DNA of 61,736 nt, taken from Patescibacteria group bacterium (GTDB lineage Bacteria > Patescibacteriota > Microgenomatia > UBA10105 > UBA927). The DNA lies in contig JAHJMO010000001.1 in NCBI GenBank assembly GCA_018821245.1, positions 1 to 61,736 on the forward strand. The letters run 5' to 3'. Of the stretch, positions 1 to 61,736 are shown piece after piece (the stretch's first letter is position 1; every line of letters starts with the position of its first letter). A model generated the notes under the pieces. It had not been told where the DNA came from and did not search any database. It saw nothing but the letters and a program-made list of their open reading frames with translations. Made by a program: the position numbers and the translations under genes.

Positions 1-4
1 AAAA

Positions 5-907
5 ATGAAACGGCGTCACTTTGAAAACATTCCTGCGATACAATCTGTGGAATCGTATTTTCAGAAAACGCGCGGGTATGTTGTTGCCATGCCAAAACCA
101 GGAGAAAAAATTATCCTCTTGACCTCGGGAGGCCTGGACTCTACCATCGTCTGGTATCTCCTGATGAAGCAATTCCGGCTGGTTGTCTATCCGCTCTTCG
201 TCGGAAGCAACCCGTTTCATCCCCAACGCAAATCTCTTTATTACTTTTCTCACTTTTTTGAGAAAGAATTTGAAAAACAGTATCGACCCCCTTTCGTTAT
301 GAGTCAACATCTCGTTGCTAAAGAAATAGACACATTAAAGAAAACGAAAAACATACACTCCAAAATACTCCTTAATATGTATGCTGACAAACGCTTAGAT
401 TGGGGGCTGCTCCACATCGCAGGACTCAATGCGCTTACCCCGATCTCTGCCATCCTCTATAGCAAATACTTGCTCCTCACAAAAAATCTTACCATTCATA
501 CGATTGTCTGTGCGGTAGCCGCCGGCGATGGTACAGTCATAAAGAGCCAAACATTTTCGTTTCTGCGTACCACCATGTTTTTTCTCTCTCAATTTTTCCA
601 AGATCGCGAACTTCAGTTTTTTTCACTCCTTTTGGATAAAAACCTGGGGTACTTCATAGAAAAAGCCCAGCTCATACAAATCGGTGCCCGGCTTGGGCTG
701 CCCATCCACAAAACGTATAGTTGCTATACTGGAAAAACATTTCACTGCGGACAGTGCCTGGCGTGTCAGGCGAGAAGGTATGAATTTGGTAAAGCAAACG
801 TCACTGATCGGACGATTTATACCGACAGTCTTGTCCGAAAAATTCAATTAGTGAAAAATAAAATAAAATCTATCGTCAAACGCATTTTTGTCAAACATCA
901 CAAATAA
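5..907 (+). CDS. QueC-like PP-loop ATPase (adenylating enzyme), probably not a true QueC
   Basis: SGGLDS PP-loop motif and C-terminal Zn site CYTGKTFHCGQCLAC. The QueC YPDC motif is replaced by TVIKSQT. Confidence 0.8.
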   Translation: MKRRHFENIPAIQSVESYFQKTRGYVVAMPKPGEKIILLTSGGLDSTIVWYLLMKQFRLVVYPLFVGSNPFHPQRKSLYYFSHFFEKEFEKQYRPPFVMSQHLVAKEIDTLKKTKNIHSKILLNMYADKRLDWGLLHIAGLNALTPISAILYSKYLLLTKNLTIHTIVCAVAAGDGTVIKSQTFSFLRTTMFFLSQFFQDRELQFFSLLLDKNLGYFIEKAQLIQIGARLGLPIHKTYSCYTGKTFHCGQCLACQARRYEFGKANVTDRTIYTDSLVRKIQLVKNKIKSIVKRIFVKHHK

Positions 908-910
908 GTG

Positions 911-939
911 TTGACAGACATATTCCCGCGCTGTATTGT
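911..939 (+). promoter_or_regulatory. sigma70 promoter for the small peptide and PqqD gene
   Basis: TTGACA (911-916), 17-bp spacer, TATTGT (934-939). SD-like AGGGGGGTGA follows at 951-960. Confidence 0.7.
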
Positions 940-971
940 AAGAATACAGAAGGGGGGTGAATACATTAAGC

Positions 972-1058
972 ATGAAAACACCGAAACGAATCTACAAAAA
1001 ACCAGCGGATAAAAAAATTAAACTGCGCGCCGTCTTAATCATACCTGAGGCTGTGTAG
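972..1058 (+). CDS. Putative RiPP precursor peptide, 28 aa: MKTPKRIYKKPADKKIKLRAVLIIPEAV
   Basis: Translated by hand (below the ORF-track cutoff). Has a promoter, an SD and a YxxP leader motif, and lies 25 bp upstream of a PqqD gene. Confidence 0.7.
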   Translation: MKTPKRIYKKPADKKIKLRAVLIIPEAV

Positions 1059-1083
1059 TAAACAGCATTTAGCATACCGAGAA

Positions 1084-1344
1084 ATGAAACTCCGCAGAAA
1101 TCCAAGCGTCTACTCCAAAAAAGTTGACGGCAAGTGGCTGATTCTCGAACCCGATAAACAGCACATCCGGGAGTTAAACGAGACTGCCGATTTTGTTTGG
1201 GGGGCAACACAAAAACCCATCGAAGTTTCAACGATAATAAAGCGCCTTGCCAAGGCATACCTCCTTCCGCCGGAACAATGTAAAAAGGACGTCGAAGAAT
1301 TTGTACGCCGATATTTGAGGGAAAAATTGCTTCTTCCTGCCTAG
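1084..1344 (+). CDS. PqqD family / RiPP recognition element (RRE) protein
   Basis: 86 aa with LNETADFVW ... LAKAY ... DVEEFVRRYLREKLL, the typical PqqD pattern. Confidence 0.85.
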   Translation: MKLRRNPSVYSKKVDGKWLILEPDKQHIRELNETADFVWGATQKPIEVSTIIKRLAKAYLLPPEQCKKDVEEFVRRYLREKLLLPA

Positions 1345-1695
1345 CGGTATCCACCGGCCACCCCTCTTTACCTCTGTTGCAATACCGATAAAATCCTCTT
1401 CTTCGACAATCCATGGATCCGGACGGACAACCGCGTCTCCTTTGGTTTGAAAAGTTATCTGTTTGCCGAAGTGATTGATCTTTATAATACGGTGGATAAC
1501 AAGCGTACGATGAACAGGAGAAAAATACACTGCCATTTGTCGGCGCGAAACGCACGAAAGGAGCACCCGTTGTACGCGCACCTGCTCGCCCGACCGAATA
1601 GTTGGGCGCATGCTTGCTCCTCGCGCAGTTACAATAACCCCTGCTCCCGGAGGAAGTTGTCTGATAAAATAGAACCATCTGTCTTTTGTCGGCAT
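1228..1695 (-). CDS. S24/S26 family (signal peptidase I-like) peptidase
   Basis: GASMRPTI, VIHRII and TKGD motifs. No obvious N-terminal TM anchor. Confidence 0.8.
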   Translation of the reverse strand: MPTKDRWFYFIRQLPPGAGVIVTARGASMRPTIRSGEQVRVQRVLLSCVSRRQMAVYFSPVHRTLVIHRIIKINHFGKQITFQTKGDAVVRPDPWIVEEEDFIGIATEVKRGGRWIPLGRKKQFFPQISAYKFFDVLFTLFRRKEVCLGKALYYR

Positions 1696-1732
1696 AGAAC
1701 ACCGCCGCCATGTATTATACGACGAATGGTCT

Positions 1733-3043
1733 ATGACATATATTACCCAACGCGCACATAACCCACGTTTACCAACGGTGTTAGGAGCTTATTGGAAAGG
1801 GGGTTTTATCGTCCTTCTTGCCGTTGTATTCGGTAAATCCGTGAGCCTCTTATGGAAGCTGTTGTTGGCACGAATTGGACCGCAAAGCTTGGGAACGGTT
1901 GAAATAGCACTCACTGTTTTTACCACGTTATCCTCTTTTTCACTTTTAGGCCTTCATACCGCGCTTATGCGGTTTGTTACCATACACACCGCAAAGAAAG
2001 CACACGGGCAAGCACAAGTCCTTTTGTGGGTTTCTCTTAAAATAGCCACGGCAATAGGGCTTCTTTTGGTAATGTTATTTCTGAAATATCCGCACATACT
2101 GCCGTCTCTCATCGATTCATCAGCCCCGCTTCTGGAAAGCCTGCTGCCGTATCTTTGGATCATTCCTCTTTTTGCAGCAAGCGAGCTTTTGTGGAGCTTT
2201 CTTGCGGCAACGAAACAGATGGCCTCATATGCTATCGCAAAATATGTTTTTCAGCCGGCATTCAGGCTCTTTTTCATTACTGCGGCAATGATAGTGGGTG
2301 TCGGAACCTCCGGCATATTGGTCCCGCACCTTGTTTATTCCGGCGTGGCATCATGTGTTCTATCCATTGCTCTTGTGATCAGGAGGGTAAACACAAGACC
2401 TTCCTCAACGTGCACGCCCACCATAAAACCATTTCTTCTTTTTGCGCTGCCTATGGGCGGATCCTTTATTGCGTTTGTTCTTTACGGCGCGCTTGATGTA
2501 TTTCTTGTGGGGCGCTATTTAGGAATAGCGCAGGTAGGACTTCTTTCTGCTGTTTTTATTATATCGGGCATTCCCGACGCCATCTACGCTCCGCTTCTTA
2601 ATATTTTTCAAACGTATCTGGGAAACACATACACCAACATAAGACAGGGCTTCTCTTTCACGGTTTCCAATTGCATGCTTTTTTTGGTGGTAGGCGCTAT
2701 CACCGGAGCCTTTGTTTACCTCCTTCGTCAGGGAATTGTAACGTACTTTATGGGCCCGCCGTACCAAACTATAGTACCGCTTGTTGGCGCCTTTCTTCTT
2801 ATAAAGATTCTCCAGGATGCCATCGTTCTCCCGCTTCGGCACTTTCTCGATTTTTACGGCTATGTGCATCACACTTTTGTTCTTATGCTTATTTCAACAT
2901 TGGTCAAACTCATTGTTGGCATTCGTACAGTGCCTGCCGTGGGTTTAACCGGGGTTATACTCATGCAAACTGCCGGGATTATTGTTCACCTTGCGGGGTG
3001 TCTGCTGGTGACATGGATCGTCGTTCGCAGCCGCAAAAACTGA
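1733..3043 (+). CDS. Wzx-like oligosaccharide flippase (MOP superfamily)
   Basis: 436 aa polytopic membrane protein with LLARIGPQSLG and LGLHTALMRF flippase-like segments, in a glycan locus. Confidence 0.8.
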   Translation: MTYITQRAHNPRLPTVLGAYWKGGFIVLLAVVFGKSVSLLWKLLLARIGPQSLGTVEIALTVFTTLSSFSLLGLHTALMRFVTIHTAKKAHGQAQVLLWVSLKIATAIGLLLVMLFLKYPHILPSLIDSSAPLLESLLPYLWIIPLFAASELLWSFLAATKQMASYAIAKYVFQPAFRLFFITAAMIVGVGTSGILVPHLVYSGVASCVLSIALVIRRVNTRPSSTCTPTIKPFLLFALPMGGSFIAFVLYGALDVFLVGRYLGIAQVGLLSAVFIISGIPDAIYAPLLNIFQTYLGNTYTNIRQGFSFTVSNCMLFLVVGAITGAFVYLLRQGIVTYFMGPPYQTIVPLVGAFLLIKILQDAIVLPLRHFLDFYGYVHHTFVLMLISTLVKLIVGIRTVPAVGLTGVILMQTAGIIVHLAGCLLVTWIVVRSRKN

Positions 3044-4171
3044 AGCGTCCATGTGATTTTCTATTGCTTCAATCTTGTGCTTCCAGCTGTTGACGTTCGC
3101 AATCTTGCGTTGTTGGCGCTGTTTTAGATAGGACCATCCTTGAGATTGTAGTAGACGGATATGCTTTGCAAAATCTGGTGCTGTTTTTCCCAAAAGCACA
3201 TATGGCGAAAGCCTCTGAAGCTCTCTTATGGGAGTTGCAACAACCGGCACGCCGCACCAAAAAAACTCCATAATCTTCATGGGATAGCAATACTGATTAA
3301 ATACACGGGAAAGGTCGTAGGGAATTATGGCCGCATGAAACGAGCGTACAACTCCCTGCATCTTTGTTTTGGGAAGCTCGCCGACGTATCGAACGTTTGA
3401 ATAAGAAAAAAGCTTAGTAAGACTATCGTAAATTGGGCCCTCGTTCGGCACAAGCCCAACTTGCACCGGACCCGCAAACACAAATTGTACACCTGGTAAT
3501 AACGCGACAAGCCTAAAAAGGAGAGGGAAATCAAGTCTGTAGTTTATCCCCCCTATATATCCCACGGTAAATAATTCTGATTGTTTGACGCGCTTTGAGG
3601 GTGTACCGAATTCCTCACTGGCAAAACCAAGGGGTACAACGTGGATATTTTTCCTTGTTTTTCTGTGAATTTCCGCAAGCGTCTGCGAATTGCACACAAT
3701 AATGCTTGCCTTTTTGAGAAGAAATTTTTCCGGCCGGCTCCATGAAAACCCAAGGTCTTTGTAATAATCAATGCAGTCATACAAAGAGACATATCCCAAA
3801 AACACCAAATACAATGGAACCATATGAAACGGTTCGAAAAACCAAAATATCTTCCTTTTACCCCGATGAATAACGCCGATAATAAAACGCAAAACCAGTG
3901 CGTTTAGGAAATGGTTTGCGGTTTTAATCGGCATAAACCGCTGGCCGGGAATAAGAAAAAAAGGGTGAATGAGAACGCTTTGGAAGCGTCTCTCAATCAG
4001 TCGAACTCTTCCCTTGTTTTTTATTGCGCCTCTCCAAGAAACCGGCTCGCCCAAGGCAAGTCCGTACACCACGTTGGATTTTCCCAACAGTCGTAAGGTT
4101 TGTGTTGTATAATCACACCCGTCAGACAACTTTGCGTTAAATGCTATTACAATAACGCGCCCGGATATCAT
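2945..4171 (-). CDS. GT-B fold glycosyltransferase (GT4-like)
   Basis: YDCIDY, GYIGGI and PMKIMEFFWCGVPVVAT motifs. Confidence 0.85.
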   Translation of the reverse strand: MISGRVIVIAFNAKLSDGCDYTTQTLRLLGKSNVVYGLALGEPVSWRGAIKNKGRVRLIERRFQSVLIHPFFLIPGQRFMPIKTANHFLNALVLRFIIGVIHRGKRKIFWFFEPFHMVPLYLVFLGYVSLYDCIDYYKDLGFSWSRPEKFLLKKASIIVCNSQTLAEIHRKTRKNIHVVPLGFASEEFGTPSKRVKQSELFTVGYIGGINYRLDFPLLFRLVALLPGVQFVFAGPVQVGLVPNEGPIYDSLTKLFSYSNVRYVGELPKTKMQGVVRSFHAAIIPYDLSRVFNQYCYPMKIMEFFWCGVPVVATPIRELQRLSPYVLLGKTAPDFAKHIRLLQSQGWSYLKQRQQRKIANVNSWKHKIEAIENHMDASVFAAANDDPCHQQTPRKVNNNPGSLHEYNPG

Positions 4172-4209
4172 ATTGTTAAATCCTCAGAAATATAGCGGAA
4201 TATATAAAT

Positions 4210-6150
4210 CTATCCTGCCTGATCATCATACAAGACTGACTCGACAGCAAAATGAGACGATGTTTTCAGGTTAAATATAAGATCTTGAAATTCGCTATAG
4301 ACCACAAGATTTTCTATATTGTTTTTTCCCATTCTGCTTATAATCCCGTTAAGGTTGTCTCCATCGGGAATTACTGATGCGATATAGACCGCATTCCTTA
4401 CTTTTCCGTCAAACAAAAAAAGCGGGTAGTCTTGGGCGTCCTGCGGTCCAACAAGAAGAAAAGATGTTGGGGTTTCTAGATTGCTTAGAAATGCAAAGTA
4501 GGGAGAAAGGCGATCGTGCATTGTTTGATTTACAAGTTCTTGTGGCCTGGAGTTGTTCCTGTCATGTTGTTGTCCGTAAAATAGTACATATGCGGCTACA
4601 ACAAATAACACCCACATAATTCCTATACCGGCCAATGTTCTGCCAAGCGTTTTTTTCCATGCATCTATGAAAATCGGAAAAAATGCGCAAAATAATCCAT
4701 ATACAGAGAGAAGGTGTCTATATGGAATGCTTGAGTGTTCAGCCCACCTGATTTCAAAGATTATAATCATAAAGGAAGCCATAAACAGTAAAAATATTTT
4801 TCGAAAACGTGAGATGCTGGGCTTTGTGTTTTTCTTAAATAACATACCAATCGCAATTATTATGGAGCCCAACCACAAAACTCCTCCTAACCCGAACCTA
4901 TTATTGGGCCATTGAAGACGGTAATTATACTGGCCCACCCAATTGCCTCTCCGCTCCTCCACGGAGAGGGGATAGGTCACGCCAATATTTATTGCGATAT
5001 CACCAATCGCTGTTTCTATTGAATTTGCCACTTGCTTAGAAAATACGGGTGGGTCAATAAATATGAACGGCATTCTTTTGATATAAGTTGCGATCTGCTG
5101 TAATGATTTATCTGGCTGGTGTACTATCCGAAAATCTGGTGGACCAAAAGGGTGCTTGTAAAGCACAATGTTCTGAATCATAAAATGAACGTATCCTGTT
5201 AAAACAAGGCCTACCGTCAAGCCGAAAATAAAACCAAGGATGTTCCTCTTTTTTCTCGGCAATATCGATATATACAATACGCCTGGGATAATGAACGCAA
5301 ACCCTGTAGGTTTTATAAATATTGCAACAGCCAAACACAAACCCATAAAGACCACATAAAGGTGGTTTTGACTGTCATGTTGTGTTAGCCTAATCATAAA
5401 ATATGCATAGGAGATGATGGCGAGAGTTAACCATGATTCTTGCACTAGCGTCTGTGAAAAATATAAATGTATTATCGGAGTTACAGCAAAAAGCAGTGCA
5501 GTAAAAATACGGGTTGAAAACGAAGCATGAAACTTTCTAGTAAAAAACAGTAATGACAACAAAATCAGTGGGTATCCCGTCCAGTAGAATATGCTCGTGA
5601 TCTTTTCCTCAATAGAAAAAATTTGGGGCCATAAGAATAATTCTCCTGTTCCCATAGCTAATAAATTTTGTCTGGGGTTGTGTGTCTGGTATCGAAACAC
5701 ACTTTTGTTTTGCAGCCAGTACAAAGGGGCCGATCCCCTATACATCTTGTCATCAAAATCGTTGATAGGGGTATGTAATCTAACAATAAAAGACAACACA
5801 ATCATTACGACCAACGAAAACAGTAATACAACGTCGAGGCTGTCCCTGCTTTTTATTGTTTGAAGGCTTTTTTGTAACTTATTCTTTAACAAGGCGGCTG
5901 AGGTCAGGCTCTTCCCGCCAAAAAAGAAAATTGAGATTATAAACAGTATCCACTGAAAAACCAATAAATTAACGTTCTGTAGTGCAGAAAAACATGACAG
6001 CACCGAAAAAACAAGACCCATATATAAAAACATCATGGGAATAAAAACAAAAAGGGCGTCGGTTGCTGACGGCACAAGCGCGAAAAGCGGCATTCCAATC
6101 GTAATAATAGACAATATTATGCTAGAGGAGAAAGCTATGATATTTACCAT
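4210..6150 (-). CDS. Polytopic membrane protein, probable GT-C (ArnT/PMT-like) glycosyltransferase
   Basis: Many TM helices, an acidic loop motif (NDFDD) and IKPTG. More AT-rich than its neighbours. Confidence 0.55.
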   Translation of the reverse strand: MVNIIAFSSSIILSIITIGMPLFALVPSATDALFVFIPMMFLYMGLVFSVLSCFSALQNVNLLVFQWILFIISIFFFGGKSLTSAALLKNKLQKSLQTIKSRDSLDVVLLFSLVVMIVLSFIVRLHTPINDFDDKMYRGSAPLYWLQNKSVFRYQTHNPRQNLLAMGTGELFLWPQIFSIEEKITSIFYWTGYPLILLSLLFFTRKFHASFSTRIFTALLFAVTPIIHLYFSQTLVQESWLTLAIISYAYFMIRLTQHDSQNHLYVVFMGLCLAVAIFIKPTGFAFIIPGVLYISILPRKKRNILGFIFGLTVGLVLTGYVHFMIQNIVLYKHPFGPPDFRIVHQPDKSLQQIATYIKRMPFIFIDPPVFSKQVANSIETAIGDIAINIGVTYPLSVEERRGNWVGQYNYRLQWPNNRFGLGGVLWLGSIIIAIGMLFKKNTKPSISRFRKIFLLFMASFMIIIFEIRWAEHSSIPYRHLLSVYGLFCAFFPIFIDAWKKTLGRTLAGIGIMWVLFVVAAYVLFYGQQHDRNNSRPQELVNQTMHDRLSPYFAFLSNLETPTSFLLVGPQDAQDYPLFLFDGKVRNAVYIASVIPDGDNLNGIISRMGKNNIENLVVYSEFQDLIFNLKTSSHFAVESVLYDDQAG

Positions 6151-6155
6151 ATTTT

Positions 6156-7103
6156 TTATTTATCGCTGTAATGTTTTCTTTGATACAAAATAATTCGCAT
6201 ATTCCGCACAACAAACCACAACGCTTTGGGGTAAACCAGCAAGTGTCTTTTATATAAAGTCATTCCAAATATATAAAGTTGTCCCAACAGAAGAGGCGGA
6301 ATATTGATGATTATCTTTATTAAAGGCCAATGTAGAAGAACAACAAGCAGCCAATTGCGATAGCTGTGATACAACTGAAAATAGCTTCCGCGCCCAGCTG
6401 TTTGCGAACCCAGGTGCGTAACCAGAGGCTCGTTGGAAATATATATTTTGCCGCCGTCTTTATGAATACGCAACGATAGCTCAAGATCCTCGGAGTACGC
6501 AAAAAACAACGGATTAAATACATACCCATGCTTTTTCAGTTCTTTTTTTACGCGGTTTTTATATAATAAAACGCAAGTTCCTGAAAATATTGAAGCGTCT
6601 TTCGGGATGGCGTCCCTGCGTCTGGGTAATGCAACGCCTGTTTTATTATAATTAAGCCCAACGCTTTCAATCTCGCCTCCGGGTGCAATAATTTTACAGG
6701 ATACGACATCGTACCTGTCCGACCCAAGCTTCGACAAAAGAGAGACGAAAAAGCCCTTGTGTACACACGCATCATCGTTAAGAACGAAATACCAATCTGG
6801 ATCTCTGCGTGCTCTTTCGTAGACTATCCCGTCGTTGACTGCGGGCGCAAACCCTTTGTTCACATGAGAAACAAGCGCTTCTGCGGCAATGTGTGTTTTT
6901 CTGTGGATATCGTTGGCTATGGTTTCTGCAGATACACGAATTGGGACATCATTTGCGATAACCGTCACCCAATAAGATATGTCAGCTGTTGCTGCTTGTT
7001 TGATTGAGCAAATGGCACGAAACAGCGCCTTCGGGTGTTTCATGTAGACAGTGGGAATAATGACCGATATGGTGATCATAATGCGGTGCTCATTATAACC
7101 CAA
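6156..7103 (-). CDS. GT2 family glycosyltransferase
   Basis: SVIIPT, NKGFAPAVNDG, LNDDA and FFAYSEDLELSLR motifs. Confidence 0.9.
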   Translation of the reverse strand: MGYNEHRIMITISVIIPTVYMKHPKALFRAICSIKQAATADISYWVTVIANDVPIRVSAETIANDIHRKTHIAAEALVSHVNKGFAPAVNDGIVYERARRDPDWYFVLNDDACVHKGFFVSLLSKLGSDRYDVVSCKIIAPGGEIESVGLNYNKTGVALPRRRDAIPKDASIFSGTCVLLYKNRVKKELKKHGYVFNPLFFAYSEDLELSLRIHKDGGKIYISNEPLVTHLGSQTAGRGSYFQLYHSYRNWLLVVLLHWPLIKIIINIPPLLLGQLYIFGMTLYKRHLLVYPKALWFVVRNMRIILYQRKHYSDK

Positions 7104-7375
7104 AAATCATTTTTGATTGTGTTTATTTTTCAGAATGGTAAAGGCATTTTGTTGTAGACATTATTTTTTACAACAAATGTGTCCCGCGCCTGATCTTGAT
7201 ACAACGAGCGTTCGTCATGAACCACTTCACGCGCAGTATGATCCCCAGGATAATTATGAGCAAGAACCACCAAAACTGTTGTTTAAACATATAAATCGAA
7301 CATGTCGTTAAAACGAGGCATTATTCGCCCCACAGCCTGCTGGCTCCCACGGCAGTAATCAACAAGAGCATCTCT

Positions 7376-7582
7376 TTAATCATAAATGCCGGTCGATTTC
7401 TGCATATTTTTCTTAAATGTTTTGCCGCTTGTCAAAACCGGCCCAGTATTTATGCATTTTAAAGGGATTACAGAAGCCGCAAAACGAATACTGCTTCCCG
7501 CTTGAACCACCGATTTGACTGCTCTCGCAAGGCAACCGTCATCCGGATCGCGCATTGCCGGAATAATGGCGATAATTTTCAT
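7376..7582 (-). pseudogene. Truncated GT2 remnant
   Basis: ATG overlaps the GH27 stop (ATGA). N-terminus MKIIAIIPA...LARAVKSVVQA resembles the adjacent GT2 (ISVIIPT...LFRAICSIKQA). Stops after ~68 aa. Confidence 0.5.
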
Positions 7583-9273
7583 TGGTTGCAAAAAACTCTT
7601 GCATCTGCCCAATCGGCGTGTTGGTATTGCGTGGTGTCTGGATCGGAAGATACCACTTGTAGTATGAGGTTTCGATTTCCGGAAATATCGACAGAAATTG
7701 GCAGAGGCATAAAGGACATTGTGACAATCCCGCTATCATAAAGCCTCTGGCCGTCTCCATAAACACGGAAGATTGCGCCGGTCTTCTTGTCCTCTACCTC
7801 GTCGTCTATTCCGACAACAGCATGAAATAACCTGCATTTATCTCCCAACCGGTAAAGAATGTTTGAATACGAATGTACGCCAAGCCCCTTATTAAACTCT
7901 TGGCCCCTTATGGAAAGCGTGCTGCCGTCTCCGCTATCCGTTTCGCCGTTGGACATATCCTTCTCTACTGGACCATGACCGTTTTCTGCATATATCCACT
8001 CCTGATCCGAAAGAAATCCGTCACTGGTTGTGTGGAGTGGAGGGAGCTGCGTTGTTTTGCCTTTGTTCGTAATAAGGCCATACACCTTCAACAATAAAAC
8101 GCCGTGCGCCGGCACCTCTCTGGAAAATTTTTTTTGTGAAAATCCCAACCACTTATGCTCCCAAACATCGCGAATCAATACCGGCGCAAGATACCCGATG
8201 TCACTCCACTTTACGGTTATTATCGAAGGATAATTCCCGCGATTAAATAAAGCAACTGCATTAGCGCCGCTTTGTGCTAATTTTTTTGTCCAAACTTCCT
8301 GATCTTGAGATTTTTGGATTTGTTTGCCTTGACTCTCTGTGGCATCTTGGTCTATTTCAATTGCTTCCTGATTTGTAAGAATTTCGCGGGTTGTGTCTGT
8401 CATTGTACGAATATCATTTCCTGCAATCAGTGGGGCTCCCATCATCGCCCACATACTGAGGTGTGACTTTTGTTCTTCAGCCGTTAAGTTGCCAACGCCC
8501 ACAACCAACATGTCTGGGTCGTTTCGATGGTTTTGATCGGCATACCGTGCGAGCGGCTCATTGACATCAATAATTGAAGCAATACTTTCCCAGGAATCCC
8601 TGATGTCATTGTTTACGCGCCACATTTGTGATATGGCCCTTCCCCATAACCATGGCCTTTCTTTTCCTAAGTTTGGCATAGCGATACTAAATACCACAGG
8701 ACGGGATGATTTGCTTATTAAACCCCGCCATAAATCATACTGCACGAGGGCGTCAAGGTCGTCCACGCCGCACCAATCTACCTTAATAAAATCAACTCCC
8801 CATTCGGTATAACGGTCGATGTCTTTTTCTTCGTGGCCAAAACTGCCGGGTCTTCCTTCACAAGTTAAGACTCCTGCGCTTGTATATATACCAAACTTCA
8901 ATCCTTTCGCGTGAATATAATCTCCGAGAGCTTTCATGCCGCTTGGAAATTTCTTTGGATCAGCCACAATAGTTTCCCATGAATTTCTTTCGATCTGCCA
9001 ACAATCGTCAAGCACAATATACGCATAGCCCGCTTCTTTCATGCCTGTCGTTACCAGAGCATCCGCCGTTTCTTTAATCAACCGTTCGTTCACTTCGTCA
9101 TTGCAACGAAATCTGTTCCACCCGTTCCACCCCATGAGGGGTGTTGATCCCAAATTACGCATTGTAACGGTTGAAGGCGGGCTACAAATAAGAAGCGACG
9201 GCACGACGACAACACCAATTATTGTTAAGACAAAAACCAAAATTTTTGTTTTTTTATTTGCTTTTTTCATCAA
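7579..9273 (-). CDS. GH27 alpha-galactosidase with N-terminal membrane anchor and C-terminal NPCBM/CBM51 domain
   Basis: TPLMGWNGW, LDDCWQ, IKVDWC, WRVNND and NDPDML motifs. NPCBM part: NGHGPVEKD, KGLGVH, HADWADAR. Confidence 0.92.
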   Translation of the reverse strand: MMKKANKKTKILVFVLTIIGVVVVPSLLICSPPSTVTMRNLGSTPLMGWNGWNRFRCNDEVNERLIKETADALVTTGMKEAGYAYIVLDDCWQIERNSWETIVADPKKFPSGMKALGDYIHAKGLKFGIYTSAGVLTCEGRPGSFGHEEKDIDRYTEWGVDFIKVDWCGVDDLDALVQYDLWRGLISKSSRPVVFSIAMPNLGKERPWLWGRAISQMWRVNNDIRDSWESIASIIDVNEPLARYADQNHRNDPDMLVVGVGNLTAEEQKSHLSMWAMMGAPLIAGNDIRTMTDTTREILTNQEAIEIDQDATESQGKQIQKSQDQEVWTKKLAQSGANAVALFNRGNYPSIITVKWSDIGYLAPVLIRDVWEHKWLGFSQKKFSREVPAHGVLLLKVYGLITNKGKTTQLPPLHTTSDGFLSDQEWIYAENGHGPVEKDMSNGETDSGDGSTLSIRGQEFNKGLGVHSYSNILYRLGDKCRLFHAVVGIDDEVEDKKTGAIFRVYGDGQRLYDSGIVTMSFMPLPISVDISGNRNLILQVVSSDPDTTQYQHADWADARVFCNQ

Positions 9274-10342
9274 TCAACGATTGTATATTTTTCTCAAACA
9301 GATGCTTTGTAAATTTCTTCGCCTGATTAACAATAGCTCGGGAAAAGAACCGTGTTTTGGTAAATCGAACCATTGCCTGTATTAACGATTGTTCTGTAAA
9401 TACGGCAAAAAACACCCCTGTTTTTCCGTCAACTATGCTCTCCTTAAGCGCTCCGGAGTCATACGCAATCACCGGCACCCCATGTGCCATCGCTTCAACG
9501 GGTACAATCCCAAAATCCTCCTCAATTGAGGGATAAATCAACGCTTTTGCTCCTGCATAAACATCGTGCATCCTCTCGTCCGGAACCCAACCTTTAAACC
9601 GTATTGTGGGCCCTGCAATAGAACGCAAATATTCCCCTTGGGATCCAGCGCCAACTATCATAAGCGGTTCTTTGAGTTTGTTACATGTCCGTATTGCCAG
9701 GTCAATACCCTTTTGCTTAGAAAGTCTTGAAACACACAAAAAATATTTCGGGTTCCTCTTGGGAATCTTTTTGGGGATATCTACAGGCGGATAGACAACC
9801 GTACTCTCCCGCCGGTAATACTTTTTTATCCTTGTCTGTACGGTTTTTGAGTTTGCAACCAGAACGTCCGGTCGCTGTGCTCCTATAAAATCCCGCACCC
9901 TTAGCCAAGATAGCAGGGGAGAAAGAAGAATTTTCACAAACGGGTGCCTAAGCGCTCTGGTTTCGTTATATTCCGCGTAGAGGTACCTCGGAGGAGTATG
10001 AACGTAGGAAACGTGAAGCGCCTCCGGCCCCGTAATCACCGACTTTGAGGAAAATGAGTGGGATGATGACAGTACGAGATCATATTCGGTTAAATCCAAT
10101 TGCTCCCAATATACATACAAAAACGGCTTAAGCAATATTGATGCGGAATGAATAAGCGGTATGTAATTAAACAATGAAGAAATAATTTTCCCCTTTGTCG
10201 TGGCTTCCAATGTGTTCCTCCATTTGCTGGCAAGCAATGGTATATATACGTCTGCCCTCGGGTAAAGTTTTAAAAGCGACAAAAGCACCCGCTCCGCCCC
10301 GCCAAATTCAATAAACACATCATGAACAACGGCAACTTTCAT
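9254..10342 (-). CDS. GT4 glycosyltransferase
   Basis: MKVAVVHD...GGAERV, YVHTPPRYL and EDFGIVPVEAMAHGVPVI. Start moved to the ATGA overlap at 10342. Confidence 0.92.
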   Translation of the reverse strand: MKVAVVHDVFIEFGGAERVLLSLLKLYPRADVYIPLLASKWRNTLEATTKGKIISSLFNYIPLIHSASILLKPFLYVYWEQLDLTEYDLVLSSSHSFSSKSVITGPEALHVSYVHTPPRYLYAEYNETRALRHPFVKILLSPLLSWLRVRDFIGAQRPDVLVANSKTVQTRIKKYYRRESTVVYPPVDIPKKIPKRNPKYFLCVSRLSKQKGIDLAIRTCNKLKEPLMIVGAGSQGEYLRSIAGPTIRFKGWVPDERMHDVYAGAKALIYPSIEEDFGIVPVEAMAHGVPVIAYDSGALKESIVDGKTGVFFAVFTEQSLIQAMVRFTKTRFFSRAIVNQAKKFTKHLFEKNIQSLIDEKSK

Positions 10343-11688
10343 AGATGATTTAATATTCCCCGTAAGAAGAAAAATGTCACCATTCCCTGAGCGCCGTATC
10401 CGTTGTCGGTAATTCCATAAAGAATCCACGCCCAGGAAGATAGAGCAAATAATAAATATTGGCGTTTTCTTTCCGCCTGTTTTATCCCAATCAGCCGGAG
10501 AAAATCTGTTTTTACAAAATACAAAAGCAGTGCGACAAACGATATGAACCCCAATAGCCCTGTGTCCGAAAGTTTTTCAAAAAACAGGTTGTGAACCCCA
10601 ATGCCGATGTCCGATCTTACCGTATAATTGCGTGCTCCTCTATCATAATATCTGCGCAAAGGAAATTCGCTTACGTCATTATATGTATTGGGACCGGTAC
10701 CAACGATCGGGTGGGATTTGAAGTTTTTTAAAGCCGTGTCCCAGTAGGTAAAACGCAGGTCGATAGTTTCAAGGTCGCGCTCAACGCGGGGACGAAAAAA
10801 ACGATCCTCAAGATTAAACCCAAAATAACGTTGTGATGTATACATCCCAAACCAAACAATCGGCAGGGAAACCAATAAGACTATGGCCGCTGTTTTGCGG
10901 GGCATGAGCCATAAAACAAAAATCAGTTCAATAAAAATCACGATTGCGTCAATCCTGTTGTTGCTCATTACCGCAGTTAATACCCCCACAAAAATCACAA
11001 GCGATGAAAACAGCTTTTGGATAATGGATGCCCTATTTTTTACCAGAAAGAGCGCACACAGCGGCACGAGCATAATATATGGGCCAAGACTGGCATATTT
11101 GCCGTAATAACGAAGCTCGCTTAAGAGATAATTTGCCCGGTGTTCCAAAAAAAGAAAATAGTACAAAGGGTCGACTTCGTACCGAAACAGTAAAGAAAAA
11201 AATGTAAATGTAAATGTGGCGATTACCAAAACCGCTGATAGCGCAAGGAACAGCATCAAATATCCGCGTGGCAGCCGAATTTTTGAAAACGCAAAAACAA
11301 TCGCCGCCGACATGAACGGGTACCACAGATATAATAGGGAGGCTTCCGGAACCTGCGAAAATAACGTGGAAATTCCTATGGCCAGCACAAATCCCATCAT
11401 AAGATAATTCTGCTTGTGCAAGCGCGTTCTGACGGAAGGGAGGGGTAAAAAGATTAAACACCCGGCAAGAAGCAAAAAAAGGCCCTTAAGAATTCCGTGG
11501 GTTGCTTTCGGTCCGGAGATAGGCCATCTCATTGATTCGAGATATCCAAGAAGAAACATAATCAAAAGAATAGACAAAACAATCGTCTGCGCGCGGAACG
11601 ATACGCGCTTAAATGTTCGCGAGCGCCTTATTTTCTTATATAATAGACGGGCGATAGTTTTTGTTTTTTGTGTAATCGGGGATTTCAT
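10339..11688 (-). CDS. O-antigen ligase / Wzy_C family membrane protein
   Basis: RFTYW...HPIVGTGP...VHNLFFEKLSDTGLLG. Start is uncertain. Confidence 0.85.
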   Translation of the reverse strand: MKSPITQKTKTIARLLYKKIRRSRTFKRVSFRAQTIVLSILLIMFLLGYLESMRWPISGPKATHGILKGLFLLLAGCLIFLPLPSVRTRLHKQNYLMMGFVLAIGISTLFSQVPEASLLYLWYPFMSAAIVFAFSKIRLPRGYLMLFLALSAVLVIATFTFTFFSLLFRYEVDPLYYFLFLEHRANYLLSELRYYGKYASLGPYIMLVPLCALFLVKNRASIIQKLFSSLVIFVGVLTAVMSNNRIDAIVIFIELIFVLWLMPRKTAAIVLLVSLPIVWFGMYTSQRYFGFNLEDRFFRPRVERDLETIDLRFTYWDTALKNFKSHPIVGTGPNTYNDVSEFPLRRYYDRGARNYTVRSDIGIGVHNLFFEKLSDTGLLGFISFVALLLYFVKTDFLRLIGIKQAERKRQYLLFALSSWAWILYGITDNGYGAQGMVTFFFLRGILNHL

Positions 11689-11758
11689 ATGGGGAAACCC
11701 ATGTTTATACATCCCACATTCTACGGTAGCCAAATGGAACAATCAAGCCAAAATTAAT

Positions 11759-12505
11759 ATGTTATTTCATGCTTTGTTTATTTCGCCTCATCTTGACGAT
11801 GCAGTATTGTCTGCCGGAGGCGAAGTTGCGCGGTTGACACACGATGGCAAAAGCGCTTGCATTGTCACTGTATTTACCCGGGCTGCCGCCCCTGTCACTC
11901 GGGATGCTCATGGTTTTATTGAGGAATCCAATGAAGAAAACGCCGAGCTGTTGTTTTCCAAGCGCCGCTTAGAAGATCGAAAAGCCGCAGGGGTCTTGGG
12001 CGCACACCACGTCCACATGGGATTTATTGATGCTTTGTTTAGAACCCTGCCTAATAAAAGCGAGCCTCTTTATCCCGCGTATAAACAAATTTTTTCAGGC
12101 AACATATCTTTGAACGACCGATTGCTTTGCGAACAAATACGGGTCGGGCTTCAAAAAATAAAAAACAGACAGACAGACAAAAGAGTGCGTATTTATGCGC
12201 CGCTTGGGGTGGGCGGCCACGTAGATCACATTATCACTCACCTTTGTGTTCGTGAAATTTTTCCCAAACAAAGCATCTGGTGGGAAGATGTTCCTTATCG
12301 CACACACCCAATACAATTATTTAAACGATTAAGTGAGGCCTCGTGTTACAACGCAACCAACAAGCTAATCAAAAACACCCTGCAATATTCTAAACAAAAA
12401 CTGAACGCCGTACGTTGTTATAAGAGTCAGATTGCCAAGCTGGAGTATTCCGGATTAAGTGACATAGATTATTATGCGGAGGCTTATTATACACACGTAA
12501 AATAA
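11759..12505 (+). CDS. PIG-L family deacetylase
   Basis: SPHLDDAVLSAGG, RRLED, GGHVDH and YKSQ motifs. Start set at ATG 11759. Confidence 0.88.
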   Translation: MLFHALFISPHLDDAVLSAGGEVARLTHDGKSACIVTVFTRAAAPVTRDAHGFIEESNEENAELLFSKRRLEDRKAAGVLGAHHVHMGFIDALFRTLPNKSEPLYPAYKQIFSGNISLNDRLLCEQIRVGLQKIKNRQTDKRVRIYAPLGVGGHVDHIITHLCVREIFPKQSIWWEDVPYRTHPIQLFKRLSEASCYNATNKLIKNTLQYSKQKLNAVRCYKSQIAKLEYSGLSDIDYYAEAYYTHVK

Positions 12506-12565
12506 GAGCATTTGGTTGTATTGGACAACGGCCTAAGCGCAAGCTTTTCCTGCTGTTTCAGACCT

Positions 12566-13693
12566 ATGACCATGAAGGTTCTCGTTCTTTATCAGGGCGT
12601 ACAAAGCGGATCAAAAATAGCAACCGAGTCAATCGTGCGAGAACTGCGTGGTCTTTATCCAGAGTCGATTTTTATTGTATATCAGCAGTGCCCACAGGTT
12701 GCGGTGTCAGGCCCCCTCTCGTTTCTTAAATATTTATTATGGTCAATGTGGGATTTCCGGCGTGTTATAAACCAAAAGAGAAGCATTACGTGTGTTTATT
12801 CAACAATGTATACGGCAATTATTTCCCAGTGGTTATCAAAAAAACGTCAAATACCGTCTATTTTCCACGTCCATGGAGATCAGCGGTTTGGTCGAGAGCC
12901 CAACAACAACCTGTTGCGAACTGTTTATAGAATTTTCCTTGGACGCATTGTGATTCTTCTACAGAAACTTGCCGTGCACTTCGCGACCCGCGTCTGTTTC
13001 GTCTCGTCTACGGCTCAACATGAATTTCTTTCCCGTTACCACCTGCAAATACACACAGGAAAGTCTACAATTCTTCCAAACGGAGTGGATACTAAAAAAT
13101 TTTTTCCGAGTTCCCGCGCACGGCCCCACGATAGACACAAGCCCACATTGCTGTATGTCGGCCGTATTGATGAAAAAAAGGGCATTCACCGCCTTATGCA
13201 CTCTTTGGAATATCTCCGCGCCCTTTCCCCTCGCCTTGTTGTTGCTTATCCTTCATATTTTGACCGCCACTCTGCTTCTTATTTTTCCCGCCTTCAGGGG
13301 GTGGCGGAGCGTGTTGCAGGCGTAACTATATCGTTTGTTAAAAATCCCAAAAATCTTACCGCTCTTTATCATGGCGCACACTGCATCATTCTTCCTTCGA
13401 CGCAGGAAATGGCACCTTTAGTTGTCTTGGAGGCGCTCGCGTGTGGAACCCCTCTCCTTTGTGCAAATGTCGGTGGAATTTCAACCATGCTTGGTCCGCT
13501 TGCCTTCTATTGTGTGTTGCCTTCAGATCGTCCTGTGGCAATTGCTGAAGCAATTAAAAAAACCCTGTCGTTTTCACCAAAATTACGCGCCAAGCTGCAA
13601 AGGGACGGGGTTATGATTGCCAGCAAATACAGTTGGCGGGCAACGGCAAAAAATTTATATGCGCTTATTGCCGAAATTACTCAACCCTGGTAA
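12566..13693 (+). CDS. GT4 glycosyltransferase
   Basis: PNGVD, YVGRIDEKKG and PLVVLEALACGTP motifs. Confidence 0.88.
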   Translation: MTMKVLVLYQGVQSGSKIATESIVRELRGLYPESIFIVYQQCPQVAVSGPLSFLKYLLWSMWDFRRVINQKRSITCVYSTMYTAIISQWLSKKRQIPSIFHVHGDQRFGREPNNNLLRTVYRIFLGRIVILLQKLAVHFATRVCFVSSTAQHEFLSRYHLQIHTGKSTILPNGVDTKKFFPSSRARPHDRHKPTLLYVGRIDEKKGIHRLMHSLEYLRALSPRLVVAYPSYFDRHSASYFSRLQGVAERVAGVTISFVKNPKNLTALYHGAHCIILPSTQEMAPLVVLEALACGTPLLCANVGGISTMLGPLAFYCVLPSDRPVAIAEAIKKTLSFSPKLRAKLQRDGVMIASKYSWRATAKNLYALIAEITQPW

Positions 13694-14516
13694 TGTATCC
13701 GCTGACATTGGCACTTTCAAACGGAAACATTATGTAAAAACCAACCTTCACTGGCTGAAAGTAGGAAAAATAATGTCTTCCTTTTGAAACAGCTGTTTTA
13801 ATCCTCAGTTTTAGCGTCATGTCTTTGCGCCGGGAATTGGGACCGACATATAAAACGCCGTCTTCCAGTGCTACCGGGGGAACTTCAGCCGGCTCTACTT
13901 GCTTTTCTAATATCTCCGCCATTGTCTGTCCGTCGTCGGTCTTCATTTTGTCCCCGACATTTACGGCATCCGCTAGCCACGGATATATTCCATAGTTTTT
14001 TATTGTAATCAATTTTTCTGATTCCTGCCTCTCCTCGTCAACCCCTTCAATCCACATGACGCTGGAGTTAATTTTCACATTATTTGGGGCAACATAGATA
14101 ACGGACCCAACCTGTATGGGCTCTCGCCGAAATCGATACTGACCGGATGATTTTATTGCAGTTACGCGAAGTCGAGCCCGCATCCACAACATCTTTCTGT
14201 CTCCTACTTCAAACTTATTTGTTTTGACGACCTCTACAAGCACTTTCCCCAGTGAGTCAAGCTCTTTTGCCCCGGGTTGAATTGGGTCTGTAAGCCACTG
14301 TGGGGGGTCGGGGTTGTTCCACCACCACTCTCCTCCGGAAGCAAACAAATCAACCGTAATATAGGTGTCTTTTTGAAGCAAAACCTTTGCAACAAAAAAA
14401 AGCAACACAACAGACAAGGCAATGAAAAGGGGAACAAAAAGGTCATATTTCCCCAAGATCCTTCCCTTATTGTCGATAAGCTGACGTTTTCTGGCAAGAC
14501 CTGTTGTTTTATTCAT
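13677..14516 (-). CDS. Membrane-anchored hypothetical protein (DUF4330-like, two repeats)
   Basis: LIDNKGRILGK followed by a TM helix, then two similar beta-rich domains. Confidence 0.5.
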   Translation of the reverse strand: MNKTTGLARKRQLIDNKGRILGKYDLFVPLFIALSVVLLFFVAKVLLQKDTYITVDLFASGGEWWWNNPDPPQWLTDPIQPGAKELDSLGKVLVEVVKTNKFEVGDRKMLWMRARLRVTAIKSSGQYRFRREPIQVGSVIYVAPNNVKINSSVMWIEGVDEERQESEKLITIKNYGIYPWLADAVNVGDKMKTDDGQTMAEILEKQVEPAEVPPVALEDGVLYVGPNSRRKDMTLKLRIKTAVSKGRHYFSYFQPVKVGFYIMFPFESANVSGYITRVE

Positions 14517-14536
14517 AAATATACTTGATTACTATA

Positions 14537-15367
14537 TCATTTTTTCGACATACTTATCCACCTGTCTTTTATCAATTGCCTTATAACTGCAGATGCGAAA
14601 GTCGCATTTCCGATCATATATCGCACAAACAGCCTTTTCGGGTCTTGGTATAGTCGATACGCCCATTCCAGGCCGATATTTTGTGTCCATGGGGCGGGCT
14701 TTTTTTTATATCCTGTAATATAGTCAAACGCCGCACCTACTCCTATCAAAACCGACCGGACGTGCATGCTGTTTTCTATCATCCACTTTTCCTGATGCGG
14801 GCATCCGCTTCCCACAAAAACGATGTCCGGCTTGGAAAGCTGTATTTTTTTTATTACATCCCCCTCTGCTTTTGTGCTTAATGCACGCCACGGGGTGTCT
14901 TGGTTTCCCGCCAATATTAGCTTGGGAAACATTTTCTTTATTGATTTATACACCTTGAGAGACTGGTTGCTTCTGCCTCCTAAAATAAAAATTCTCCATG
15001 CGCGTTCCGCTGCTTCTCCGCAGACCCGAACCATCAGTTCTGGACCGTATACCCTTGTCTGTTTTTTATGTCCATATAAACGAAGCAGCCACACAAGCGG
15101 CATTCCATCTGGCAACACCATGGAAGATTTTTTTACTCCTCGGGCAAGACGAGCATCTTTTAGGCACTCAATCAAAAGATGCGACGCTGAAACACAGATA
15201 TATGCCGATCTTTTTTCTTGAATTTGTTTGCAAATATAACAGATCGTTCTGTCGTAATTTATTGCAGATATGGGGATCCCGAGAATTTCTTGTTTTTTTA
15301 TTCTCATTGTGATATTGGACCAGGTTTTGTCACTGTGTTTTTTGCGGCTTATTTCTTTACTTATCAT
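14537..15367 (-). CDS. WecB/TagA/CpsF (GT26) glycosyltransferase
   Basis: PDGMPLVW, RVYGPELM, GCPHQEKW, GVGAAFD and GLEWAYRL motifs. Confidence 0.93.
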   Translation of the reverse strand: MISKEISRKKHSDKTWSNITMRIKKQEILGIPISAINYDRTICYICKQIQEKRSAYICVSASHLLIECLKDARLARGVKKSSMVLPDGMPLVWLLRLYGHKKQTRVYGPELMVRVCGEAAERAWRIFILGGRSNQSLKVYKSIKKMFPKLILAGNQDTPWRALSTKAEGDVIKKIQLSKPDIVFVGSGCPHQEKWMIENSMHVRSVLIGVGAAFDYITGYKKKPAPWTQNIGLEWAYRLYQDPKRLFVRYMIGNATFASAVIRQLIKDRWISMSKK

Positions 15368-17366
15368 TATCGCCCTGTATTATATCCCGGGCAAGTGCGC
15401 CCGGCGGACCGAGTTGTCCGTTGTTAAATTGTTCAAGAGCCTGTTCGCAATGTTTGTTTGCATATTTATCCTTTTTACAGATGTCTAGAACGCTCTTTGC
15501 TCCGCCTGTGTCTCCTGTCCACACCATCAGGCTGGCTAGTTCTATGCTTGGGTGGCTCCACGAGGGTGAGGCCAGAACAGCTACCGACCAAAACGGCAGG
15601 GCATCGTTGTATCTGCCTTCGCGAACCGCCGCAAGCCCTGTTTGATATAAAGGCCTTGCCCATGATTCAGACAGTCCGCGTGCACCACGGCGAACAAGCT
15701 CTTGTGAAAGACTGGCCCACCTGTTGTCAATATATAAAAAACGAACATATTCCTGCCGGCACGCCGTGTTCATCGGATCTATATCTAGTACTTCTTTATA
15801 CAACTGGTCTTTTGTATCCCCCTTTGAAATTCGAGCGGCCGCAACTATAACGCTTGCGTCTTTTTTGTGAAAAAAGAAAATTAGTTTTATTTGGGCACTT
15901 GTCGCTGTTTTATTGTATTTTTCATAATGTTCTAACAGGCCCAACGCGCGATCTGCATCATGGGGCGCAATCAAAAACGCGGCCTCGGCTCTTTTTGAAA
16001 AAACAAGGCTAACGGCGCAAGAGCTATAGTAGATACCTACAACAAAAAGGCAAATGAAGATTGTCCGCGATCGGCTTCGTGCGGGCCGCGCATCGGGTTT
16101 AACAACCGACCCCAAAAGCAGTCCCAGTGTTGACCAAAACAACACCCACACCACCAAAAAATTCATGTTAAATTCGTAGGCGCTATAGACAAGTGTCAGC
16201 CCCGCCCCAATCGCCAAGGGCGTTCCGTATCGGGCGTCCTGTCCGCTGCCTCCGGCCCCAAATCCGCGGACAATTTCCTTCCCGTGATGAAAGAGAAGAA
16301 AAAATAAGGGGAGAGCGCCCAAGATGCCAAGTTCCACAATGGTTTCAAGCGGGAAGCTATGGGCAAACCACGAATAGGAAAGCGGGGCGTTCTGGAGTCT
16401 TTTAGACTGCAGGTAAAATGTGCCCGGCCCGCTTCCGAAAGCTGGCCGCTCCTTTATGGCGGATATTGCCTGCGACCAATACCTAAGCCTCCCTTCATTA
16501 AGCGGCGGTGTTTTTAATATCTGTCTCCCTAGGTCGCCGTATCCAAACCAGCGCAGTCTCTGTTTTTGCTCCGCAGGAACAATCGCTATAAGCAGAAATG
16601 CCGCGCTTAGCCCAAAAAGCAGGACAGAGGCGGCGAGGAAAGTCGGGGAGCGCGATGCCTTTATGTGTCCCCTGCGGACAGATTCAAACAAAAAAAAGGC
16701 CGCAATCAAAATCCATGCGCCGCGCGCAAACGTAAAACCCAACGCTGCAACAAAGGCCACAAACACAATAATCGTCTTCGGCGAGGGGCTGTCTCTGTAC
16801 CAATAAATTATTAAGGGGGCGATGAAAACCAAGAGGTCGGCCAGATGATTGTGTCCGTAGTTTCCATAGAGAAGATTCATAAGCGGCAGGCCCCCGGCAA
16901 GAGATGGAAAAATCGCGTACGCTGCCGCCACAAGCGCGGCAAGCCCGACAAACACAACCGCACCGACAGCAAAAACGCGGAGGGTCTTGGGGGAGGAAAG
17001 CGAGTAAAAAAGATGGTATGCCAAATACCCCATGCTCAACCGCACAATGCTGGAAATCGAATACCCGATGCTGTCGGAAAATAGTGTAGAAATCGCGTAT
17101 GCGGTAAATACCGCCGCCCACAGGAGTTGGGCAACCGCCGGAATGGGCCTGATTTTTTTCTTTTGGTAGAGCGCCACAATCCAGAGAGACAACATTCCTC
17201 CTGCAAAGAACGTGTCTGCCGCTGCCTGCTTTCCATCTCCCAAAAACAGCGCCGCAAAAAGCAGCAAAAAAAACGCAAAAAAAATAATATTGGTTTTGAA
17301 AAATTCCGCTGTCAGTTCTTTTTGATGTCTAAACCACATAATCTTTACAAAAACATGTTCGCCCAT
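15357..17366 (-). CDS. O-antigen ligase family protein with C-terminal TPR-like region
   Basis: TFARGAW, RLRYW...RPAFGSGPGTF and AHSFPLETIVELGILG, plus a helical C-terminus. Confidence 0.85.
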   Translation of the reverse strand: MGEHVFVKIMWFRHQKELTAEFFKTNIIFFAFFLLLFAALFLGDGKQAAADTFFAGGMLSLWIVALYQKKKIRPIPAVAQLLWAAVFTAYAISTLFSDSIGYSISSIVRLSMGYLAYHLFYSLSSPKTLRVFAVGAVVFVGLAALVAAAYAIFPSLAGGLPLMNLLYGNYGHNHLADLLVFIAPLIIYWYRDSPSPKTIIVFVAFVAALGFTFARGAWILIAAFFLFESVRRGHIKASRSPTFLAASVLLFGLSAAFLLIAIVPAEQKQRLRWFGYGDLGRQILKTPPLNEGRLRYWSQAISAIKERPAFGSGPGTFYLQSKRLQNAPLSYSWFAHSFPLETIVELGILGALPLFFLLFHHGKEIVRGFGAGGSGQDARYGTPLAIGAGLTLVYSAYEFNMNFLVVWVLFWSTLGLLLGSVVKPDARPARSRSRTIFICLFVVGIYYSSCAVSLVFSKRAEAAFLIAPHDADRALGLLEHYEKYNKTATSAQIKLIFFFHKKDASVIVAAARISKGDTKDQLYKEVLDIDPMNTACRQEYVRFLYIDNRWASLSQELVRRGARGLSESWARPLYQTGLAAVREGRYNDALPFWSVAVLASPSWSHPSIELASLMVWTGDTGGAKSVLDICKKDKYANKHCEQALEQFNNGQLGPPGALARDIIQGDNDK

Positions 17367-18325
17367 ATTTCCATTGCTTCTTTAAGCTTGTTAAAGTATC
17401 TTTTGTTTGGGAGACGGATGTTTATTGCAAGTTCTAAATAGCAGTCGGCCGGTGTTTTTTTTGTCAGCCTTACCTCATCGGCCCTCTTCCACAACCACTC
17501 ATTGATGGCTATTCCCTTTTTTTCCTTTAGTAAATTTTTGTGCGGGTCAGAGGCCTTTTTGTGCTCCACAAACGGCGATCCGCTTACAGCGGAAAGGCCT
17601 AAGTGATCTATAATTTTTTTGGCAAAAATTCCTGCCCAAATATCGTCAAACCTGTCATATCCCCACGGGCGCCCCTCTGGGTCTTTTCCCATCAGAGGAA
17701 AATACATGATGGGAGCTGCTTCTTTTGCAAACGCCAAATTCATAGAGCAAAGGGGGAAGTATGCGCCGGACGGAATCACCTGGAGGACCGGGGGGTATAA
17801 CGGAAGATTTATATGAGGATGTTGCAATTGTGTTTGCGCATCAAGATCAATACTGTTGGTCCACAAACCGTGACTTATAACAACCTTTTTTTCTTTGCGG
17901 ATGGAGTAGGGGATTCCGCGCGTGTAGAGAAAGTCCGGATCCGGATACGTAGGCACCCACCGCCCCGGCACGGCCATGGAAAGATTGCGCAGGTGATTAT
18001 ATATAAACCCATCGCCCGTCGGAAAACAATCGTCATCCAGGGTAACTATAATATCGGCGCCCATTGTGACCGCCTTCCAAAACCCATATGAGCGGATTCC
18101 TGCGTTGTGTCGTGAAAAAATCCACTCTTTTTTCCCAAAATCTTTTTTTATGTCCCGCCAGTCATAATGCAGAACTTCTTTTGCCGCTCCGCAGGGCGTT
18201 TCTATCTGCTTGTCCTTGTGATCTTCAACAATAAGTAAAGAACAGTCAGAAAATTCTTTTTTCCACGAAGACAAAAATGCAAGGCTTCTAATGGTGGGAA
18301 TAACGACAAAAACGTTTGTATCCAT
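17345..18325 (-). CDS. RGP/GT75 family protein (UDP-arabinopyranose mutase-like)
   Basis: RSYGF, LDDDC, RGIPYSIR, SHGLW, SMNLAF and RFDDIWAG motifs. Confidence 0.85.
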   Translation of the reverse strand: MDTNVFVVIPTIRSLAFLSSWKKEFSDCSLLIVEDHKDKQIETPCGAAKEVLHYDWRDIKKDFGKKEWIFSRHNAGIRSYGFWKAVTMGADIIVTLDDDCFPTGDGFIYNHLRNLSMAVPGRWVPTYPDPDFLYTRGIPYSIRKEKKVVISHGLWTNSIDLDAQTQLQHPHINLPLYPPVLQVIPSGAYFPLCSMNLAFAKEAAPIMYFPLMGKDPEGRPWGYDRFDDIWAGIFAKKIIDHLGLSAVSGSPFVEHKKASDPHKNLLKEKKGIAINEWLWKRADEVRLTKKTPADCYLELAINIRLPNKRYFNKLKEAMEIWANMFL

Positions 18326-18365
18326 CCCACAAAATGTATCATATGTTTGTCAAAAAAAACACCCC

Positions 18366-18412
18366 TTGACTTCTGTTGGCGAGTCTTTTACCATGTGGAC
18401 AACTTATCCACA
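18366..18412 (+). promoter_or_regulatory. dnaA promoter with a pair of DnaA boxes
   Basis: TTGACT, 17 bp, TACCAT (18389-18394). DnaA boxes TGTGGACAA (18394-18402) and TTATCCACA (18404-18412). Confidence 0.8.
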
Positions 18413-18437
18413 CCTCGCTTGCCCCGTATTTACTTAT

Positions 18438-19793
18438 ATGGATCTGGAAAAACTTTGGAAATCGGTTTTGGCAGAGCTTGAACTCTCGGTCTCTAAGGCT
18501 ACGTTTCAAACTCATTTTGCAAGCGCTCATCTCGTGTCCTTTTCGGAGGGCGTTGCCACAATCGGATTTGCAAATCCGCTTATGCGAACCCTCGTGGAAA
18601 CCAGATACTATTCTCTGGTAAAAAGCGTCTTTGACCACCAGGCCAGGGGCGACGTCAGTCTTGTGTTTGTGGTTGTTCCCAAAAAAGACTCGCTTTCCGC
18701 TCGGGCCGGCCCCCTGTTTGCTCCGACCCCACAGCCGTCGGTGGACTCTGCTGTGCTCGCCAGAAGGCTTCACATAAACCCGTCGTGCACCTTTGACGGC
18801 TTTGCGGTTTCCACGTCCAACCAAATGGCGTATGCTGCTGCTACTGCCGTTGCGAAAAGCCCGGGCACGGCCTACAACCCTCTTTTTCTCTATGGCGGAG
18901 TGGGGGTGGGGAAAACCCACCTCATGTATGCTGTTGCTAATTCTATTTTAGAAAAAAAGCCTTCGGCCAGAGTCGTTTATTGTATGGGCGAAGAGTTCCT
19001 CAATGAAATCGTTGAGGCTATTCAAACCAAATCAGCGCGTCAGTTTAAACAAAAATATCGAAGCGCCCAGCTTCTTCTTGTCGATGACGTGCAGTTTATT
19101 GCGGGTAAAACCACGGCGCAGGAAGAATTCTTTCACACATTTAATGCTGTACACAGGGAGGGGGGACAAATCATTTTGACAAGCGACAGGCCCCCGTCGG
19201 AAATCTCTAAATTGGAAGACCGGCTGCGCTCCCGGTTTGAGGGCGGGCTTACGGTGGATATTTCTCCTCCGGACTTTGAGCTTCGGGCGGCCATCGTGAA
19301 CATTAAGTCTACCGCCATGGGACTGGCTGTTCCTTCCGACGCTGCACAACTTATTGCCGCCAACATCACGGACACGCGGGCAATTGAGGGTTTTTTGAGG
19401 AGACTCACCGCCGGAGTTTTTTCGGGCGTAGGAGGCATTACTGCCGAAGCCGTTGCCTCTCTCTTGAGCACAAAGGCCCAAAACGGCGTAACCAAAAAAC
19501 CAAAGCGGGTTTCTCCCCAGGAGGCGCTTTCCGCCGTGGCAGATTATTTCGGCATAAAACCAACCGCAATAAAGGGCCCCAAGCGGAACCGGCCCATAGC
19601 CAGGCCCAGGCAGGTATATATGTACCTGTGTAAAACCGAGCTCGGTCTTACCTATAATGACATCGGCGGCGGTCTGGGTGGCAGAGACCATACCACCATA
19701 ATGCACGGTGTTGAAACCATCACAAAAGAGTTATCAACAAACGAGTCTCTTCGCGGCGCCATCGAGGGGATAAAACAAAAACTATGGGCGTAG
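18438..19793 (+). CDS. dnaA: Chromosomal replication initiator DnaA
   Basis: YNPLFLYGGVGVGKTHL, LLVDDVQF, QEEFFHTFN, RLRSRF and GGRDHTT motifs. Confidence 0.98.
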   Translation: MDLEKLWKSVLAELELSVSKATFQTHFASAHLVSFSEGVATIGFANPLMRTLVETRYYSLVKSVFDHQARGDVSLVFVVVPKKDSLSARAGPLFAPTPQPSVDSAVLARRLHINPSCTFDGFAVSTSNQMAYAAATAVAKSPGTAYNPLFLYGGVGVGKTHLMYAVANSILEKKPSARVVYCMGEEFLNEIVEAIQTKSARQFKQKYRSAQLLLVDDVQFIAGKTTAQEEFFHTFNAVHREGGQIILTSDRPPSEISKLEDRLRSRFEGGLTVDISPPDFELRAAIVNIKSTAMGLAVPSDAAQLIAANITDTRAIEGFLRRLTAGVFSGVGGITAEAVASLLSTKAQNGVTKKPKRVSPQEALSAVADYFGIKPTAIKGPKRNRPIARPRQVYMYLCKTELGLTYNDIGGGLGGRDHTTIMHGVETITKELSTNESLRGAIEGIKQKLWA

Positions 19794-19976
19794 TTCTTAT
19801 TGTTTTTCCACATTTCCACATTTTTGTTCATTTTATCCACAAACTTATCCACTTTTTTCCTATTTTTTATCCTCTCTTAATCCACGTCCGAAAAAAGCCA
19901 CATTTCTCGCAGTTGACAGCCAAAGAAAAAAACCATACACTTTTCAACACCGATTATTATTTACTGCTACTATAGT
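19794..19976. other. Replication origin oriC (dnaA-dnaN intergenic)
   Basis: AT-rich, with co-oriented DnaA boxes TTTTCCACA 19804, TTATCCACA 19833, TTATCCACT 19845, TAATCCACG 19878 and TTTTCAACA 19941, followed by a DnaA-trio-like tract. Confidence 0.85.
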
Positions 19977-21080
19977 ATGAACATATCCCTTCTTCAGGAA
20001 AATTTATTAAAAGCGCTAACGAGAACAGGAAGAATTGTCTCAACCCGTCCCCAAATTCCGATTGCAGGAAACGTTCTTTTGGATGCAAAAAACGGAGGTC
20101 TAAGTATAACCAGCACAAACCTGGAAACATCAGAAACGGTTTGGGTTGGAGGAAAAGCGGAAAAAGAAGGATCTGTGTGTGTTCCATCACGCCTTCTTAC
20201 GGAGCTCGTTTCTTCCTTTCCTGCCGAAACGGTTCATCTGGTTGTGAAAGATGAGAAAATCCACATTTCGTGTTCGGGTTTTTCAGCAACGATTCCCGGG
20301 GTTCCGGCAGGGGAATTTCCTCCTGTTGAACCGCCACCCAAAGGAGGAGAAAAAATTAACAAGGAAACGCTGGTTGGGGCGCTGTCTCTCGTGTTGTTTG
20401 CCGCTGCCACAGACGAGGGGAGGCCGCTTCTGACCGGCATAAAGATGGTGTCTGGGGATGGAGGCACGACGCTGGCCGCCACAGACGGGTATCGTCTGTC
20501 AACGAAGACAATTGCTTTTTCATTAAAGCAATCAACCGACATGGTGATCCCGGCAAGAACACTGTCTGAAGTATTAAAAATTTCTTTGGAAGAAAAAGAC
20601 GCGAAAGACGTAGTTGTTACCGCAATAAAAGACGGACAGCTTATCTTTTCCATAGGGGACACCAACATTATGACACGCCTTATAGCAGGGGACTATCCTG
20701 ACTATAAAAAAATTATTCCAAAGGCCTTTAACACACGTGCGCTCCTTGAGAAAGAACCGCTTGCCCGCGCCGTAAAGTCAGCGGCGATATTTGCCCGCGA
20801 CAATGCAAACATTGTTCGTTTTACGCTCGACAAACAGAGAGTTATTGTGTCAGCAAACACACCAAACGTTGGAGAAAACAGGATAGAAATTGACGCAAAA
20901 ATTGACGGAGAAGGAGGGGAGATCGCGTTCAACAGCAGGTTCCTTTTGGAGTTCCTTTCGGCTTTCCCGGGTGACGAGGTTTTATTTGAAATGACCGGCG
21001 CCCTAAACCCCGGGGTCTTTAGGCCGGTTAAGGACGACTCATATCTTCACATCATCATGCCCGTCCGGATCACCTCGTGA
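19977..21080 (+). CDS. dnaN: DNA polymerase III beta clamp
   Basis: ATDGYRLS, RLIAGDYPDY, IAFNSRFL and IIMPVR motifs; follows dnaA. Confidence 0.98.
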   Translation: MNISLLQENLLKALTRTGRIVSTRPQIPIAGNVLLDAKNGGLSITSTNLETSETVWVGGKAEKEGSVCVPSRLLTELVSSFPAETVHLVVKDEKIHISCSGFSATIPGVPAGEFPPVEPPPKGGEKINKETLVGALSLVLFAAATDEGRPLLTGIKMVSGDGGTTLAATDGYRLSTKTIAFSLKQSTDMVIPARTLSEVLKISLEEKDAKDVVVTAIKDGQLIFSIGDTNIMTRLIAGDYPDYKKIIPKAFNTRALLEKEPLARAVKSAAIFARDNANIVRFTLDKQRVIVSANTPNVGENRIEIDAKIDGEGGEIAFNSRFLLEFLSAFPGDEVLFEMTGALNPGVFRPVKDDSYLHIIMPVRITS

Positions 21081-21103
21081 TAAACTGGCGGGCGGATGTG
21101 CCC

Positions 21104-21661
21104 CTAACGGGCGTTGCCCCCGGTTAATTCAGACGTGGAGTATCCCCGAAATTCAGGCAACAGAAGAATCGTCCCAAGGGGGGCGGGCTTAAAATACCAC
21201 ACTTCATAAACCACGTCAGATGGCTCGTTGGCCAGAAAAGCAACCCCCAGATCGGCGAACGCAAACACGTACTGACCGTAAGCAGACTCTCTGCCGTATA
21301 ATTTGACGCCCTGTCCTCCAACCAATGCCAGCCTGGACGAGAGCGAGGCGCTTTGCGTGGCAAACACATGTTCGCGAACGAACGAAACGACATCGTCGCG
21401 CACGACAACGGTAGTGTCCCAATAGGAGCTTTCTCCCTGGTAATACATTTTGGATTCGTCGGTACCCAAATCAATTTTTTTGGGTTGACCCAAACGTTCA
21501 ACAACATCACCCTGCGTATCCCCGGGCCCTATACCCATCCACGCAGCCTGCGGCGGCGGTAGCGGCGTGGAGGAGGGCGGCGGCTTTGGGCGGGAGAGGG
21601 AAAGAAAACCGACAACAACACCCGAAATAACTATTAAAAATAAAAACAACAGTCTTTTCAT
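21104..21661 (-). CDS. Secreted or membrane-anchored hypothetical protein
   Basis: Signal or TM segment MKRLLFLFLIV, Pro-rich linker, then GIGPGDTQGDVVERLGQP. Starts 7 bp after the zincin gene. Confidence 0.6.
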   Translation of the reverse strand: MKRLLFLFLIVISGVVVGFLSLSRPKPPPSSTPLPPPQAAWMGIGPGDTQGDVVERLGQPKKIDLGTDESKMYYQGESSYWDTTVVVRDDVVSFVREHVFATQSASLSSRLALVGGQGVKLYGRESAYGQYVFAFADLGVAFLANEPSDVVYEVWYFKPAPLGTILLLPEFRGYSTSELTGGNAR

Positions 21662-21668
21662 ATGTTTA

Positions 21669-24092
21669 TCATCGCCGTCCGCACGAAGAAGACGAAGGCG
21701 ACGACATCCCAAGAACACATTCGGCAAACTCAAAATGGCGAGGGAGGCTTTGTTTCAGAGCGCTGGCACCAACGACATATTGTGCCAGTGTTTCTGCAAA
21801 ATCCTCGCCCACGCTACTCCCCGCGTATGGCGTACTTCCCTCACTCATAATGCCCCAGCCCTTGAAATCTGTAAACCAGTGCGACCCGCTCACCCCGTGT
21901 CCGAGCTCGTGGGTTATGATAAATAATATATGTGCAACGCCGCCGTTATAAATATATATATTGCCGCCTGATTCCGTACACCCCCAGTATGTTCCCGACC
22001 AGTTAATGCGGTATACCCGTACGCCCTGTGGACTAGAGGAGTCAACGAGCGCCATAAATTGAGGATAGCTGTTTCTCAGTTTTGCAAACGCGCCCAAAAC
22101 AGACGCCCATTCGCCCGGCGGCCAGGACACCGACGCACCGTCTTTATTGCAAGCGGCGGATACCGGCTGTATCCCGGCCTCCCCCGCAATGGCGGTTCCC
22201 ACGGTTGGTGACCCAACAACAACGCTTGTGTTTATACTCTTTTCCTCGGCTGAACCTTCGGCAGTGGTTGCCCTGACGGTAAGCGTGTTTACGATAATTG
22301 CGTCGCGCACCCCGGAAACGCTAATTGCGTAGGAAACAGACCCTGATTCTCCGGGGGACAGCGTTTTAATCGCGGAAAAATCTCCCGGGGAATCGCCGCT
22401 TATGGCGCCGCTTCCCCCATACGTTTCAAACGTGTCAGATACGGTTATGTCAAAAAGCTCTTTTTCTTTAGCGGCAACAACAATGGTGTATGTGATGGGT
22501 TGACTTGCCCCGTTAGGAAGACTGCCCGCCGAGGGGGTTTTGGTGGCTTCTATATACCGCGATCCGGGTTCATTTGTTGACTGCCGGGAAAGAGACACAC
22601 CAAGCGCACTTGTGCGTGCGGTGTCCTGCATCTGGGGGAAATTGAGAAAGGAGGGAAAAATGAACAAAAGCACAATTACCGCCACGGGGATGAGCGCGTA
22701 AAGAGTCGTGTTGTCTTTGGTGGATCCTGTCGGCGACCCTCCTCCAAACGTGCTTTTTGCCCAGTCGGATATGGCCCCGGTCGTTGGCAAAAGGCCTGGC
22801 AAAAATCCGCCGCCAAAGAATTTGGCAGCAGCATTTTTGAGAAACGAGACGATGGGCTTAATCAAAAACGAAGCGGCAGCCGCGACCCATCCCCACGGGC
22901 CGGAAAGGCCTTTAACAGTAAGGGTTAGTCCGGTCTTTATTACCGCGGCGACCGTAAGTTTTTTTGCGCCCTCTGCCGCCACGGCGCCGGCCACGCGCGT
23001 CGCACCCTCTTTTGCAGCATGCTTAACCCCACGACGCATGATCCAGCCGACCACATCGCTCAAAAATCCCAAGTGAAAAAAGTGGGGCTGCGATGCCGCA
23101 TATCCAAAATTCCACCACGTTATGCGGGAGGTATAAAACTGGGCGCTCTCGCCAAGCATTGCAAGCCGAAGATATGTCAGCGTGGCCTCGTCTGCCTGTG
23201 GGCGGAAAACGGTTGACGCAACATCGCCAACCACGTTTCGTATTCCTCCGAAAAGCCCCTTTAGTCCGCCCGGCTGTTTTCCAAACGCCGCGTTACCCCG
23301 TGCGATAGTTTGGATAATCGCCGGGGATCGTGCGGCGGTTCCAATAATCTGTTCGGCCCTGAACGCGGTTTTTTGCCAGGATTCATAAAGAATTTTATAT
23401 GCAGCATTATCTCCTCCAATAATGTCAACCAAAGGAGCAAGCAGTTTTTGCGGAATGGTTTTGGCCGCCGCGCGGAAAAAGACACCAGAAAGAGCGGGCC
23501 GGCCGGGTTCGCTTTCAGGAAGGGACGCAAACGCTTCGGCGGCACGGGCAAGTTTTTCTGCCTCGACAAACGGCGTTGGCGTATCCGGGTTTTGCCGCTT
23601 GAGTAAGAGGGCGACATCAAACAATATGTCTTTTCTTATAACCTCAGACATTAGAACGCCTCTGGTTATCTCGGACATTTCGAGATGCTCTGAGACCGCG
23701 TTTTGCAGGGAGACAGCCTCCTCCTCCGATAAGACCGTTCCCTGCGCACGAAGATTTCGGACGTATGCCACGGTCAGCTCGTGCGCAAACTTGCGCGCCG
23801 GGCGGCGCGCCGAAGCCCCTTTTTGTGTTTCCGGAGGGTGAAGGCGGGCGGCGACAGATGTTGCAAGCGCGTCCGGAACGACCGAGTCAATACTTTCTTT
23901 GGCGAACCCCTCTTTTCTGCTTTGTAAAGCGATTTTATTTATAAACCGCTCCACAGCCCCCCGCACCCGTTCGTCTCCCAAAAACCATGAGCCGATTTTG
24001 TCAAGTTCTCCGGCCAGCACGCGATAATCGTCAGGATACGCACCTTGTGCAAAAAGAAGCAATTGTACTGTTTCAGCGTCTTGTTTTGCCAT
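21669..24092 (-). CDS. T4SS-associated membrane protein with Ig-like domain and C-terminal zincin metallopeptidase domain
   Basis: Gly/Ala-rich hydrophobic segments, a TM helix, a DUF11-like beta domain and HELGH...EDFAE. Confidence 0.6.
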   Translation of the reverse strand: MAKQDAETVQLLLFAQGAYPDDYRVLAGELDKIGSWFLGDERVRGAVERFINKIALQSRKEGFAKESIDSVVPDALATSVAARLHPPETQKGASARRPARKFAHELTVAYVRNLRAQGTVLSEEEAVSLQNAVSEHLEMSEITRGVLMSEVIRKDILFDVALLLKRQNPDTPTPFVEAEKLARAAEAFASLPESEPGRPALSGVFFRAAAKTIPQKLLAPLVDIIGGDNAAYKILYESWQKTAFRAEQIIGTAARSPAIIQTIARGNAAFGKQPGGLKGLFGGIRNVVGDVASTVFRPQADEATLTYLRLAMLGESAQFYTSRITWWNFGYAASQPHFFHLGFLSDVVGWIMRRGVKHAAKEGATRVAGAVAAEGAKKLTVAAVIKTGLTLTVKGLSGPWGWVAAAASFLIKPIVSFLKNAAAKFFGGGFLPGLLPTTGAISDWAKSTFGGGSPTGSTKDNTTLYALIPVAVIVLLFIFPSFLNFPQMQDTARTSALGVSLSRQSTNEPGSRYIEATKTPSAGSLPNGASQPITYTIVVAAKEKELFDITVSDTFETYGGSGAISGDSPGDFSAIKTLSPGESGSVSYAISVSGVRDAIIVNTLTVRATTAEGSAEEKSINTSVVVGSPTVGTAIAGEAGIQPVSAACNKDGASVSWPPGEWASVLGAFAKLRNSYPQFMALVDSSSPQGVRVYRINWSGTYWGCTESGGNIYIYNGGVAHILFIITHELGHGVSGSHWFTDFKGWGIMSEGSTPYAGSSVGEDFAETLAQYVVGASALKQSLPRHFEFAECVLGMSSPSSSSCGRR

Positions 24093-24099
24093 AGTGTTT

Positions 24100-25938
24100 T
24101 CAGGCTAGCGGTGATTGTTGTTCATCGGAAACAGTCTCTACGGTAAACGTCGGCCGGCCCTCCTTTCTTGCTTCAAGTTCCTGAGGCCTGGTGTTTGACA
24201 GCTCGTGTTCCTCGGGGCTTGCAATGACGCGCATAGAGGCGTGAGCGGGGCCGGCAAAAAACAGCCCCTCGCCGACGCCCGCGGAAAGAAGGAGCTGTTT
24301 TTCTCCCTCTGATAAATAAAACACACCGGCAACCTTGTCGATTGCGGCGGATGATTGTTTGAGCAATATCTGCATGCTGCTGTTTTGGATGATCGCGCGG
24401 CCAAGCTCAACAGACAGAAAATCCTCAACGTCTTGGGTAATGGTGGTTAAACCCAGATAGTATTTGCGCGCCCGCTTGGCAATGGAATACAAAAACTTTG
24501 CGCTGTCGGGAAACTTCATGAGGTACCACGCCTCATCAACGACCAAAATCCGGCGTTTTGTGTCGCGTCGGATCTTTGTCCAAATATAATCAAGGACAAG
24601 ATACATGGCGATCGGACGAAGTTCTTCTTCAAGGTCCCGGATCGAAAAAACCGTCAGCGGGTTGCGGATCTCTACATTTGTCTGCTGGTCAAATATTCCA
24701 ACAAGGCTTCCTTTGACAAACTTTTCAATGCGGTCAGCAAGCCCTCGCGCAAGCGGCTCTTCCATCCCCACGAGGGTTTTGTAGAGATCTTCCATAAGCG
24801 GCGGTTCCTTTTTTTGTGTCTCCGGGTCCGGGGTAATGCCTTTTTGTTTGTATGTAAGGACAAGCGCTCGGTCCAGGATGGCGTCTTCAGATGGCGTCAG
24901 ATTGCCCATAACTACACGAAAAAACCCATGGAGCGACAAAATTTTTTGATTAAGCTCGCTTTCCACCTCGTTTCTACTCACAAGGGCCAGATCAAACGGG
25001 TTGATTTTTGTGGTGGCGCCGAAATGAAACCTTATGTATTCTCCGCCCAGGGCATGAGATAGCGCCTCATATTCACTCTCCGGGTCAATGACAATCACCT
25101 CTGTCTCAAACATGAGGGAGCGTACAATCTCCAGCTTGATGAGATAACTTTTGCCTGAGCCGGATTTACCAAAGACCACGGAGTTTGCGTTCTCCAGGGA
25201 AAATCGGTCAAACACAATGAGCGAGTCGTTGCCTGAATTTATACCGTACAGAATTCCTTCGTTTGCGGAAAGCTCGGAGGTCGTAAACGGGAACGTGGTG
25301 GCCAGGGACGTAGTGTCCATGTTTCGCGCTACAAGAAGCCGGTCTTGCCCCATGGGAAGCGTGGTTTTGATCCCCTCTTCCATTTGGAGAATTGCGCGTT
25401 TGCTGACAATGAGAAGAGAGGAGAGTGTTGCCTCAATCTGTTTTGTGGTTTTATCCAGATCGGCCTTTGTTTTGGCCGGAATCGTAACATACAGGCCGAA
25501 TTGGAAAAAGCGTTCCGCCCCTTTTGCCAACTCTTGTTGTAGAGAAAGAGCGTCTTCAAGCGCGACTTGTACCGATGGTTCAATTACGCGCCCGCGCTTC
25601 ATGTCCGACTGGATGGTTGCCTCCATTTCGCCCACCTTTCGCTTAAGGTTTTCCAAAACCTCTTCGGAACGCGTAGGGAAGACATACATGGCAATTTCCA
25701 GCGTGTGGTTGAACGAGATGAGCGGCTCGAGCCAGTTGGCGCTGACAAACCGCGGATATCCGGCAACAAACAGGGTGCGGTAATACCAGTCGCCAATCTT
25801 GAGGCAGTCAAAGTCTACCTCGATTGCCGGAGGGGCAATGACGTCTTTAATCAAAAGCGGACCGTGCGGGACCTGTGTCAGCGGATTTTTCCCCGCGCCG
25901 GAGTCAAGAGGCTTTTTGAAAAATGTTTTTAGGTCCAT
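24100..25938 (-). CDS. VirB4/TraC-like T4SS ATPase
   Basis: Walker A GKSGSGKS, VIDPESEY, INPFD, Walker B VVDEAW, and KRARKY motifs. Confidence 0.92.
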   Translation of the reverse strand: MDLKTFFKKPLDSGAGKNPLTQVPHGPLLIKDVIAPPAIEVDFDCLKIGDWYYRTLFVAGYPRFVSANWLEPLISFNHTLEIAMYVFPTRSEEVLENLKRKVGEMEATIQSDMKRGRVIEPSVQVALEDALSLQQELAKGAERFFQFGLYVTIPAKTKADLDKTTKQIEATLSSLLIVSKRAILQMEEGIKTTLPMGQDRLLVARNMDTTSLATTFPFTTSELSANEGILYGINSGNDSLIVFDRFSLENANSVVFGKSGSGKSYLIKLEIVRSLMFETEVIVIDPESEYEALSHALGGEYIRFHFGATTKINPFDLALVSRNEVESELNQKILSLHGFFRVVMGNLTPSEDAILDRALVLTYKQKGITPDPETQKKEPPLMEDLYKTLVGMEEPLARGLADRIEKFVKGSLVGIFDQQTNVEIRNPLTVFSIRDLEEELRPIAMYLVLDYIWTKIRRDTKRRILVVDEAWYLMKFPDSAKFLYSIAKRARKYYLGLTTITQDVEDFLSVELGRAIIQNSSMQILLKQSSAAIDKVAGVFYLSEGEKQLLLSAGVGEGLFFAGPAHASMRVIASPEEHELSNTRPQELEARKEGRPTFTVETVSDEQQSPLA

Positions 25939-25944
25939 ACTGCG

Positions 25945-26607
25945 TTATGTTTCCTGTCGCGGGAGCTTTTCCGGTTTTTCTATCTCTGGCGCCGGATCCT
26001 CCGGGTTATAGACGGAGAAAAACAGCCGTACAATTTGGTCGCTTGTCAATTGGTGAGCCTGAAGCCCTACGCGCGCCAAAAGCCTGAGAATGTGGTCGCG
26101 TCTTGGCGTAAGGGCCGTAAGCGCCCGTTCAAAAATATATGGCTTTTGGTACGGAAGCCCCTGTTTTTTCCCGCCAAGCAACGACCGCGCAGATAACCCA
26201 AGCTCAATGGCAGAAAAGGGGACGATGATATAAAATTTTTTGTCAAGGACATCCCTTTCTTTAACCGTTGTCGCGACGAACGACCGGTATTTGTGTATGC
26301 TCTCGGCAAGTTTGGGGCTTTTCTGTTTTTGTTCCTGCTCCTCAAGAAGGCTTAGATACGCCGAGATATCTTTATGGCGTGTTTGGATAAGAAGCTGAAT
26401 CGGGAATGAAAGCGAATTGAGAAACCCTGCATATGCATATATGATTGCGTCCTGCTCCTTTTCCGACAGAAGCCCGAAGTTGACGGCAGATGTGGCGATA
26501 ATAAGCGCGCATGAACCATCGCAAAAAAGAACGATATCTCGATCGACATCCTCTATTTCTGTAAAAACCTGCGTTGTTGATCTGATGGGCGCAATGGGTT
26601 GGGACAT
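25945..26607 (-). CDS. VirB4-associated conserved protein (resembles the TraC/ConE N-terminal region)
   Basis: VNFGLLSEKEQ...FLNSLSFPIQ; lies between the PrgI and VirB4 genes. Confidence 0.65.
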   Translation of the reverse strand: MSQPIAPIRSTTQVFTEIEDVDRDIVLFCDGSCALIIATSAVNFGLLSEKEQDAIIYAYAGFLNSLSFPIQLLIQTRHKDISAYLSLLEEQEQKQKSPKLAESIHKYRSFVATTVKERDVLDKKFYIIVPFSAIELGLSARSLLGGKKQGLPYQKPYIFERALTALTPRRDHILRLLARVGLQAHQLTSDQIVRLFFSVYNPEDPAPEIEKPEKLPRQET

Positions 26608-26615
26608 AATGGTTT

Positions 26616-27977
26616 TTATATTCCCTGGTTTCCAAAAATCTCTTTTTCCAGTTTTTCCCGGGTGAGCTCTTTTTGACTTTTGGCAAGGATTTCAATCGGC
26701 GGTAACACGCGGCCGCCAAGCGTTATCTGGGCTTTATCAAATACATATCGATCCCGGGGGTCTTCTACCTCAACGATGTATGTTCCATCCGGAAGGGGAG
26801 TAGAGGCCGCAAACTGACCAAGCTTATTGCTTTTGAGCGCTCTCAAGGGTACGCCGTCTTTGTCGCGCACCGTGATAAGCACTCCCGGTAGAAGTCCGCC
26901 CTCGCCGTCTTTGATAATGCCGGTAACAACGTTTGGAAAAGACGTCAGGCGCGGGATACCGGCTTTGACTGCGGCGTCCTTTGGAATCACGCGCACCGTA
27001 GGCCCTTTTGTGGCGGGTTGGGCGAAGCGCCCGGGAGCGGAAAAAGACCCGCGTCCAGCAAGCGGGGGTACGGCCCCCATAAAGGGCCGTTGAGCGCCCG
27101 GCATTGGCGGATACATGGGCGACGGCGGCTGCGATGCTTTTTTGTGAAGCGCCGCAAGCTCCTGCTCCAGCTTGTTTTTCTCAGACAATGTTTGCGCGAG
27201 CTGTTTTTGCATCTCAGCCATCTGCCCTTCGCTTGCAGCTTTAGCCTGAAGCTCAACCCTAAGCCCTTGGAGCTGCTTTTCCAGATCCAGGGTTTTTTGT
27301 TGGATCCTGTCGGCGCTTTGTGTGCTGTTTGGCGCCACACCTTCTGTCTCCGGGTGCTGTTGTCCCAAGCCCTGTTTATACCTCGCGGCATCCCGCCAAT
27401 CCGTTTGTATGGTTGGGTTTCCGAGAAACCAGTCTTTCAGCCACCTAAAGGGGTTGTACATGGGTAGCGGTACATTTTTCGACGGGTTCCCTGCCCCCTC
27501 GGTATCGTCTCCGGATGTTTGTTGGTCAGATCGTGGAACGCGAAAAAACGTATCCAAAAGCTGCGCCTTTGACGCAGTAGCCCCCCCGTTGTTTGATTGG
27601 TCTTGAGAGACGTTTGCCGACCCGCGATAAGGAGCCTGTGATTTTCTCCCGGCTTTGGGCACCACTATTGTTTTGGCGCTTGGGGCTTGTTGTCCCCTCT
27701 GCCACACATACTGCGTGGGACTATAGGCACTTTTAAAAAAGGAAAGAACCCACACGTCCATCGGCCGCTCTTCTATTGGAACAAATGCAAAGCCCACTCC
27801 CAGAAGTCCAAATCCGGCTGCGATCGGCCAGGTGAAAATTGTCGGCAAGGGGAGCTTATAGGATATATATGCACAAATTGCGCCCAAAGCCAGATACCCG
27901 AACTGTTTGAGGGTCATGTCGCCGATGAGGCGAAATTGAAACGTTGATACATTTTGAGGAACAGGGTGTTGCTCCAT
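26616..27977 (-). CDS. PrgI family (VirB3-like) protein with coiled coil and carboxypeptidase-regulatory-like C-terminal domain
   Basis: HPVPQNV...FRLIGDMTLKQF, two TM helices, EERPMD, coiled coil, then a beta-sandwich. Confidence 0.8.
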   Translation of the reverse strand: MEQHPVPQNVSTFQFRLIGDMTLKQFGYLALGAICAYISYKLPLPTIFTWPIAAGFGLLGVGFAFVPIEERPMDVWVLSFFKSAYSPTQYVWQRGQQAPSAKTIVVPKAGRKSQAPYRGSANVSQDQSNNGGATASKAQLLDTFFRVPRSDQQTSGDDTEGAGNPSKNVPLPMYNPFRWLKDWFLGNPTIQTDWRDAARYKQGLGQQHPETEGVAPNSTQSADRIQQKTLDLEKQLQGLRVELQAKAASEGQMAEMQKQLAQTLSEKNKLEQELAALHKKASQPPSPMYPPMPGAQRPFMGAVPPLAGRGSFSAPGRFAQPATKGPTVRVIPKDAAVKAGIPRLTSFPNVVTGIIKDGEGGLLPGVLITVRDKDGVPLRALKSNKLGQFAASTPLPDGTYIVEVEDPRDRYVFDKAQITLGGRVLPPIEILAKSQKELTREKLEKEIFGNQGI

Positions 27978-28121
27978 ACAAACAAAATATTTGAACCACT
28001 GTCATTGTAAAAGGTTATTGGGGGTGGCGCAAGTATGACAAAGCGCATTTGGATCGTGAAAACGACTATTTTTCTTTTCACGCGCGACATTACTCATCAA
28101 TAGGGTCGTTATTGTGATATC

Positions 28122-30317
28122 ATGAAAATCATGGAACATCCGATGGTGTTGCTTGAAGTGAAAAATTCCCGGGAAAGCGAAGAGTCGCCTGCGTCCATGG
28201 AGCAGGTGTTTTCGGCTCTTGGCGCGTCTCGCGGACACGGCGGTTTTTTTGCCCGTTTTTTCCGGTCGGGGGCCCCGCACGGGTTTATGAGTTTTGAAAT
28301 TGTATCAGTAAACAGCGGCATACACTTTTTTATATGCGTTCCGGAGGCAAGCCGCGCGTACGTAGAAAATCAACTTATTGCTCAGTATCCCAAGGTGCTT
28401 GTCTCTACCGTTTCTGACTATGCTCCTCACTTTTTCTCCCTTCCGCACGTTGCGGGACAACTGGTTTTGTCCAATAGCTTCTATTACCCCCTAAAAACAT
28501 ATATAGACATCAAAGACCTTGATATTTTGGCAAGTGTTTTGGGGCAATTGGCAAAGCTTTCTTCTCAAGAGGCTGCGGGCGTACAGTTGTGGATAGAGCC
28601 CGCCGGAAGCGCGTGGCAGCGCCGCGCCGCCGGCATCGTGGCCGCCGGAGTCCCTGACGCCAACTCAATAACCGGCCGCACCAAAGCGCATCCGCACGCC
28701 AGGCTTATAGAAACCAAAATACATCAAGTGGGGTTTCGCGTGGCAATTCGCGTTGTCGCGGTTTCTGCCACAGAAGGGCAGGCAGGCGAGCTTTTGGAGG
28801 CAATTGGCGGGACATACGGCGTATTTGGTCTTGGAGACGGAAACAGCCTGGTGCTTTCATGGCCGGCCTTTTGGCAGAAAAAAAATCTGGAAAAGGCCTA
28901 CGCGGCAAGAACCGGGGGGCTCTCTCCACGCCATCAGATTCTTAACGCGTCAGAGCTCGCCTCGTTTTGGCATCCTCCGTGGCTTGCCCTTTCTGCCATC
29001 AAAAACATATCATGGAGCGCGCCGGTCGGCGGGGAAGCACCGGAAAATCTCCCGGTTTCAGGCGACAACGAAGAAGAAAAAAAACTTATTAATTTCTTTG
29101 CCCGGACAGAATTCAAAAACAAAACAGTGACACTTGGTTTGAAAAAGGATGACCGCCGCAAACACGTATATATCGTGGGCAAAACAGGCACAGGCAAGTC
29201 AACGATGATTGCCAATATGGCAATTAACGACATGAGGAATGGCCAGGGCGTTGCTGTGTTGGACCCGCACGGAGATCTAAGCGATATTCTTTTGGATTAC
29301 ATTCCGTCATTTCGCGTGAACGACGTGGCGTATCTGGATCCGTCCGACACGGAATACCCGTTTCACCTCAACCCGCTTGAACTTAAAAACGAAGCGTTTC
29401 GTGAGCTTATCGCCTCCGGCATTGTGTCAATTTTTTATAAACTTTACCATTACAGCTGGGGACCGAGGCTTGAGTATATCTTGCGCAACACCATTCTCAC
29501 CCTTCTACATGTTCCGCAGTCGACACTTCTGCAGGTGCCGGAGGTGTTGACCGACGAAAAGTATCGCGCCAAAGTTATAGACAAGCTGGAAGACAAGGTG
29601 CTTAAAAATTTTTGGCTTCATGAATTTAACAAAATGAGCCCCCAGATGCGTTCAGAAGCGGTGTCGCCGATCCTCAATAAAGTCGGGCAATTTTTGTCCT
29701 CCCAAACCATCAGAAATATCGTTGGACACTCGGCGTCCACCGTAAATTTGGAAACCTTGATGAACGAGGGAAAAATCGTGATAGTCAACCTTTCCCAGGG
29801 GAAGCTTGGCGAGGACAATAGTGCGCTTCTGGGCGCCATGATTATTACCAAACTGCAGCTTGCCGCCATGAACCGTGTGTACCAGGCCGAAGAGGCGCGG
29901 CGCGATTTTTATCTGTATGTCGACGAGTTTCAGAATTTTGCGACGCAGTCTTTCATTAAGATTCTTTCAGAGGCACGTAAATATCGTCTGAACTTAACAC
30001 TCGCCAACCAGTATATTGGCCAGATTGATGAGGATGTGCAGAAGGCGATTTTTGGCAACGCCGGGTCTCTTGTGTCATTTGCGGTTGGTGCGGCAGACGC
30101 GCGGGTACTTGCCAAAGAATTTGGCGACAAATACACAGAAGACGAACTGGTTGGTATCGGCAATTACCGGGTGATCCTCAAGCTTTCTATCGACAACCTA
30201 ACGACGCGGCCGTTTTCCGCAACCACTCTGCCTTTGCCGCGCTCCAAGAACCAAAACAGAGAAAAGGTGGTGCGTTCAAGCAGAGAACGATACGCAAAAA
30301 AAGCTGATAGCTTATGA
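28122..30317 (+). CDS. VirD4/TraD-like type IV coupling ATPase
   Basis: HVYIVGKTGTGKST, DPHGDL, YVDEFQNF and SEARKYRL motifs. Confidence 0.88.
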   Translation: MKIMEHPMVLLEVKNSRESEESPASMEQVFSALGASRGHGGFFARFFRSGAPHGFMSFEIVSVNSGIHFFICVPEASRAYVENQLIAQYPKVLVSTVSDYAPHFFSLPHVAGQLVLSNSFYYPLKTYIDIKDLDILASVLGQLAKLSSQEAAGVQLWIEPAGSAWQRRAAGIVAAGVPDANSITGRTKAHPHARLIETKIHQVGFRVAIRVVAVSATEGQAGELLEAIGGTYGVFGLGDGNSLVLSWPAFWQKKNLEKAYAARTGGLSPRHQILNASELASFWHPPWLALSAIKNISWSAPVGGEAPENLPVSGDNEEEKKLINFFARTEFKNKTVTLGLKKDDRRKHVYIVGKTGTGKSTMIANMAINDMRNGQGVAVLDPHGDLSDILLDYIPSFRVNDVAYLDPSDTEYPFHLNPLELKNEAFRELIASGIVSIFYKLYHYSWGPRLEYILRNTILTLLHVPQSTLLQVPEVLTDEKYRAKVIDKLEDKVLKNFWLHEFNKMSPQMRSEAVSPILNKVGQFLSSQTIRNIVGHSASTVNLETLMNEGKIVIVNLSQGKLGEDNSALLGAMIITKLQLAAMNRVYQAEEARRDFYLYVDEFQNFATQSFIKILSEARKYRLNLTLANQYIGQIDEDVQKAIFGNAGSLVSFAVGAADARVLAKEFGDKYTEDELVGIGNYRVILKLSIDNLTTRPFSATTLPLPRSKNQNREKVVRSSRERYAKKADSL

Positions 30318-30868
30318 AAATTGGTTTATTCGGCGGAGTTTTTAATCCTCCACACATAGGACACCTCATTATAGCTCAGCAAATTCTGGACTTTACAGAC
30401 GTGGAGGAGGTCTGGTTTTTGCCCAACTTCGGTCAGAGTTTTCCCAAAGAGACAATTCCCGTTGAACACCGGGTGGTCATGACGAGAATGTTGCAAATGC
30501 CGCGGACAAAAACATCAACCATAGAGATTGACAACAGGCTGGATGGTAAAACCATTCATTTAATTCCGTATTTACCCAAAGAACACGCATTTAGTTTTAT
30601 TATAGGAGCCGATCAACTTCCCGTGTTTCATCAATGGGAGGATTGGGAGATGTTACTTCAACACATGCCGTTTTTGGTGTTTCCGCGGTACGGGTATCCT
30701 ACGGAACCGCTTTATGAGAACATGAAGCTTGTCTGTCACCAGCAACTTATGGCAACAGATATATCATCGACAAAAATTAGAGCGAGAATAAAACAGGGAC
30801 TACCTATTGATCGATTTGTGCCCGCGAGAGTGGATCAATACATAAAAGACCATGGACTTTATGTGTAA
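30314..30868 (+). CDS. nadD: Nicotinate-nucleotide adenylyltransferase
   Basis: GGVFNPPHIGH, IGAD and ISSTKIR motifs. Confidence 0.92.
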   Translation: MKIGLFGGVFNPPHIGHLIIAQQILDFTDVEEVWFLPNFGQSFPKETIPVEHRVVMTRMLQMPRTKTSTIEIDNRLDGKTIHLIPYLPKEHAFSFIIGADQLPVFHQWEDWEMLLQHMPFLVFPRYGYPTEPLYENMKLVCHQQLMATDISSTKIRARIKQGLPIDRFVPARVDQYIKDHGLYV

Positions 30869-30885
30869 ATAACAATTAACATGCT

Positions 30886-31677
30886 ATGCTTGAAATAAAC
30901 GCAGAACAAACGGCCGCCGAGCTTACGGACTTTCTGAAAGCATCGTTTCAAAAAGAAGGGTTTGGGGACGCCGTCATTGCTCTTTCCGGCGGAGTGGATT
31001 CTGCGGTGTCCTCTATACTGGCGGCACGGGCCCTGGGACCGGATCACGTGTTCCCACTCCTTTTGCCGTACGGGGCGCTTAATAAAGATCCGGAAAAAGA
31101 CGCGCTTTCCGTTGTGGCGGTTGCCCGCATTCAGCGCGCCAACATTTCCCGGATATACATAGAACAATTAGTTGACGCTGTCTGCGCTCTAGACCCGTCT
31201 ATGGACAAGGTGCGCCGCGGCAATATCATGGCGCGGGTGCGGATGACCTTGCTGTTTGATGCCGCCAAAAGGCGCAAGGCCCTGGTTGTGGGGACAGAGA
31301 ACAAAAGCGAGTATCTATTGGGGTACTATACGCGTTTTGGAGATGAGGCAAGCGACATTGAGCCCCTCCGGAATATATACAAAACACAAGTATACCAGCT
31401 TGCCAGGCATTTGGGGGTGCCGCAACAAATACTTTTGAAAAGACCAAGTGCGGGACTGTGGGAAGGCCAGACCGACGAGGGCGAATTTGGGTTTTCGTAC
31501 CAGGATGCAGACGAGGTACTGCATCAGCTGTATGACGAAAAAAACTCCACCGAGCAAATTCTCAAATCTGGGATAAACAAAGAGGCTCTTGAAAAAATTT
31601 CCAACTGGATGGAGCGCAACTCCTTCAAGCACCGCGTACCGATTATCCCCTCCACCCCAGCCGGTGGAATAGGTTGA
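30886..31677 (+). CDS. nadE: NH3-dependent NAD+ synthetase
   Basis: SGGVDS, GNIMARVRM, NKSE..LGYYTRFGD and PSAGLWEGQTDE motifs. Confidence 0.95.
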   Translation: MLEINAEQTAAELTDFLKASFQKEGFGDAVIALSGGVDSAVSSILAARALGPDHVFPLLLPYGALNKDPEKDALSVVAVARIQRANISRIYIEQLVDAVCALDPSMDKVRRGNIMARVRMTLLFDAAKRRKALVVGTENKSEYLLGYYTRFGDEASDIEPLRNIYKTQVYQLARHLGVPQQILLKRPSAGLWEGQTDEGEFGFSYQDADEVLHQLYDEKNSTEQILKSGINKEALEKISNWMERNSFKHRVPIIPSTPAGGIG

Positions 31678-31844
31678 TAAAACTTTTGAGCCAGGCAATC
31701 GCCCCGCGCTGTCTTAACCCTCCTAAATTTACCAGAGGCGCCAAGGACAAACCACCCCAGGGGTGGTGGACACCATTACTACTTGTCGGAATATACTACA
31801 ACAGTTACAATTGGATCAGGCAGGCCGGCGGGGCTATTAATTAT

Positions 31845-34800
31845 ATGGAAAAAGAAAAAGGCCTTGACATACTTAATGTGCTTATAAATATGGCCCGAAA
31901 AAAGGGCGGAGCCGGTGGTGCTACTCCTGAAAATATCGAAAAGTTCATTCAAGCCACCAAGGCCGCATTTGAAAAAAGAAAAACTAAAATTGAAGTTGCT
32001 TCTGAACAATGGGTTAAAAAAATTCGTGATTCAAAAAATGAAGCAAATAGAGCCGCTGCCAAAGAAGAAATACAGGTAGAGGCCTATGATAAACGATCCC
32101 CGGAAGAAATAGATATATTAAAAGATCAGCTTAGTGTTGCAGCAACAAAAGGAGACTTGCCAACGTGGTTAGCTGAAGAGACTACGTATATACAACAAAG
32201 TGACGTTGCAGCAGAGTTCGTTGCGCGCATAGCAATGCTTCCCGCCGAACAGCAGCAAAACCCCTACATACTCTATAGAGAGCTATATAAGATGCACAAT
32301 TCTATCAACTGGATTGCGCAGTCCAACCGATCATTAATGGAAATATCAATGATTACCAACAAGGCGTTAGTGGAAATTCGTAGTCAGGCAGCAAACAAGG
32401 GAATATTAGAATTAGAAAACCTAAACAGCGTAGGCGCATTTATTGGTGACAGAACAAGCACGGAACATGAGTCTTTTGATTTGTATAGACTGGACAAATT
32501 AAAAGAGACAGAAGACCCCGGTCAAATGCCCGACAGCAGGAAAGAAAGAGATAAATATGGAGCATGGCGAGAAAAAGAGATTAAAAAACGACAGAGGCGA
32601 GTCTTGGAAGAGACGCTTGTTTCTTATCAAAAAGACCTTGACGGGGGACTGCTTTCAACCAAAGACGAGCTGCAGAGGATGAAAGATTTGGACAAATTAT
32701 TAACAAAGTCAATGAGCGGTAGCAGGGAGGATAAGGGGCTACAAGCAAGATATAAAGAACTTAACTCTGAAGACGTGAGTACAATAAAAAGGCGTATTCA
32801 GCAGCGGGTTCGCGCGCTAGAAGCACAACACGAAAGAGAGTATAAATCACAGAAACTAATAGAAGAGGCAGAAAGGGAAGATCGCAAGACGGCAATATAC
32901 AAAACCAGAAAGCTAGAAGAAACAAAGAAAAAAAGAGATGAACTAGCCAGAAACGGAGATGCGATTATTTGGATAAAAGAGCTTAAGGCCCGCTACCCCA
33001 ATTGTGCCGCGGAGATTGATGACATTATTTACGTGCGCGGTCTTAATAAAGGAGACATAGATTTAATTATTTCCGGTAGCGAAGGCCGGTGGGAGTGGTT
33101 TTCAAAATTTTGGCAAGAAGTGTATACATTTGGGGATGAACGTGTCCGTCCGAGCCTGCAGGATGAATATAAGTGGCATGAATTTCGCAGGATTATCGAA
33201 TTAGTAGATCCAGAATCGCTACACGAAATCAGCAAGTTTAAAGATTTTTGGGAAAGAATTGGAAAGATCGATGGTATAGCAAAAGCGTTTTTTCTCCCCG
33301 GCTCTTACGAGGATAAGGCAAAGGGCTTGAAGTATTTATTGCCCAACGACATGCAAACGTTATTTCGCACGTTTGAGCATTCTGAGTATTCCTACTCTAT
33401 TATGAAATCGGCCATAATGGATAAGTTGAGAAGGCGATTTGCACAATTTGATAAAGACGCTGTGTTTTTGAACGGTTCGGTTTCTGATAGCGACATGGTC
33501 TTGCTTAAGGACGGAGCACCAGATATTTACGATGAGTTTATCGCGCTTCAAAAGACAGGAAAACCCGCCAAGAGGGACCTTTTGCTTGTAAGGCTTCAGG
33601 AAAAATATGCCCACAGAGACGAATCGGGTGATATTGTCGGTTTTGGGGATTTACCATCAAAACTCGTAGATTTGAAGAATGATATACAAAAAGCAAGGGA
33701 TGATACAGGCGCAGGCTTGTTCCTAAGAGACTATGATATGCTTTCCAACAATAGCATGTATGGGCAGTTGTCTGATTTAACACTGAAAGTTAGAGAAAGC
33801 CTAACGGTTTTAGAGAATGGTTATGAGGAGTCGGGGGTAGGTAAAGAATATAAAAAGACAGATCTGACTACTGCCCGACGGGAGGAGATTGACGAGGAGA
33901 TTGTGAGCCTAAAGAGAAAGCTTAATGAAGGGTGGAAAATATTAACGGATAATCCGAATGATACCACAGGCTTTGATGAGCACAAACTGAATGCCGTAAG
34001 AGGATTTTCCCCAACCCTTATCGAAACGAGAGAAAGGTTAATAAAATATTTACAGGTAAAAGAAAAAATAAAGCCGGAAAACTTTCACGGGTGGCTGAAA
34101 AATAATGAATGGAAAGTGAGAAACGCATGTCTGGCGGCACAATATGCATCATTAGGGTGGGGAGACGTATTGGATATTGCCGCACGTGTGGCGCGCGCGC
34201 CGACGTTAGATTTTGATTCAGCAGTTCTTAAGGTTGCAGGTAGAGACATTATGCCCGCCGCTTTTGCAGAGCCGGCGGTACGCGTGTTAAACCCGGAGTT
34301 GTTTGAAGACAGGTTTATGATGCGGGGTAAATTTGGGCAGGAAATTCGGGAACAGCACTACCGCCTTATGTTTGAACGATTTGCGCCGGACTTTATGAAA
34401 AACATGCCAAAATCCGTAAAAAATCAAATAGATCAGCTGCGAAAAGAAGGAAAACCGTCTTACAAGATTTTAATCAAAGCCGCGGCAGATTACTATGCGG
34501 TTCCATACACGGAATTGCTGCGGCCGGGATTTTTGCGCGCCGGATCGCACCTGACCAACACAACTCACCGCTTTGAAATAGCCATGCTTCAACCATATCG
34601 CGACATGATGATGAAGCTAAAAGCCGAGGCACCGGAAGGAGATAAATGGGTGATTAACAATCAAGCCTTAAGTCTGCAGCTTGCTCTGGCAGACCCACTA
34701 GATGAAGATGTAGGTGTGCACGAGCGGATTGCTATTCTTACAAAAATGTTAGGTCGTACACCGTCTCGATTTATTCAAATGAGCGGAACTGATTTATATG

Positions 34801-35852
34801 ATTTAGCCATAAAACGAGGACTGGATATGCAAAGCGTAGAATGGTATGGCTTCCAACAGGCGTTATCTAATGCCGAGATAGAAGCATGGGACGACGAAGA
34901 GGGGCTAAATGTAAAAAGGGTTGATTTTACTACAAACAAAGATTTTAATGCTATTTTACGACCTCACCTGGAAGCATCGGGAATTACAGACAAAGGGCGG
35001 CAGAATGTTTACCATCAATTCTTGGTTGATTTACATGAATATGCCAGCACAAAAGACAGTAGCGGTAGGAATTTGATTGGAAAATGGGCTCGGCATACAT
35101 TTGCCATGACGTTGCCACTGACCGATTATAATATTAAAAATGCCCGTCCGGAGCTTTTGACCGCTTTTATCAATGAAAGACGAATAAACGATCAGTTGGC
35201 CATGGCAGAGGCAGCAAGTCTACAATATCAGCTCCTTGAGCCATCCCTTATTTCTCCGCCGACACAAGACTATAGTAAGCATATTGAAACGTTATTAAAA
35301 TTTCGAAACATAATTAATACATATGATGCCCCGGAAGTTGCAGAAATGGCGGCGAGCGTTATCGCCGATGGCTTTGTCTGGGTAAATATGGACCGATCCA
35401 TGTACAATGTCATAGGTTGGATACCGTTAAGCAAAAAAATAATGCGAGGAATTGCTGAATGGGATTGGCGAATAATATCAAAAAGCAAAGACAACAAGTT
35501 TTTAAATAAAATTACCAATGGGGCCTGGAAAGATTTAGCAGAACATAAAATAGTAGAATGGCCGCACACTGTAGCGGGGGCAGTTTCAATTGCAACGAAA
35601 TACCTGGGGGGTGAGGCCTTAGCCTTAAACGCAAATGAGATAGGTCAATACGTTAGCACAACAGAGGCGGCGGGAGTATTTACACATCTGAGAAATATTC
35701 CAAAGGACATCAGAAAAAAATATGGTACGGGAGTGCTTATGCGTTTCTTTTATCATTTACCAAGAAGATACTGGTGGGTGGTACCGGTAGCAACAATAGC
35801 TATGGCAGCGATGCAAAGCGTTGAAGAGGAGACAAAACAGCAGCACCATTGA
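31845..35852 (+). CDS. Large helical hypothetical protein (~1335 aa) with a C-terminal hydrophobic segment
   Basis: Long open frame with a charged coiled-coil N-half and WWVVPVATIAMAAM at the C-terminus. Start is ATG 31845 or TTG 31674. Confidence 0.8.
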   Translation: MEKEKGLDILNVLINMARKKGGAGGATPENIEKFIQATKAAFEKRKTKIEVASEQWVKKIRDSKNEANRAAAKEEIQVEAYDKRSPEEIDILKDQLSVAATKGDLPTWLAEETTYIQQSDVAAEFVARIAMLPAEQQQNPYILYRELYKMHNSINWIAQSNRSLMEISMITNKALVEIRSQAANKGILELENLNSVGAFIGDRTSTEHESFDLYRLDKLKETEDPGQMPDSRKERDKYGAWREKEIKKRQRRVLEETLVSYQKDLDGGLLSTKDELQRMKDLDKLLTKSMSGSREDKGLQARYKELNSEDVSTIKRRIQQRVRALEAQHEREYKSQKLIEEAEREDRKTAIYKTRKLEETKKKRDELARNGDAIIWIKELKARYPNCAAEIDDIIYVRGLNKGDIDLIISGSEGRWEWFSKFWQEVYTFGDERVRPSLQDEYKWHEFRRIIELVDPESLHEISKFKDFWERIGKIDGIAKAFFLPGSYEDKAKGLKYLLPNDMQTLFRTFEHSEYSYSIMKSAIMDKLRRRFAQFDKDAVFLNGSVSDSDMVLLKDGAPDIYDEFIALQKTGKPAKRDLLLVRLQEKYAHRDESGDIVGFGDLPSKLVDLKNDIQKARDDTGAGLFLRDYDMLSNNSMYGQLSDLTLKVRESLTVLENGYEESGVGKEYKKTDLTTARREEIDEEIVSLKRKLNEGWKILTDNPNDTTGFDEHKLNAVRGFSPTLIETRERLIKYLQVKEKIKPENFHGWLKNNEWKVRNACLAAQYASLGWGDVLDIAARVARAPTLDFDSAVLKVAGRDIMPAAFAEPAVRVLNPELFEDRFMMRGKFGQEIREQHYRLMFERFAPDFMKNMPKSVKNQIDQLRKEGKPSYKILIKAAADYYAVPYTELLRPGFLRAGSHLTNTTHRFEIAMLQPYRDMMMKLKAEAPEGDKWVINNQALSLQLALADPLDEDVGVHERIAILTKMLGRTPSRFIQMSGTDLYDLAIKRGLDMQSVEWYGFQQALSNAEIEAWDDEEGLNVKRVDFTTNKDFNAILRPHLEASGITDKGRQNVYHQFLVDLHEYASTKDSSGRNLIGKWARHTFAMTLPLTDYNIKNARPELLTAFINERRINDQLAMAEAASLQYQLLEPSLISPPTQDYSKHIETLLKFRNIINTYDAPEVAEMAASVIADGFVWVNMDRSMYNVIGWIPLSKKIMRGIAEWDWRIISKSKDNKFLNKITNGAWKDLAEHKIVEWPHTVAGAVSIATKYLGGEALALNANEIGQYVSTTEAAGVFTHLRNIPKDIRKKYGTGVLMRFFYHLPRRYWWVVPVATIAMAAMQSVEEETKQQHH

Positions 35853-35878
35853 CACGTGGAGACAAACTCTTCGGTCTA

Positions 35879-37267
35879 TTATTTTTCTTTTTTCATTAAT
35901 GTTTGTAGGCGCGACGGGTCCTCTTTTCCGCGTTTTAATGTTTGACCGATAAACGAGCCCTGATACCACAATTGCATCGCGGTTTGCCCACCGGTCATTA
36001 TTGGTCCAAATACTGCTCCCGGGCCAGCCTGCAATACCGGTTTTACCTTGATTGCTTCTTTGATGCTTCCTACTATCGTTGGAATTGTTAATATCAAACC
36101 AAGACCGATGAGTACTTTTGCCAGGGAGTCTGAACCGGTTGGGATAAGCGGGGGTGTCCAAATATGTTCGGTGCCAATATTATCATTTATAATTCCTCCC
36201 AAAACCAGGAGGGAGGCGGTGACCGGAAATACAATGATATTAGAGAAAAGATTTTTAAGCCAAGACGAAAAGCCCGTAGCCCCCGGAATGGCATCCGTGA
36301 GTATCTGGAGCGGCCCGACAATCACAGAAATAATAATATTTATATACGCGCTAAGCAGCATAAATAGTATTCGAACAAACGCAAACAGGAAGGCTATGCT
36401 CAATACAAGAAGTATCAAGCTATTGACTTGGGTTAAAGTACCGGCAAGCTCCGACAGTCCTTCCAGTATATCGCCTGATAATATTTCCGGCAGCGGATTT
36501 AATATGTCTTTTGAAAAAGCACTAAAAAGAGAAAAAGTTCCGGCAAAAAGCTTGCCCAGTCCGCCAGTAGTATATGCGCTTATTAACTTAGCGGTGTCTA
36601 CTCCATGCATACCAGCCGATCCAATAGTTGTAATAAACAATATTATGACAAAATACATAAGATCAATAACAAGCCCCACTATCGCGTAGGAGAACGTGAT
36701 AAGGAGGAGTGTTACTACAATACGAGGCAGGGCATTTTGTACGGTGACCACTGTTTTGGGATCGATTTTTTTCCTTAGCATCACCATAAATCCAATCACA
36801 AGCATAATGACGGCGAGCAATGAATATGCGATATTGCGGAACACTTTCCACAAAGGAAGAAGGGCGGTAAGACCAGAAAACCCTATTCCCTGTGCGTATG
36901 CTTGTTTAGGTATAAAACCAAGAGACTGGGCGGCGTCAGCAATAAAATACGATGTTTTTGCCGGAGGATTGGTATATATAGCCGATATAAAACGAGCTAC
37001 AGAGCTCAAAGTGCTTTTCTTATAATAAAAGACGCTTCCCGGGTCTTTACTGCAGCCCATTATTTGACACGTTAATATAAGCTGATTATTTGTTGTTGTT
37101 GCTGTGTCATATCCTTCTTTGAGTACGGTTCCACCCTCAGCGTCCTTGATGGCGCTGTTGAAGCTTTCAATGGTATTAGAAAACCAGGCTTCCGCATGAA
37201 CAGTAGAATAGCGAGGCAATATGGTAAGTAGCAATAAGATAACAAACATCCACACGAAGCGCTTCAT
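35879..37267 (-). CDS. VirB6/TrbL-like polytopic T4SS membrane protein
   Basis: Signal peptide, then LWKVFRNIAY, ALPRIV..LLLITFSYAI and SWLKNL; downstream of the pilin array. Confidence 0.65.
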   Translation of the reverse strand: MKRFVWMFVILLLLTILPRYSTVHAEAWFSNTIESFNSAIKDAEGGTVLKEGYDTATTTNNQLILTCQIMGCSKDPGSVFYYKKSTLSSVARFISAIYTNPPAKTSYFIADAAQSLGFIPKQAYAQGIGFSGLTALLPLWKVFRNIAYSLLAVIMLVIGFMVMLRKKIDPKTVVTVQNALPRIVVTLLLITFSYAIVGLVIDLMYFVIILFITTIGSAGMHGVDTAKLISAYTTGGLGKLFAGTFSLFSAFSKDILNPLPEILSGDILEGLSELAGTLTQVNSLILLVLSIAFLFAFVRILFMLLSAYINIIISVIVGPLQILTDAIPGATGFSSWLKNLFSNIIVFPVTASLLVLGGIINDNIGTEHIWTPPLIPTGSDSLAKVLIGLGLILTIPTIVGSIKEAIKVKPVLQAGPGAVFGPIMTGGQTAMQLWYQGSFIGQTLKRGKEDPSRLQTLMKKEK

Positions 37268-37335
37268 GGATTTAATTATAGATGGCGGAGCGGGAAGTGA
37301 CAAGAGACAGGAAGACTGGAAGACGGAATATAAAA

Positions 37336-37641
37336 TTACTCCGTCATGATCTTGAACTGTGTTACGTCTACACCGGTGAACACTTTGATTGTTTTGAGGA
37401 TAAGATACGCGCAGACAATAACCACTAGCCCAAAAACAGCGTTTGTAATTGTGCCTTTGGCTTGCTCCAGTTTTTTTTGATCTCCTCCCCCGAACAGAAA
37501 ATTAAACCCGCCGATGATGAGCATAACAAACAGCGCTACTCCCGCAAGGGAAACGAGCGCCCGCACGACATTGACAAAAATCGGCTCAAGACACCCGACG
37601 GTTGCCGCACCTGTATCTGCGCAGTCAGCCCACGAAATCAT
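37336..37641 (-). CDS. VirB2/TrbC-like (T4SS_pilin) pilin
   Basis: TM, GGFNFLFGGGDQKKLEQAKGTITNAVFG, TM. Confidence 0.8.
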   Translation of the reverse strand: MISWADCADTGAATVGCLEPIFVNVVRALVSLAGVALFVMLIIGGFNFLFGGGDQKKLEQAKGTITNAVFGLVVIVCAYLILKTIKVFTGVDVTQFKIMTE

Positions 37642-37712
37642 ACTGTTATTATCGCAAAGACAAGCGGGAAGTAGCAAGTGTGAAGAATGAACACCCCTTA
37701 ATACTTTCCCCG

Positions 37713-38054
37713 TTAATACGGCTGTGGGAGCGTGATGCCGCCGCTGCCTATGATGTTGACGCCCAGGAAGTTCTGCACAAGCGTCATGATCGCCCACGCG
37801 GCGCCCACGATTATAAGTCCGACAATAGCATGAGTTATCTTGTTGCGTGCCGTTTCCATATTGGCTTTGTCTCCGCCTGACGTGATCCAGGAGATGCCGC
37901 CCATGATGAGATACAGGAAGGCAATGAGTGCGGCCAAAATCATGAGCGTGCCCACAACCGCGCTGATCAGCTGTCCGATCTCGCTCACCCGGAATTGCGG
38001 TGGTTGTTTGATTTCTATTTTTGCTTGCGCAAATACCTCTGGAATTAATTTCAT
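37713..38054 (-). CDS. VirB2/TrbC-like pilin, candidate major pilin
   Basis: GGISWITSGGDKANMETARNKITHAIVG, with a strong SD (AGGAGGAGGTG) and its own promoter. Confidence 0.85.
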   Translation of the reverse strand: MKLIPEVFAQAKIEIKQPPQFRVSEIGQLISAVVGTLMILAALIAFLYLIMGGISWITSGGDKANMETARNKITHAIVGLIIVGAAWAIMTLVQNFLGVNIIGSGGITLPQPY

Positions 38055-38085
38055 ACTAGGGCACCTCCTCCTGATAATGTCAACG

Positions 38086-38117
38086 ATTATAATCTACATT
38101 CTATTGTTGCGCAATAG
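38086..38117 (-). promoter_or_regulatory. sigma70 promoter of the candidate major pilin
   Basis: Minus strand TTGCGC (38114-38109), 17 bp, TATAAT (38091-38086). Inverted repeat CTATTG-N5-CAATAG (38101-38117) overlaps the -35. Confidence 0.6.
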
Positions 38118-38142
38118 CCGCGCGCTTGTCAATAGGCCTTGT

Positions 38143-38511
38143 TTACTTTCCGCCCAAAGGATAAACAGGAAGCATGAAGCTTCCTTTCGTAAACCCTTCC
38201 AGTCCCAAAAACTGTCCTACGAGCACAGCCACCGCCCATGTTGCAGCTACAACGATAAGTCCAATAAGGGCATTGACGATCTTCTCCCGTGCGCTCTCCA
38301 GCTTCGCTTTGTCTCCGCCTGACGTGATCCAGGATAAGGCGCCGGTCATGAAGTAGAAGATGGCGATGACAAACGAAACCACAAGCATCGCGCCGATCAC
38401 TCCGCTTATGAGTCCGCCTATTCCTTTATTGGCCCCTTCCGCAGTCGGGTTGTCGCCTCCGCCCAAAAGCGGAGACTCTAAAACAGGGTTTCGTATGACA
38501 GCCAATTTCAT
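38143..38511 (-). CDS. VirB2/TrbC-like pilin
   Basis: GALSWITSGGDKAKLESAREKIVNALIG flanked by TM helices. Confidence 0.85.
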   Translation of the reverse strand: MKLAVIRNPVLESPLLGGGDNPTAEGANKGIGGLISGVIGAMLVVSFVIAIFYFMTGALSWITSGGDKAKLESAREKIVNALIGLIVVAATWAVAVLVGQFLGLEGFTKGSFMLPVYPLGGK

Positions 38512-38513
38512 AG

Positions 38514-38906
38514 TTATTGCAATTTAAGTTTTATAAGTTCTCCCGGTTTGGTAAGCAAAAAGTCCACGCCGAAAAACTGCGACGCCAACGCCAGAATTGC
38601 CCAACCGGCGACCACGATGATAAGTCCGATAAACGCGTTTGTTATCCTGTCCCGTGCGGCCTCCAGTTTCGCCTTGTCTCCGCCGGAGGTAATCCAGTTC
38701 ATGCCGCCTACAAGAAATTGGAAGATAAACCAAATGCCCGCGGCTATCGTCATAATGCCGATGATGCTCGAGACTGTGGCGGCAATGGCATTGACGGCAG
38801 CCGTGCCATCGGAACCCTTTTTCACTATGTCGCTGAAAGGCCCCAGCCCTCCGCCTTCTCCTATGGTGCCAAGGGGTATTCCTGTTGGTGCTGCAAAGAC
38901 TTTCAT
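38514..38906 (-). CDS. VirB2/TrbC-like pilin
   Basis: GGMNWITSGGDKAKLEAARDRITNAFIG. Confidence 0.85.
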   Translation of the reverse strand: MKVFAAPTGIPLGTIGEGGGLGPFSDIVKKGSDGTAAVNAIAATVSSIIGIMTIAAGIWFIFQFLVGGMNWITSGGDKAKLEAARDRITNAFIGLIIVVAGWAILALASQFFGVDFLLTKPGELIKLKLQ

Positions 38907-38919
38907 GGTTTTAATTTTA

Positions 38920-39330
38920 TTATTTTCCGGGTCCGTATATTTTGGGATTTAGGATAAATCCTGCGTCTCCGAAAATAAGGTACCCGAAAAGCGAAGCAAA
39001 AGCAAACGACCCCACAATGATGATAAGCCCCACCAATGACTGCCATATACGGTTCCAGGCGGCGGTAAGCAGTTTGGTGTCGCCTGCGGCAGTCATATAT
39101 TGGAAGCCGGCGACGACAATGTTGATAAACGCAAATATTCCCCCAGCTACAAAAACAAGCCGCAGAATATTGCTGAAAAACAGAATAAGGCCTGTATCGA
39201 CATTGCCGTAATTAGGTAGAGGATTGGTGACTGCGCCTACTATATCGTTTCCGGATGATCCTCCTCTAAGTGCGTCAGGATTCCTTTGCCACGAGTCGTC
39301 CTGCGCGAACACTTTGGTTATAAAAGACAT
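38920..39330 (-). CDS. VirB2/TrbC-like pilin
   Basis: AGFQYMTAAGDTKLLTAAWNRIWQSLVG. Confidence 0.82.
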   Translation of the reverse strand: MSFITKVFAQDDSWQRNPDALRGGSSGNDIVGAVTNPLPNYGNVDTGLILFFSNILRLVFVAGGIFAFINIVVAGFQYMTAAGDTKLLTAAWNRIWQSLVGLIIIVGSFAFASLFGYLIFGDAGFILNPKIYGPGK

Positions 39331-39331
39331 A

Positions 39332-39631
39332 TTATTTAGTACCCAAGAGCGGTACGCCGGTCAGTTTTTCTATTATTTGTACGATCCAATATGATGTAAT
39401 TACGATAATCAAGCCGACTACCGCTCCGGTTATTGCCTGTTTACTCTGCTCGGTTTTTTTAGTGTCTCCTGCGCCCATTATAACGCCAAATCCGCCGATT
39501 ACCAACAGGACAAAGCACATGACACCCGCCAGGACAAACGCATTGCGTACGATGACATCGACCAGATCGCCGAATGTCGAAAAAGATGACGCCGGTGAAA
39601 AAACATTGGGATCATCAAGCCTCACTGCCAT
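39332..39631 (-). CDS. VirB2/TrbC-like pilin (first in the array, probably leaderless)
   Basis: GGFGVIMGAGDTKKTEQSKQAITGAVVG. ATG lies 7 nt after a -10 box. Confidence 0.82.
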   Translation of the reverse strand: MAVRLDDPNVFSPASSFSTFGDLVDVIVRNAFVLAGVMCFVLLVIGGFGVIMGAGDTKKTEQSKQAITGAVVGLIIVITSYWIVQIIEKLTGVPLLGTK

Positions 39632-39638
39632 ATCTACG

Positions 39639-39690
39639 AGTGTAGACGGGGAGTGCAGAGTTGTCAACGAGAGTGTTCGCGTGGTATAGT
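39639..39690. promoter_or_regulatory. Divergent promoters with overlapping -35 elements (pilin array and sigma factor)
   Basis: Minus: TTGACA (39667-39662), 17 bp, TACACT. Plus: TTGTCA (39661-39666), 18 bp, extended TGnTATAGT. Confidence 0.65.
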
Positions 39691-39711
39691 TGGGGGATCA
39701 TTAGAAAGAAC

Positions 39712-40251
39712 ATGGGTGATCCGGAGCTTCTTAAAGCAATACTATTTGGCAACAGGCGCGCGGTATACCGCTTGTATCACACGTACACGCCTCCTCTTCG
39801 CAGATTTATCCAGACTAGGGTTAGTAACGCGCAGGACAGCGAGGAGATCCTTCAGGACACGCTTTTTGCGTTTTTGGAAGGCTTACGTGATTTTCAGGAG
39901 AAGTCCAGCATCAAAACATACCTCTATTCCATAGGCAAGCACAAAATCATTGATTTCTACCGCAGAAAAAAAGTCAAGCACGTGGTTTTTTCGCGCTTTC
40001 CTCAGCTTGAGGCACTTATTTCTCCGATTTTGAACCCGGAGGCGGAGCTTGACGCGGCCATGATAAAGGAAAAAATATCCGGAGTCTTTGGCCGGATTCT
40101 CCCGCGATACAGCGAAATACTGCGCCTGAAGTATTTTGATAATTTATCGGTAGAAGAAATTGCTAAAAGATTTGCTATTACGTTCAAAAGCGCGGAGTCC
40201 AGACTGTTTCGGGCAAGGAAAGCTTTTGTTGAGGCGTTTTTATCCATATAA
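39712..40251 (+). CDS. ECF-type sigma-70 factor
   Basis: Region 2 DSEEILQDTLF...SIKTYLYSI..HKIIDFYR and region 4 LSVEEIA...SRLFRAR. Confidence 0.9.
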   Translation: MGDPELLKAILFGNRRAVYRLYHTYTPPLRRFIQTRVSNAQDSEEILQDTLFAFLEGLRDFQEKSSIKTYLYSIGKHKIIDFYRRKKVKHVVFSRFPQLEALISPILNPEAELDAAMIKEKISGVFGRILPRYSEILRLKYFDNLSVEEIAKRFAITFKSAESRLFRARKAFVEAFLSI

Positions 40252-40282
40252 GACAAATATGACCCATGAGACAAATATGACC
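40251..40282 (+). repeat. Direct repeat AGACAAATATGACC x2 (18-bp period)
   Basis: Copies at 40251 and 40269, each containing an in-frame ATG. Confidence 0.8.
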
Positions 40283-40498
40283 TATTCAAAATTCGTGAAG
40301 CGGTGGGAAGAGGTTGTGGATATTCCGCCGCAAACACTAGGTCCATTGACGCCGTACTACAAAAAAATTGTGCGCCGCCTGAAGGTTATGCCGTGGCCGG
40401 AATTGGTCTTCTGTTCTCTGGTGTTGGCAATCGGACTGTATTTGTTAATTGGATCCGCAATAACGTTCCTCGTCTCTTTGTTGCAAAAAGGTTTCTAG
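40259..40498 (+). CDS. Small single-pass membrane protein, possible anti-sigma factor
   Basis: Immediately after the ECF sigma gene; one C-terminal TM helix. Confidence 0.55.
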   Translation: MTHETNMTYSKFVKRWEEVVDIPPQTLGPLTPYYKKIVRRLKVMPWPELVFCSLVLAIGLYLLIGSAITFLVSLLQKGF

Positions 40499-40563
40499 TC
40501 TTCAGGCGCGGGTTTTAGGTTTTTTTTCCGACTATATAGTACGACGCTGTGTCGTGAGTCTTT

Positions 40564-41181
40564 ATGGTTGACAATTTTCTCGTTGCCATAGTATCTGTTG
40601 CACGAACTTCTGTTGGTCTTATTATGCGGCCGTACGAAACGTACCGCAGGCTTACCCAAAAAGCAAACCTGTGGGAAGCATTGTCCATTTGGGTGATTCT
40701 TGCCATATACTTTGCCGCCGTGTCGCTGGTAAAAACTGCCGCATTTCTTCCGTTTTACTTGAGCCGGCAGTTTATTGTGATTTTTTCGGCCTCTGTCGGA
40801 GGGTACCTCCTCGCAACGGTCCTTTTATGGGTGTCGGCCAGGATTCTTGGCGGAAAAGGAAGCCTGCGGCAGGTAGCGGTTGCATGGGCGTACACACTCA
40901 TCCCCACGCTTCTTTGGTTTTGGTTTGCAATGCTTCTCTGGCTTATTTTGCCGCCGCCAAGGACCACGAGCGTGCTTGGTATAGGGTTTAGCATCGTATT
41001 TATTGCGATAAGCACAGCCATTCTTTTTTGGAAGATCCTGCTCTCGTATCTGGTTTTGCGCTTCGGCATGCGCCTTGACTTGCTTCGGATTAGCATAGCG
41101 TTTGCAATTGTTATTCCCATCTTAACGTTTTACAGCGTTGTTATGTTTAGAATGGGGATTTTTAAAGTACCGTTTATCTGA
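40564..41181 (+). CDS. Yip1-domain membrane protein
   Basis: RPYETYRRL, ARILGGKGS and WAYTLIP segments; about 5 TM helices. Confidence 0.7.
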   Translation: MVDNFLVAIVSVARTSVGLIMRPYETYRRLTQKANLWEALSIWVILAIYFAAVSLVKTAAFLPFYLSRQFIVIFSASVGGYLLATVLLWVSARILGGKGSLRQVAVAWAYTLIPTLLWFWFAMLLWLILPPPRTTSVLGIGFSIVFIAISTAILFWKILLSYLVLRFGMRLDLLRISIAFAIVIPILTFYSVVMFRMGIFKVPFI

Positions 41182-41189
41182 AGATAAAT

Positions 41190-42326
41190 ATGAACATAAG
41201 GATGCACAAGACAGTAAAAAACAGACGAAACACCTTGGAAGCAGAGTTAAAAGTCGATCTATCAAATATCGGCGCCTTTACACTGGATGAAGAGGCGGCC
41301 TCGACGCGAAACTGCGAAAATATGATCGGCGTGTCTCAAATTCCGCTCGGAATCGCCGGCCCTTTGACTTTATCAACAATCAACAATCAAAAATCAACAA
41401 TATATTACATTCCCTTGGCCACGACCGAAGGAGCGCTTGTGGCGTCCGTCAATCGCGGCTGTAAGGCGATATGTCAGTCCGGCGGAGCATCGGTGGATAG
41501 TTACAGAGTCGGGGCGACCCGCGGGCCGGTATTTAAGGTTGCAAATTTAAAAGAGAGCAATATGCTCAACAGATTTTTGGTTGAACATTTTACTGATCTT
41601 CAAAAAGTAGCTAAAGCGACATCTCATCATTTAACGCTCACTAAGTATATGGACCGCGGGGTGGGCAGATACCGGTATGTACGCTTTATTTTTGACACAA
41701 AGGACGCTATGGGAATGAACATGGTAACTATCGCGACGGATGCAATCGTTTCCTACATCAAACAAAAAACAGGAATTTCTTGTCTTGCTTTATCCGGTAA
41801 CTATTGCGTGGACAAGAAACCTTCTTGGCTCAATGTTATTGAAGGGAGGGGCATTAAGGTATGGGCGGAGGTGACACTTCCTTCGTCAGTGCTTCGCTCT
41901 ATTCTTAAAACGACTGCCTCAAAAATGTATGATGTGTGGCTTGCCAAATGTATGATCGGGTCGGCCATGAGTGGCTCGATGGGATTTAACACACAGTATG
42001 CCAATGTGATTGCCGCACTCTTTATCGCGACCGGTCAGGATCCTGCGCATGTGGTCGAGGGCAGCTTGGGTATAACAACTACAGAAATGGTGAACAGAAA
42101 AGACCTTTATGTGAGCGTGTATCTTCCCGATCTCATGATCGGCACCGTGGGTGGAGGTACGGGTCTTGCAACGCAAAAAGAAGCGCTAAACATCCTTGGT
42201 GTAACAAAAAGTCAAAAGTTTGCAGAAATAGTCGCGGGAGTAGTGTTGGCAGGAGAAATTTCACTCCTTTCCTCGCTTGAGGAGGGCAGTTTAGCTCGTG
42301 CACACCAGAAATTTGCGTGGAAATAA
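41190..42326 (+). CDS. hmgA: HMG-CoA reductase, class I (archaeal/eukaryotic type)
   Basis: CENMIG, PLATTEGALVAS, DAMGMNM, GNYCVDKK, GTVGGGT and LARAH motifs. Confidence 0.95.
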   Translation: MNIRMHKTVKNRRNTLEAELKVDLSNIGAFTLDEEAASTRNCENMIGVSQIPLGIAGPLTLSTINNQKSTIYYIPLATTEGALVASVNRGCKAICQSGGASVDSYRVGATRGPVFKVANLKESNMLNRFLVEHFTDLQKVAKATSHHLTLTKYMDRGVGRYRYVRFIFDTKDAMGMNMVTIATDAIVSYIKQKTGISCLALSGNYCVDKKPSWLNVIEGRGIKVWAEVTLPSSVLRSILKTTASKMYDVWLAKCMIGSAMSGSMGFNTQYANVIAALFIATGQDPAHVVEGSLGITTTEMVNRKDLYVSVYLPDLMIGTVGGGTGLATQKEALNILGVTKSQKFAEIVAGVVLAGEISLLSSLEEGSLARAHQKFAWK

Positions 42327-42329
42327 AGT

Positions 42330-43373
42330 ATGGTTGGCATTGTCAGTTACGGTACATATATACCTCGATATCGCATAAAAATTGCCGATATCGCCGCAGC
42401 CTGGAAAAAGGACCCGGATGAGGTAATCAGGTCTCTTGGGGTTTTGGAAAAGTCTGTGCCGGGTGGAGATGAAGACACGGCCACGATAGCCATCGAAGCC
42501 GCTTCAAGCGCACTAGGCGCGTGCGCGGCGGACCCCAAGTCTATAGAATGTATATTTGTCGGATCAGAAAGTCATCCTTATGCCGTCAACCCCACGTCGA
42601 CAATCGTCGGAGAGCTTTTGGGAGTAGGTCATAACTATCTTGCGGCTGATCTGGAATTTGCCTGTAAGGCGGGAACTTCGGGAATGCAGGCAATTTCAGG
42701 GCTTATAGAAGCAGGACAAATTCGATATGGCATGGCAATAGGCGCCGACACTGCCCAAAGCAAGCCCCACGATGTGCTCGAATACACATCCGCCGCCGCC
42801 GGTGCGGCATTTTTGTTGGGGCGCAATAAACTTATCGCGAAGCTCGTGAGCTACACATCGTATTCTTCAGACACCCCCGATTTTTGGCGCAGGGACGGGA
42901 TACGCTATCCGTCGCATGCCGGGAGGTTTACCGGGGAGCCCGCGTATTTCGCCCACGTTGCGGCCGCAGCGCGCCGGCTCATGGAAAAAGCCCATTGCAG
43001 GCCGGAGGATATTGATTGGTGCGTATTCCATATGCCCAACGGCAAATTTCCAAGGGCTGTTGCAAAAAGGCTCGGATTTTCCCACAATCAGCTTGCGCCG
43101 TCTCTTATCGTTGACACCATCGGCAATCCATATTCTGCCTCCACCATGTTGGGGCTTGCGGCGGTTTTGGATATCGCCAAACCGGGCGAAAAGATATTTA
43201 TGGTTTCATACGGATCCGGCGCCGGCAGTGACGCCTTTTTGTGGGAAACGACAGAAGAAGTCGTCAGCTATCAGCGATCAGCAGTCAGACAAAAAAAGAC
43301 GGTTAAAGATCAGATCGAGAGAAAAACCTATATTGACTATGTGCAGTATCTGAAGCAGACACACAAGATTTAA
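42330..43373 (+). CDS. HMG-CoA synthase, archaeal type
   Basis: GSESHPYAV, DLEFACKAGT, RFTGEPAYF, HMPNGKFP and SYGSGAGSD motifs. Confidence 0.93.
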   Translation: MVGIVSYGTYIPRYRIKIADIAAAWKKDPDEVIRSLGVLEKSVPGGDEDTATIAIEAASSALGACAADPKSIECIFVGSESHPYAVNPTSTIVGELLGVGHNYLAADLEFACKAGTSGMQAISGLIEAGQIRYGMAIGADTAQSKPHDVLEYTSAAAGAAFLLGRNKLIAKLVSYTSYSSDTPDFWRRDGIRYPSHAGRFTGEPAYFAHVAAAARRLMEKAHCRPEDIDWCVFHMPNGKFPRAVAKRLGFSHNQLAPSLIVDTIGNPYSASTMLGLAAVLDIAKPGEKIFMVSYGSGAGSDAFLWETTEEVVSYQRSAVRQKKTVKDQIERKTYIDYVQYLKQTHKI

Positions 43374-43393
43374 CAGCAATTGGTATCAAATCT

Positions 43394-44551
43394 ATGAGCG
43401 TAGCGATTATCGGTGTTTCAACTACAAAATTCGGTGAACTTTGGGGAACTTCTCCCCGTGCGCTCGCGCGCGAAGCGGTATTCGGCGCCATGAAAGACGC
43501 AAGAATAGCACCGAAGGAAATACAGGCACTATTCGTCGGCAATATGCTCTCCGGTATCTTAGGCGGGCAGGAGCACCTGGGTGCATTTTTCAGCGAAGAG
43601 CTGGGCTTGCGTGTTCCCGCTTTTCGGATAGAAGGAGCGTGTGCTTCCGGAGGGTTGGCGCTTCATAGCGCTGTTGGGAGTATATTGTCCGGTCAGCACG
43701 AAACAGTCGTTGTTCTTGGAATAGAGAAAATGACTGACCACAAACCCGAGGACGTTGCCGCGGCGCTTATGGCCGCCGGAAGTCAGGAGGAGCGTTCTTC
43801 CGGCGCAACATTCCCCGGCTTGTATGCCTTCCTTGCGCGTGCACACATGGAAGCCTTCGGGACGACCGTACAGGATCTTGCAGTGGTTGCCGTCAAGAAC
43901 CATTTTCACGCAAGCCTCAACACAAACGCCCAATTTCGCAACACGATCACGAAAGAACAGGTTTTGGCAAGCAGCAAGATCGCCGATCCCTTGAGGCTTT
44001 TGGACTGTTCACCGGTTTCTGATGGAGCAGCCGCGTTGATTATAACAAGCAACAGGAGGCAGGCAACAGGCAACAGGAGGTCTGTAACAATTGCTGCGTC
44101 TGCCGTGGCGACGGATACATTAGGATTGGCGCAGCGCGAAAGCCTATTAGAACTGAAAGCAACGAAGAAATCCTCAAAAGAAGCGTATAGGCAGGCGGGT
44201 GTTGATCCGGGCGATATCGATGTAGCAGAGGTGCACGACTGCTTTACCATAGCAGAGATATTAGCGATAGAAGATTTGGGATTTGCGGGGAAAGGGAAAG
44301 CGGCCGCAGAACTTGAGCGCGGAGAATATACGCTGAATAAGGCAAAAAAGCTGGTCGTCAATCCGTCCGGAGGATTAAAGGGGTGCGGTCACCCCGTGGG
44401 CGCGACCGGAGTCAAGCAGGTTGTGGAGCTTGTCGAGCAGCTGCGAATGGATGCGGGAGACAGGCAGGTGATTGGCGTCCGTGTTGGTTTAGCACACAAC
44501 GTAGGAGGCAGCGGAGCAACGGCGGTAGTACACATTTTAAAGAGAGCTTAG
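43394..44551 (+). CDS. Acetyl-CoA acetyltransferase (archaeal-type thiolase)
   Basis: EGACASGG, EVHDCFT, GHPVGATG and HNVGG motifs. Confidence 0.93.
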   Translation: MSVAIIGVSTTKFGELWGTSPRALAREAVFGAMKDARIAPKEIQALFVGNMLSGILGGQEHLGAFFSEELGLRVPAFRIEGACASGGLALHSAVGSILSGQHETVVVLGIEKMTDHKPEDVAAALMAAGSQEERSSGATFPGLYAFLARAHMEAFGTTVQDLAVVAVKNHFHASLNTNAQFRNTITKEQVLASSKIADPLRLLDCSPVSDGAAALIITSNRRQATGNRRSVTIAASAVATDTLGLAQRESLLELKATKKSSKEAYRQAGVDPGDIDVAEVHDCFTIAEILAIEDLGFAGKGKAAAELERGEYTLNKAKKLVVNPSGGLKGCGHPVGATGVKQVVELVEQLRMDAGDRQVIGVRVGLAHNVGGSGATAVVHILKRA

Positions 44552-44584
44552 CGGCTTAGTTATAAACTTCTAAGCTACTTATTT

Positions 44585-44884
44585 ATGTTAAGTCCTGTTA
44601 AAATTTGGCGAAATCAGAAGAAAATAGCAGGCCTGGCCGGTAAAACAGGGAGGATTATCTCCTGGACCATAGTGCGGGTGCCGCCAAACGGCTTTGCAGA
44701 TCAGGCGCCGTACCCGGTGGCTGTCGTTGAGCTTGATGGAGGCAAACGAATTATGGCGCAACTTGTAGACTGGGAAGATAGACACGTAGCATTTGGACAA
44801 AAAGTTGTGACAACCATACGGCGCATTACACAGCCCAATACTGAAGGTGTGATTCCGTATGGGATAAAGGTGAAACCGATATAA
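44585..44884 (+). CDS. DUF35 OB-fold scaffold protein lacking the Zn ribbon
   Basis: PNGF...PYPVAVVELD and IPYGIK; follows the thiolase gene; contains no Cys. Confidence 0.85.
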   Translation: MLSPVKIWRNQKKIAGLAGKTGRIISWTIVRVPPNGFADQAPYPVAVVELDGGKRIMAQLVDWEDRHVAFGQKVVTTIRRITQPNTEGVIPYGIKVKPI

Positions 44885-44887
44885 AAT

Positions 44888-45841
44888 ATGAACAAAATAA
44901 CCGTATCAGCTCCTGGAAAAGTAATACTTATGGGTGAACATGCCGTTGTTTACGGAAAACCGGCTCTGATTTCTGCCATCAACCTTCGGTTAACCGCAAA
45001 AGTTTCTGATAGCCTCAAACCAACAATTATTGCAGATGAGGGAGAGGAATACATTAACCACGTTCTTACTACCGTTTGTAAACATTTTAACCTCAAAAAC
45101 ATTCCATCTTTAAGAATTGAAATCTCTTCCGATATACCAGTTGGGTACCATTTGGGATCATCAGCTGCATTGGGAGCAGCATTGGTCGGCGCACTTTCAT
45201 ATCATTTGAAAAAAATTTGGAACCCTGTTCTTATCAACCAACTTACTTATGAATCAGAAAAATACATCCACATAAATTCGTCAGGAGTAGATCCTGCAGC
45301 AGTGGTTTCCGGTAGGCTTATTTGGTATCGTAAAGAATTAGATTTTTTACGAAGTATCTGGCAGTTTCCCTTCGGAATTCCGAAATTGCTAAATAATTTT
45401 TGTTTTATTGATACCGGAAGACCAGTAGAGTCAACCGGGGAAATGGTGGTGTTTGTAAGTAAAAAGTTAAAAGTTAAAAGTGAAAAGTTAAAAATTGAAA
45501 AACTTTTTGATGAGAATGAACGGCAAACAAGGAGCATAGCAGTAGCGATAAAAGAAGAGAACGAAAAGCATTTTATTAATGCGATTCGAATCGGTGAAAG
45601 AACACTTGAAGATATGGGTGTGGTGAGCGCCAAAGTGATTCCGCTCATTCGCGAAATAGAAAAGATTGGAGGGGCAGCAAAGATTCTTGGCGGAGGAGGG
45701 AGAAAAGAGGGAGTGGGATTTTTACTTTGTTATCACCATAATCCGCAAAAAATAGCATTAATTAGTAAAGCATATAATTATTCCCTTCAGACTATTCATC
45801 TAGGCGAAGAAGGGGTGAGGCTGGAAAAACATGATAAATGA
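44888..45841 (+). CDS. mvk: Mevalonate kinase (GHMP)
   Basis: APGKVILMGEHAVVYG, PVGYHLGSSAA and SGVD motifs. Confidence 0.85.
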   Translation: MNKITVSAPGKVILMGEHAVVYGKPALISAINLRLTAKVSDSLKPTIIADEGEEYINHVLTTVCKHFNLKNIPSLRIEISSDIPVGYHLGSSAALGAALVGALSYHLKKIWNPVLINQLTYESEKYIHINSSGVDPAAVVSGRLIWYRKELDFLRSIWQFPFGIPKLLNNFCFIDTGRPVESTGEMVVFVSKKLKVKSEKLKIEKLFDENERQTRSIAVAIKEENEKHFINAIRIGERTLEDMGVVSAKVIPLIREIEKIGGAAKILGGGGRKEGVGFLLCYHHNPQKIALISKAYNYSLQTIHLGEEGVRLEKHDK

Positions 45842-46634
45842 AGCATCTGGTTTAACCGGCGGGTACAATAAGAGAGAGTTTGGAGCCGGGCCTAGAACGT
45901 ACGCAGATACAGTATTTTTGGATTTGATAAAACAATCAAGTGGTTTATTGACCGCGGACACACGGAATCTTTTGGTGGCAGATATAATGTCTGGCCCGGG
46001 TGGTGTAGGTTTGGCATTATTAAAAGAACATCCTCAACATTCATACTATTTTTTTGACTTAGCTCGTCGTCAGTTGGAGAAAATTAATAATCCAAATTCT
46101 TCTACAGTAAAAGTTCAGGCAGATGCGCGGTTAATTCCAGTTGCCGATAACATGTTTGACTTAGAGGTCGCCAGATATGCCGTTAAAGATCTTACAAAAG
46201 AAGATCAGCCGAAAGCGCTTTTAGAAATTTTTAGAACTTTAAAACCAGGCGGAAATTTTACCTTAGCTGACATGGTGGCACCGAGCGTAGAAACAAAATA
46301 TTGGCTTAATATGCAGCATGCAAAAAAGCAAGAATTTTCGGGGAGAGATCCCAGTAGAGAAGGCATTTGTCATATTCCTACTGAGGATGAGTGGATAGTT
46401 TTACTTCGTAATGTTGGTTTTGACGTGTCTGTTATCGGAAGACATGTAAGTTGTGTTACGACGAGTGATTGGGTAAAAGGAAAGCAGGTTACCGCAGGAC
46501 AACTTCAAGAGCTTAATACAATTATTCTTGAGGCCCCTGAGTCAATTAGAAGAACATTTAATATAAGAGAGGAAGATAGTCGAGTAAGAATTGATTATCC
46601 AATAATAGTCATTAAAGGAATTAAATCGATTTAA
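45831..46634 (+). CDS. Class I SAM-dependent methyltransferase
   Basis: Motif I DIMSGPGG, QADARLIP...FD and RTLKPGG. Confidence 0.85.
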   Translation: MINEASGLTGGYNKREFGAGPRTYADTVFLDLIKQSSGLLTADTRNLLVADIMSGPGGVGLALLKEHPQHSYYFFDLARRQLEKINNPNSSTVKVQADARLIPVADNMFDLEVARYAVKDLTKEDQPKALLEIFRTLKPGGNFTLADMVAPSVETKYWLNMQHAKKQEFSGRDPSREGICHIPTEDEWIVLLRNVGFDVSVIGRHVSCVTTSDWVKGKQVTAGQLQELNTIILEAPESIRRTFNIREEDSRVRIDYPIIVIKGIKSI

Positions 46635-46668
46635 TACAACGAGCCAAAAATTATAAATATAGAACGCT

Positions 46669-48147
46669 ATGATGAATAAGAAACTCACTGTTTCTGCACC
46701 GGGGAAGTTGATGCTTTTGGGTGAACACGCGGTGGTGTATGACCGGCCGTGTTTAGTGACGGCGGTTAGTCAAAGGATGCGGGTGATGACAGAACTAATT
46801 AATGAACCAACATTGCTTCTCGATGCTCCAGACGTAAATGTGGTTGGATACAAAAAATTACTGTCAGAGTTAGGTAAAGGCGAGATCCCTAAAGGCGCGC
46901 AGTTTGTGGAGATAGCCGTCAAAAATTTTCTGGACAAATATCCGTTTAAACAAGGAATTAACATTACTACTCAATCAGAATTTTCCTCACAATTTGGTTT
47001 TGGCTCTTCCTCGGCCTCAATTGTTTGTGTGCTGAAGGCTCTTTCTGAGGCAACAAACAGTAAGCTTACCAATGAGCAGTTGTTTGACTTAGCGTACAAG
47101 ACAGTTCTTGATATTCAAGGAAAAGGATCAGGTTTTGATGTGGCAGCCGCAATATTTGGAGGCACTCTCTATTTCACAACAGGTGGCAGAATTATAGAAC
47201 CGGTCAACACCGCAGATATACCCTTGATAGTGGGCTATACCGGGATAAAAGCAGATACAAAGACTATGATTTTTGAGATCGAAGAGAAAAAGAAAACATA
47301 CCCTGAAAAAATAAATAGAATTTATGATGCGATTGCCAAAATAACAGAAGAAGCCAGGCAAAAAATACTTGAAGGCGATTGGAAGCGAGTGGGGAAATTG
47401 ATGGACTTTAATCAGGAATATTTGCGTGATTTAGGAGTGAGCTCGGAAAAACTTGAGGCGTTGATTTCCGCAGCCAAAAGAGCAGACGCCTGGGGAGCTA
47501 AGCTCTCTGGTGCCGGAAGAGGCGACTGCATGATTGCCCTTGCGTCGTCGGAGAAGAGAAACGCGGTAAGTAATGCTATCAAAAAAGCAGGCGGTGAGGT
47601 TGTCCCTGTGACACCCAACGCGCCGGGAGTAAGAGTCGAAACCACGGATAATCAGGACGAAGTGTTCGTAGTGGTGGATCGGGACGACAATGTTCTCGGA
47701 TACAAAACACGCTGGGAGTGTCATCACGACCCTTCACTTATTCATCGGACTGTCGGCGCACTCATTTTTAACGACAAAGGCCAGCTTCTTCTGCAGAAAC
47801 GCAGTATGACGAAAGATATGGAAGCAGGACTATGGGGGATATCAGCCGCAGGACACGTAACCCGCGGCCAAACGGATGAGGAAGCGGTCCACCTGGAGCT
47901 TCAGGAAGAGTTGGGGGTAGATATGCCTCTCACGTTCTGGAAAAAATTTATATCGGAAGAGCCGGATGAAACAGAACGCGATGTGGCATACAAAGGCATG
48001 TCCAATGGTCCATTTCACCCGAACGCAGAAGAAGTCGCGGAAGTTCGTTTTTTTGAAATTTGCGAACTCAAACTCCACATTGCCAGCCGGCGCATACAAT
48101 TGACCGAAGGGGCAATAAAAACATTACAAGAGGTGAAAATTTTATGA
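46669..48147 (+). CDS. GHMP kinase (probably phosphomevalonate kinase) fused to an IDI1-like Nudix domain
   Basis: APGKLMLLGEH, GFGSSSA, GSGFDVAA and KLSGAGRGDC. C-terminal part: HRTV...LLLQKRS..K...GLW..SAAGHV and ELQEELG. Confidence 0.8.
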   Translation: MMNKKLTVSAPGKLMLLGEHAVVYDRPCLVTAVSQRMRVMTELINEPTLLLDAPDVNVVGYKKLLSELGKGEIPKGAQFVEIAVKNFLDKYPFKQGINITTQSEFSSQFGFGSSSASIVCVLKALSEATNSKLTNEQLFDLAYKTVLDIQGKGSGFDVAAAIFGGTLYFTTGGRIIEPVNTADIPLIVGYTGIKADTKTMIFEIEEKKKTYPEKINRIYDAIAKITEEARQKILEGDWKRVGKLMDFNQEYLRDLGVSSEKLEALISAAKRADAWGAKLSGAGRGDCMIALASSEKRNAVSNAIKKAGGEVVPVTPNAPGVRVETTDNQDEVFVVVDRDDNVLGYKTRWECHHDPSLIHRTVGALIFNDKGQLLLQKRSMTKDMEAGLWGISAAGHVTRGQTDEEAVHLELQEELGVDMPLTFWKKFISEEPDETERDVAYKGMSNGPFHPNAEEVAEVRFFEICELKLHIASRRIQLTEGAIKTLQEVKIL

Positions 48148-49157
48148 TGAAAGCAACAGCGGTAGCGCCGGCAAACATCGCGTTTATCAAATACTGGGGC
48201 CGCAGGGATGCCAAACTTCGCCTGCCGTATAATTCATCGATTTCGATGAACTTAAATGCCTGCATAACGACCACGACTGTTGAATTTTCACCATGTTACC
48301 ACGCGGATGAGTTTATGTTGCTGACTCAGAACAAATTCATTAAATCTTCGCTCGAGCTGAAATTTAATGAATTGGAAAAAGAACGTATTAGCGCGCATCT
48401 GGATCGCATCCGTGATTTGGCGAACATTAAAGACATGTCCAAGGTTGTTACAATTAATAATTTCCCCAAAAGCTCCGGGATTGCTTCTTCGGCTTCTGGT
48501 TTTGCTGCTTTGACGCTCGCGGCTACGGCGGCGGCCGGACTAGATTTATCCGAAAAAGACCTTTCGATTTTAGCCAGATTTGGTTCCGGCTCTGCCTGCC
48601 GGAGTGTTCCCGACGGATTTGTCGAGTGGTTGACTGGAGATTCATCAGAAACGTCTTTCGCTTATTCATTGTACAGAGCAAGTTATTGGGACTTACGTGA
48701 CGTTTTGGTTATAATAGGTAGTGAGCCCAAAAAAATTCCGACCAGCGCGGGCATGGACAATGTGACCACCAGCCCTCTTTGGCGGGTGAGATTACGCGCA
48801 CTGCCTCAAAGAATTTTGCGTATTAAAGAAGCCCTCAAGACGAAAAATTTTGTTCTCCTGGGCAGAATTATTGAGGAAGACTGTCTAGAGATGCACCGGG
48901 GCATGCAGACGCAAGATCCGCCGCTTTTTTACTGGAACGACAAAACCCGGAAAATTATGGAAGCGGTATACAATTGGAGAAAGGACGGATTAGCCGTATA
49001 CTTTACGATTGACGCAGGACCTAATGTGCATATTATCTGTGAAGGAAAAGACGAACAGAGAGTCACCGGTTTAGCAAAAACAATCAAAGGGGTAGAAGCG
49101 GTAATTAGCAACAAGCCCGCCCAGGGTACGCGCTTGACGAAAGAGCACTTGTTTTAA
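48144..49157 (+). CDS. mvaD: Diphosphomevalonate decarboxylase
   Basis: NIAFIKYWG, GIASSASG, GSGSACRS and TIDAGPNVH motifs. Confidence 0.95.
   Translation: MMKATAVAPANIAFIKYWGRRDAKLRLPYNSSISMNLNACITTTTVEFSPCYHADEFMLLTQNKFIKSSLELKFNELEKERISAHLDRIRDLANIKDMSKVVTINNFPKSSGIASSASGFAALTLAATAAAGLDLSEKDLSILARFGSGSACRSVPDGFVEWLTGDSSETSFAYSLYRASYWDLRDVLVIIGSEPKKIPTSAGMDNVTTSPLWRVRLRALPQRILRIKEALKTKNFVLLGRIIEEDCLEMHRGMQTQDPPLFYWNDKTRKIMEAVYNWRKDGLAVYFTIDAGPNVHIICEGKDEQRVTGLAKTIKGVEAVISNKPAQGTRLTKEHLF
48334..48373. repeat. Palindromic element inside mvaD
   Basis: Perfect 12-bp arms AATTCATTAAAT / ATTTAATGAATT around CTTCGCTCGAGCTGAA. Confidence 0.75.
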
Positions 49158-49222
49158 GCAGTTATTATATATTATATTAGTACGCTAATATATTATCGTG
49201 TTAACATGTTAATACATTGTCT

Positions 49223-49933
49223 ATGGTCATACAACAACAAATTCCTATACATATTGCCATCATCATGGACGGAAACCGCCGGTGGGCCCGCGAGCATGGA
49301 TTGCCGGTTCTTGCCGGGCACCAAAAAGTTGCCGATGAAATTCTAGAGCCGCTTGTAGCGCACGCGGCCAAGAGAGGAATTAAATATTTGACCTTTTGGG
49401 CATTTTCGACGGAGAACTGGTCGCGGGACAAGCGCGAAATAGAGGGTATTATACGCATTTTTCGCCACGTTATTCGTAAGCGCTGGCAACGGCTGCACGA
49501 GAAAGGTGTTCGTATTAAAGTCATCGGTGATATTTCTAAATTTGCGCCGGATATTCAAGAAGCGCTAGCTAAAGTAGTAAAACAAACTAAAAATAACACT
49601 AAAATTACAGCTGTCTTTGCACTTAATTACGGCGGACGAGACGAATTAATTAGAGCAATTAATAATCTACGAATCTACGAATCTACGAATCTACGAATAA
49701 AAACAGAAATTACGGAAAAAGAATTCGAAAAATATTTAGATACCAAGGACGTTCCCGATCCGGACATGATTGTTCGTACCAGCGGTGAGGAGAGGCTAAG
49801 CGGATTTTTGCCGTGGCAAAGCGTGTATAGCGAATTGTATTTCCCCGCTTGGTATATGCCCGAATTTACCACGGAGAAGCTGGACGAGGTGATTGAGGAG
49901 TATAGGAAGAGGAAGCGCCGCTTTGGACAGTGA
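49223..49933 (+). CDS. uppS: Undecaprenyl diphosphate synthase
   Basis: HIAIIMDGNRRWA, FSTENW, NYGGRDE and RTSGEERLSGF motifs. Confidence 0.96.
   Translation: MVIQQQIPIHIAIIMDGNRRWAREHGLPVLAGHQKVADEILEPLVAHAAKRGIKYLTFWAFSTENWSRDKREIEGIIRIFRHVIRKRWQRLHEKGVRIKVIGDISKFAPDIQEALAKVVKQTKNNTKITAVFALNYGGRDELIRAINNLRIYESTNLRIKTEITEKEFEKYLDTKDVPDPDMIVRTSGEERLSGFLPWQSVYSELYFPAWYMPEFTTEKLDEVIEEYRKRKRRFGQ
49664..49698 (+). repeat. Perfect octamer tandem repeat (AATCTACG)x4 inside uppS
   Basis: Read directly; encodes NLRIYESTNLRI. Confidence 0.9.
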
Positions 49934-49935
49934 CG

Positions 49936-50286
49936 TTACTTGAATATCGTCTGTATCTCGGTAAGCCCCAAAATTTTTCCGGCAAGTTGTACCGCCCAGT
50001 ACGCGACGAATATCACGATGAACCCCAGAATTCCATTGGTCAGGCGTTGCTTGCCGGCTTCGAGCTTCTTTGTGTCTCCGGCACTGGTCATGAGCCCAAA
50101 TCCGGCACTGATAACAACCAGAAGAAGGGCAAGTCCGGCAAATCCAAAGATGAGCGGGATGGCTTTATTGACAACATCAGCAACAGACGAAAACGAGAAT
50201 CCCTGGTATTCAGCAGGGTAGTTGATTGGAACAGGAGTCTCGTTAGGCCCCGGAAGCTTGATGGCTTGTGCTAATGAATTTTCCAT
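49936..50286 (-). CDS. VirB2/TrbC-like pilin
   Basis: AGFGLMTSAGDTKKLEAGKQRLTNGILG. Confidence 0.82.
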   Translation of the reverse strand: MENSLAQAIKLPGPNETPVPINYPAEYQGFSFSSVADVVNKAIPLIFGFAGLALLLVVISAGFGLMTSAGDTKKLEAGKQRLTNGILGFIVIFVAYWAVQLAGKILGLTEIQTIFK

Positions 50287-50292
50287 AAAGTT

Positions 50293-50928
50293 TTACCCAA
50301 AGCCGGGTATCTTAAAAATAGTATACCCTATGAGCCGCAAGAGAAAGAGAGAAAAGACGATAAGGAGGAGCCCCGATATCGCCGCACTGACAAGCTCTTT
50401 ACCGGCCGCAAGCTTCTCGGGGTTGCCTGCGCTCGTCATAATCTGGAACCCCCCAAAGATAATCAGAAGAAACGCAATGCCGCCTCCGAGCCCTACAGCA
50501 AGACTCAAAAATTTCGTTATGAATCCCTGGGGATCAGTCGGGATGCAGCCGATAGCGGTATTGACGCTTTTATTGTCTGCACAAAAAATATTATTGGTGG
50601 TAGTGGTAATATCGCATTTTTTAGTCTGCGGATTGCAAGTAAGCGTTGAACAACATGGGGCAGTAGAATCATTGGGATCACAAGAGGCATCAAGTTTGCC
50701 GCAATTTTGAGAAGTGATTTTTTCACATGATACCATAGATAGAGGACATATATCGTTGTCACAGTGCGGCTGATAACCAGTGTGACAATAATCTGTAACA
50801 ACATAACATTGGCCTTCCAAGGAATATGAACACTCATATGTTCCTTGGGCAAAAGCCGTTTTTGCGGTTGTTAGACAGACAATGGTCGTTATAGTAATAA
50901 AAAGGACGACTGTAGTAAGCTTTTTCAC
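50293..50928 (-). CDS. VirB2-like pilin with a Cys-rich N-terminal domain
   Basis: Signal peptide, Cys-rich domain, TAIGCIP and GGFQIMTSAGNPEKLAAGKE. Start is uncertain (GTG). Confidence 0.8.
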   Translation of the reverse strand: MKKLTTVVLFITITTIVCLTTAKTAFAQGTYECSYSLEGQCYVVTDYCHTGYQPHCDNDICPLSMVSCEKITSQNCGKLDASCDPNDSTAPCCSTLTCNPQTKKCDITTTTNNIFCADNKSVNTAIGCIPTDPQGFITKFLSLAVGLGGGIAFLLIIFGGFQIMTSAGNPEKLAAGKELVSAAISGLLLIVFSLFLLRLIGYTIFKIPGFG

Positions 50929-51003
50929 AATATAATCAAGTTTAGCAAAATTTTGACGCGAACGCACGTGGTAAAATGTGAGATAACAAGATATAAAGAT
51001 GTT

Positions 51004-52749
51004 ATGAGAAAAGTCCTACAACTGTTTTTGTTTTTCTTTATCTCGCTATATCTCGCTATCCTTATGCCTTTTTCGGTTTACGCGCAATCCTGCGATTCGT
51101 CCTGCGGCAATCTTGATGAGTGCAAGGCAAAAATTTCCAAATGCCGGGAAGCGTGGGATCAGATGGAGGCAGCCAAAAAGCCGCACGTGGATGCCTTGCG
51201 CAAAATGGAGGCTGATATCGCGGCATTTCAGAGCCGCATCAAGACAATTGAGTCGTCGGTCATCCGCAAGGCACAGGCTATTGCCGAAGGAGAAAAGGAA
51301 CTTTCGGGAATGCTGGACCTGGCAGGCAGAAGGATCCGCCAGTTTTATAAGCGCACCATGACGTATAACCCCTTGTTTTCTCTTCTTTCTTCTGTCAACG
51401 TCGGGTCGGTATTGCGGACTGTTGCCTATCAGCAGGCGGCAACAAATGAGGACAAAAAAATGATTATCCAGACGGCGATACTCGTGAAGGATCTTGAAGA
51501 CAGGAAAAAAATCCTTGAATCCGAGCGTACTTCACTTGCCTACCTCAAGGATGAGACCGACCGGCGTGCTGCGTCGGTACGCAAGCTTGTTGGGGAGGCG
51601 ACAGCATATCAGGGGAAGCTCACGAGCATTATTGGCAGTCTTACCGCTAAACAGCAATCGTTTTTGGCCCAAAAGCTTGCCGGTCTTAATCTTCCGACCA
51701 GTTTAGGCGCAGGGCCTTTATACTGCACCGACGACCGCAAGCTTAACCCCGGATTTTCTCCGGCGTTTGCGTTTTTTACCTTCGGCATCCCGCATAGGGT
51801 AGGGATGAACCAGTATGGTGCGCTTGGTAGGGCGCAGGCAGGGCGGCAGTCCTACCAGGATATTCTGCGCGCATATTTTAACGGGATTAGTTTTGAAAGC
51901 GGCAGGGAAGATATTAAAATTAAGATTCAGGGACATGGAGAGAGATCTTTAGATGAGTATTTGCTGGGAATTTATGAAATGCCGGAAAACTGGGACATGA
52001 ATGCTTTAAAAGCCCAGGCAGTGGCCGCCAGAAGTTACGCGCTTGCTTACACCAATAACGGCCAGGGGGAAATCTGTACGACTCAAGCTTGTCAGGTTTG
52101 GAAGCCGGATAAAAAGACCGGACAGTGGAAGCAGGCGGTGGAACAAACCAAAGGTGAAGTGATGGTCAACGGCGGGCAGGTGATCAAAGCCTGGTATTCG
52201 TCAACTGACGGCGGGTATACTTTTACCTCCGGTGATGTGTGGGGCGGGGATAAAGCCTGGACCAAAAGATTAAGAGATACAACAGGAGAAGTTAATAGTT
52301 TTGATCAACTCAAAGAGCGAGCTTATGATAAAGAAAGCCCTTGTTTTTATGCAGCACAAGGCTGGAGGAGTGAATACGGCAAGTCTGCATGGCTCAAAAA
52401 CGAAGAAGTAGCAGACATTGCCAACGTCATCCTTCTTGCACGCAAAGACTCCTCTGCCAGGGAGCATCTTTACCAACCAGATAAACCCAACCCGGCCGGA
52501 ACTGACACGTGGGACAGGGAAAAAGTCAAACAAGAACTTCGCGCGCGCGGCATCACTCCGTACAACAGTGTTTCCGATGTTTCGCCAACAGGAGTAGATT
52601 GGGGGGTGGGAAGGACGACACAAATAACCATTGCCGGGGACGCAGGGACGAACACCTTTGACGGTCCGGAATTTAAAGACTTTTTCAATTTACGTGCTCC
52701 CGCAAACATCCAAATCGTAGGTCCGTTGTTTAACGTTGAGAGGAAGTAG
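51004..52749 (+). CDS. SpoIID/LytB-domain peptidoglycan lytic protein with N-terminal coiled coil
   Basis: Signal peptide, coiled coil, HRVGMNQYGA, YLLGIYEMP, LKAQAVAARSY and CQV motifs. Confidence 0.88.
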   Translation: MRKVLQLFLFFFISLYLAILMPFSVYAQSCDSSCGNLDECKAKISKCREAWDQMEAAKKPHVDALRKMEADIAAFQSRIKTIESSVIRKAQAIAEGEKELSGMLDLAGRRIRQFYKRTMTYNPLFSLLSSVNVGSVLRTVAYQQAATNEDKKMIIQTAILVKDLEDRKKILESERTSLAYLKDETDRRAASVRKLVGEATAYQGKLTSIIGSLTAKQQSFLAQKLAGLNLPTSLGAGPLYCTDDRKLNPGFSPAFAFFTFGIPHRVGMNQYGALGRAQAGRQSYQDILRAYFNGISFESGREDIKIKIQGHGERSLDEYLLGIYEMPENWDMNALKAQAVAARSYALAYTNNGQGEICTTQACQVWKPDKKTGQWKQAVEQTKGEVMVNGGQVIKAWYSSTDGGYTFTSGDVWGGDKAWTKRLRDTTGEVNSFDQLKERAYDKESPCFYAAQGWRSEYGKSAWLKNEEVADIANVILLARKDSSAREHLYQPDKPNPAGTDTWDREKVKQELRARGITPYNSVSDVSPTGVDWGVGRTTQITIAGDAGTNTFDGPEFKDFFNLRAPANIQIVGPLFNVERK

Positions 52750-52794
52750 TATAATGGCAAAAAGCCGAAAGCGGCTGTTCGGAAAACAAAATTA

Positions 52795-53424
52795 ATGCCT
52801 ATCTTGTATCAACCGCCTAAACCAAACAAGCCTGCTCGCCAAAAAGGCGACACTCATGACGTGAGAATGGGGCCTTTGACGAGTTATATCGTGGGTCCAA
52901 CCGGCATACGATTTGAAACGCAGGAACAGGGAGAAAAAATCATTTTGTTCATGCGGCAGCATGTTATTTTTCTTGTTCCCACGATTTGTTTGGCTATACT
53001 TCTTGTTTTGGCTCCTTCCGTTCTCGTTCCCTTTATGCTGCGTTTTATGCATTTGCCCATCCGATTGCCGGTGGGCTATGTCATAGTAGGGACGCTATTT
53101 TGGTATGTGGTTACGTTTGGAGTGGTGCTCATACGCTTTCTCCGGTGGTTTTTTAACATATATATTGTCACAGACAAGCGCGTCGTTGATATTGACTTCG
53201 TACACCTTCTGTATAAAGAATTTTCTGAAGCGAAGTTATCTAAAATCCAGGACATGACATTCAAAACAGGCGGGTTTTTCTCGACGATTTTCAACTACGG
53301 AAACGTTGTTATTCAGACGGCCGGAGAGCTTCCGAATTTTGATTTTGAAAGCGTACCGAACCCTGAGAAAGTAGTGCAGACCATAAGCGGGCTTATACAC
53401 AAATCGACATCGTCGACAATATGA
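52795..53424 (+). CDS. Bacterial PH-domain membrane protein
   Basis: Two TM helices, YIVTDKRVVD, IQD and NYGNVVIQTAG motifs. Confidence 0.8.
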   Translation: MPILYQPPKPNKPARQKGDTHDVRMGPLTSYIVGPTGIRFETQEQGEKIILFMRQHVIFLVPTICLAILLVLAPSVLVPFMLRFMHLPIRLPVGYVIVGTLFWYVVTFGVVLIRFLRWFFNIYIVTDKRVVDIDFVHLLYKEFSEAKLSKIQDMTFKTGGFFSTIFNYGNVVIQTAGELPNFDFESVPNPEKVVQTISGLIHKSTSSTI

Positions 53425-53633
53425 CACCTTCAGCCATAGTTTTATTGGTTTTAAAAATATGCAGCCTCATGGGGTTGGGGCTCTACTGCATTTTCGCCGC
53501 GATCATCGTACGACAGGAACAGCTCATGGCACACGTCCTTGAGGAAGCATTCGAACCGGTGTTAAAGCTTCTGACCATTATCCATCTTATTGCTTCTTTG
53601 GGAACGTTCTTTTTGGCAATTATTCTTCTCTAA
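53421..53633 (+). CDS. Small 2-TM membrane protein
   Basis: ATGA overlap with the upstream gene; YCIFAAIIVRQ..LM. Confidence 0.65.
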   Translation: MTPSAIVLLVLKICSLMGLGLYCIFAAIIVRQEQLMAHVLEEAFEPVLKLLTIIHLIASLGTFFLAIILL

Positions 53634-53660
53634 AAGCTTTTCTGCTACTATTATAAGAGT

Positions 53661-55481
53661 ATGCGGATGAAACCTGCGGTATCGTCGGTCGTTGGTATGA
53701 CGAGCCCTACGCATTGGGGGCAAGTACTGCAGTTGCCGGCCGCGTATGGCGTGGTAGAGGTGGAAGTGGCGGACGCTATTGCCCGGCAACGCGGCATCGA
53801 CGTCCTTATGCAACTGACGCGATATTTGACTGATCCCCCGACAAGCCTGCAAGGGCTGGAGGACATAGCAGATGACGTGATGGACGGGGACATAAAGACT
53901 CTTCTGATGCTTGTTCCGGTCGGAGACGTTGTCTACCTTGTGCTTCGTGGTGAAGGAGCGGTGTATATCAAGCGCGAAAACCAATTGGCCAAACTTATGG
54001 ACGCACCCGGCGCAATTTCGGGGAAAGTCCAAAAAGGAGACACGATTCTTTTGTCTTCATACGGATTTGTACGCGCGATATCCGGGGATGAATTGGCGCA
54101 AACATTTGACCACCTTTCTGCTCCCGAGGTCGCCGAAAAGCTTACGATATGCCTGCATGAGAAAGACGGTCAAGAGGGCGGAGCCGCACTTATTTTTCAG
54201 GTAGTGGATTATGTTTCTGATGGGGGGGAGTCTATCGGGAGAGAGTCCGAAGTTGTGCAATCCATCGCACAGAAGACGTTTTGGCATAATAAATCTTTTC
54301 GAACCGCGATGTCTAACGTTTTGCCTTTATCAGTGCGAAATAAATTAAGGCTACTGCGTCACGTTCGCTTAAATACAGCAACAATAATTGCTTTGTTTGT
54401 GATCTGCTTTTTTTTGCTGAGTGTTGGCCTGGGTATACGAAGGAAGATAGGAAGGACGAAAAATCAAGCGATCACAAGTGCCGTGACCCAGGCACAACAT
54501 GCTTTTGATGAGGGCATGGCTCTTTTAGATCTCAATCCCGTTAAAGGGAGGGAACGGTTAAAGCAGGCCAAGGATGTCCTGGATCCGATTGTTGGGTCAA
54601 TTGTTCCACGATCGGCCGAAGGGAGACAAGTTGCCGTCATTTACCGCCAGATAACGGATGCTCTGACGCAAGCCATGCACGTGACGCAACAAGAGCCGCA
54701 ATTATATTTTGACGTGAGCTTGCTGAAGAAAGGGGCACAGGCGTCTGCACTATCGATTTCAGGTGACAAAATCGGCATACTTGATAGTTCGGGGCAGGCG
54801 GTGTATTCTGTAGATTTTTCTTCAAAGAAGGGACAGGTAGCGGGAGGAGGCGCTGGGTTTGGCGTGGCATCGGCAGTTGCCGCGTACGGAGACAAAATAT
54901 ATACGCTGACAGACAGCGGCATACATGAAACGCGGACATCCGATAATAAAACGACTCAATCAGTTATCCCTAAAGACAGTCAATGGGGTTCGATTACAGG
55001 CATGGTGGCGTATGGAGGAAACTTGTATTTATTGGATACGCAAAAGGGGAGGATTTGGAAATATGTGTCTGCAGATAAAACTCCTCATGGATTTTCCGAA
55101 TTGCGTGAGTACCTCAACCCTGATACATTGCCGGATTTTTCCCAGGCAACCGGCATGGCGATTGACGGAACGGTGTGGGTGGGAACGCGTTTGGGGAAAC
55201 TCCTGCGTTTTATACAAGGAAAAGAAAGCACCTTCGCGCCTGAAGGGGTAGAGCCGGCGTTAGGAACCAACCTTTTCGTATACACGTCAGATGACGTAAA
55301 GAATCTCTATGTATTAGATTCACAGAATAAGCGCGTGGTTGTATTGGATAAAGACGGTAATTATCTTGCGCAGTACGTATGGGAGAGCAACATGAATCCG
55401 GATCAAATCGTGGTTTCCGAAGCAAAGAAGCTGATACTGCTTTTGGCAGAAGGGAAGATTTATTCAATTGACCTTCAATAA
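53661..55481 (+). CDS. Membrane protein with degenerate PP2C-like N-domain, TM helix and C-terminal beta-propeller
   Basis: SGKVQKGDTILLSSYG, a central TM helix, and NLYLLD / AIDGTVWV / LYVLD blades. Confidence 0.6.
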   Translation: MRMKPAVSSVVGMTSPTHWGQVLQLPAAYGVVEVEVADAIARQRGIDVLMQLTRYLTDPPTSLQGLEDIADDVMDGDIKTLLMLVPVGDVVYLVLRGEGAVYIKRENQLAKLMDAPGAISGKVQKGDTILLSSYGFVRAISGDELAQTFDHLSAPEVAEKLTICLHEKDGQEGGAALIFQVVDYVSDGGESIGRESEVVQSIAQKTFWHNKSFRTAMSNVLPLSVRNKLRLLRHVRLNTATIIALFVICFFLLSVGLGIRRKIGRTKNQAITSAVTQAQHAFDEGMALLDLNPVKGRERLKQAKDVLDPIVGSIVPRSAEGRQVAVIYRQITDALTQAMHVTQQEPQLYFDVSLLKKGAQASALSISGDKIGILDSSGQAVYSVDFSSKKGQVAGGGAGFGVASAVAAYGDKIYTLTDSGIHETRTSDNKTTQSVIPKDSQWGSITGMVAYGGNLYLLDTQKGRIWKYVSADKTPHGFSELREYLNPDTLPDFSQATGMAIDGTVWVGTRLGKLLRFIQGKESTFAPEGVEPALGTNLFVYTSDDVKNLYVLDSQNKRVVVLDKDGNYLAQYVWESNMNPDQIVVSEAKKLILLLAEGKIYSIDLQ

Positions 55482-55494
55482 AAAATAGTCATGT

Positions 55495-55938
55495 ATGAAG
55501 ATTATCAATCGTAAAGCATTTTTTGACTACACCATCACGGATCGGTTTGAAGCCGGTATCCAACTGACCGGCGCGGAGGTCAAGTCCGTCCGTGGCGGAC
55601 ACGGGAAGCTGGAAGGGTCGTTTGTGCGCATAATCGGCTCCGAAGCGTATCTTATAAACGCACAGATTTTTCCATATATTTATGCCCGACTGGAGGGGTA
55701 TGATCCTAAGCGGACCAGGAAGCTTCTTCTGCACAAAAAAGAGATTGTCAGTCTCAAAAGCAAGATCGAGGGCGCTAATTTAACTTTAATTCCGCTTTCA
55801 TGGTATAATAGTGGCCCTCTGATTAAGCTTGAAGTTGGTCTTGCGCGCGGCAAAAAGAAGTATGAGAAAAGGGAAGCAATCAAGCGGGAAGACCAAAAAA
55901 GAGAATTAGAGCAGGAATTTAGGGGGAAGATAAAATAA
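55495..55938 (+). CDS. smpB: SsrA-binding protein
   Basis: NRKAFFDY, EAGIQLTGAEVKS, RKLLLHKKEI and GKKKYEKRE motifs. Confidence 0.98.
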   Translation: MKIINRKAFFDYTITDRFEAGIQLTGAEVKSVRGGHGKLEGSFVRIIGSEAYLINAQIFPYIYARLEGYDPKRTRKLLLHKKEIVSLKSKIEGANLTLIPLSWYNSGPLIKLEVGLARGKKKYEKREAIKREDQKRELEQEFRGKIK

Positions 55939-55965
55939 GGACGTAATCCCGCTAAGCGGGATAAC

Positions 55966-56366
55966 GGGGACGAATTGCTTCGACAGTTAGCGGCTCTTTA
56001 ACACGGCAGGCCGACTTTGATAAACAGTCGTTAAACATTTATCAAATTCATAACTGCTGATGAACAATCAGAGTTAGCTAAATGGGCGCCTAAGTGGCAA
56101 GAGGCATTTGCCGCAAGGCAGCTTCAAGTAGCTTACGCCTAAATAGCCATCTCCAGGTTAGTTTTCTCGGTGACGTCCTGGAGGTGTAAACCCAGCCGGG
56201 ATGCAGTTATTTAGGTTTGACGTTCCTTAATAACAAAGACTAATACGTCTTGATCCCGCCGTTCTTGTCAATTCGGATTAGGCGGGATGACAAACATAGA
56301 TTGACTAAGCCTGTAGAAGTGTTAAAAGTTGCTTTCTGGACGAGAGTTCATCACTCTCCGTCTCCA
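55966..56366 (+). ncRNA. ssrA: tmRNA
   Basis: 5' GGGGACG pairs with 3' CGTCTCC-A (G3:U pair). T-arm GAGAG-TTCATCA-CTCTC. Tag frame 56056-56142 after ATAACT. Directly after smpB. Confidence 0.93.
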
Positions 56367-56372
56367 CACTTC

Positions 56373-56394
56373 GCCCTGATTTAACAATCGGGGC
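56373..56394 (+). terminator. Hairpin after tmRNA
   Basis: GCCCTGATT-TAAC-AATCGGGGC; the U-tract is weak. Confidence 0.4.
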
Positions 56395-56444
56395 TTCGCG
56401 TGGTAAACCACAGCTTGATAGAAAATTAACGTTGATGTTTTCCT

Positions 56445-57125
56445 ATGCAGTTGTTGGATCTTTTTTTCCCTAAACGCTGTATTGGGTGCGGCAAAATCGG
56501 CAGGTACTTTTGTGAGCGATGCAAATTGCGTATTCGTGTCATTGGAGAAAGAGAAGCCATTTGTCCTGTTTGTGAAAAACCCGCAATCGGAGGCGCGATA
56601 CACCCACGATGCAAAAGCCGGTATTCTATTGACGGTCTGACCAGCTTTTTCCGTTATGACGGGCCGGTACGGAAAGCGATCAAGACTGTAAAATATCGTC
56701 TGGTTTCTGATTTAGTTTTCGAATTTATTGATCTTATCCCGCAATTCGCAATTAGACAATTAGATAATTCGCAATTATTGGTTCCCATTCCTCTTCACTC
56801 TTCTCGTCTTCGCGAGCGCGGCTTTAATCAAGCGGCAATATTGGGTAAATTAATTGCAGACAAAATAAATATTCCGCTTAGAACCGATATTCTTAAACGG
56901 GTCAGAAAAACTACCCCACAGGTAGAGATGAAAAAACGAGACGATAGGTTAAAGAATATGGGAAATGTATTTGTCGTGAACAATATAGCGATTCAACAAT
57001 ATAACAATTCAGCAATTTTTCTGTTTGACGATGTCTTTACTACCGGGGCCACCATGCGCGCTGCTGCCAATATTTTAAAGAGGTCTGGTGTAAAATTTGT
57101 TTGGGGAGTTACAATCGCACGGTAA
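56445..57125 (+). CDS. comF: ComF family protein
   Basis: FPKRCIGC..CERC..CPVC, RERGFNQA and DDVFTTGAT motifs. Confidence 0.92.
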   Translation: MQLLDLFFPKRCIGCGKIGRYFCERCKLRIRVIGEREAICPVCEKPAIGGAIHPRCKSRYSIDGLTSFFRYDGPVRKAIKTVKYRLVSDLVFEFIDLIPQFAIRQLDNSQLLVPIPLHSSRLRERGFNQAAILGKLIADKINIPLRTDILKRVRKTTPQVEMKKRDDRLKNMGNVFVVNNIAIQQYNNSAIFLFDDVFTTGATMRAAANILKRSGVKFVWGVTIAR

Positions 57126-57151
57126 TTGTATTAGCATGTTAACACGTTAAT

Positions 57152-57784
57152 ATGATTAATAAATTAGCAATTGTTGCCGGTGGGAAATTGTCAAAAAAGT
57201 TTCTGCCGGAAATGAAAAGAGCAGATTATAGTATCGGCGTAGACCATGGTGCGTATTGGCTAATCAAAAACAATATCCGTCCTGATGTATCTCTGGGAGA
57301 TTTTGATTCTGTCACAGAAGAAGAATTGAGATGCATTAAACAACAATCAAAAAAGATAATTGTTTGTGCCAAAGAAAAAAACGAAACAGATTTAGAGATT
57401 GCTGTGGGAGAGGCAATGAGCATTCATCCACAGAAGGTAGTTATTTATGGCGCAACAGGTGTGCGTCTGGATCACACAATTGCCGCAGTTAATTTATTGG
57501 GGAAATTTTTAGCGAATAAAATACCGGCGAAAATCGTTGATGAACACAACGAAATATCCCTCATGAACACAAAACAAATACTACCAAAAGGTAAGCATAA
57601 ATATTTTTCAATTTTTGCCTATACCAAAAAGGCAGTTGTAACATTAAAACAGTTTAAATATCCGGTTTCACAAAAAACTTTTTTTCGAGAATCAAGCTTA
57701 GGAGTCAGCAACGAAATTCAAAGCCAAAAAGGAGAAGTAATTATTCACAGCGGAAAAGTATTGGTGATAAAAAGTAAAGATTAA
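57152..57784 (+). CDS. thiN: Thiamine pyrophosphokinase
   Basis: GVDHGA, GDFDS, KNETD, GVRLDH and GVSNE motifs. Confidence 0.93.
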   Translation: MINKLAIVAGGKLSKKFLPEMKRADYSIGVDHGAYWLIKNNIRPDVSLGDFDSVTEEELRCIKQQSKKIIVCAKEKNETDLEIAVGEAMSIHPQKVVIYGATGVRLDHTIAAVNLLGKFLANKIPAKIVDEHNEISLMNTKQILPKGKHKYFSIFAYTKKAVVTLKQFKYPVSQKTFFRESSLGVSNEIQSQKGEVIIHSGKVLVIKSKD

Positions 57785-57809
57785 TAGAAATTCAATTATG
57801 CCAAAATAT

Positions 57810-58994
57810 TCACGTAGCAAGGCCGTGCTTTTGAGCAAACTTATCTATCCTATCGAAGGCCTCGTGAATCACCTTGGCGTCTGCGGCAAAGGACATCCTA
57901 AGATGATTTTTCCCAGCCGGGCCCATGCTGTCGCCAGGAATCGTAATCACTTTTGCTTCATCAACTAACATCTTGGCAAAATCAAGAGCCGGCATGTCAA
58001 AACCGATTATTTTCGGAAAAACATAATAAGCCCCATCGGGCCTGGAAAAAGAAAATAGTTTTGGTAGTTTCTCTAATCTCTCGCAAATTGCCTGTCTTGA
58101 TTCGGCGAACTTTATTTTAAAATGATTAATCGTTTCTTCACCTATCGGATCGGACAAAGCGGCAATAGAGGCAACGATAGACGGCGTTGACGGACTGATG
58201 CTGAAATAGACGTGAACATCATTGATCTTGGCGATAATCTCCGGGTTGGCGTAAACATAGCCGATTCTCCAACCGGTCATGGCAAACTCTTTGGAAAAGC
58301 TTTTGCAGACAATGAGATTGTTTCTTAATTTCGGAATCTGCATCGGACTGAATAAATCTTTGCCATAAGTTAAAAAGTCGTAGGCCTCATCAAGAACAAG
58401 GATTAAGTTGTTTTTCAAGATAATGTCTGACAATCTCCTAACTTCTGCCTCGTTCAAAACCGTTCCGGTCGGGTTATTCGGATTGGTTAGAATAACCATT
58501 TTCGTTTTGGAGGTAATCGCTTTTTCCAGTTTCTCTAAATCAATGGACCAATTGTTATTTTCATTGTAAGAAACGAAAGCTGGTGTTGCCTGGGCTAAAT
58601 GAATCTGCGAAAGATGAAGGGGGTAGCTTGGGTCAAAGTAGATGACTTCGTCGTCTTTCTCCAGAAAAGCCATGATGGCTGAAAATAATCCTCCGATTCC
58701 GCCCACGGTGAGATAAATCTCTTCTAATTTCGGGGTAAATCCGTGTTTTCTCTCAATTTTCTGGATTATCAGAGTTTTCAGTTCGTTCTCAATCTTGGGT
58801 AAAGAATACTGGCCGATTGTCGGATCCATTTTTGACCTCTCATAAAGATAATCATAGATAAACTGAGGCGTGGGGAAAAGCGGTGTCCCCTGGCCTAATG
58901 AAACCACCTCCGGATATTTGGCCGCATACCGCATCATCGCGCCGATGCCGGCGTTAGGAACGTTTTGCGCTCGCTGACTAAATTTGTATTCCAT
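57810..58994 (-). CDS. PLP-dependent aminotransferase class I/II
   Basis: NPNNPTG, DEAY and SFSKEFAMTGWRIG motifs. Confidence 0.93.
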   Translation of the reverse strand: MEYKFSQRAQNVPNAGIGAMMRYAAKYPEVVSLGQGTPLFPTPQFIYDYLYERSKMDPTIGQYSLPKIENELKTLIIQKIERKHGFTPKLEEIYLTVGGIGGLFSAIMAFLEKDDEVIYFDPSYPLHLSQIHLAQATPAFVSYNENNNWSIDLEKLEKAITSKTKMVILTNPNNPTGTVLNEAEVRRLSDIILKNNLILVLDEAYDFLTYGKDLFSPMQIPKLRNNLIVCKSFSKEFAMTGWRIGYVYANPEIIAKINDVHVYFSISPSTPSIVASIAALSDPIGEETINHFKIKFAESRQAICERLEKLPKLFSFSRPDGAYYVFPKIIGFDMPALDFAKMLVDEAKVITIPGDSMGPAGKNHLRMSFAADAKVIHEAFDRIDKFAQKHGLAT

Positions 58995-59057
58995 TAATTT
59001 ATCCTACCCAAAAAGCGCCTTTCTGGCGACTTTTGAAACCTCTCGGTCTCTCGATCC

Positions 59058-59089
59058 TTCGGCAAGCTCAGGATGGTGAACTTGTCGAA
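59058..59089. repeat. REP-like palindrome
   Basis: TTCGGCAAGCTCA-GGATGG-TGAACTTGTCGAA: 13-bp arms with 2 mismatches, intergenic. Confidence 0.65.
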
Positions 59090-59197
59090 TCCACAAGTTT
59101 TTCCAGACCAAACTATGCGACCCTTCCTTATTGCACTTTTTCAGTTACTATCATATCATGGAAATATGGCATAGTCGATATAGAAAATAGATACAAA

Positions 59198-60178
59198 ATG
59201 GCGAAACGTGTGCAAACGTAATACTTCCTACGGATTGATGCGGCAAGCAAGCTACATCCCAATCAACTCGCCGCTCTCTTTGATATCGTCCCAAGAAGCT
59301 ATCGAGATTGGCGTCGGGGAAAATTCGCTATTCCGCAAATAGTTATTGATGTAGCCGAAAAACAGTTTCACATACCCTTTCCAAATTCAAAAAATGCAGC
59401 GCTTATGCACTGGAGGAAGTCAAAAATTGCTGTATCCAGACGCGGCGGCATGGCTGTAATGAAAAAATACGGAGGCCCTGGAACGCCGGAAGGCAGGAGC
59501 AAAGGAGGAAAACGGGGCATGCAGGTATTACGAGAGCGAAGACTAATTCCGCAACCGAAGCCATTCTTCGCTCCTCAGGGACATTCTGCAGAACTCGCTG
59601 AATTTGTGGGCATACTCCTCGGTGATGGGTACATTGGAAAAGGGCAATGGTCAATCACGCTCAATGCAAAAGCAGATAAGACGTATGCCAAGTTTGTCTA
59701 TGAACTTACGCAACGACTATTTCACTTCAAACCTGCTAAATATATCCGGCATGATTGCCATGTCATTGTCATCAGCGGCAGTGGGGTTCGATCCATTCAG
59801 TACTTCATCAGTCTTGGTCTCAAAATCGGCAACAAAGTGAAACAACAAGTTGATGTCCCCAAATGGATAGAGGAGAATCTGTCTCACAGTCTTTCTTGTC
59901 TGCGTGGCCTCGTTGACACCGATGGAGGAATATTCACTCACACATATCGAGTTAATGGCAAGATGTATTCTTATCGGAAGCTTGCGTTCGTCAATAGGTC
60001 TATGCCTTTGTTGCAATTTGCGAGTAACACATTAAAATCCCTGGGCTTCACGCCGAAAATAATAAATAAAGTAGCAAATAAACGCGTTTGGCTTTATAAT
60101 CAACAAGAAGTAAAACGATATCTTGAGGTTGTGGGCTCGCACAATCCTCGCGTTTTTCATGAAGGAGGAGTCCGATAG
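59198..60178 (+). pseudogene. LAGLIDADG endonuclease-like gene with HTH-like N-region, interrupted by an in-frame TAA at 59219; 59405-60178 is intact
   Basis: LAEFVGILLGDG and CLRGLVDTDG motifs. The frame is open from 59222 and ATG 59198 is in frame. Confidence 0.65.
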
Positions 60179-60253
60179 TTGGTCCATTCGGGCGGTTTGC
60201 TAAACCGCTGAGTCGTAAGACTCGCGTGGGTTCGAATCCCACCTCCTCCGCCA
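60164..60253 (+). tRNA. tRNA-Ser(GCT)
   Basis: Acceptor GGAGGAG/CTCCTCC, anticodon arm GCGGT-TTGCTAA-ACCGC, long variable arm, GGTTCGAATCC, encoded CCA. Confidence 0.95.
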
Positions 60254-60399
60254 GTTGGAAAATGTCTTTGTTGGCTCGCCCTCTGCGAGGGCTCGCCAGC
60301 CGATTTTAAGCGCAAATTGGAATTTTTTATCTTTGTCCCGCTACTGCGGGGCTGGCCAAAAGCGGGCTTCTCTCATTTTTAATTGGACTATTTTCATAA

Positions 60400-60453
60400 A
60401 ATTTGATAGTATTATATTGAAAGGATAGCATAACACTTTAATACTATCAAATT
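60400..60453. promoter_or_regulatory. 15-bp perfect inverted repeat, probable operator of the XRE regulator
   Basis: AATTTGATAGTATTA-N24-TAATACTATCAAATT, ending 9 bp before the ATG. Confidence 0.65.
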
Positions 60454-60462
60454 AGTGATAAT

Positions 60463-60669
60463 ATGGCAATAGAAATCAACATAGGCGAGAATATAAAAAA
60501 GTATAGAAATAAGCAGGGATTATCCCAAGAGGATTTTGCCAAGAAATCTGGCGTGAAATACACTACTCTTACAAAAATTGAAAGCAATGTTATTAAAAAG
60601 CCGTCGGTGCTTATTATGGCAAAATTAGCTAAAACACTTGGCGTTTCAATAGAATATTTAATTAAGTAA
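60463..60669 (+). CDS. XRE-family HTH regulator
   Basis: IGENIKKYR...LSQEDFAKKSGV..TTLTKIE...PS...KLAKTLGVS. Confidence 0.9.
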   Translation: MAIEINIGENIKKYRNKQGLSQEDFAKKSGVKYTTLTKIESNVIKKPSVLIMAKLAKTLGVSIEYLIK

Positions 60670-60673
60670 AACT

Positions 60674-61096
60674 ATGTGGTGGATAATTTTATTTTCAATC
60701 ATAGGGCTGTACATACTTTTTCGACTTTTTACTTTTCTATTTGGAAATTGGCGAGCAACCTTGAATCGTGTAATAACCCAATATGTTGCGTGGAAGCAGA
60801 TGGAACCTAAATATTCTGATGAGCAAGTTTTTATGACCCTATTAGATCATCGCTATCCAGAGCAAACGGGGTTTATGCGAAAAATGCATGACCGAAAAGA
60901 AAAAATCAAAGAGAGTATCAAAGCTGAAATAGTAGGCGAGATGAGCGTTATTGATAAATACAGCTTGCCCATTCTTATTTACACCTGCCTTTTGATAGAG
61001 GAAAATAATTATCTTAATTCTCAAAAAAGTGTAGAAGAACTTTTAGAGCCAATTACACAAGAAGTTAAAAGACAAGGTTTTGAGAAATATTGCTAA
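60674..61096 (+). CDS. Hypothetical protein with N-terminal TM helix
   Basis: AT-rich ORF in an operon with the XRE gene. Confidence 0.65.
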   Translation: MWWIILFSIIGLYILFRLFTFLFGNWRATLNRVITQYVAWKQMEPKYSDEQVFMTLLDHRYPEQTGFMRKMHDRKEKIKESIKAEIVGEMSVIDKYSLPILIYTCLLIEENNYLNSQKSVEELLEPITQEVKRQGFEKYC

Positions 61097-61099
61097 TCT

Positions 61100-61657
61100 A
61101 TGTTTAATTTTTTTAGTAAAAAACAGCCACCGGCTAAATTAACAGAGGACGAGTTGCGCCTGAAAGCCGCTGGCGTTAATTTTGCAATCTTTACAATTTC
61201 AGACGAGATTACAAAAAATCTACAAAAAGAGGTTAAGGACTTGAGTAAACTAAAGCAAGAAGAAATAAATAATGTGTTTTTTGTTGTGTCTTATGTAGCA
61301 TTATTTCAAGCACAAAAATTCTTTTGGGAAAATTTTATCCAAGATGAGGAAAATGCAAGAATTTTTGAGGCTCACTTATTCCGTATGTTTGAAAAAACCT
61401 CTGGAGTTAATCCAAAGCCCCACATACAAGATTTGGTTAAGTATGTTCAACAAGGTGAGCCTTCGAGAGAAGTGCAATATATTGGAAGTAAAATTTGCAG
61501 GACACTAGAAAAGGAAGATGCATTTTTAATGCTTGAAATTTCAACCGTGTTTGCTTCATTTTTAACGCATGGCTTTTATGAATCGATGAAGCGAGCGTGG
61601 GAATTACCTAACGAAACATTAAAAGAAATGGCAGATAAATTGGAAAGTTCCAATTAG
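61100..61657 (+). CDS. Hypothetical protein
   Basis: AT-rich 185-aa ORF, 3 bp after the previous gene. Confidence 0.65.
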   Translation: MFNFFSKKQPPAKLTEDELRLKAAGVNFAIFTISDEITKNLQKEVKDLSKLKQEEINNVFFVVSYVALFQAQKFFWENFIQDEENARIFEAHLFRMFEKTSGVNPKPHIQDLVKYVQQGEPSREVQYIGSKICRTLEKEDAFLMLEISTVFASFLTHGFYESMKRAWELPNETLKEMADKLESSN

Positions 61658-61736
61658 AAAGAATTTGCCGCCAAAGAAAAACCTGAAATCGTCGCCTCGC
61701 TAAGCGAGGCAAAAACTGCCAAAGAACCTGGCCGAA

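Follow-up and report, generated by a model that had tools for sequence, protein, structure and literature searches.

In lasso peptide clusters, a short precursor with a Y-x-x-P leader motif and an Asp or Glu at position 7-9 of the core, for ring closure (A), is encoded together with a stand-alone PqqD-type RiPP recognition element (RRE; B1), a transglutaminase-like leader protease (B2; PF13471), an asparagine-synthase-like PP-loop enzyme (C; PF00733) that activates a carboxylate, and an ABC exporter (D). Related asparagine-synthetase-like enzymes, such as PesC of the nitrilobacillins and TsrC and ScdTA, use ATP to act on the C-terminal carboxylate of a ribosomal peptide, converting it to an amide and further to a nitrile, which is also the chemistry of QueC, the 7-cyano-7-deazaguanine synthase (PMC13060819). 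Members of the QueC family can also act on proteins: Cap9 of type IV CBASS and QatC of QatABCD attach a 7-deazaguanine acid to a protein N-terminus within phage-defence systems, with Cap10/TGT-like or QatB partners. In PQQ biosynthesis, the very short precursor PqqA (about 20-30 aa) is bound by the chaperone PqqD, and in the peptidase-containing ABC transporters of bacteriocins a C39 leader peptidase is located at the N-terminus of a TMD-NBD half-transporter, so that cleavage and export can be coupled.

Here we analysed a stretch of 61,736 nucleotides (the window; contig JAHJMO010000001.1, positions 1 to 61,736, of assembly GCA_018821245.1) from a Patescibacteria group bacterium, in which a small, previously unannotated gene for a 28-residue peptide is located between genes for a divergent QueC-family PP-loop enzyme, referred to as QueCL, and a PqqD/RRE protein, with a gene for an S26-type peptidase converging on them. 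This arrangement, first described in a sequence-only reading, was confirmed in all four elements. The accompanying interpretation as a RiPP-type system was only partly supported, as the evidence strongly favors the general design but not all of the proposed chemistry.

The locus and the upstream half of its operon

The open reading frame of QueCL (5-907, + strand) matches Pfam QueC with an E-value of 5.4e-15, but represents only the 3' part of the gene (1-907 of the window). The first 141 nt of the window are identical to the reverse complement of the start of a second contig of the same genome, C11, on which the family-typical N-terminus continues. The ATG is located 18 codons (54 nt) upstream of window position 5, 49 nt before window position 1, and overlaps the stop codon of the preceding gene as ATGA, resulting in a full protein of about 318 aa. 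Contigs of two sequencing runs bridge the junction, although these runs may be the source of the assembly. Contig C11 also carries the rest of the operon, which the sequence-only reading could not see: a TagH/Wzt-like ABC-2 exporter, a Methyltransf_24 methyltransferase and, immediately upstream of QueCL, a spermidine-synthase-like (SpeE-like) gene.

QueCL harbors an SGGLDS loop and a Cys-x7-Cys-x2-Cys-x2-Cys motif. Structural modeling by AF2 (pLDDT 86) predicted a QueC fold, the best matches being the QueC structures 2pg3 and 3bl5 (TM 0.69-0.71, normalised to the QueC structures). Compared to canonical QueC, QueCL is about 100 residues longer, with an N-terminal helix, an insert at 100-145 and a long C-terminal helix in the model.

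The small ORF (972-1058, + strand) encodes 28 aa and gave no family hit. The peptide has a basic N-terminus, an invariant Y-x-K-P motif, an amphipathic strand-like stretch and a short variable C-terminal tail. A 28-codon ORF is not unusual in itself, as 85 ORFs of 25 aa or more occur in the first 6 kb, and it is the conservation across loci that makes this one more than chance. It is preceded by a promoter-like site, TTGACA-17-TATTGT (911-939, + strand), matching 10 of 12 positions. However, the same scan identified four sites in the region against 1.7+/-1.3 in shuffled sequences, so that the site alone is not significant. A G-rich Shine-Dalgarno-like stretch (948-960, + strand, with the G-rich run at 952-959) is located about 12 nt before the ATG, which is rather far. 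No RNA run holds the stretch, and expression of the peptide is inferred from sequence alone.

The PqqD gene (1084-1344, + strand; 86 aa) matches Pfam PqqD with an E-value of 3.5e-13 and is the only PqqD in the genome. The S26-type peptidase gene (1228-1695, - strand; 155 aa) converges on PqqD and overlaps its 3' end by 117 nt. The protein, predicted to be a soluble Ser-His peptidase of the SipW/archaeal type, scores 53.2 bits against NCBIfam TIGR02228 (cut-off 51.85), and the SMxP, HR and GD boxes are present in 17 of 17 aligned homologues. It lacks the membrane anchor that would place the active site outside the cell, as the highest 19-residue Kyte-Doolittle mean is 0.85, compared to 2.0-2.3 in membrane controls.

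A conserved peptide family linked to QueCL, PqqD and S26

Comparative analysis demonstrated that the 28-residue peptide belongs to a family of 54 distinct peptides in 44 non-redundant loci, of 20-30 aa in most loci. Frames were included only if they matched [YFW]..P, so that the proline is a selection criterion; the aromatic residue is tyrosine in all 54, and both Tyr and Pro were independently invariant in an alignment of 21 sequences. In 48 of 54 peptides the C-terminus lies 13-19 residues after the proline, while the C-terminal residue itself is not conserved. The profile is specific to these loci: in 775 kb of control DNA the best score was 10.3 bits, whereas 51 frames in family loci scored above that. 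In comparison with a 76%-identical relative, L115, the ORF shows six synonymous and four non-synonymous codon changes, and the -35 and -10 hexamers, the Shine-Dalgarno-like stretch and the ATG are kept while the surrounding spacers have diverged.

Among 67 non-redundant loci with a QueCL gene, 47 have PqqD, 38 S26, 36 the methyltransferase, 34 the ABC ATPase and 36 a profile-detected peptide; among the 35 loci with at least 1.5 kb on both sides, the corresponding numbers are 27, 24, 25, 24 and 22. PqqD lies next to the peptide gene in most loci, and the Y-x-x-P peptide is its most tightly linked neighbor. However, 20 of the 67 loci show no PqqD; eight of these form a separate clade, most with several kb of flank on both sides, and one member of the family is fused to a Ham1 NTPase. 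The enzyme family as a whole is therefore not restricted to peptide substrates.

Natural gene fusions tie the parts together. QueCL and PqqD lie in one frame in five loci and are fused in 8 of 10 long family members tested; 42 of the 150 best representatives are 390 aa or longer. One protein, P0041, is a fusion of QueCL to an S24/S26 domain, and in 15 of 67 loci the S26 peptidase is fused to the ABC ATPase, which also argues for a cytoplasmic location of the peptidase.

A group-II PLP decarboxylase occurs in 15 of 49 PqqD-type loci and lies immediately upstream of QueCL in 8 of 48, but none is present in the genome studied here. Of the same 49 loci, Bac_transf occurs in 10, GT2 in 10, Wzy_C (O-antigen-ligase-like) in 6, RGP in 4 and GT1 in 4, and in one locus, L125, a single frame holds GT1 plus an S24/S26 domain. 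Together with the upstream half of the operon, these genes, which were likewise out of sight of the sequence-only reading, widen the range of possible products.

Comparison with described systems

The cluster logic resembles that of lasso peptide clusters. However, a profile search of the genome, which is 97% complete, returned no hit for Asn_synthase and none for Transglut_core3; the enzyme is of the QueC family (PF06508), the protease is S26, and the exporter is an ABC-2 Wzm/Wzt-like pair. The peptides are far shorter; five of 54 have no Asp or Glu at all and seven of 54 have none after the motif, so that the position required for ring closure is not general. PqqD scores best against the lasso-type PqqD models, with 34.5 and 21.2 bits, which is below their cut-offs of 80 and 70. 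The PQQ-type model TIGR03859 was hit at 9.6e-6, below its cut-off, and no PqqE radical SAM partner lies nearby: the four radical SAM genes of the genome are all located on other contigs.

The nitrile-forming RiPP enzymes belong to a different enzyme family, and their partners are MNIO and M16 peptidases acting with precursors that carry a conserved R(V/T)DN C-terminus, while the tail is variable here. The corresponding study treats QueC only as a small-molecule nitrile synthetase, and its main text mentions neither PqqD nor RRE (PMC13060819).

QueCL is not a canonical QueC. The substrate motifs YxQxHxxE, VPxRN and YPDC (as defined in PMC13329287) are present in 1, 0 and 0 of 26 sequences, respectively, TIGR00364 scores 44 bits against a cut-off of 150, and no GTP cyclohydrolase I (FolE; PF01227), QueD (PF01242) or TGT (PF01702) was identified in the genome. 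In contrast, SGGxDS is retained in 23 of 26 and the Zn-type motif C-x7-9-C-x2-C-x2-C in 22 of 26, although with the exact x8 spacing in 0 of 26. The closest solved sequences are Cap9 (7e-11) and QatC (2e-4), ahead of QueC itself (8e-4). However, the QatC model scores only 25.2 bits (cut-off 280), the deazaguanine pathway and any TGT-family gene are missing, and the partner is an RRE with a 20-30 aa peptide. With regard to the peptidase-containing bacteriocin transporters, the peptidase is likewise physically joined to the export ATPase in the fused loci, but it is S26 (Ser-His) and is located at the C-terminus of a separate NBD of an ABC-2-type exporter.

The conditions that the sequence-only reading had named as potentially refuting its proposal did not do so: the small ORF is conserved, the enzyme is not a true QueC beside queDE, and the upstream genes include neither a radical SAM enzyme nor a nucleotidyltransferase. 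Its statement that no lasso cyclase, B2 protease or radical SAM gene is visible in the window held, and searches of the literature found no description of this system.

Inferred maturation route and its meaning

Sequence and comparison establish that the peptide family exists, that it is linked to the PqqD/RRE, QueCL, the S26 peptidase, the methyltransferase and the ABC-2 exporter, and that these parts are also joined by natural fusions. All that follows on binding, catalysis, cleavage and export is inferred from knowledge of the protein families. In the most plausible view, the locus is the 3' half of a conserved operon for maturing and exporting a small ribosomal peptide. The RRE would bind the basic Y-x-K-P leader as an added beta-strand and present the peptide to QueCL, which would use ATP to adenylate a carboxylate. 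As some peptides carry no acidic residue and the C-terminus sits at a fixed distance from the motif, this is most likely the C-terminal alpha-carboxylate. The acyl-adenylate might then be captured by ammonia, giving an amide and, after a second ATP as in QueC, possibly a nitrile, or by an amine made by the neighboring spermidine-synthase-like or PLP-decarboxylase enzyme, giving a C-terminal alkylamide; the latter variant cannot rely on the decarboxylase in this genome. The methyltransferase would add a further modification, and the cytoplasmic S26 peptidase would cut the peptide as it is handed to the exporter, similar to the bacteriocin transporters. We consider a peptide-maturation system of this general design probable and hold the explanation as a whole with moderate confidence, whereas the assignment of the reaction to the C-terminal carboxylate remains tentative. 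The sequence-only reading had proposed that RRE and S26 remove the basic leader, which so far is an inference, and that the enzyme activates a Glu side chain or the C-terminus to give a macrolactam, amide or nitrile. A Glu side chain cannot be the general site of activation, given the peptides without acidic residues, and a lasso-like macrolactam through a side chain is therefore unlikely to be the reaction of the family.

Among the alternatives, which all appear unlikely, the one that survives best is that the peptide supplies the amine rather than the carboxylate. As in Cap9 and QatC, QueCL would adenylate a small-molecule carboxylate and transfer it to a lysine side chain or to the new N-terminus left by S26 cleavage. 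Cap9 and QatC are the closest solved sequences and both target protein N-termini, the C-terminal D-x-T-x-Y stretch after the Cys motif aligns with QatC, lysines occur throughout the peptides, and an S26 cut would expose a new amine. However, the known acyl donor, 7-carboxy-7-deazaguanine, cannot be made here, the CDG-binding motifs are absent, the fixed distance from the motif to the C-terminus is not explained, and the neighboring decarboxylase and aminopropyltransferase-like enzymes make amines, not acids.

Slightly less likely, the cluster might mainly be a surface-glycopolymer pathway (sugar transferase, glycosyltransferases, capping methyltransferase, Wzm/Wzt exporter), in which QueCL amidates a sugar acid with a decarboxylase-derived amine and the peptide, PqqD and S26 play only an accessory or regulatory role. 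The ATPase and permease match the glycopolymer exporters TagH/Wzt and Wzm best, related loci often carry the glycan genes listed above, the window continues with a flippase and glycosyltransferases, contig C11 carries a Bac_transf gene, and the pairing of a decarboxylase with an ATP-dependent amide ligase recalls capsule amidation. Thus, the true substrate or final product may involve a glycan. In contrast, the fusion of QueCL to the RRE in many members points to a peptide substrate, PqqD domains are not known to be other than peptide binders, the peptide is tightly linked to PqqD, S26 is fused to QueCL in P0041, and the glycan genes are less constant than the five core genes.

A lasso-like or other macrolactam, formed after removal of the leader by S26 between the new N-terminal amine and an Asp or Glu side chain or the C-terminus (head-to-tail), is doubtful. 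The layout of the cluster parallels that of lasso systems and 32 of 54 peptides have Asp or Glu in the last six residues, but the cyclase and the B2 protease are absent, some peptides lack acidic residues, the PqqD scores are far below the lasso cut-offs, and the part left after any plausible leader is about 10 residues or fewer, too short for a threaded lasso. Equally improbable, but not excluded, it might be speculated that the peptide is not a free natural product but the handle of a surface conjugate, in which QueCL amide-links the C-terminus to an amine-bearing group, such as an ethanolamine- or polyamine-type group made by the decarboxylase or SpeE-like enzyme, on a glycan or glycolipid, and the S26 domain on the Wzt-like ATPase trims the leader during export; this would be a bacterial, ATP-driven counterpart of GPI-type C-terminal anchoring in lipid-poor ultra-small bacteria. 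That the small ORF arose by chance and the QueC-like gene is an ordinary queuosine gene merely lying next to unrelated genes, as the frequency of short ORFs, the promoter scan and the lack of RNA evidence might suggest, is in effect refuted by the conservation and coding-type substitution pattern of the ORF, the specific profile, the fusions and the absence of the queuosine pathway and QueC substrate motifs.

RiPP classes are defined by their maturation enzymes, and we found no report of a QueC-family enzyme recruited by an RRE or of an S26 peptidase fused to an ABC-2 ATPase as a leader-cleaving exporter. The system is thus a strong candidate for a new RiPP-type class, largely in Patescibacteria, and the cluster recurs in many ultra-small groundwater bacteria. 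If confirmed, it would add a new class-defining enzyme to peptide natural-product biosynthesis, extend the recent finding that QueC scaffolds can act on polypeptides beyond phage defence, and give a testable route to C-terminally amidated, alkylamidated or nitrile peptides. It would also be one of the few dedicated secondary-metabolite or surface-modification systems in Patescibacteria, whose small genomes rarely keep non-essential operons. The family is small but real, with 238 clusters at 50% identity (E<=1e-30), and its patchy distribution, in 16 of 87 genomes of the order, suggests an accessory, ecologically relevant function.

Gene neighbourhood and its upstream continuation

An ORF listing together with inspection of the sequence confirmed the four neighbours at the left edge of the window that the sequence-only reading had described, and its observation holds. 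A QueC-like ORF is located at 5-907 (+), with a Pfam QueC match at 5.4e-15, while the NCBIfam model TIGR00364 yields only 44 bits against a cut-off of 150. It is followed by a 28-codon ORF at 972-1058 (+) without any family hit and by a PqqD gene at 1084-1344 (+; Pfam 3.5e-13). On the opposite strand, 1228-1695 (-) encodes a 155-aa S26-type peptidase, which scores 53.2 bits with TIGR02228 against a cut-off of 51.85. The PqqD and S26 genes converge and overlap at their 3' ends (1228-1344), by 117 nt here, by 93 nt in locus L115, a 76%-identical relative, by 114 nt in locus L113, and by about 18 nt in several other loci; a convergent overlap is also found in L012 and others. This arrangement could allow antisense or translational interference. 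A promoter-like TTGACA-17-TATTGT site is located at 911-939, although the scan as a whole is not significant, with 4 sites compared to 1.7+/-1.3 in shuffled sequences.

The window represents contig C3 of a 1.08-Mb, 97%-complete genome, and its first 141 nt equal the reverse complement of the start of contig C11. Read in that orientation, C11 carries in one direction an ABC-2 permease, a PD-(D/E)XK gene, an ABC ATPase, a Methyltransf_24 methyltransferase and a membrane-anchored spermidine-synthase-like protein, which are followed by the missing N-terminus of the QueC-like gene. This N-terminus matches the family consensus, and its ATG, 18 codons upstream of window position 5, overlaps the stop codon of the spermidine-synthase-like gene as ATGA. 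The join is supported by a 59-kb metagenomic contig of one run that spans the junction and by an 8.2-kb contig of another run that ends inside the window, although both runs may be sources of this assembly. Similarly, L115 has the same spermidine-synthase-like to QueC-like order. No radical SAM enzyme or nucleotidyltransferase lies upstream. The ATPase and permease match TagH/Wzt and Wzm models best, below the equivalog cut-offs, and a search of PDB sequences with the methyltransferase and with S26 gave nothing usable. The PD-(D/E)XK gene (PDDEXK_3, 3.8e-34; locus L003 on C11, 2594-3004, minus strand) sits between the permease and ATPase genes, which are adjacent in related loci, and is thus probably an insertion. 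On the same contig, an 856-aa protein (L003, 5347-7917, minus strand) gives only partial SecA DEAD-like and SecA P-loop hits and may be a divergent SecA-like ATPase.

The DNA sequencing runs found to contain this stretch are groundwater metagenomes, and no RNA run containing it was found, so that any expression of the small ORF would be an inference from sequence alone. Comparison to the metagenomic reads and contigs revealed no variants inside 952-2000. In contrast, in contigs of the three runs X1, X3 and X4 the stretch 820-951 is replaced by about 133 other bases, with the window sequence resuming at 952, just before the peptide gene. The exchanged stretch covers the 3' tail of the QueC-like gene, the promoter-like site and the first bases of the Shine-Dalgarno-like stretch, which looks like strain-level cassette variation. 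Further into the window, at 20000-28000, the G+C content rises to 0.50-0.545, compared to 0.39-0.45 in the first 15 kb.

A QueC-family enzyme without the queuosine pathway

The QueC-like protein (QueCL) belongs to a small family, with 26 full-length relatives in a set of 5.8 billion proteins and 238 representatives at E<=1e-30 among 1.84 billion. Of 87 genomes of the order, 16 carry the gene, all of them in one family. A look-up in a protein atlas named only generic QueC clusters. The family retains the PP-loop (SGGxDS, 23 of 26) and a four-Cys Zn-type motif (22 of 26), but lacks the substrate motifs that have been defined for true QueC (PMC13329287): YxQxHxxE is found in 1 of 26, VPxRN in 0 of 26 and YPDC in 0 of 26. 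The AF2 model (pLDDT 86) retrieves QueC structures first, but carries about 100 extra residues. By sequence, the nearest solved proteins are Cap9 and QatC, the two QueC homologues that modify proteins. The genome has no QueD, TGT or GTP cyclohydrolase I; based on this and on the missing substrate motifs, we have rejected a reading as canonical QueC. It also has no asparagine-synthase-like gene, no B2-type protease and a single PqqD, and its four radical SAM genes are located on other contigs. Based on the absence of the former two and on the composition of the peptides described below, membership in the lasso peptide systems was likewise rejected.

The association of the enzyme with peptides has limits. 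Twenty of 67 non-redundant loci show no PqqD; many of these are contig ends, but eight form their own clade in a tree built by a quick search, most with several kb of flank on both sides. Four of the 67 loci, with QueCL frames under 250 aa, were left out of this tree. A PqqD-less branch of the same enzyme family (locus L010 in the genome G005, contig C34, 1131-3912; protein P0145) lies next to a DAP/N-citrylornithine-decarboxylase-like gene and a Ham1-like NTPase, and one representative is fused to a Ham1 NTPase, hinting at a nucleotide or small-molecule substrate for that branch. Thus, the enzyme family also has non-peptide branches.

A conserved peptide family and its linked genes

To determine whether the small ORF is conserved, loci were collected from species-representative genomes, from metagenome contigs and from the joined locus of this organism, which gave 78 loci with a QueC-like gene, or 67 after merging those at least 97% identical. 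In most of them, a small ORF of the same kind lies between the QueC-like gene and PqqD, or directly upstream of PqqD. In an alignment of 21 sequences Tyr and Pro are invariant, as Y-x-x-P. The full set comprises 54 distinct peptides in 44 non-redundant loci. As a purely pattern-based scan gave false positives inside other genes (for example in the loci L104 and L112), the counts rest on a profile, plus nine frames that were picked by pattern and position. Tyr is the aromatic residue of the motif in every peptide, and the Pro is preceded by Lys (29) or Ala (19). The peptide length is 20-31 aa in 45, 34-37 aa in three, and 43-53 aa in the six of the fusion clade, and the number of residues following the Pro is 13-19 in 48 of 54, most often 15. 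The profile scores at most 10.3 bits in 775 kb of control DNA (29,289 frames), whereas 51 frames in the family loci exceed this score. Compared to L115, the ORF shows 6 synonymous and 4 non-synonymous codon changes, and the -35 and -10 hexamers, the G-rich ribosome-binding stretch and the ATG are kept, while the spacer and the downstream non-coding sequence have diverged. Several loci carry two tandem peptide genes with different C-terminal tails, and the loci with a fusion of QueC-like and PqqD have the longer peptides (43-53 aa) with a second conserved acidic-x-x-L-L-A stretch near the end (loci L097/L098, L023, L124, L132, L149 and L154).

Among all 67 loci, PqqD was found in 47, S26 in 38, the methyltransferase in 36, the ABC ATPase in 34 and a profile-detected peptide in 36. 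Among the 35 loci with >=1.5 kb on both sides, the corresponding counts are 27, 24, 25, 24 and 22. Gene fusions provide stronger evidence than adjacency. QueC-like and PqqD domains share one frame in five loci and in 8 of the 10 long family members tested, which were drawn from the 42 members of 390 aa or longer among 150 listed representatives. A further member (P0041) joins the QueC-like domain to S24/S26. In 15 of 67 loci the S26 domain is fused to the C-terminus of the ABC ATPase, as confirmed by Pfam in the loci L018, L097 and L103. The SMxP, HR and GD boxes of S26 are kept in 17 of 17 homologues. The domain has no membrane segment and would therefore have to act in the cytoplasm. A structure prediction for the complex of QueCL with PqqD yielded scores of 0.04 and 0.01 against a mark of 0.32, which counts neither for nor against binding.

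Additional neighbours recur among 49 PqqD-type loci. A group-II PLP amino-acid decarboxylase, for which the nearest models are histidine, tyrosine/aspartate and serine decarboxylases, all below cut-off, occurs in 15 and lies directly upstream of the QueC-like gene in 8 of 48, whereas the present genome has no Pyridoxal_deC gene. The spermidine-synthase-like gene occurs in 7-10 loci, including this one. Genes for a sugar transferase (10), GT2 (10), Wzy_C (6), DUF4330 (6), RGP (4) and GT1 (4) also recur. The S24/S26 domain shares one open frame with a GT1 glycosyltransferase in locus L125 (5366-6931, minus strand) and with a GDSL hydrolase in locus L102 (4610-6181, minus strand); however, these are stop-to-stop frames, and two adjacent genes in the same frame are not excluded. 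When the type of C-terminal tail was compared to the presence of the decarboxylase, the spermidine-synthase-like (SpeE-like) gene or the methyltransferase, all SpeE-linked peptides were seen by eye to have an acidic residue near the end, but since the loci are close kin and many contigs are cut, we draw nothing from this.

Proposed maturation route and relation to known pathways

While the conservation of the peptide family, its linkage to the neighbouring genes and the gene fusions are results of sequence comparison, the way in which the system might work, including binding, modification, cleavage and export, is inferred. By analogy with other RRE systems, PqqD would bind the basic Y-x-K-P leader and its strand-like continuation and deliver the peptide to the QueC-like enzyme. 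PP-loop enzymes of this superfamily adenylate carboxylates; as five of 54 peptides have no acidic residue and the C-terminus sits at a nearly fixed distance from the motif, the C-terminal carboxylate would, in this view, be the only universal candidate. Capture by ammonia would give an amide, and a second ATP-dependent dehydration, as in QueC, would give a nitrile; both outcomes are now known for asparagine-synthetase-like enzymes in RiPPs (PMC13060819). The amine-forming enzymes that so often sit directly upstream suggest an alkylamide as an alternative. S26 would then cut the peptide at the transporter. We consider the general design likely, but activation at the C-terminus remains a tentative proposal. 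The interpretation offered by the sequence-only reading is partly supported. Among the rival explanations, a Cap9-like reaction in which the peptide provides the amine is unlikely but survives best, followed by a pathway centred on a glycopolymer, while a macrolactam appears least probable of the three.

In literature searches and in the main text of a recent PF06508 survey, we found no description of an RRE-linked QueC-family enzyme, of this peptide family or of S26-ABC fusions. The searches, judged mostly from listed titles, retrieved for QueC and RiPPs only the report on nitrilobacillins as relevant, and nothing on RiPPs for QueC-like enzymes. No paper was retrieved that combines PP-loop enzymes with RiPP recognition elements or 7-cyano-7-deazaguanine synthase with a precursor peptide, and a narrower combined search was equally empty. 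Searches on PqqD-containing RiPP systems in Patescibacteria and on QueC together with PqqD returned only papers that were unrelated or not relevant by title. The main text of the PF06508 survey (PMC13329287) does not contain the words PqqD, RiPP or peptide, although its supplementary neighbourhood tables could mention this group. The logic of the system, consisting of a precursor, an RRE, an ATP enzyme, a protease and an exporter, is that of known RiPP pathways.
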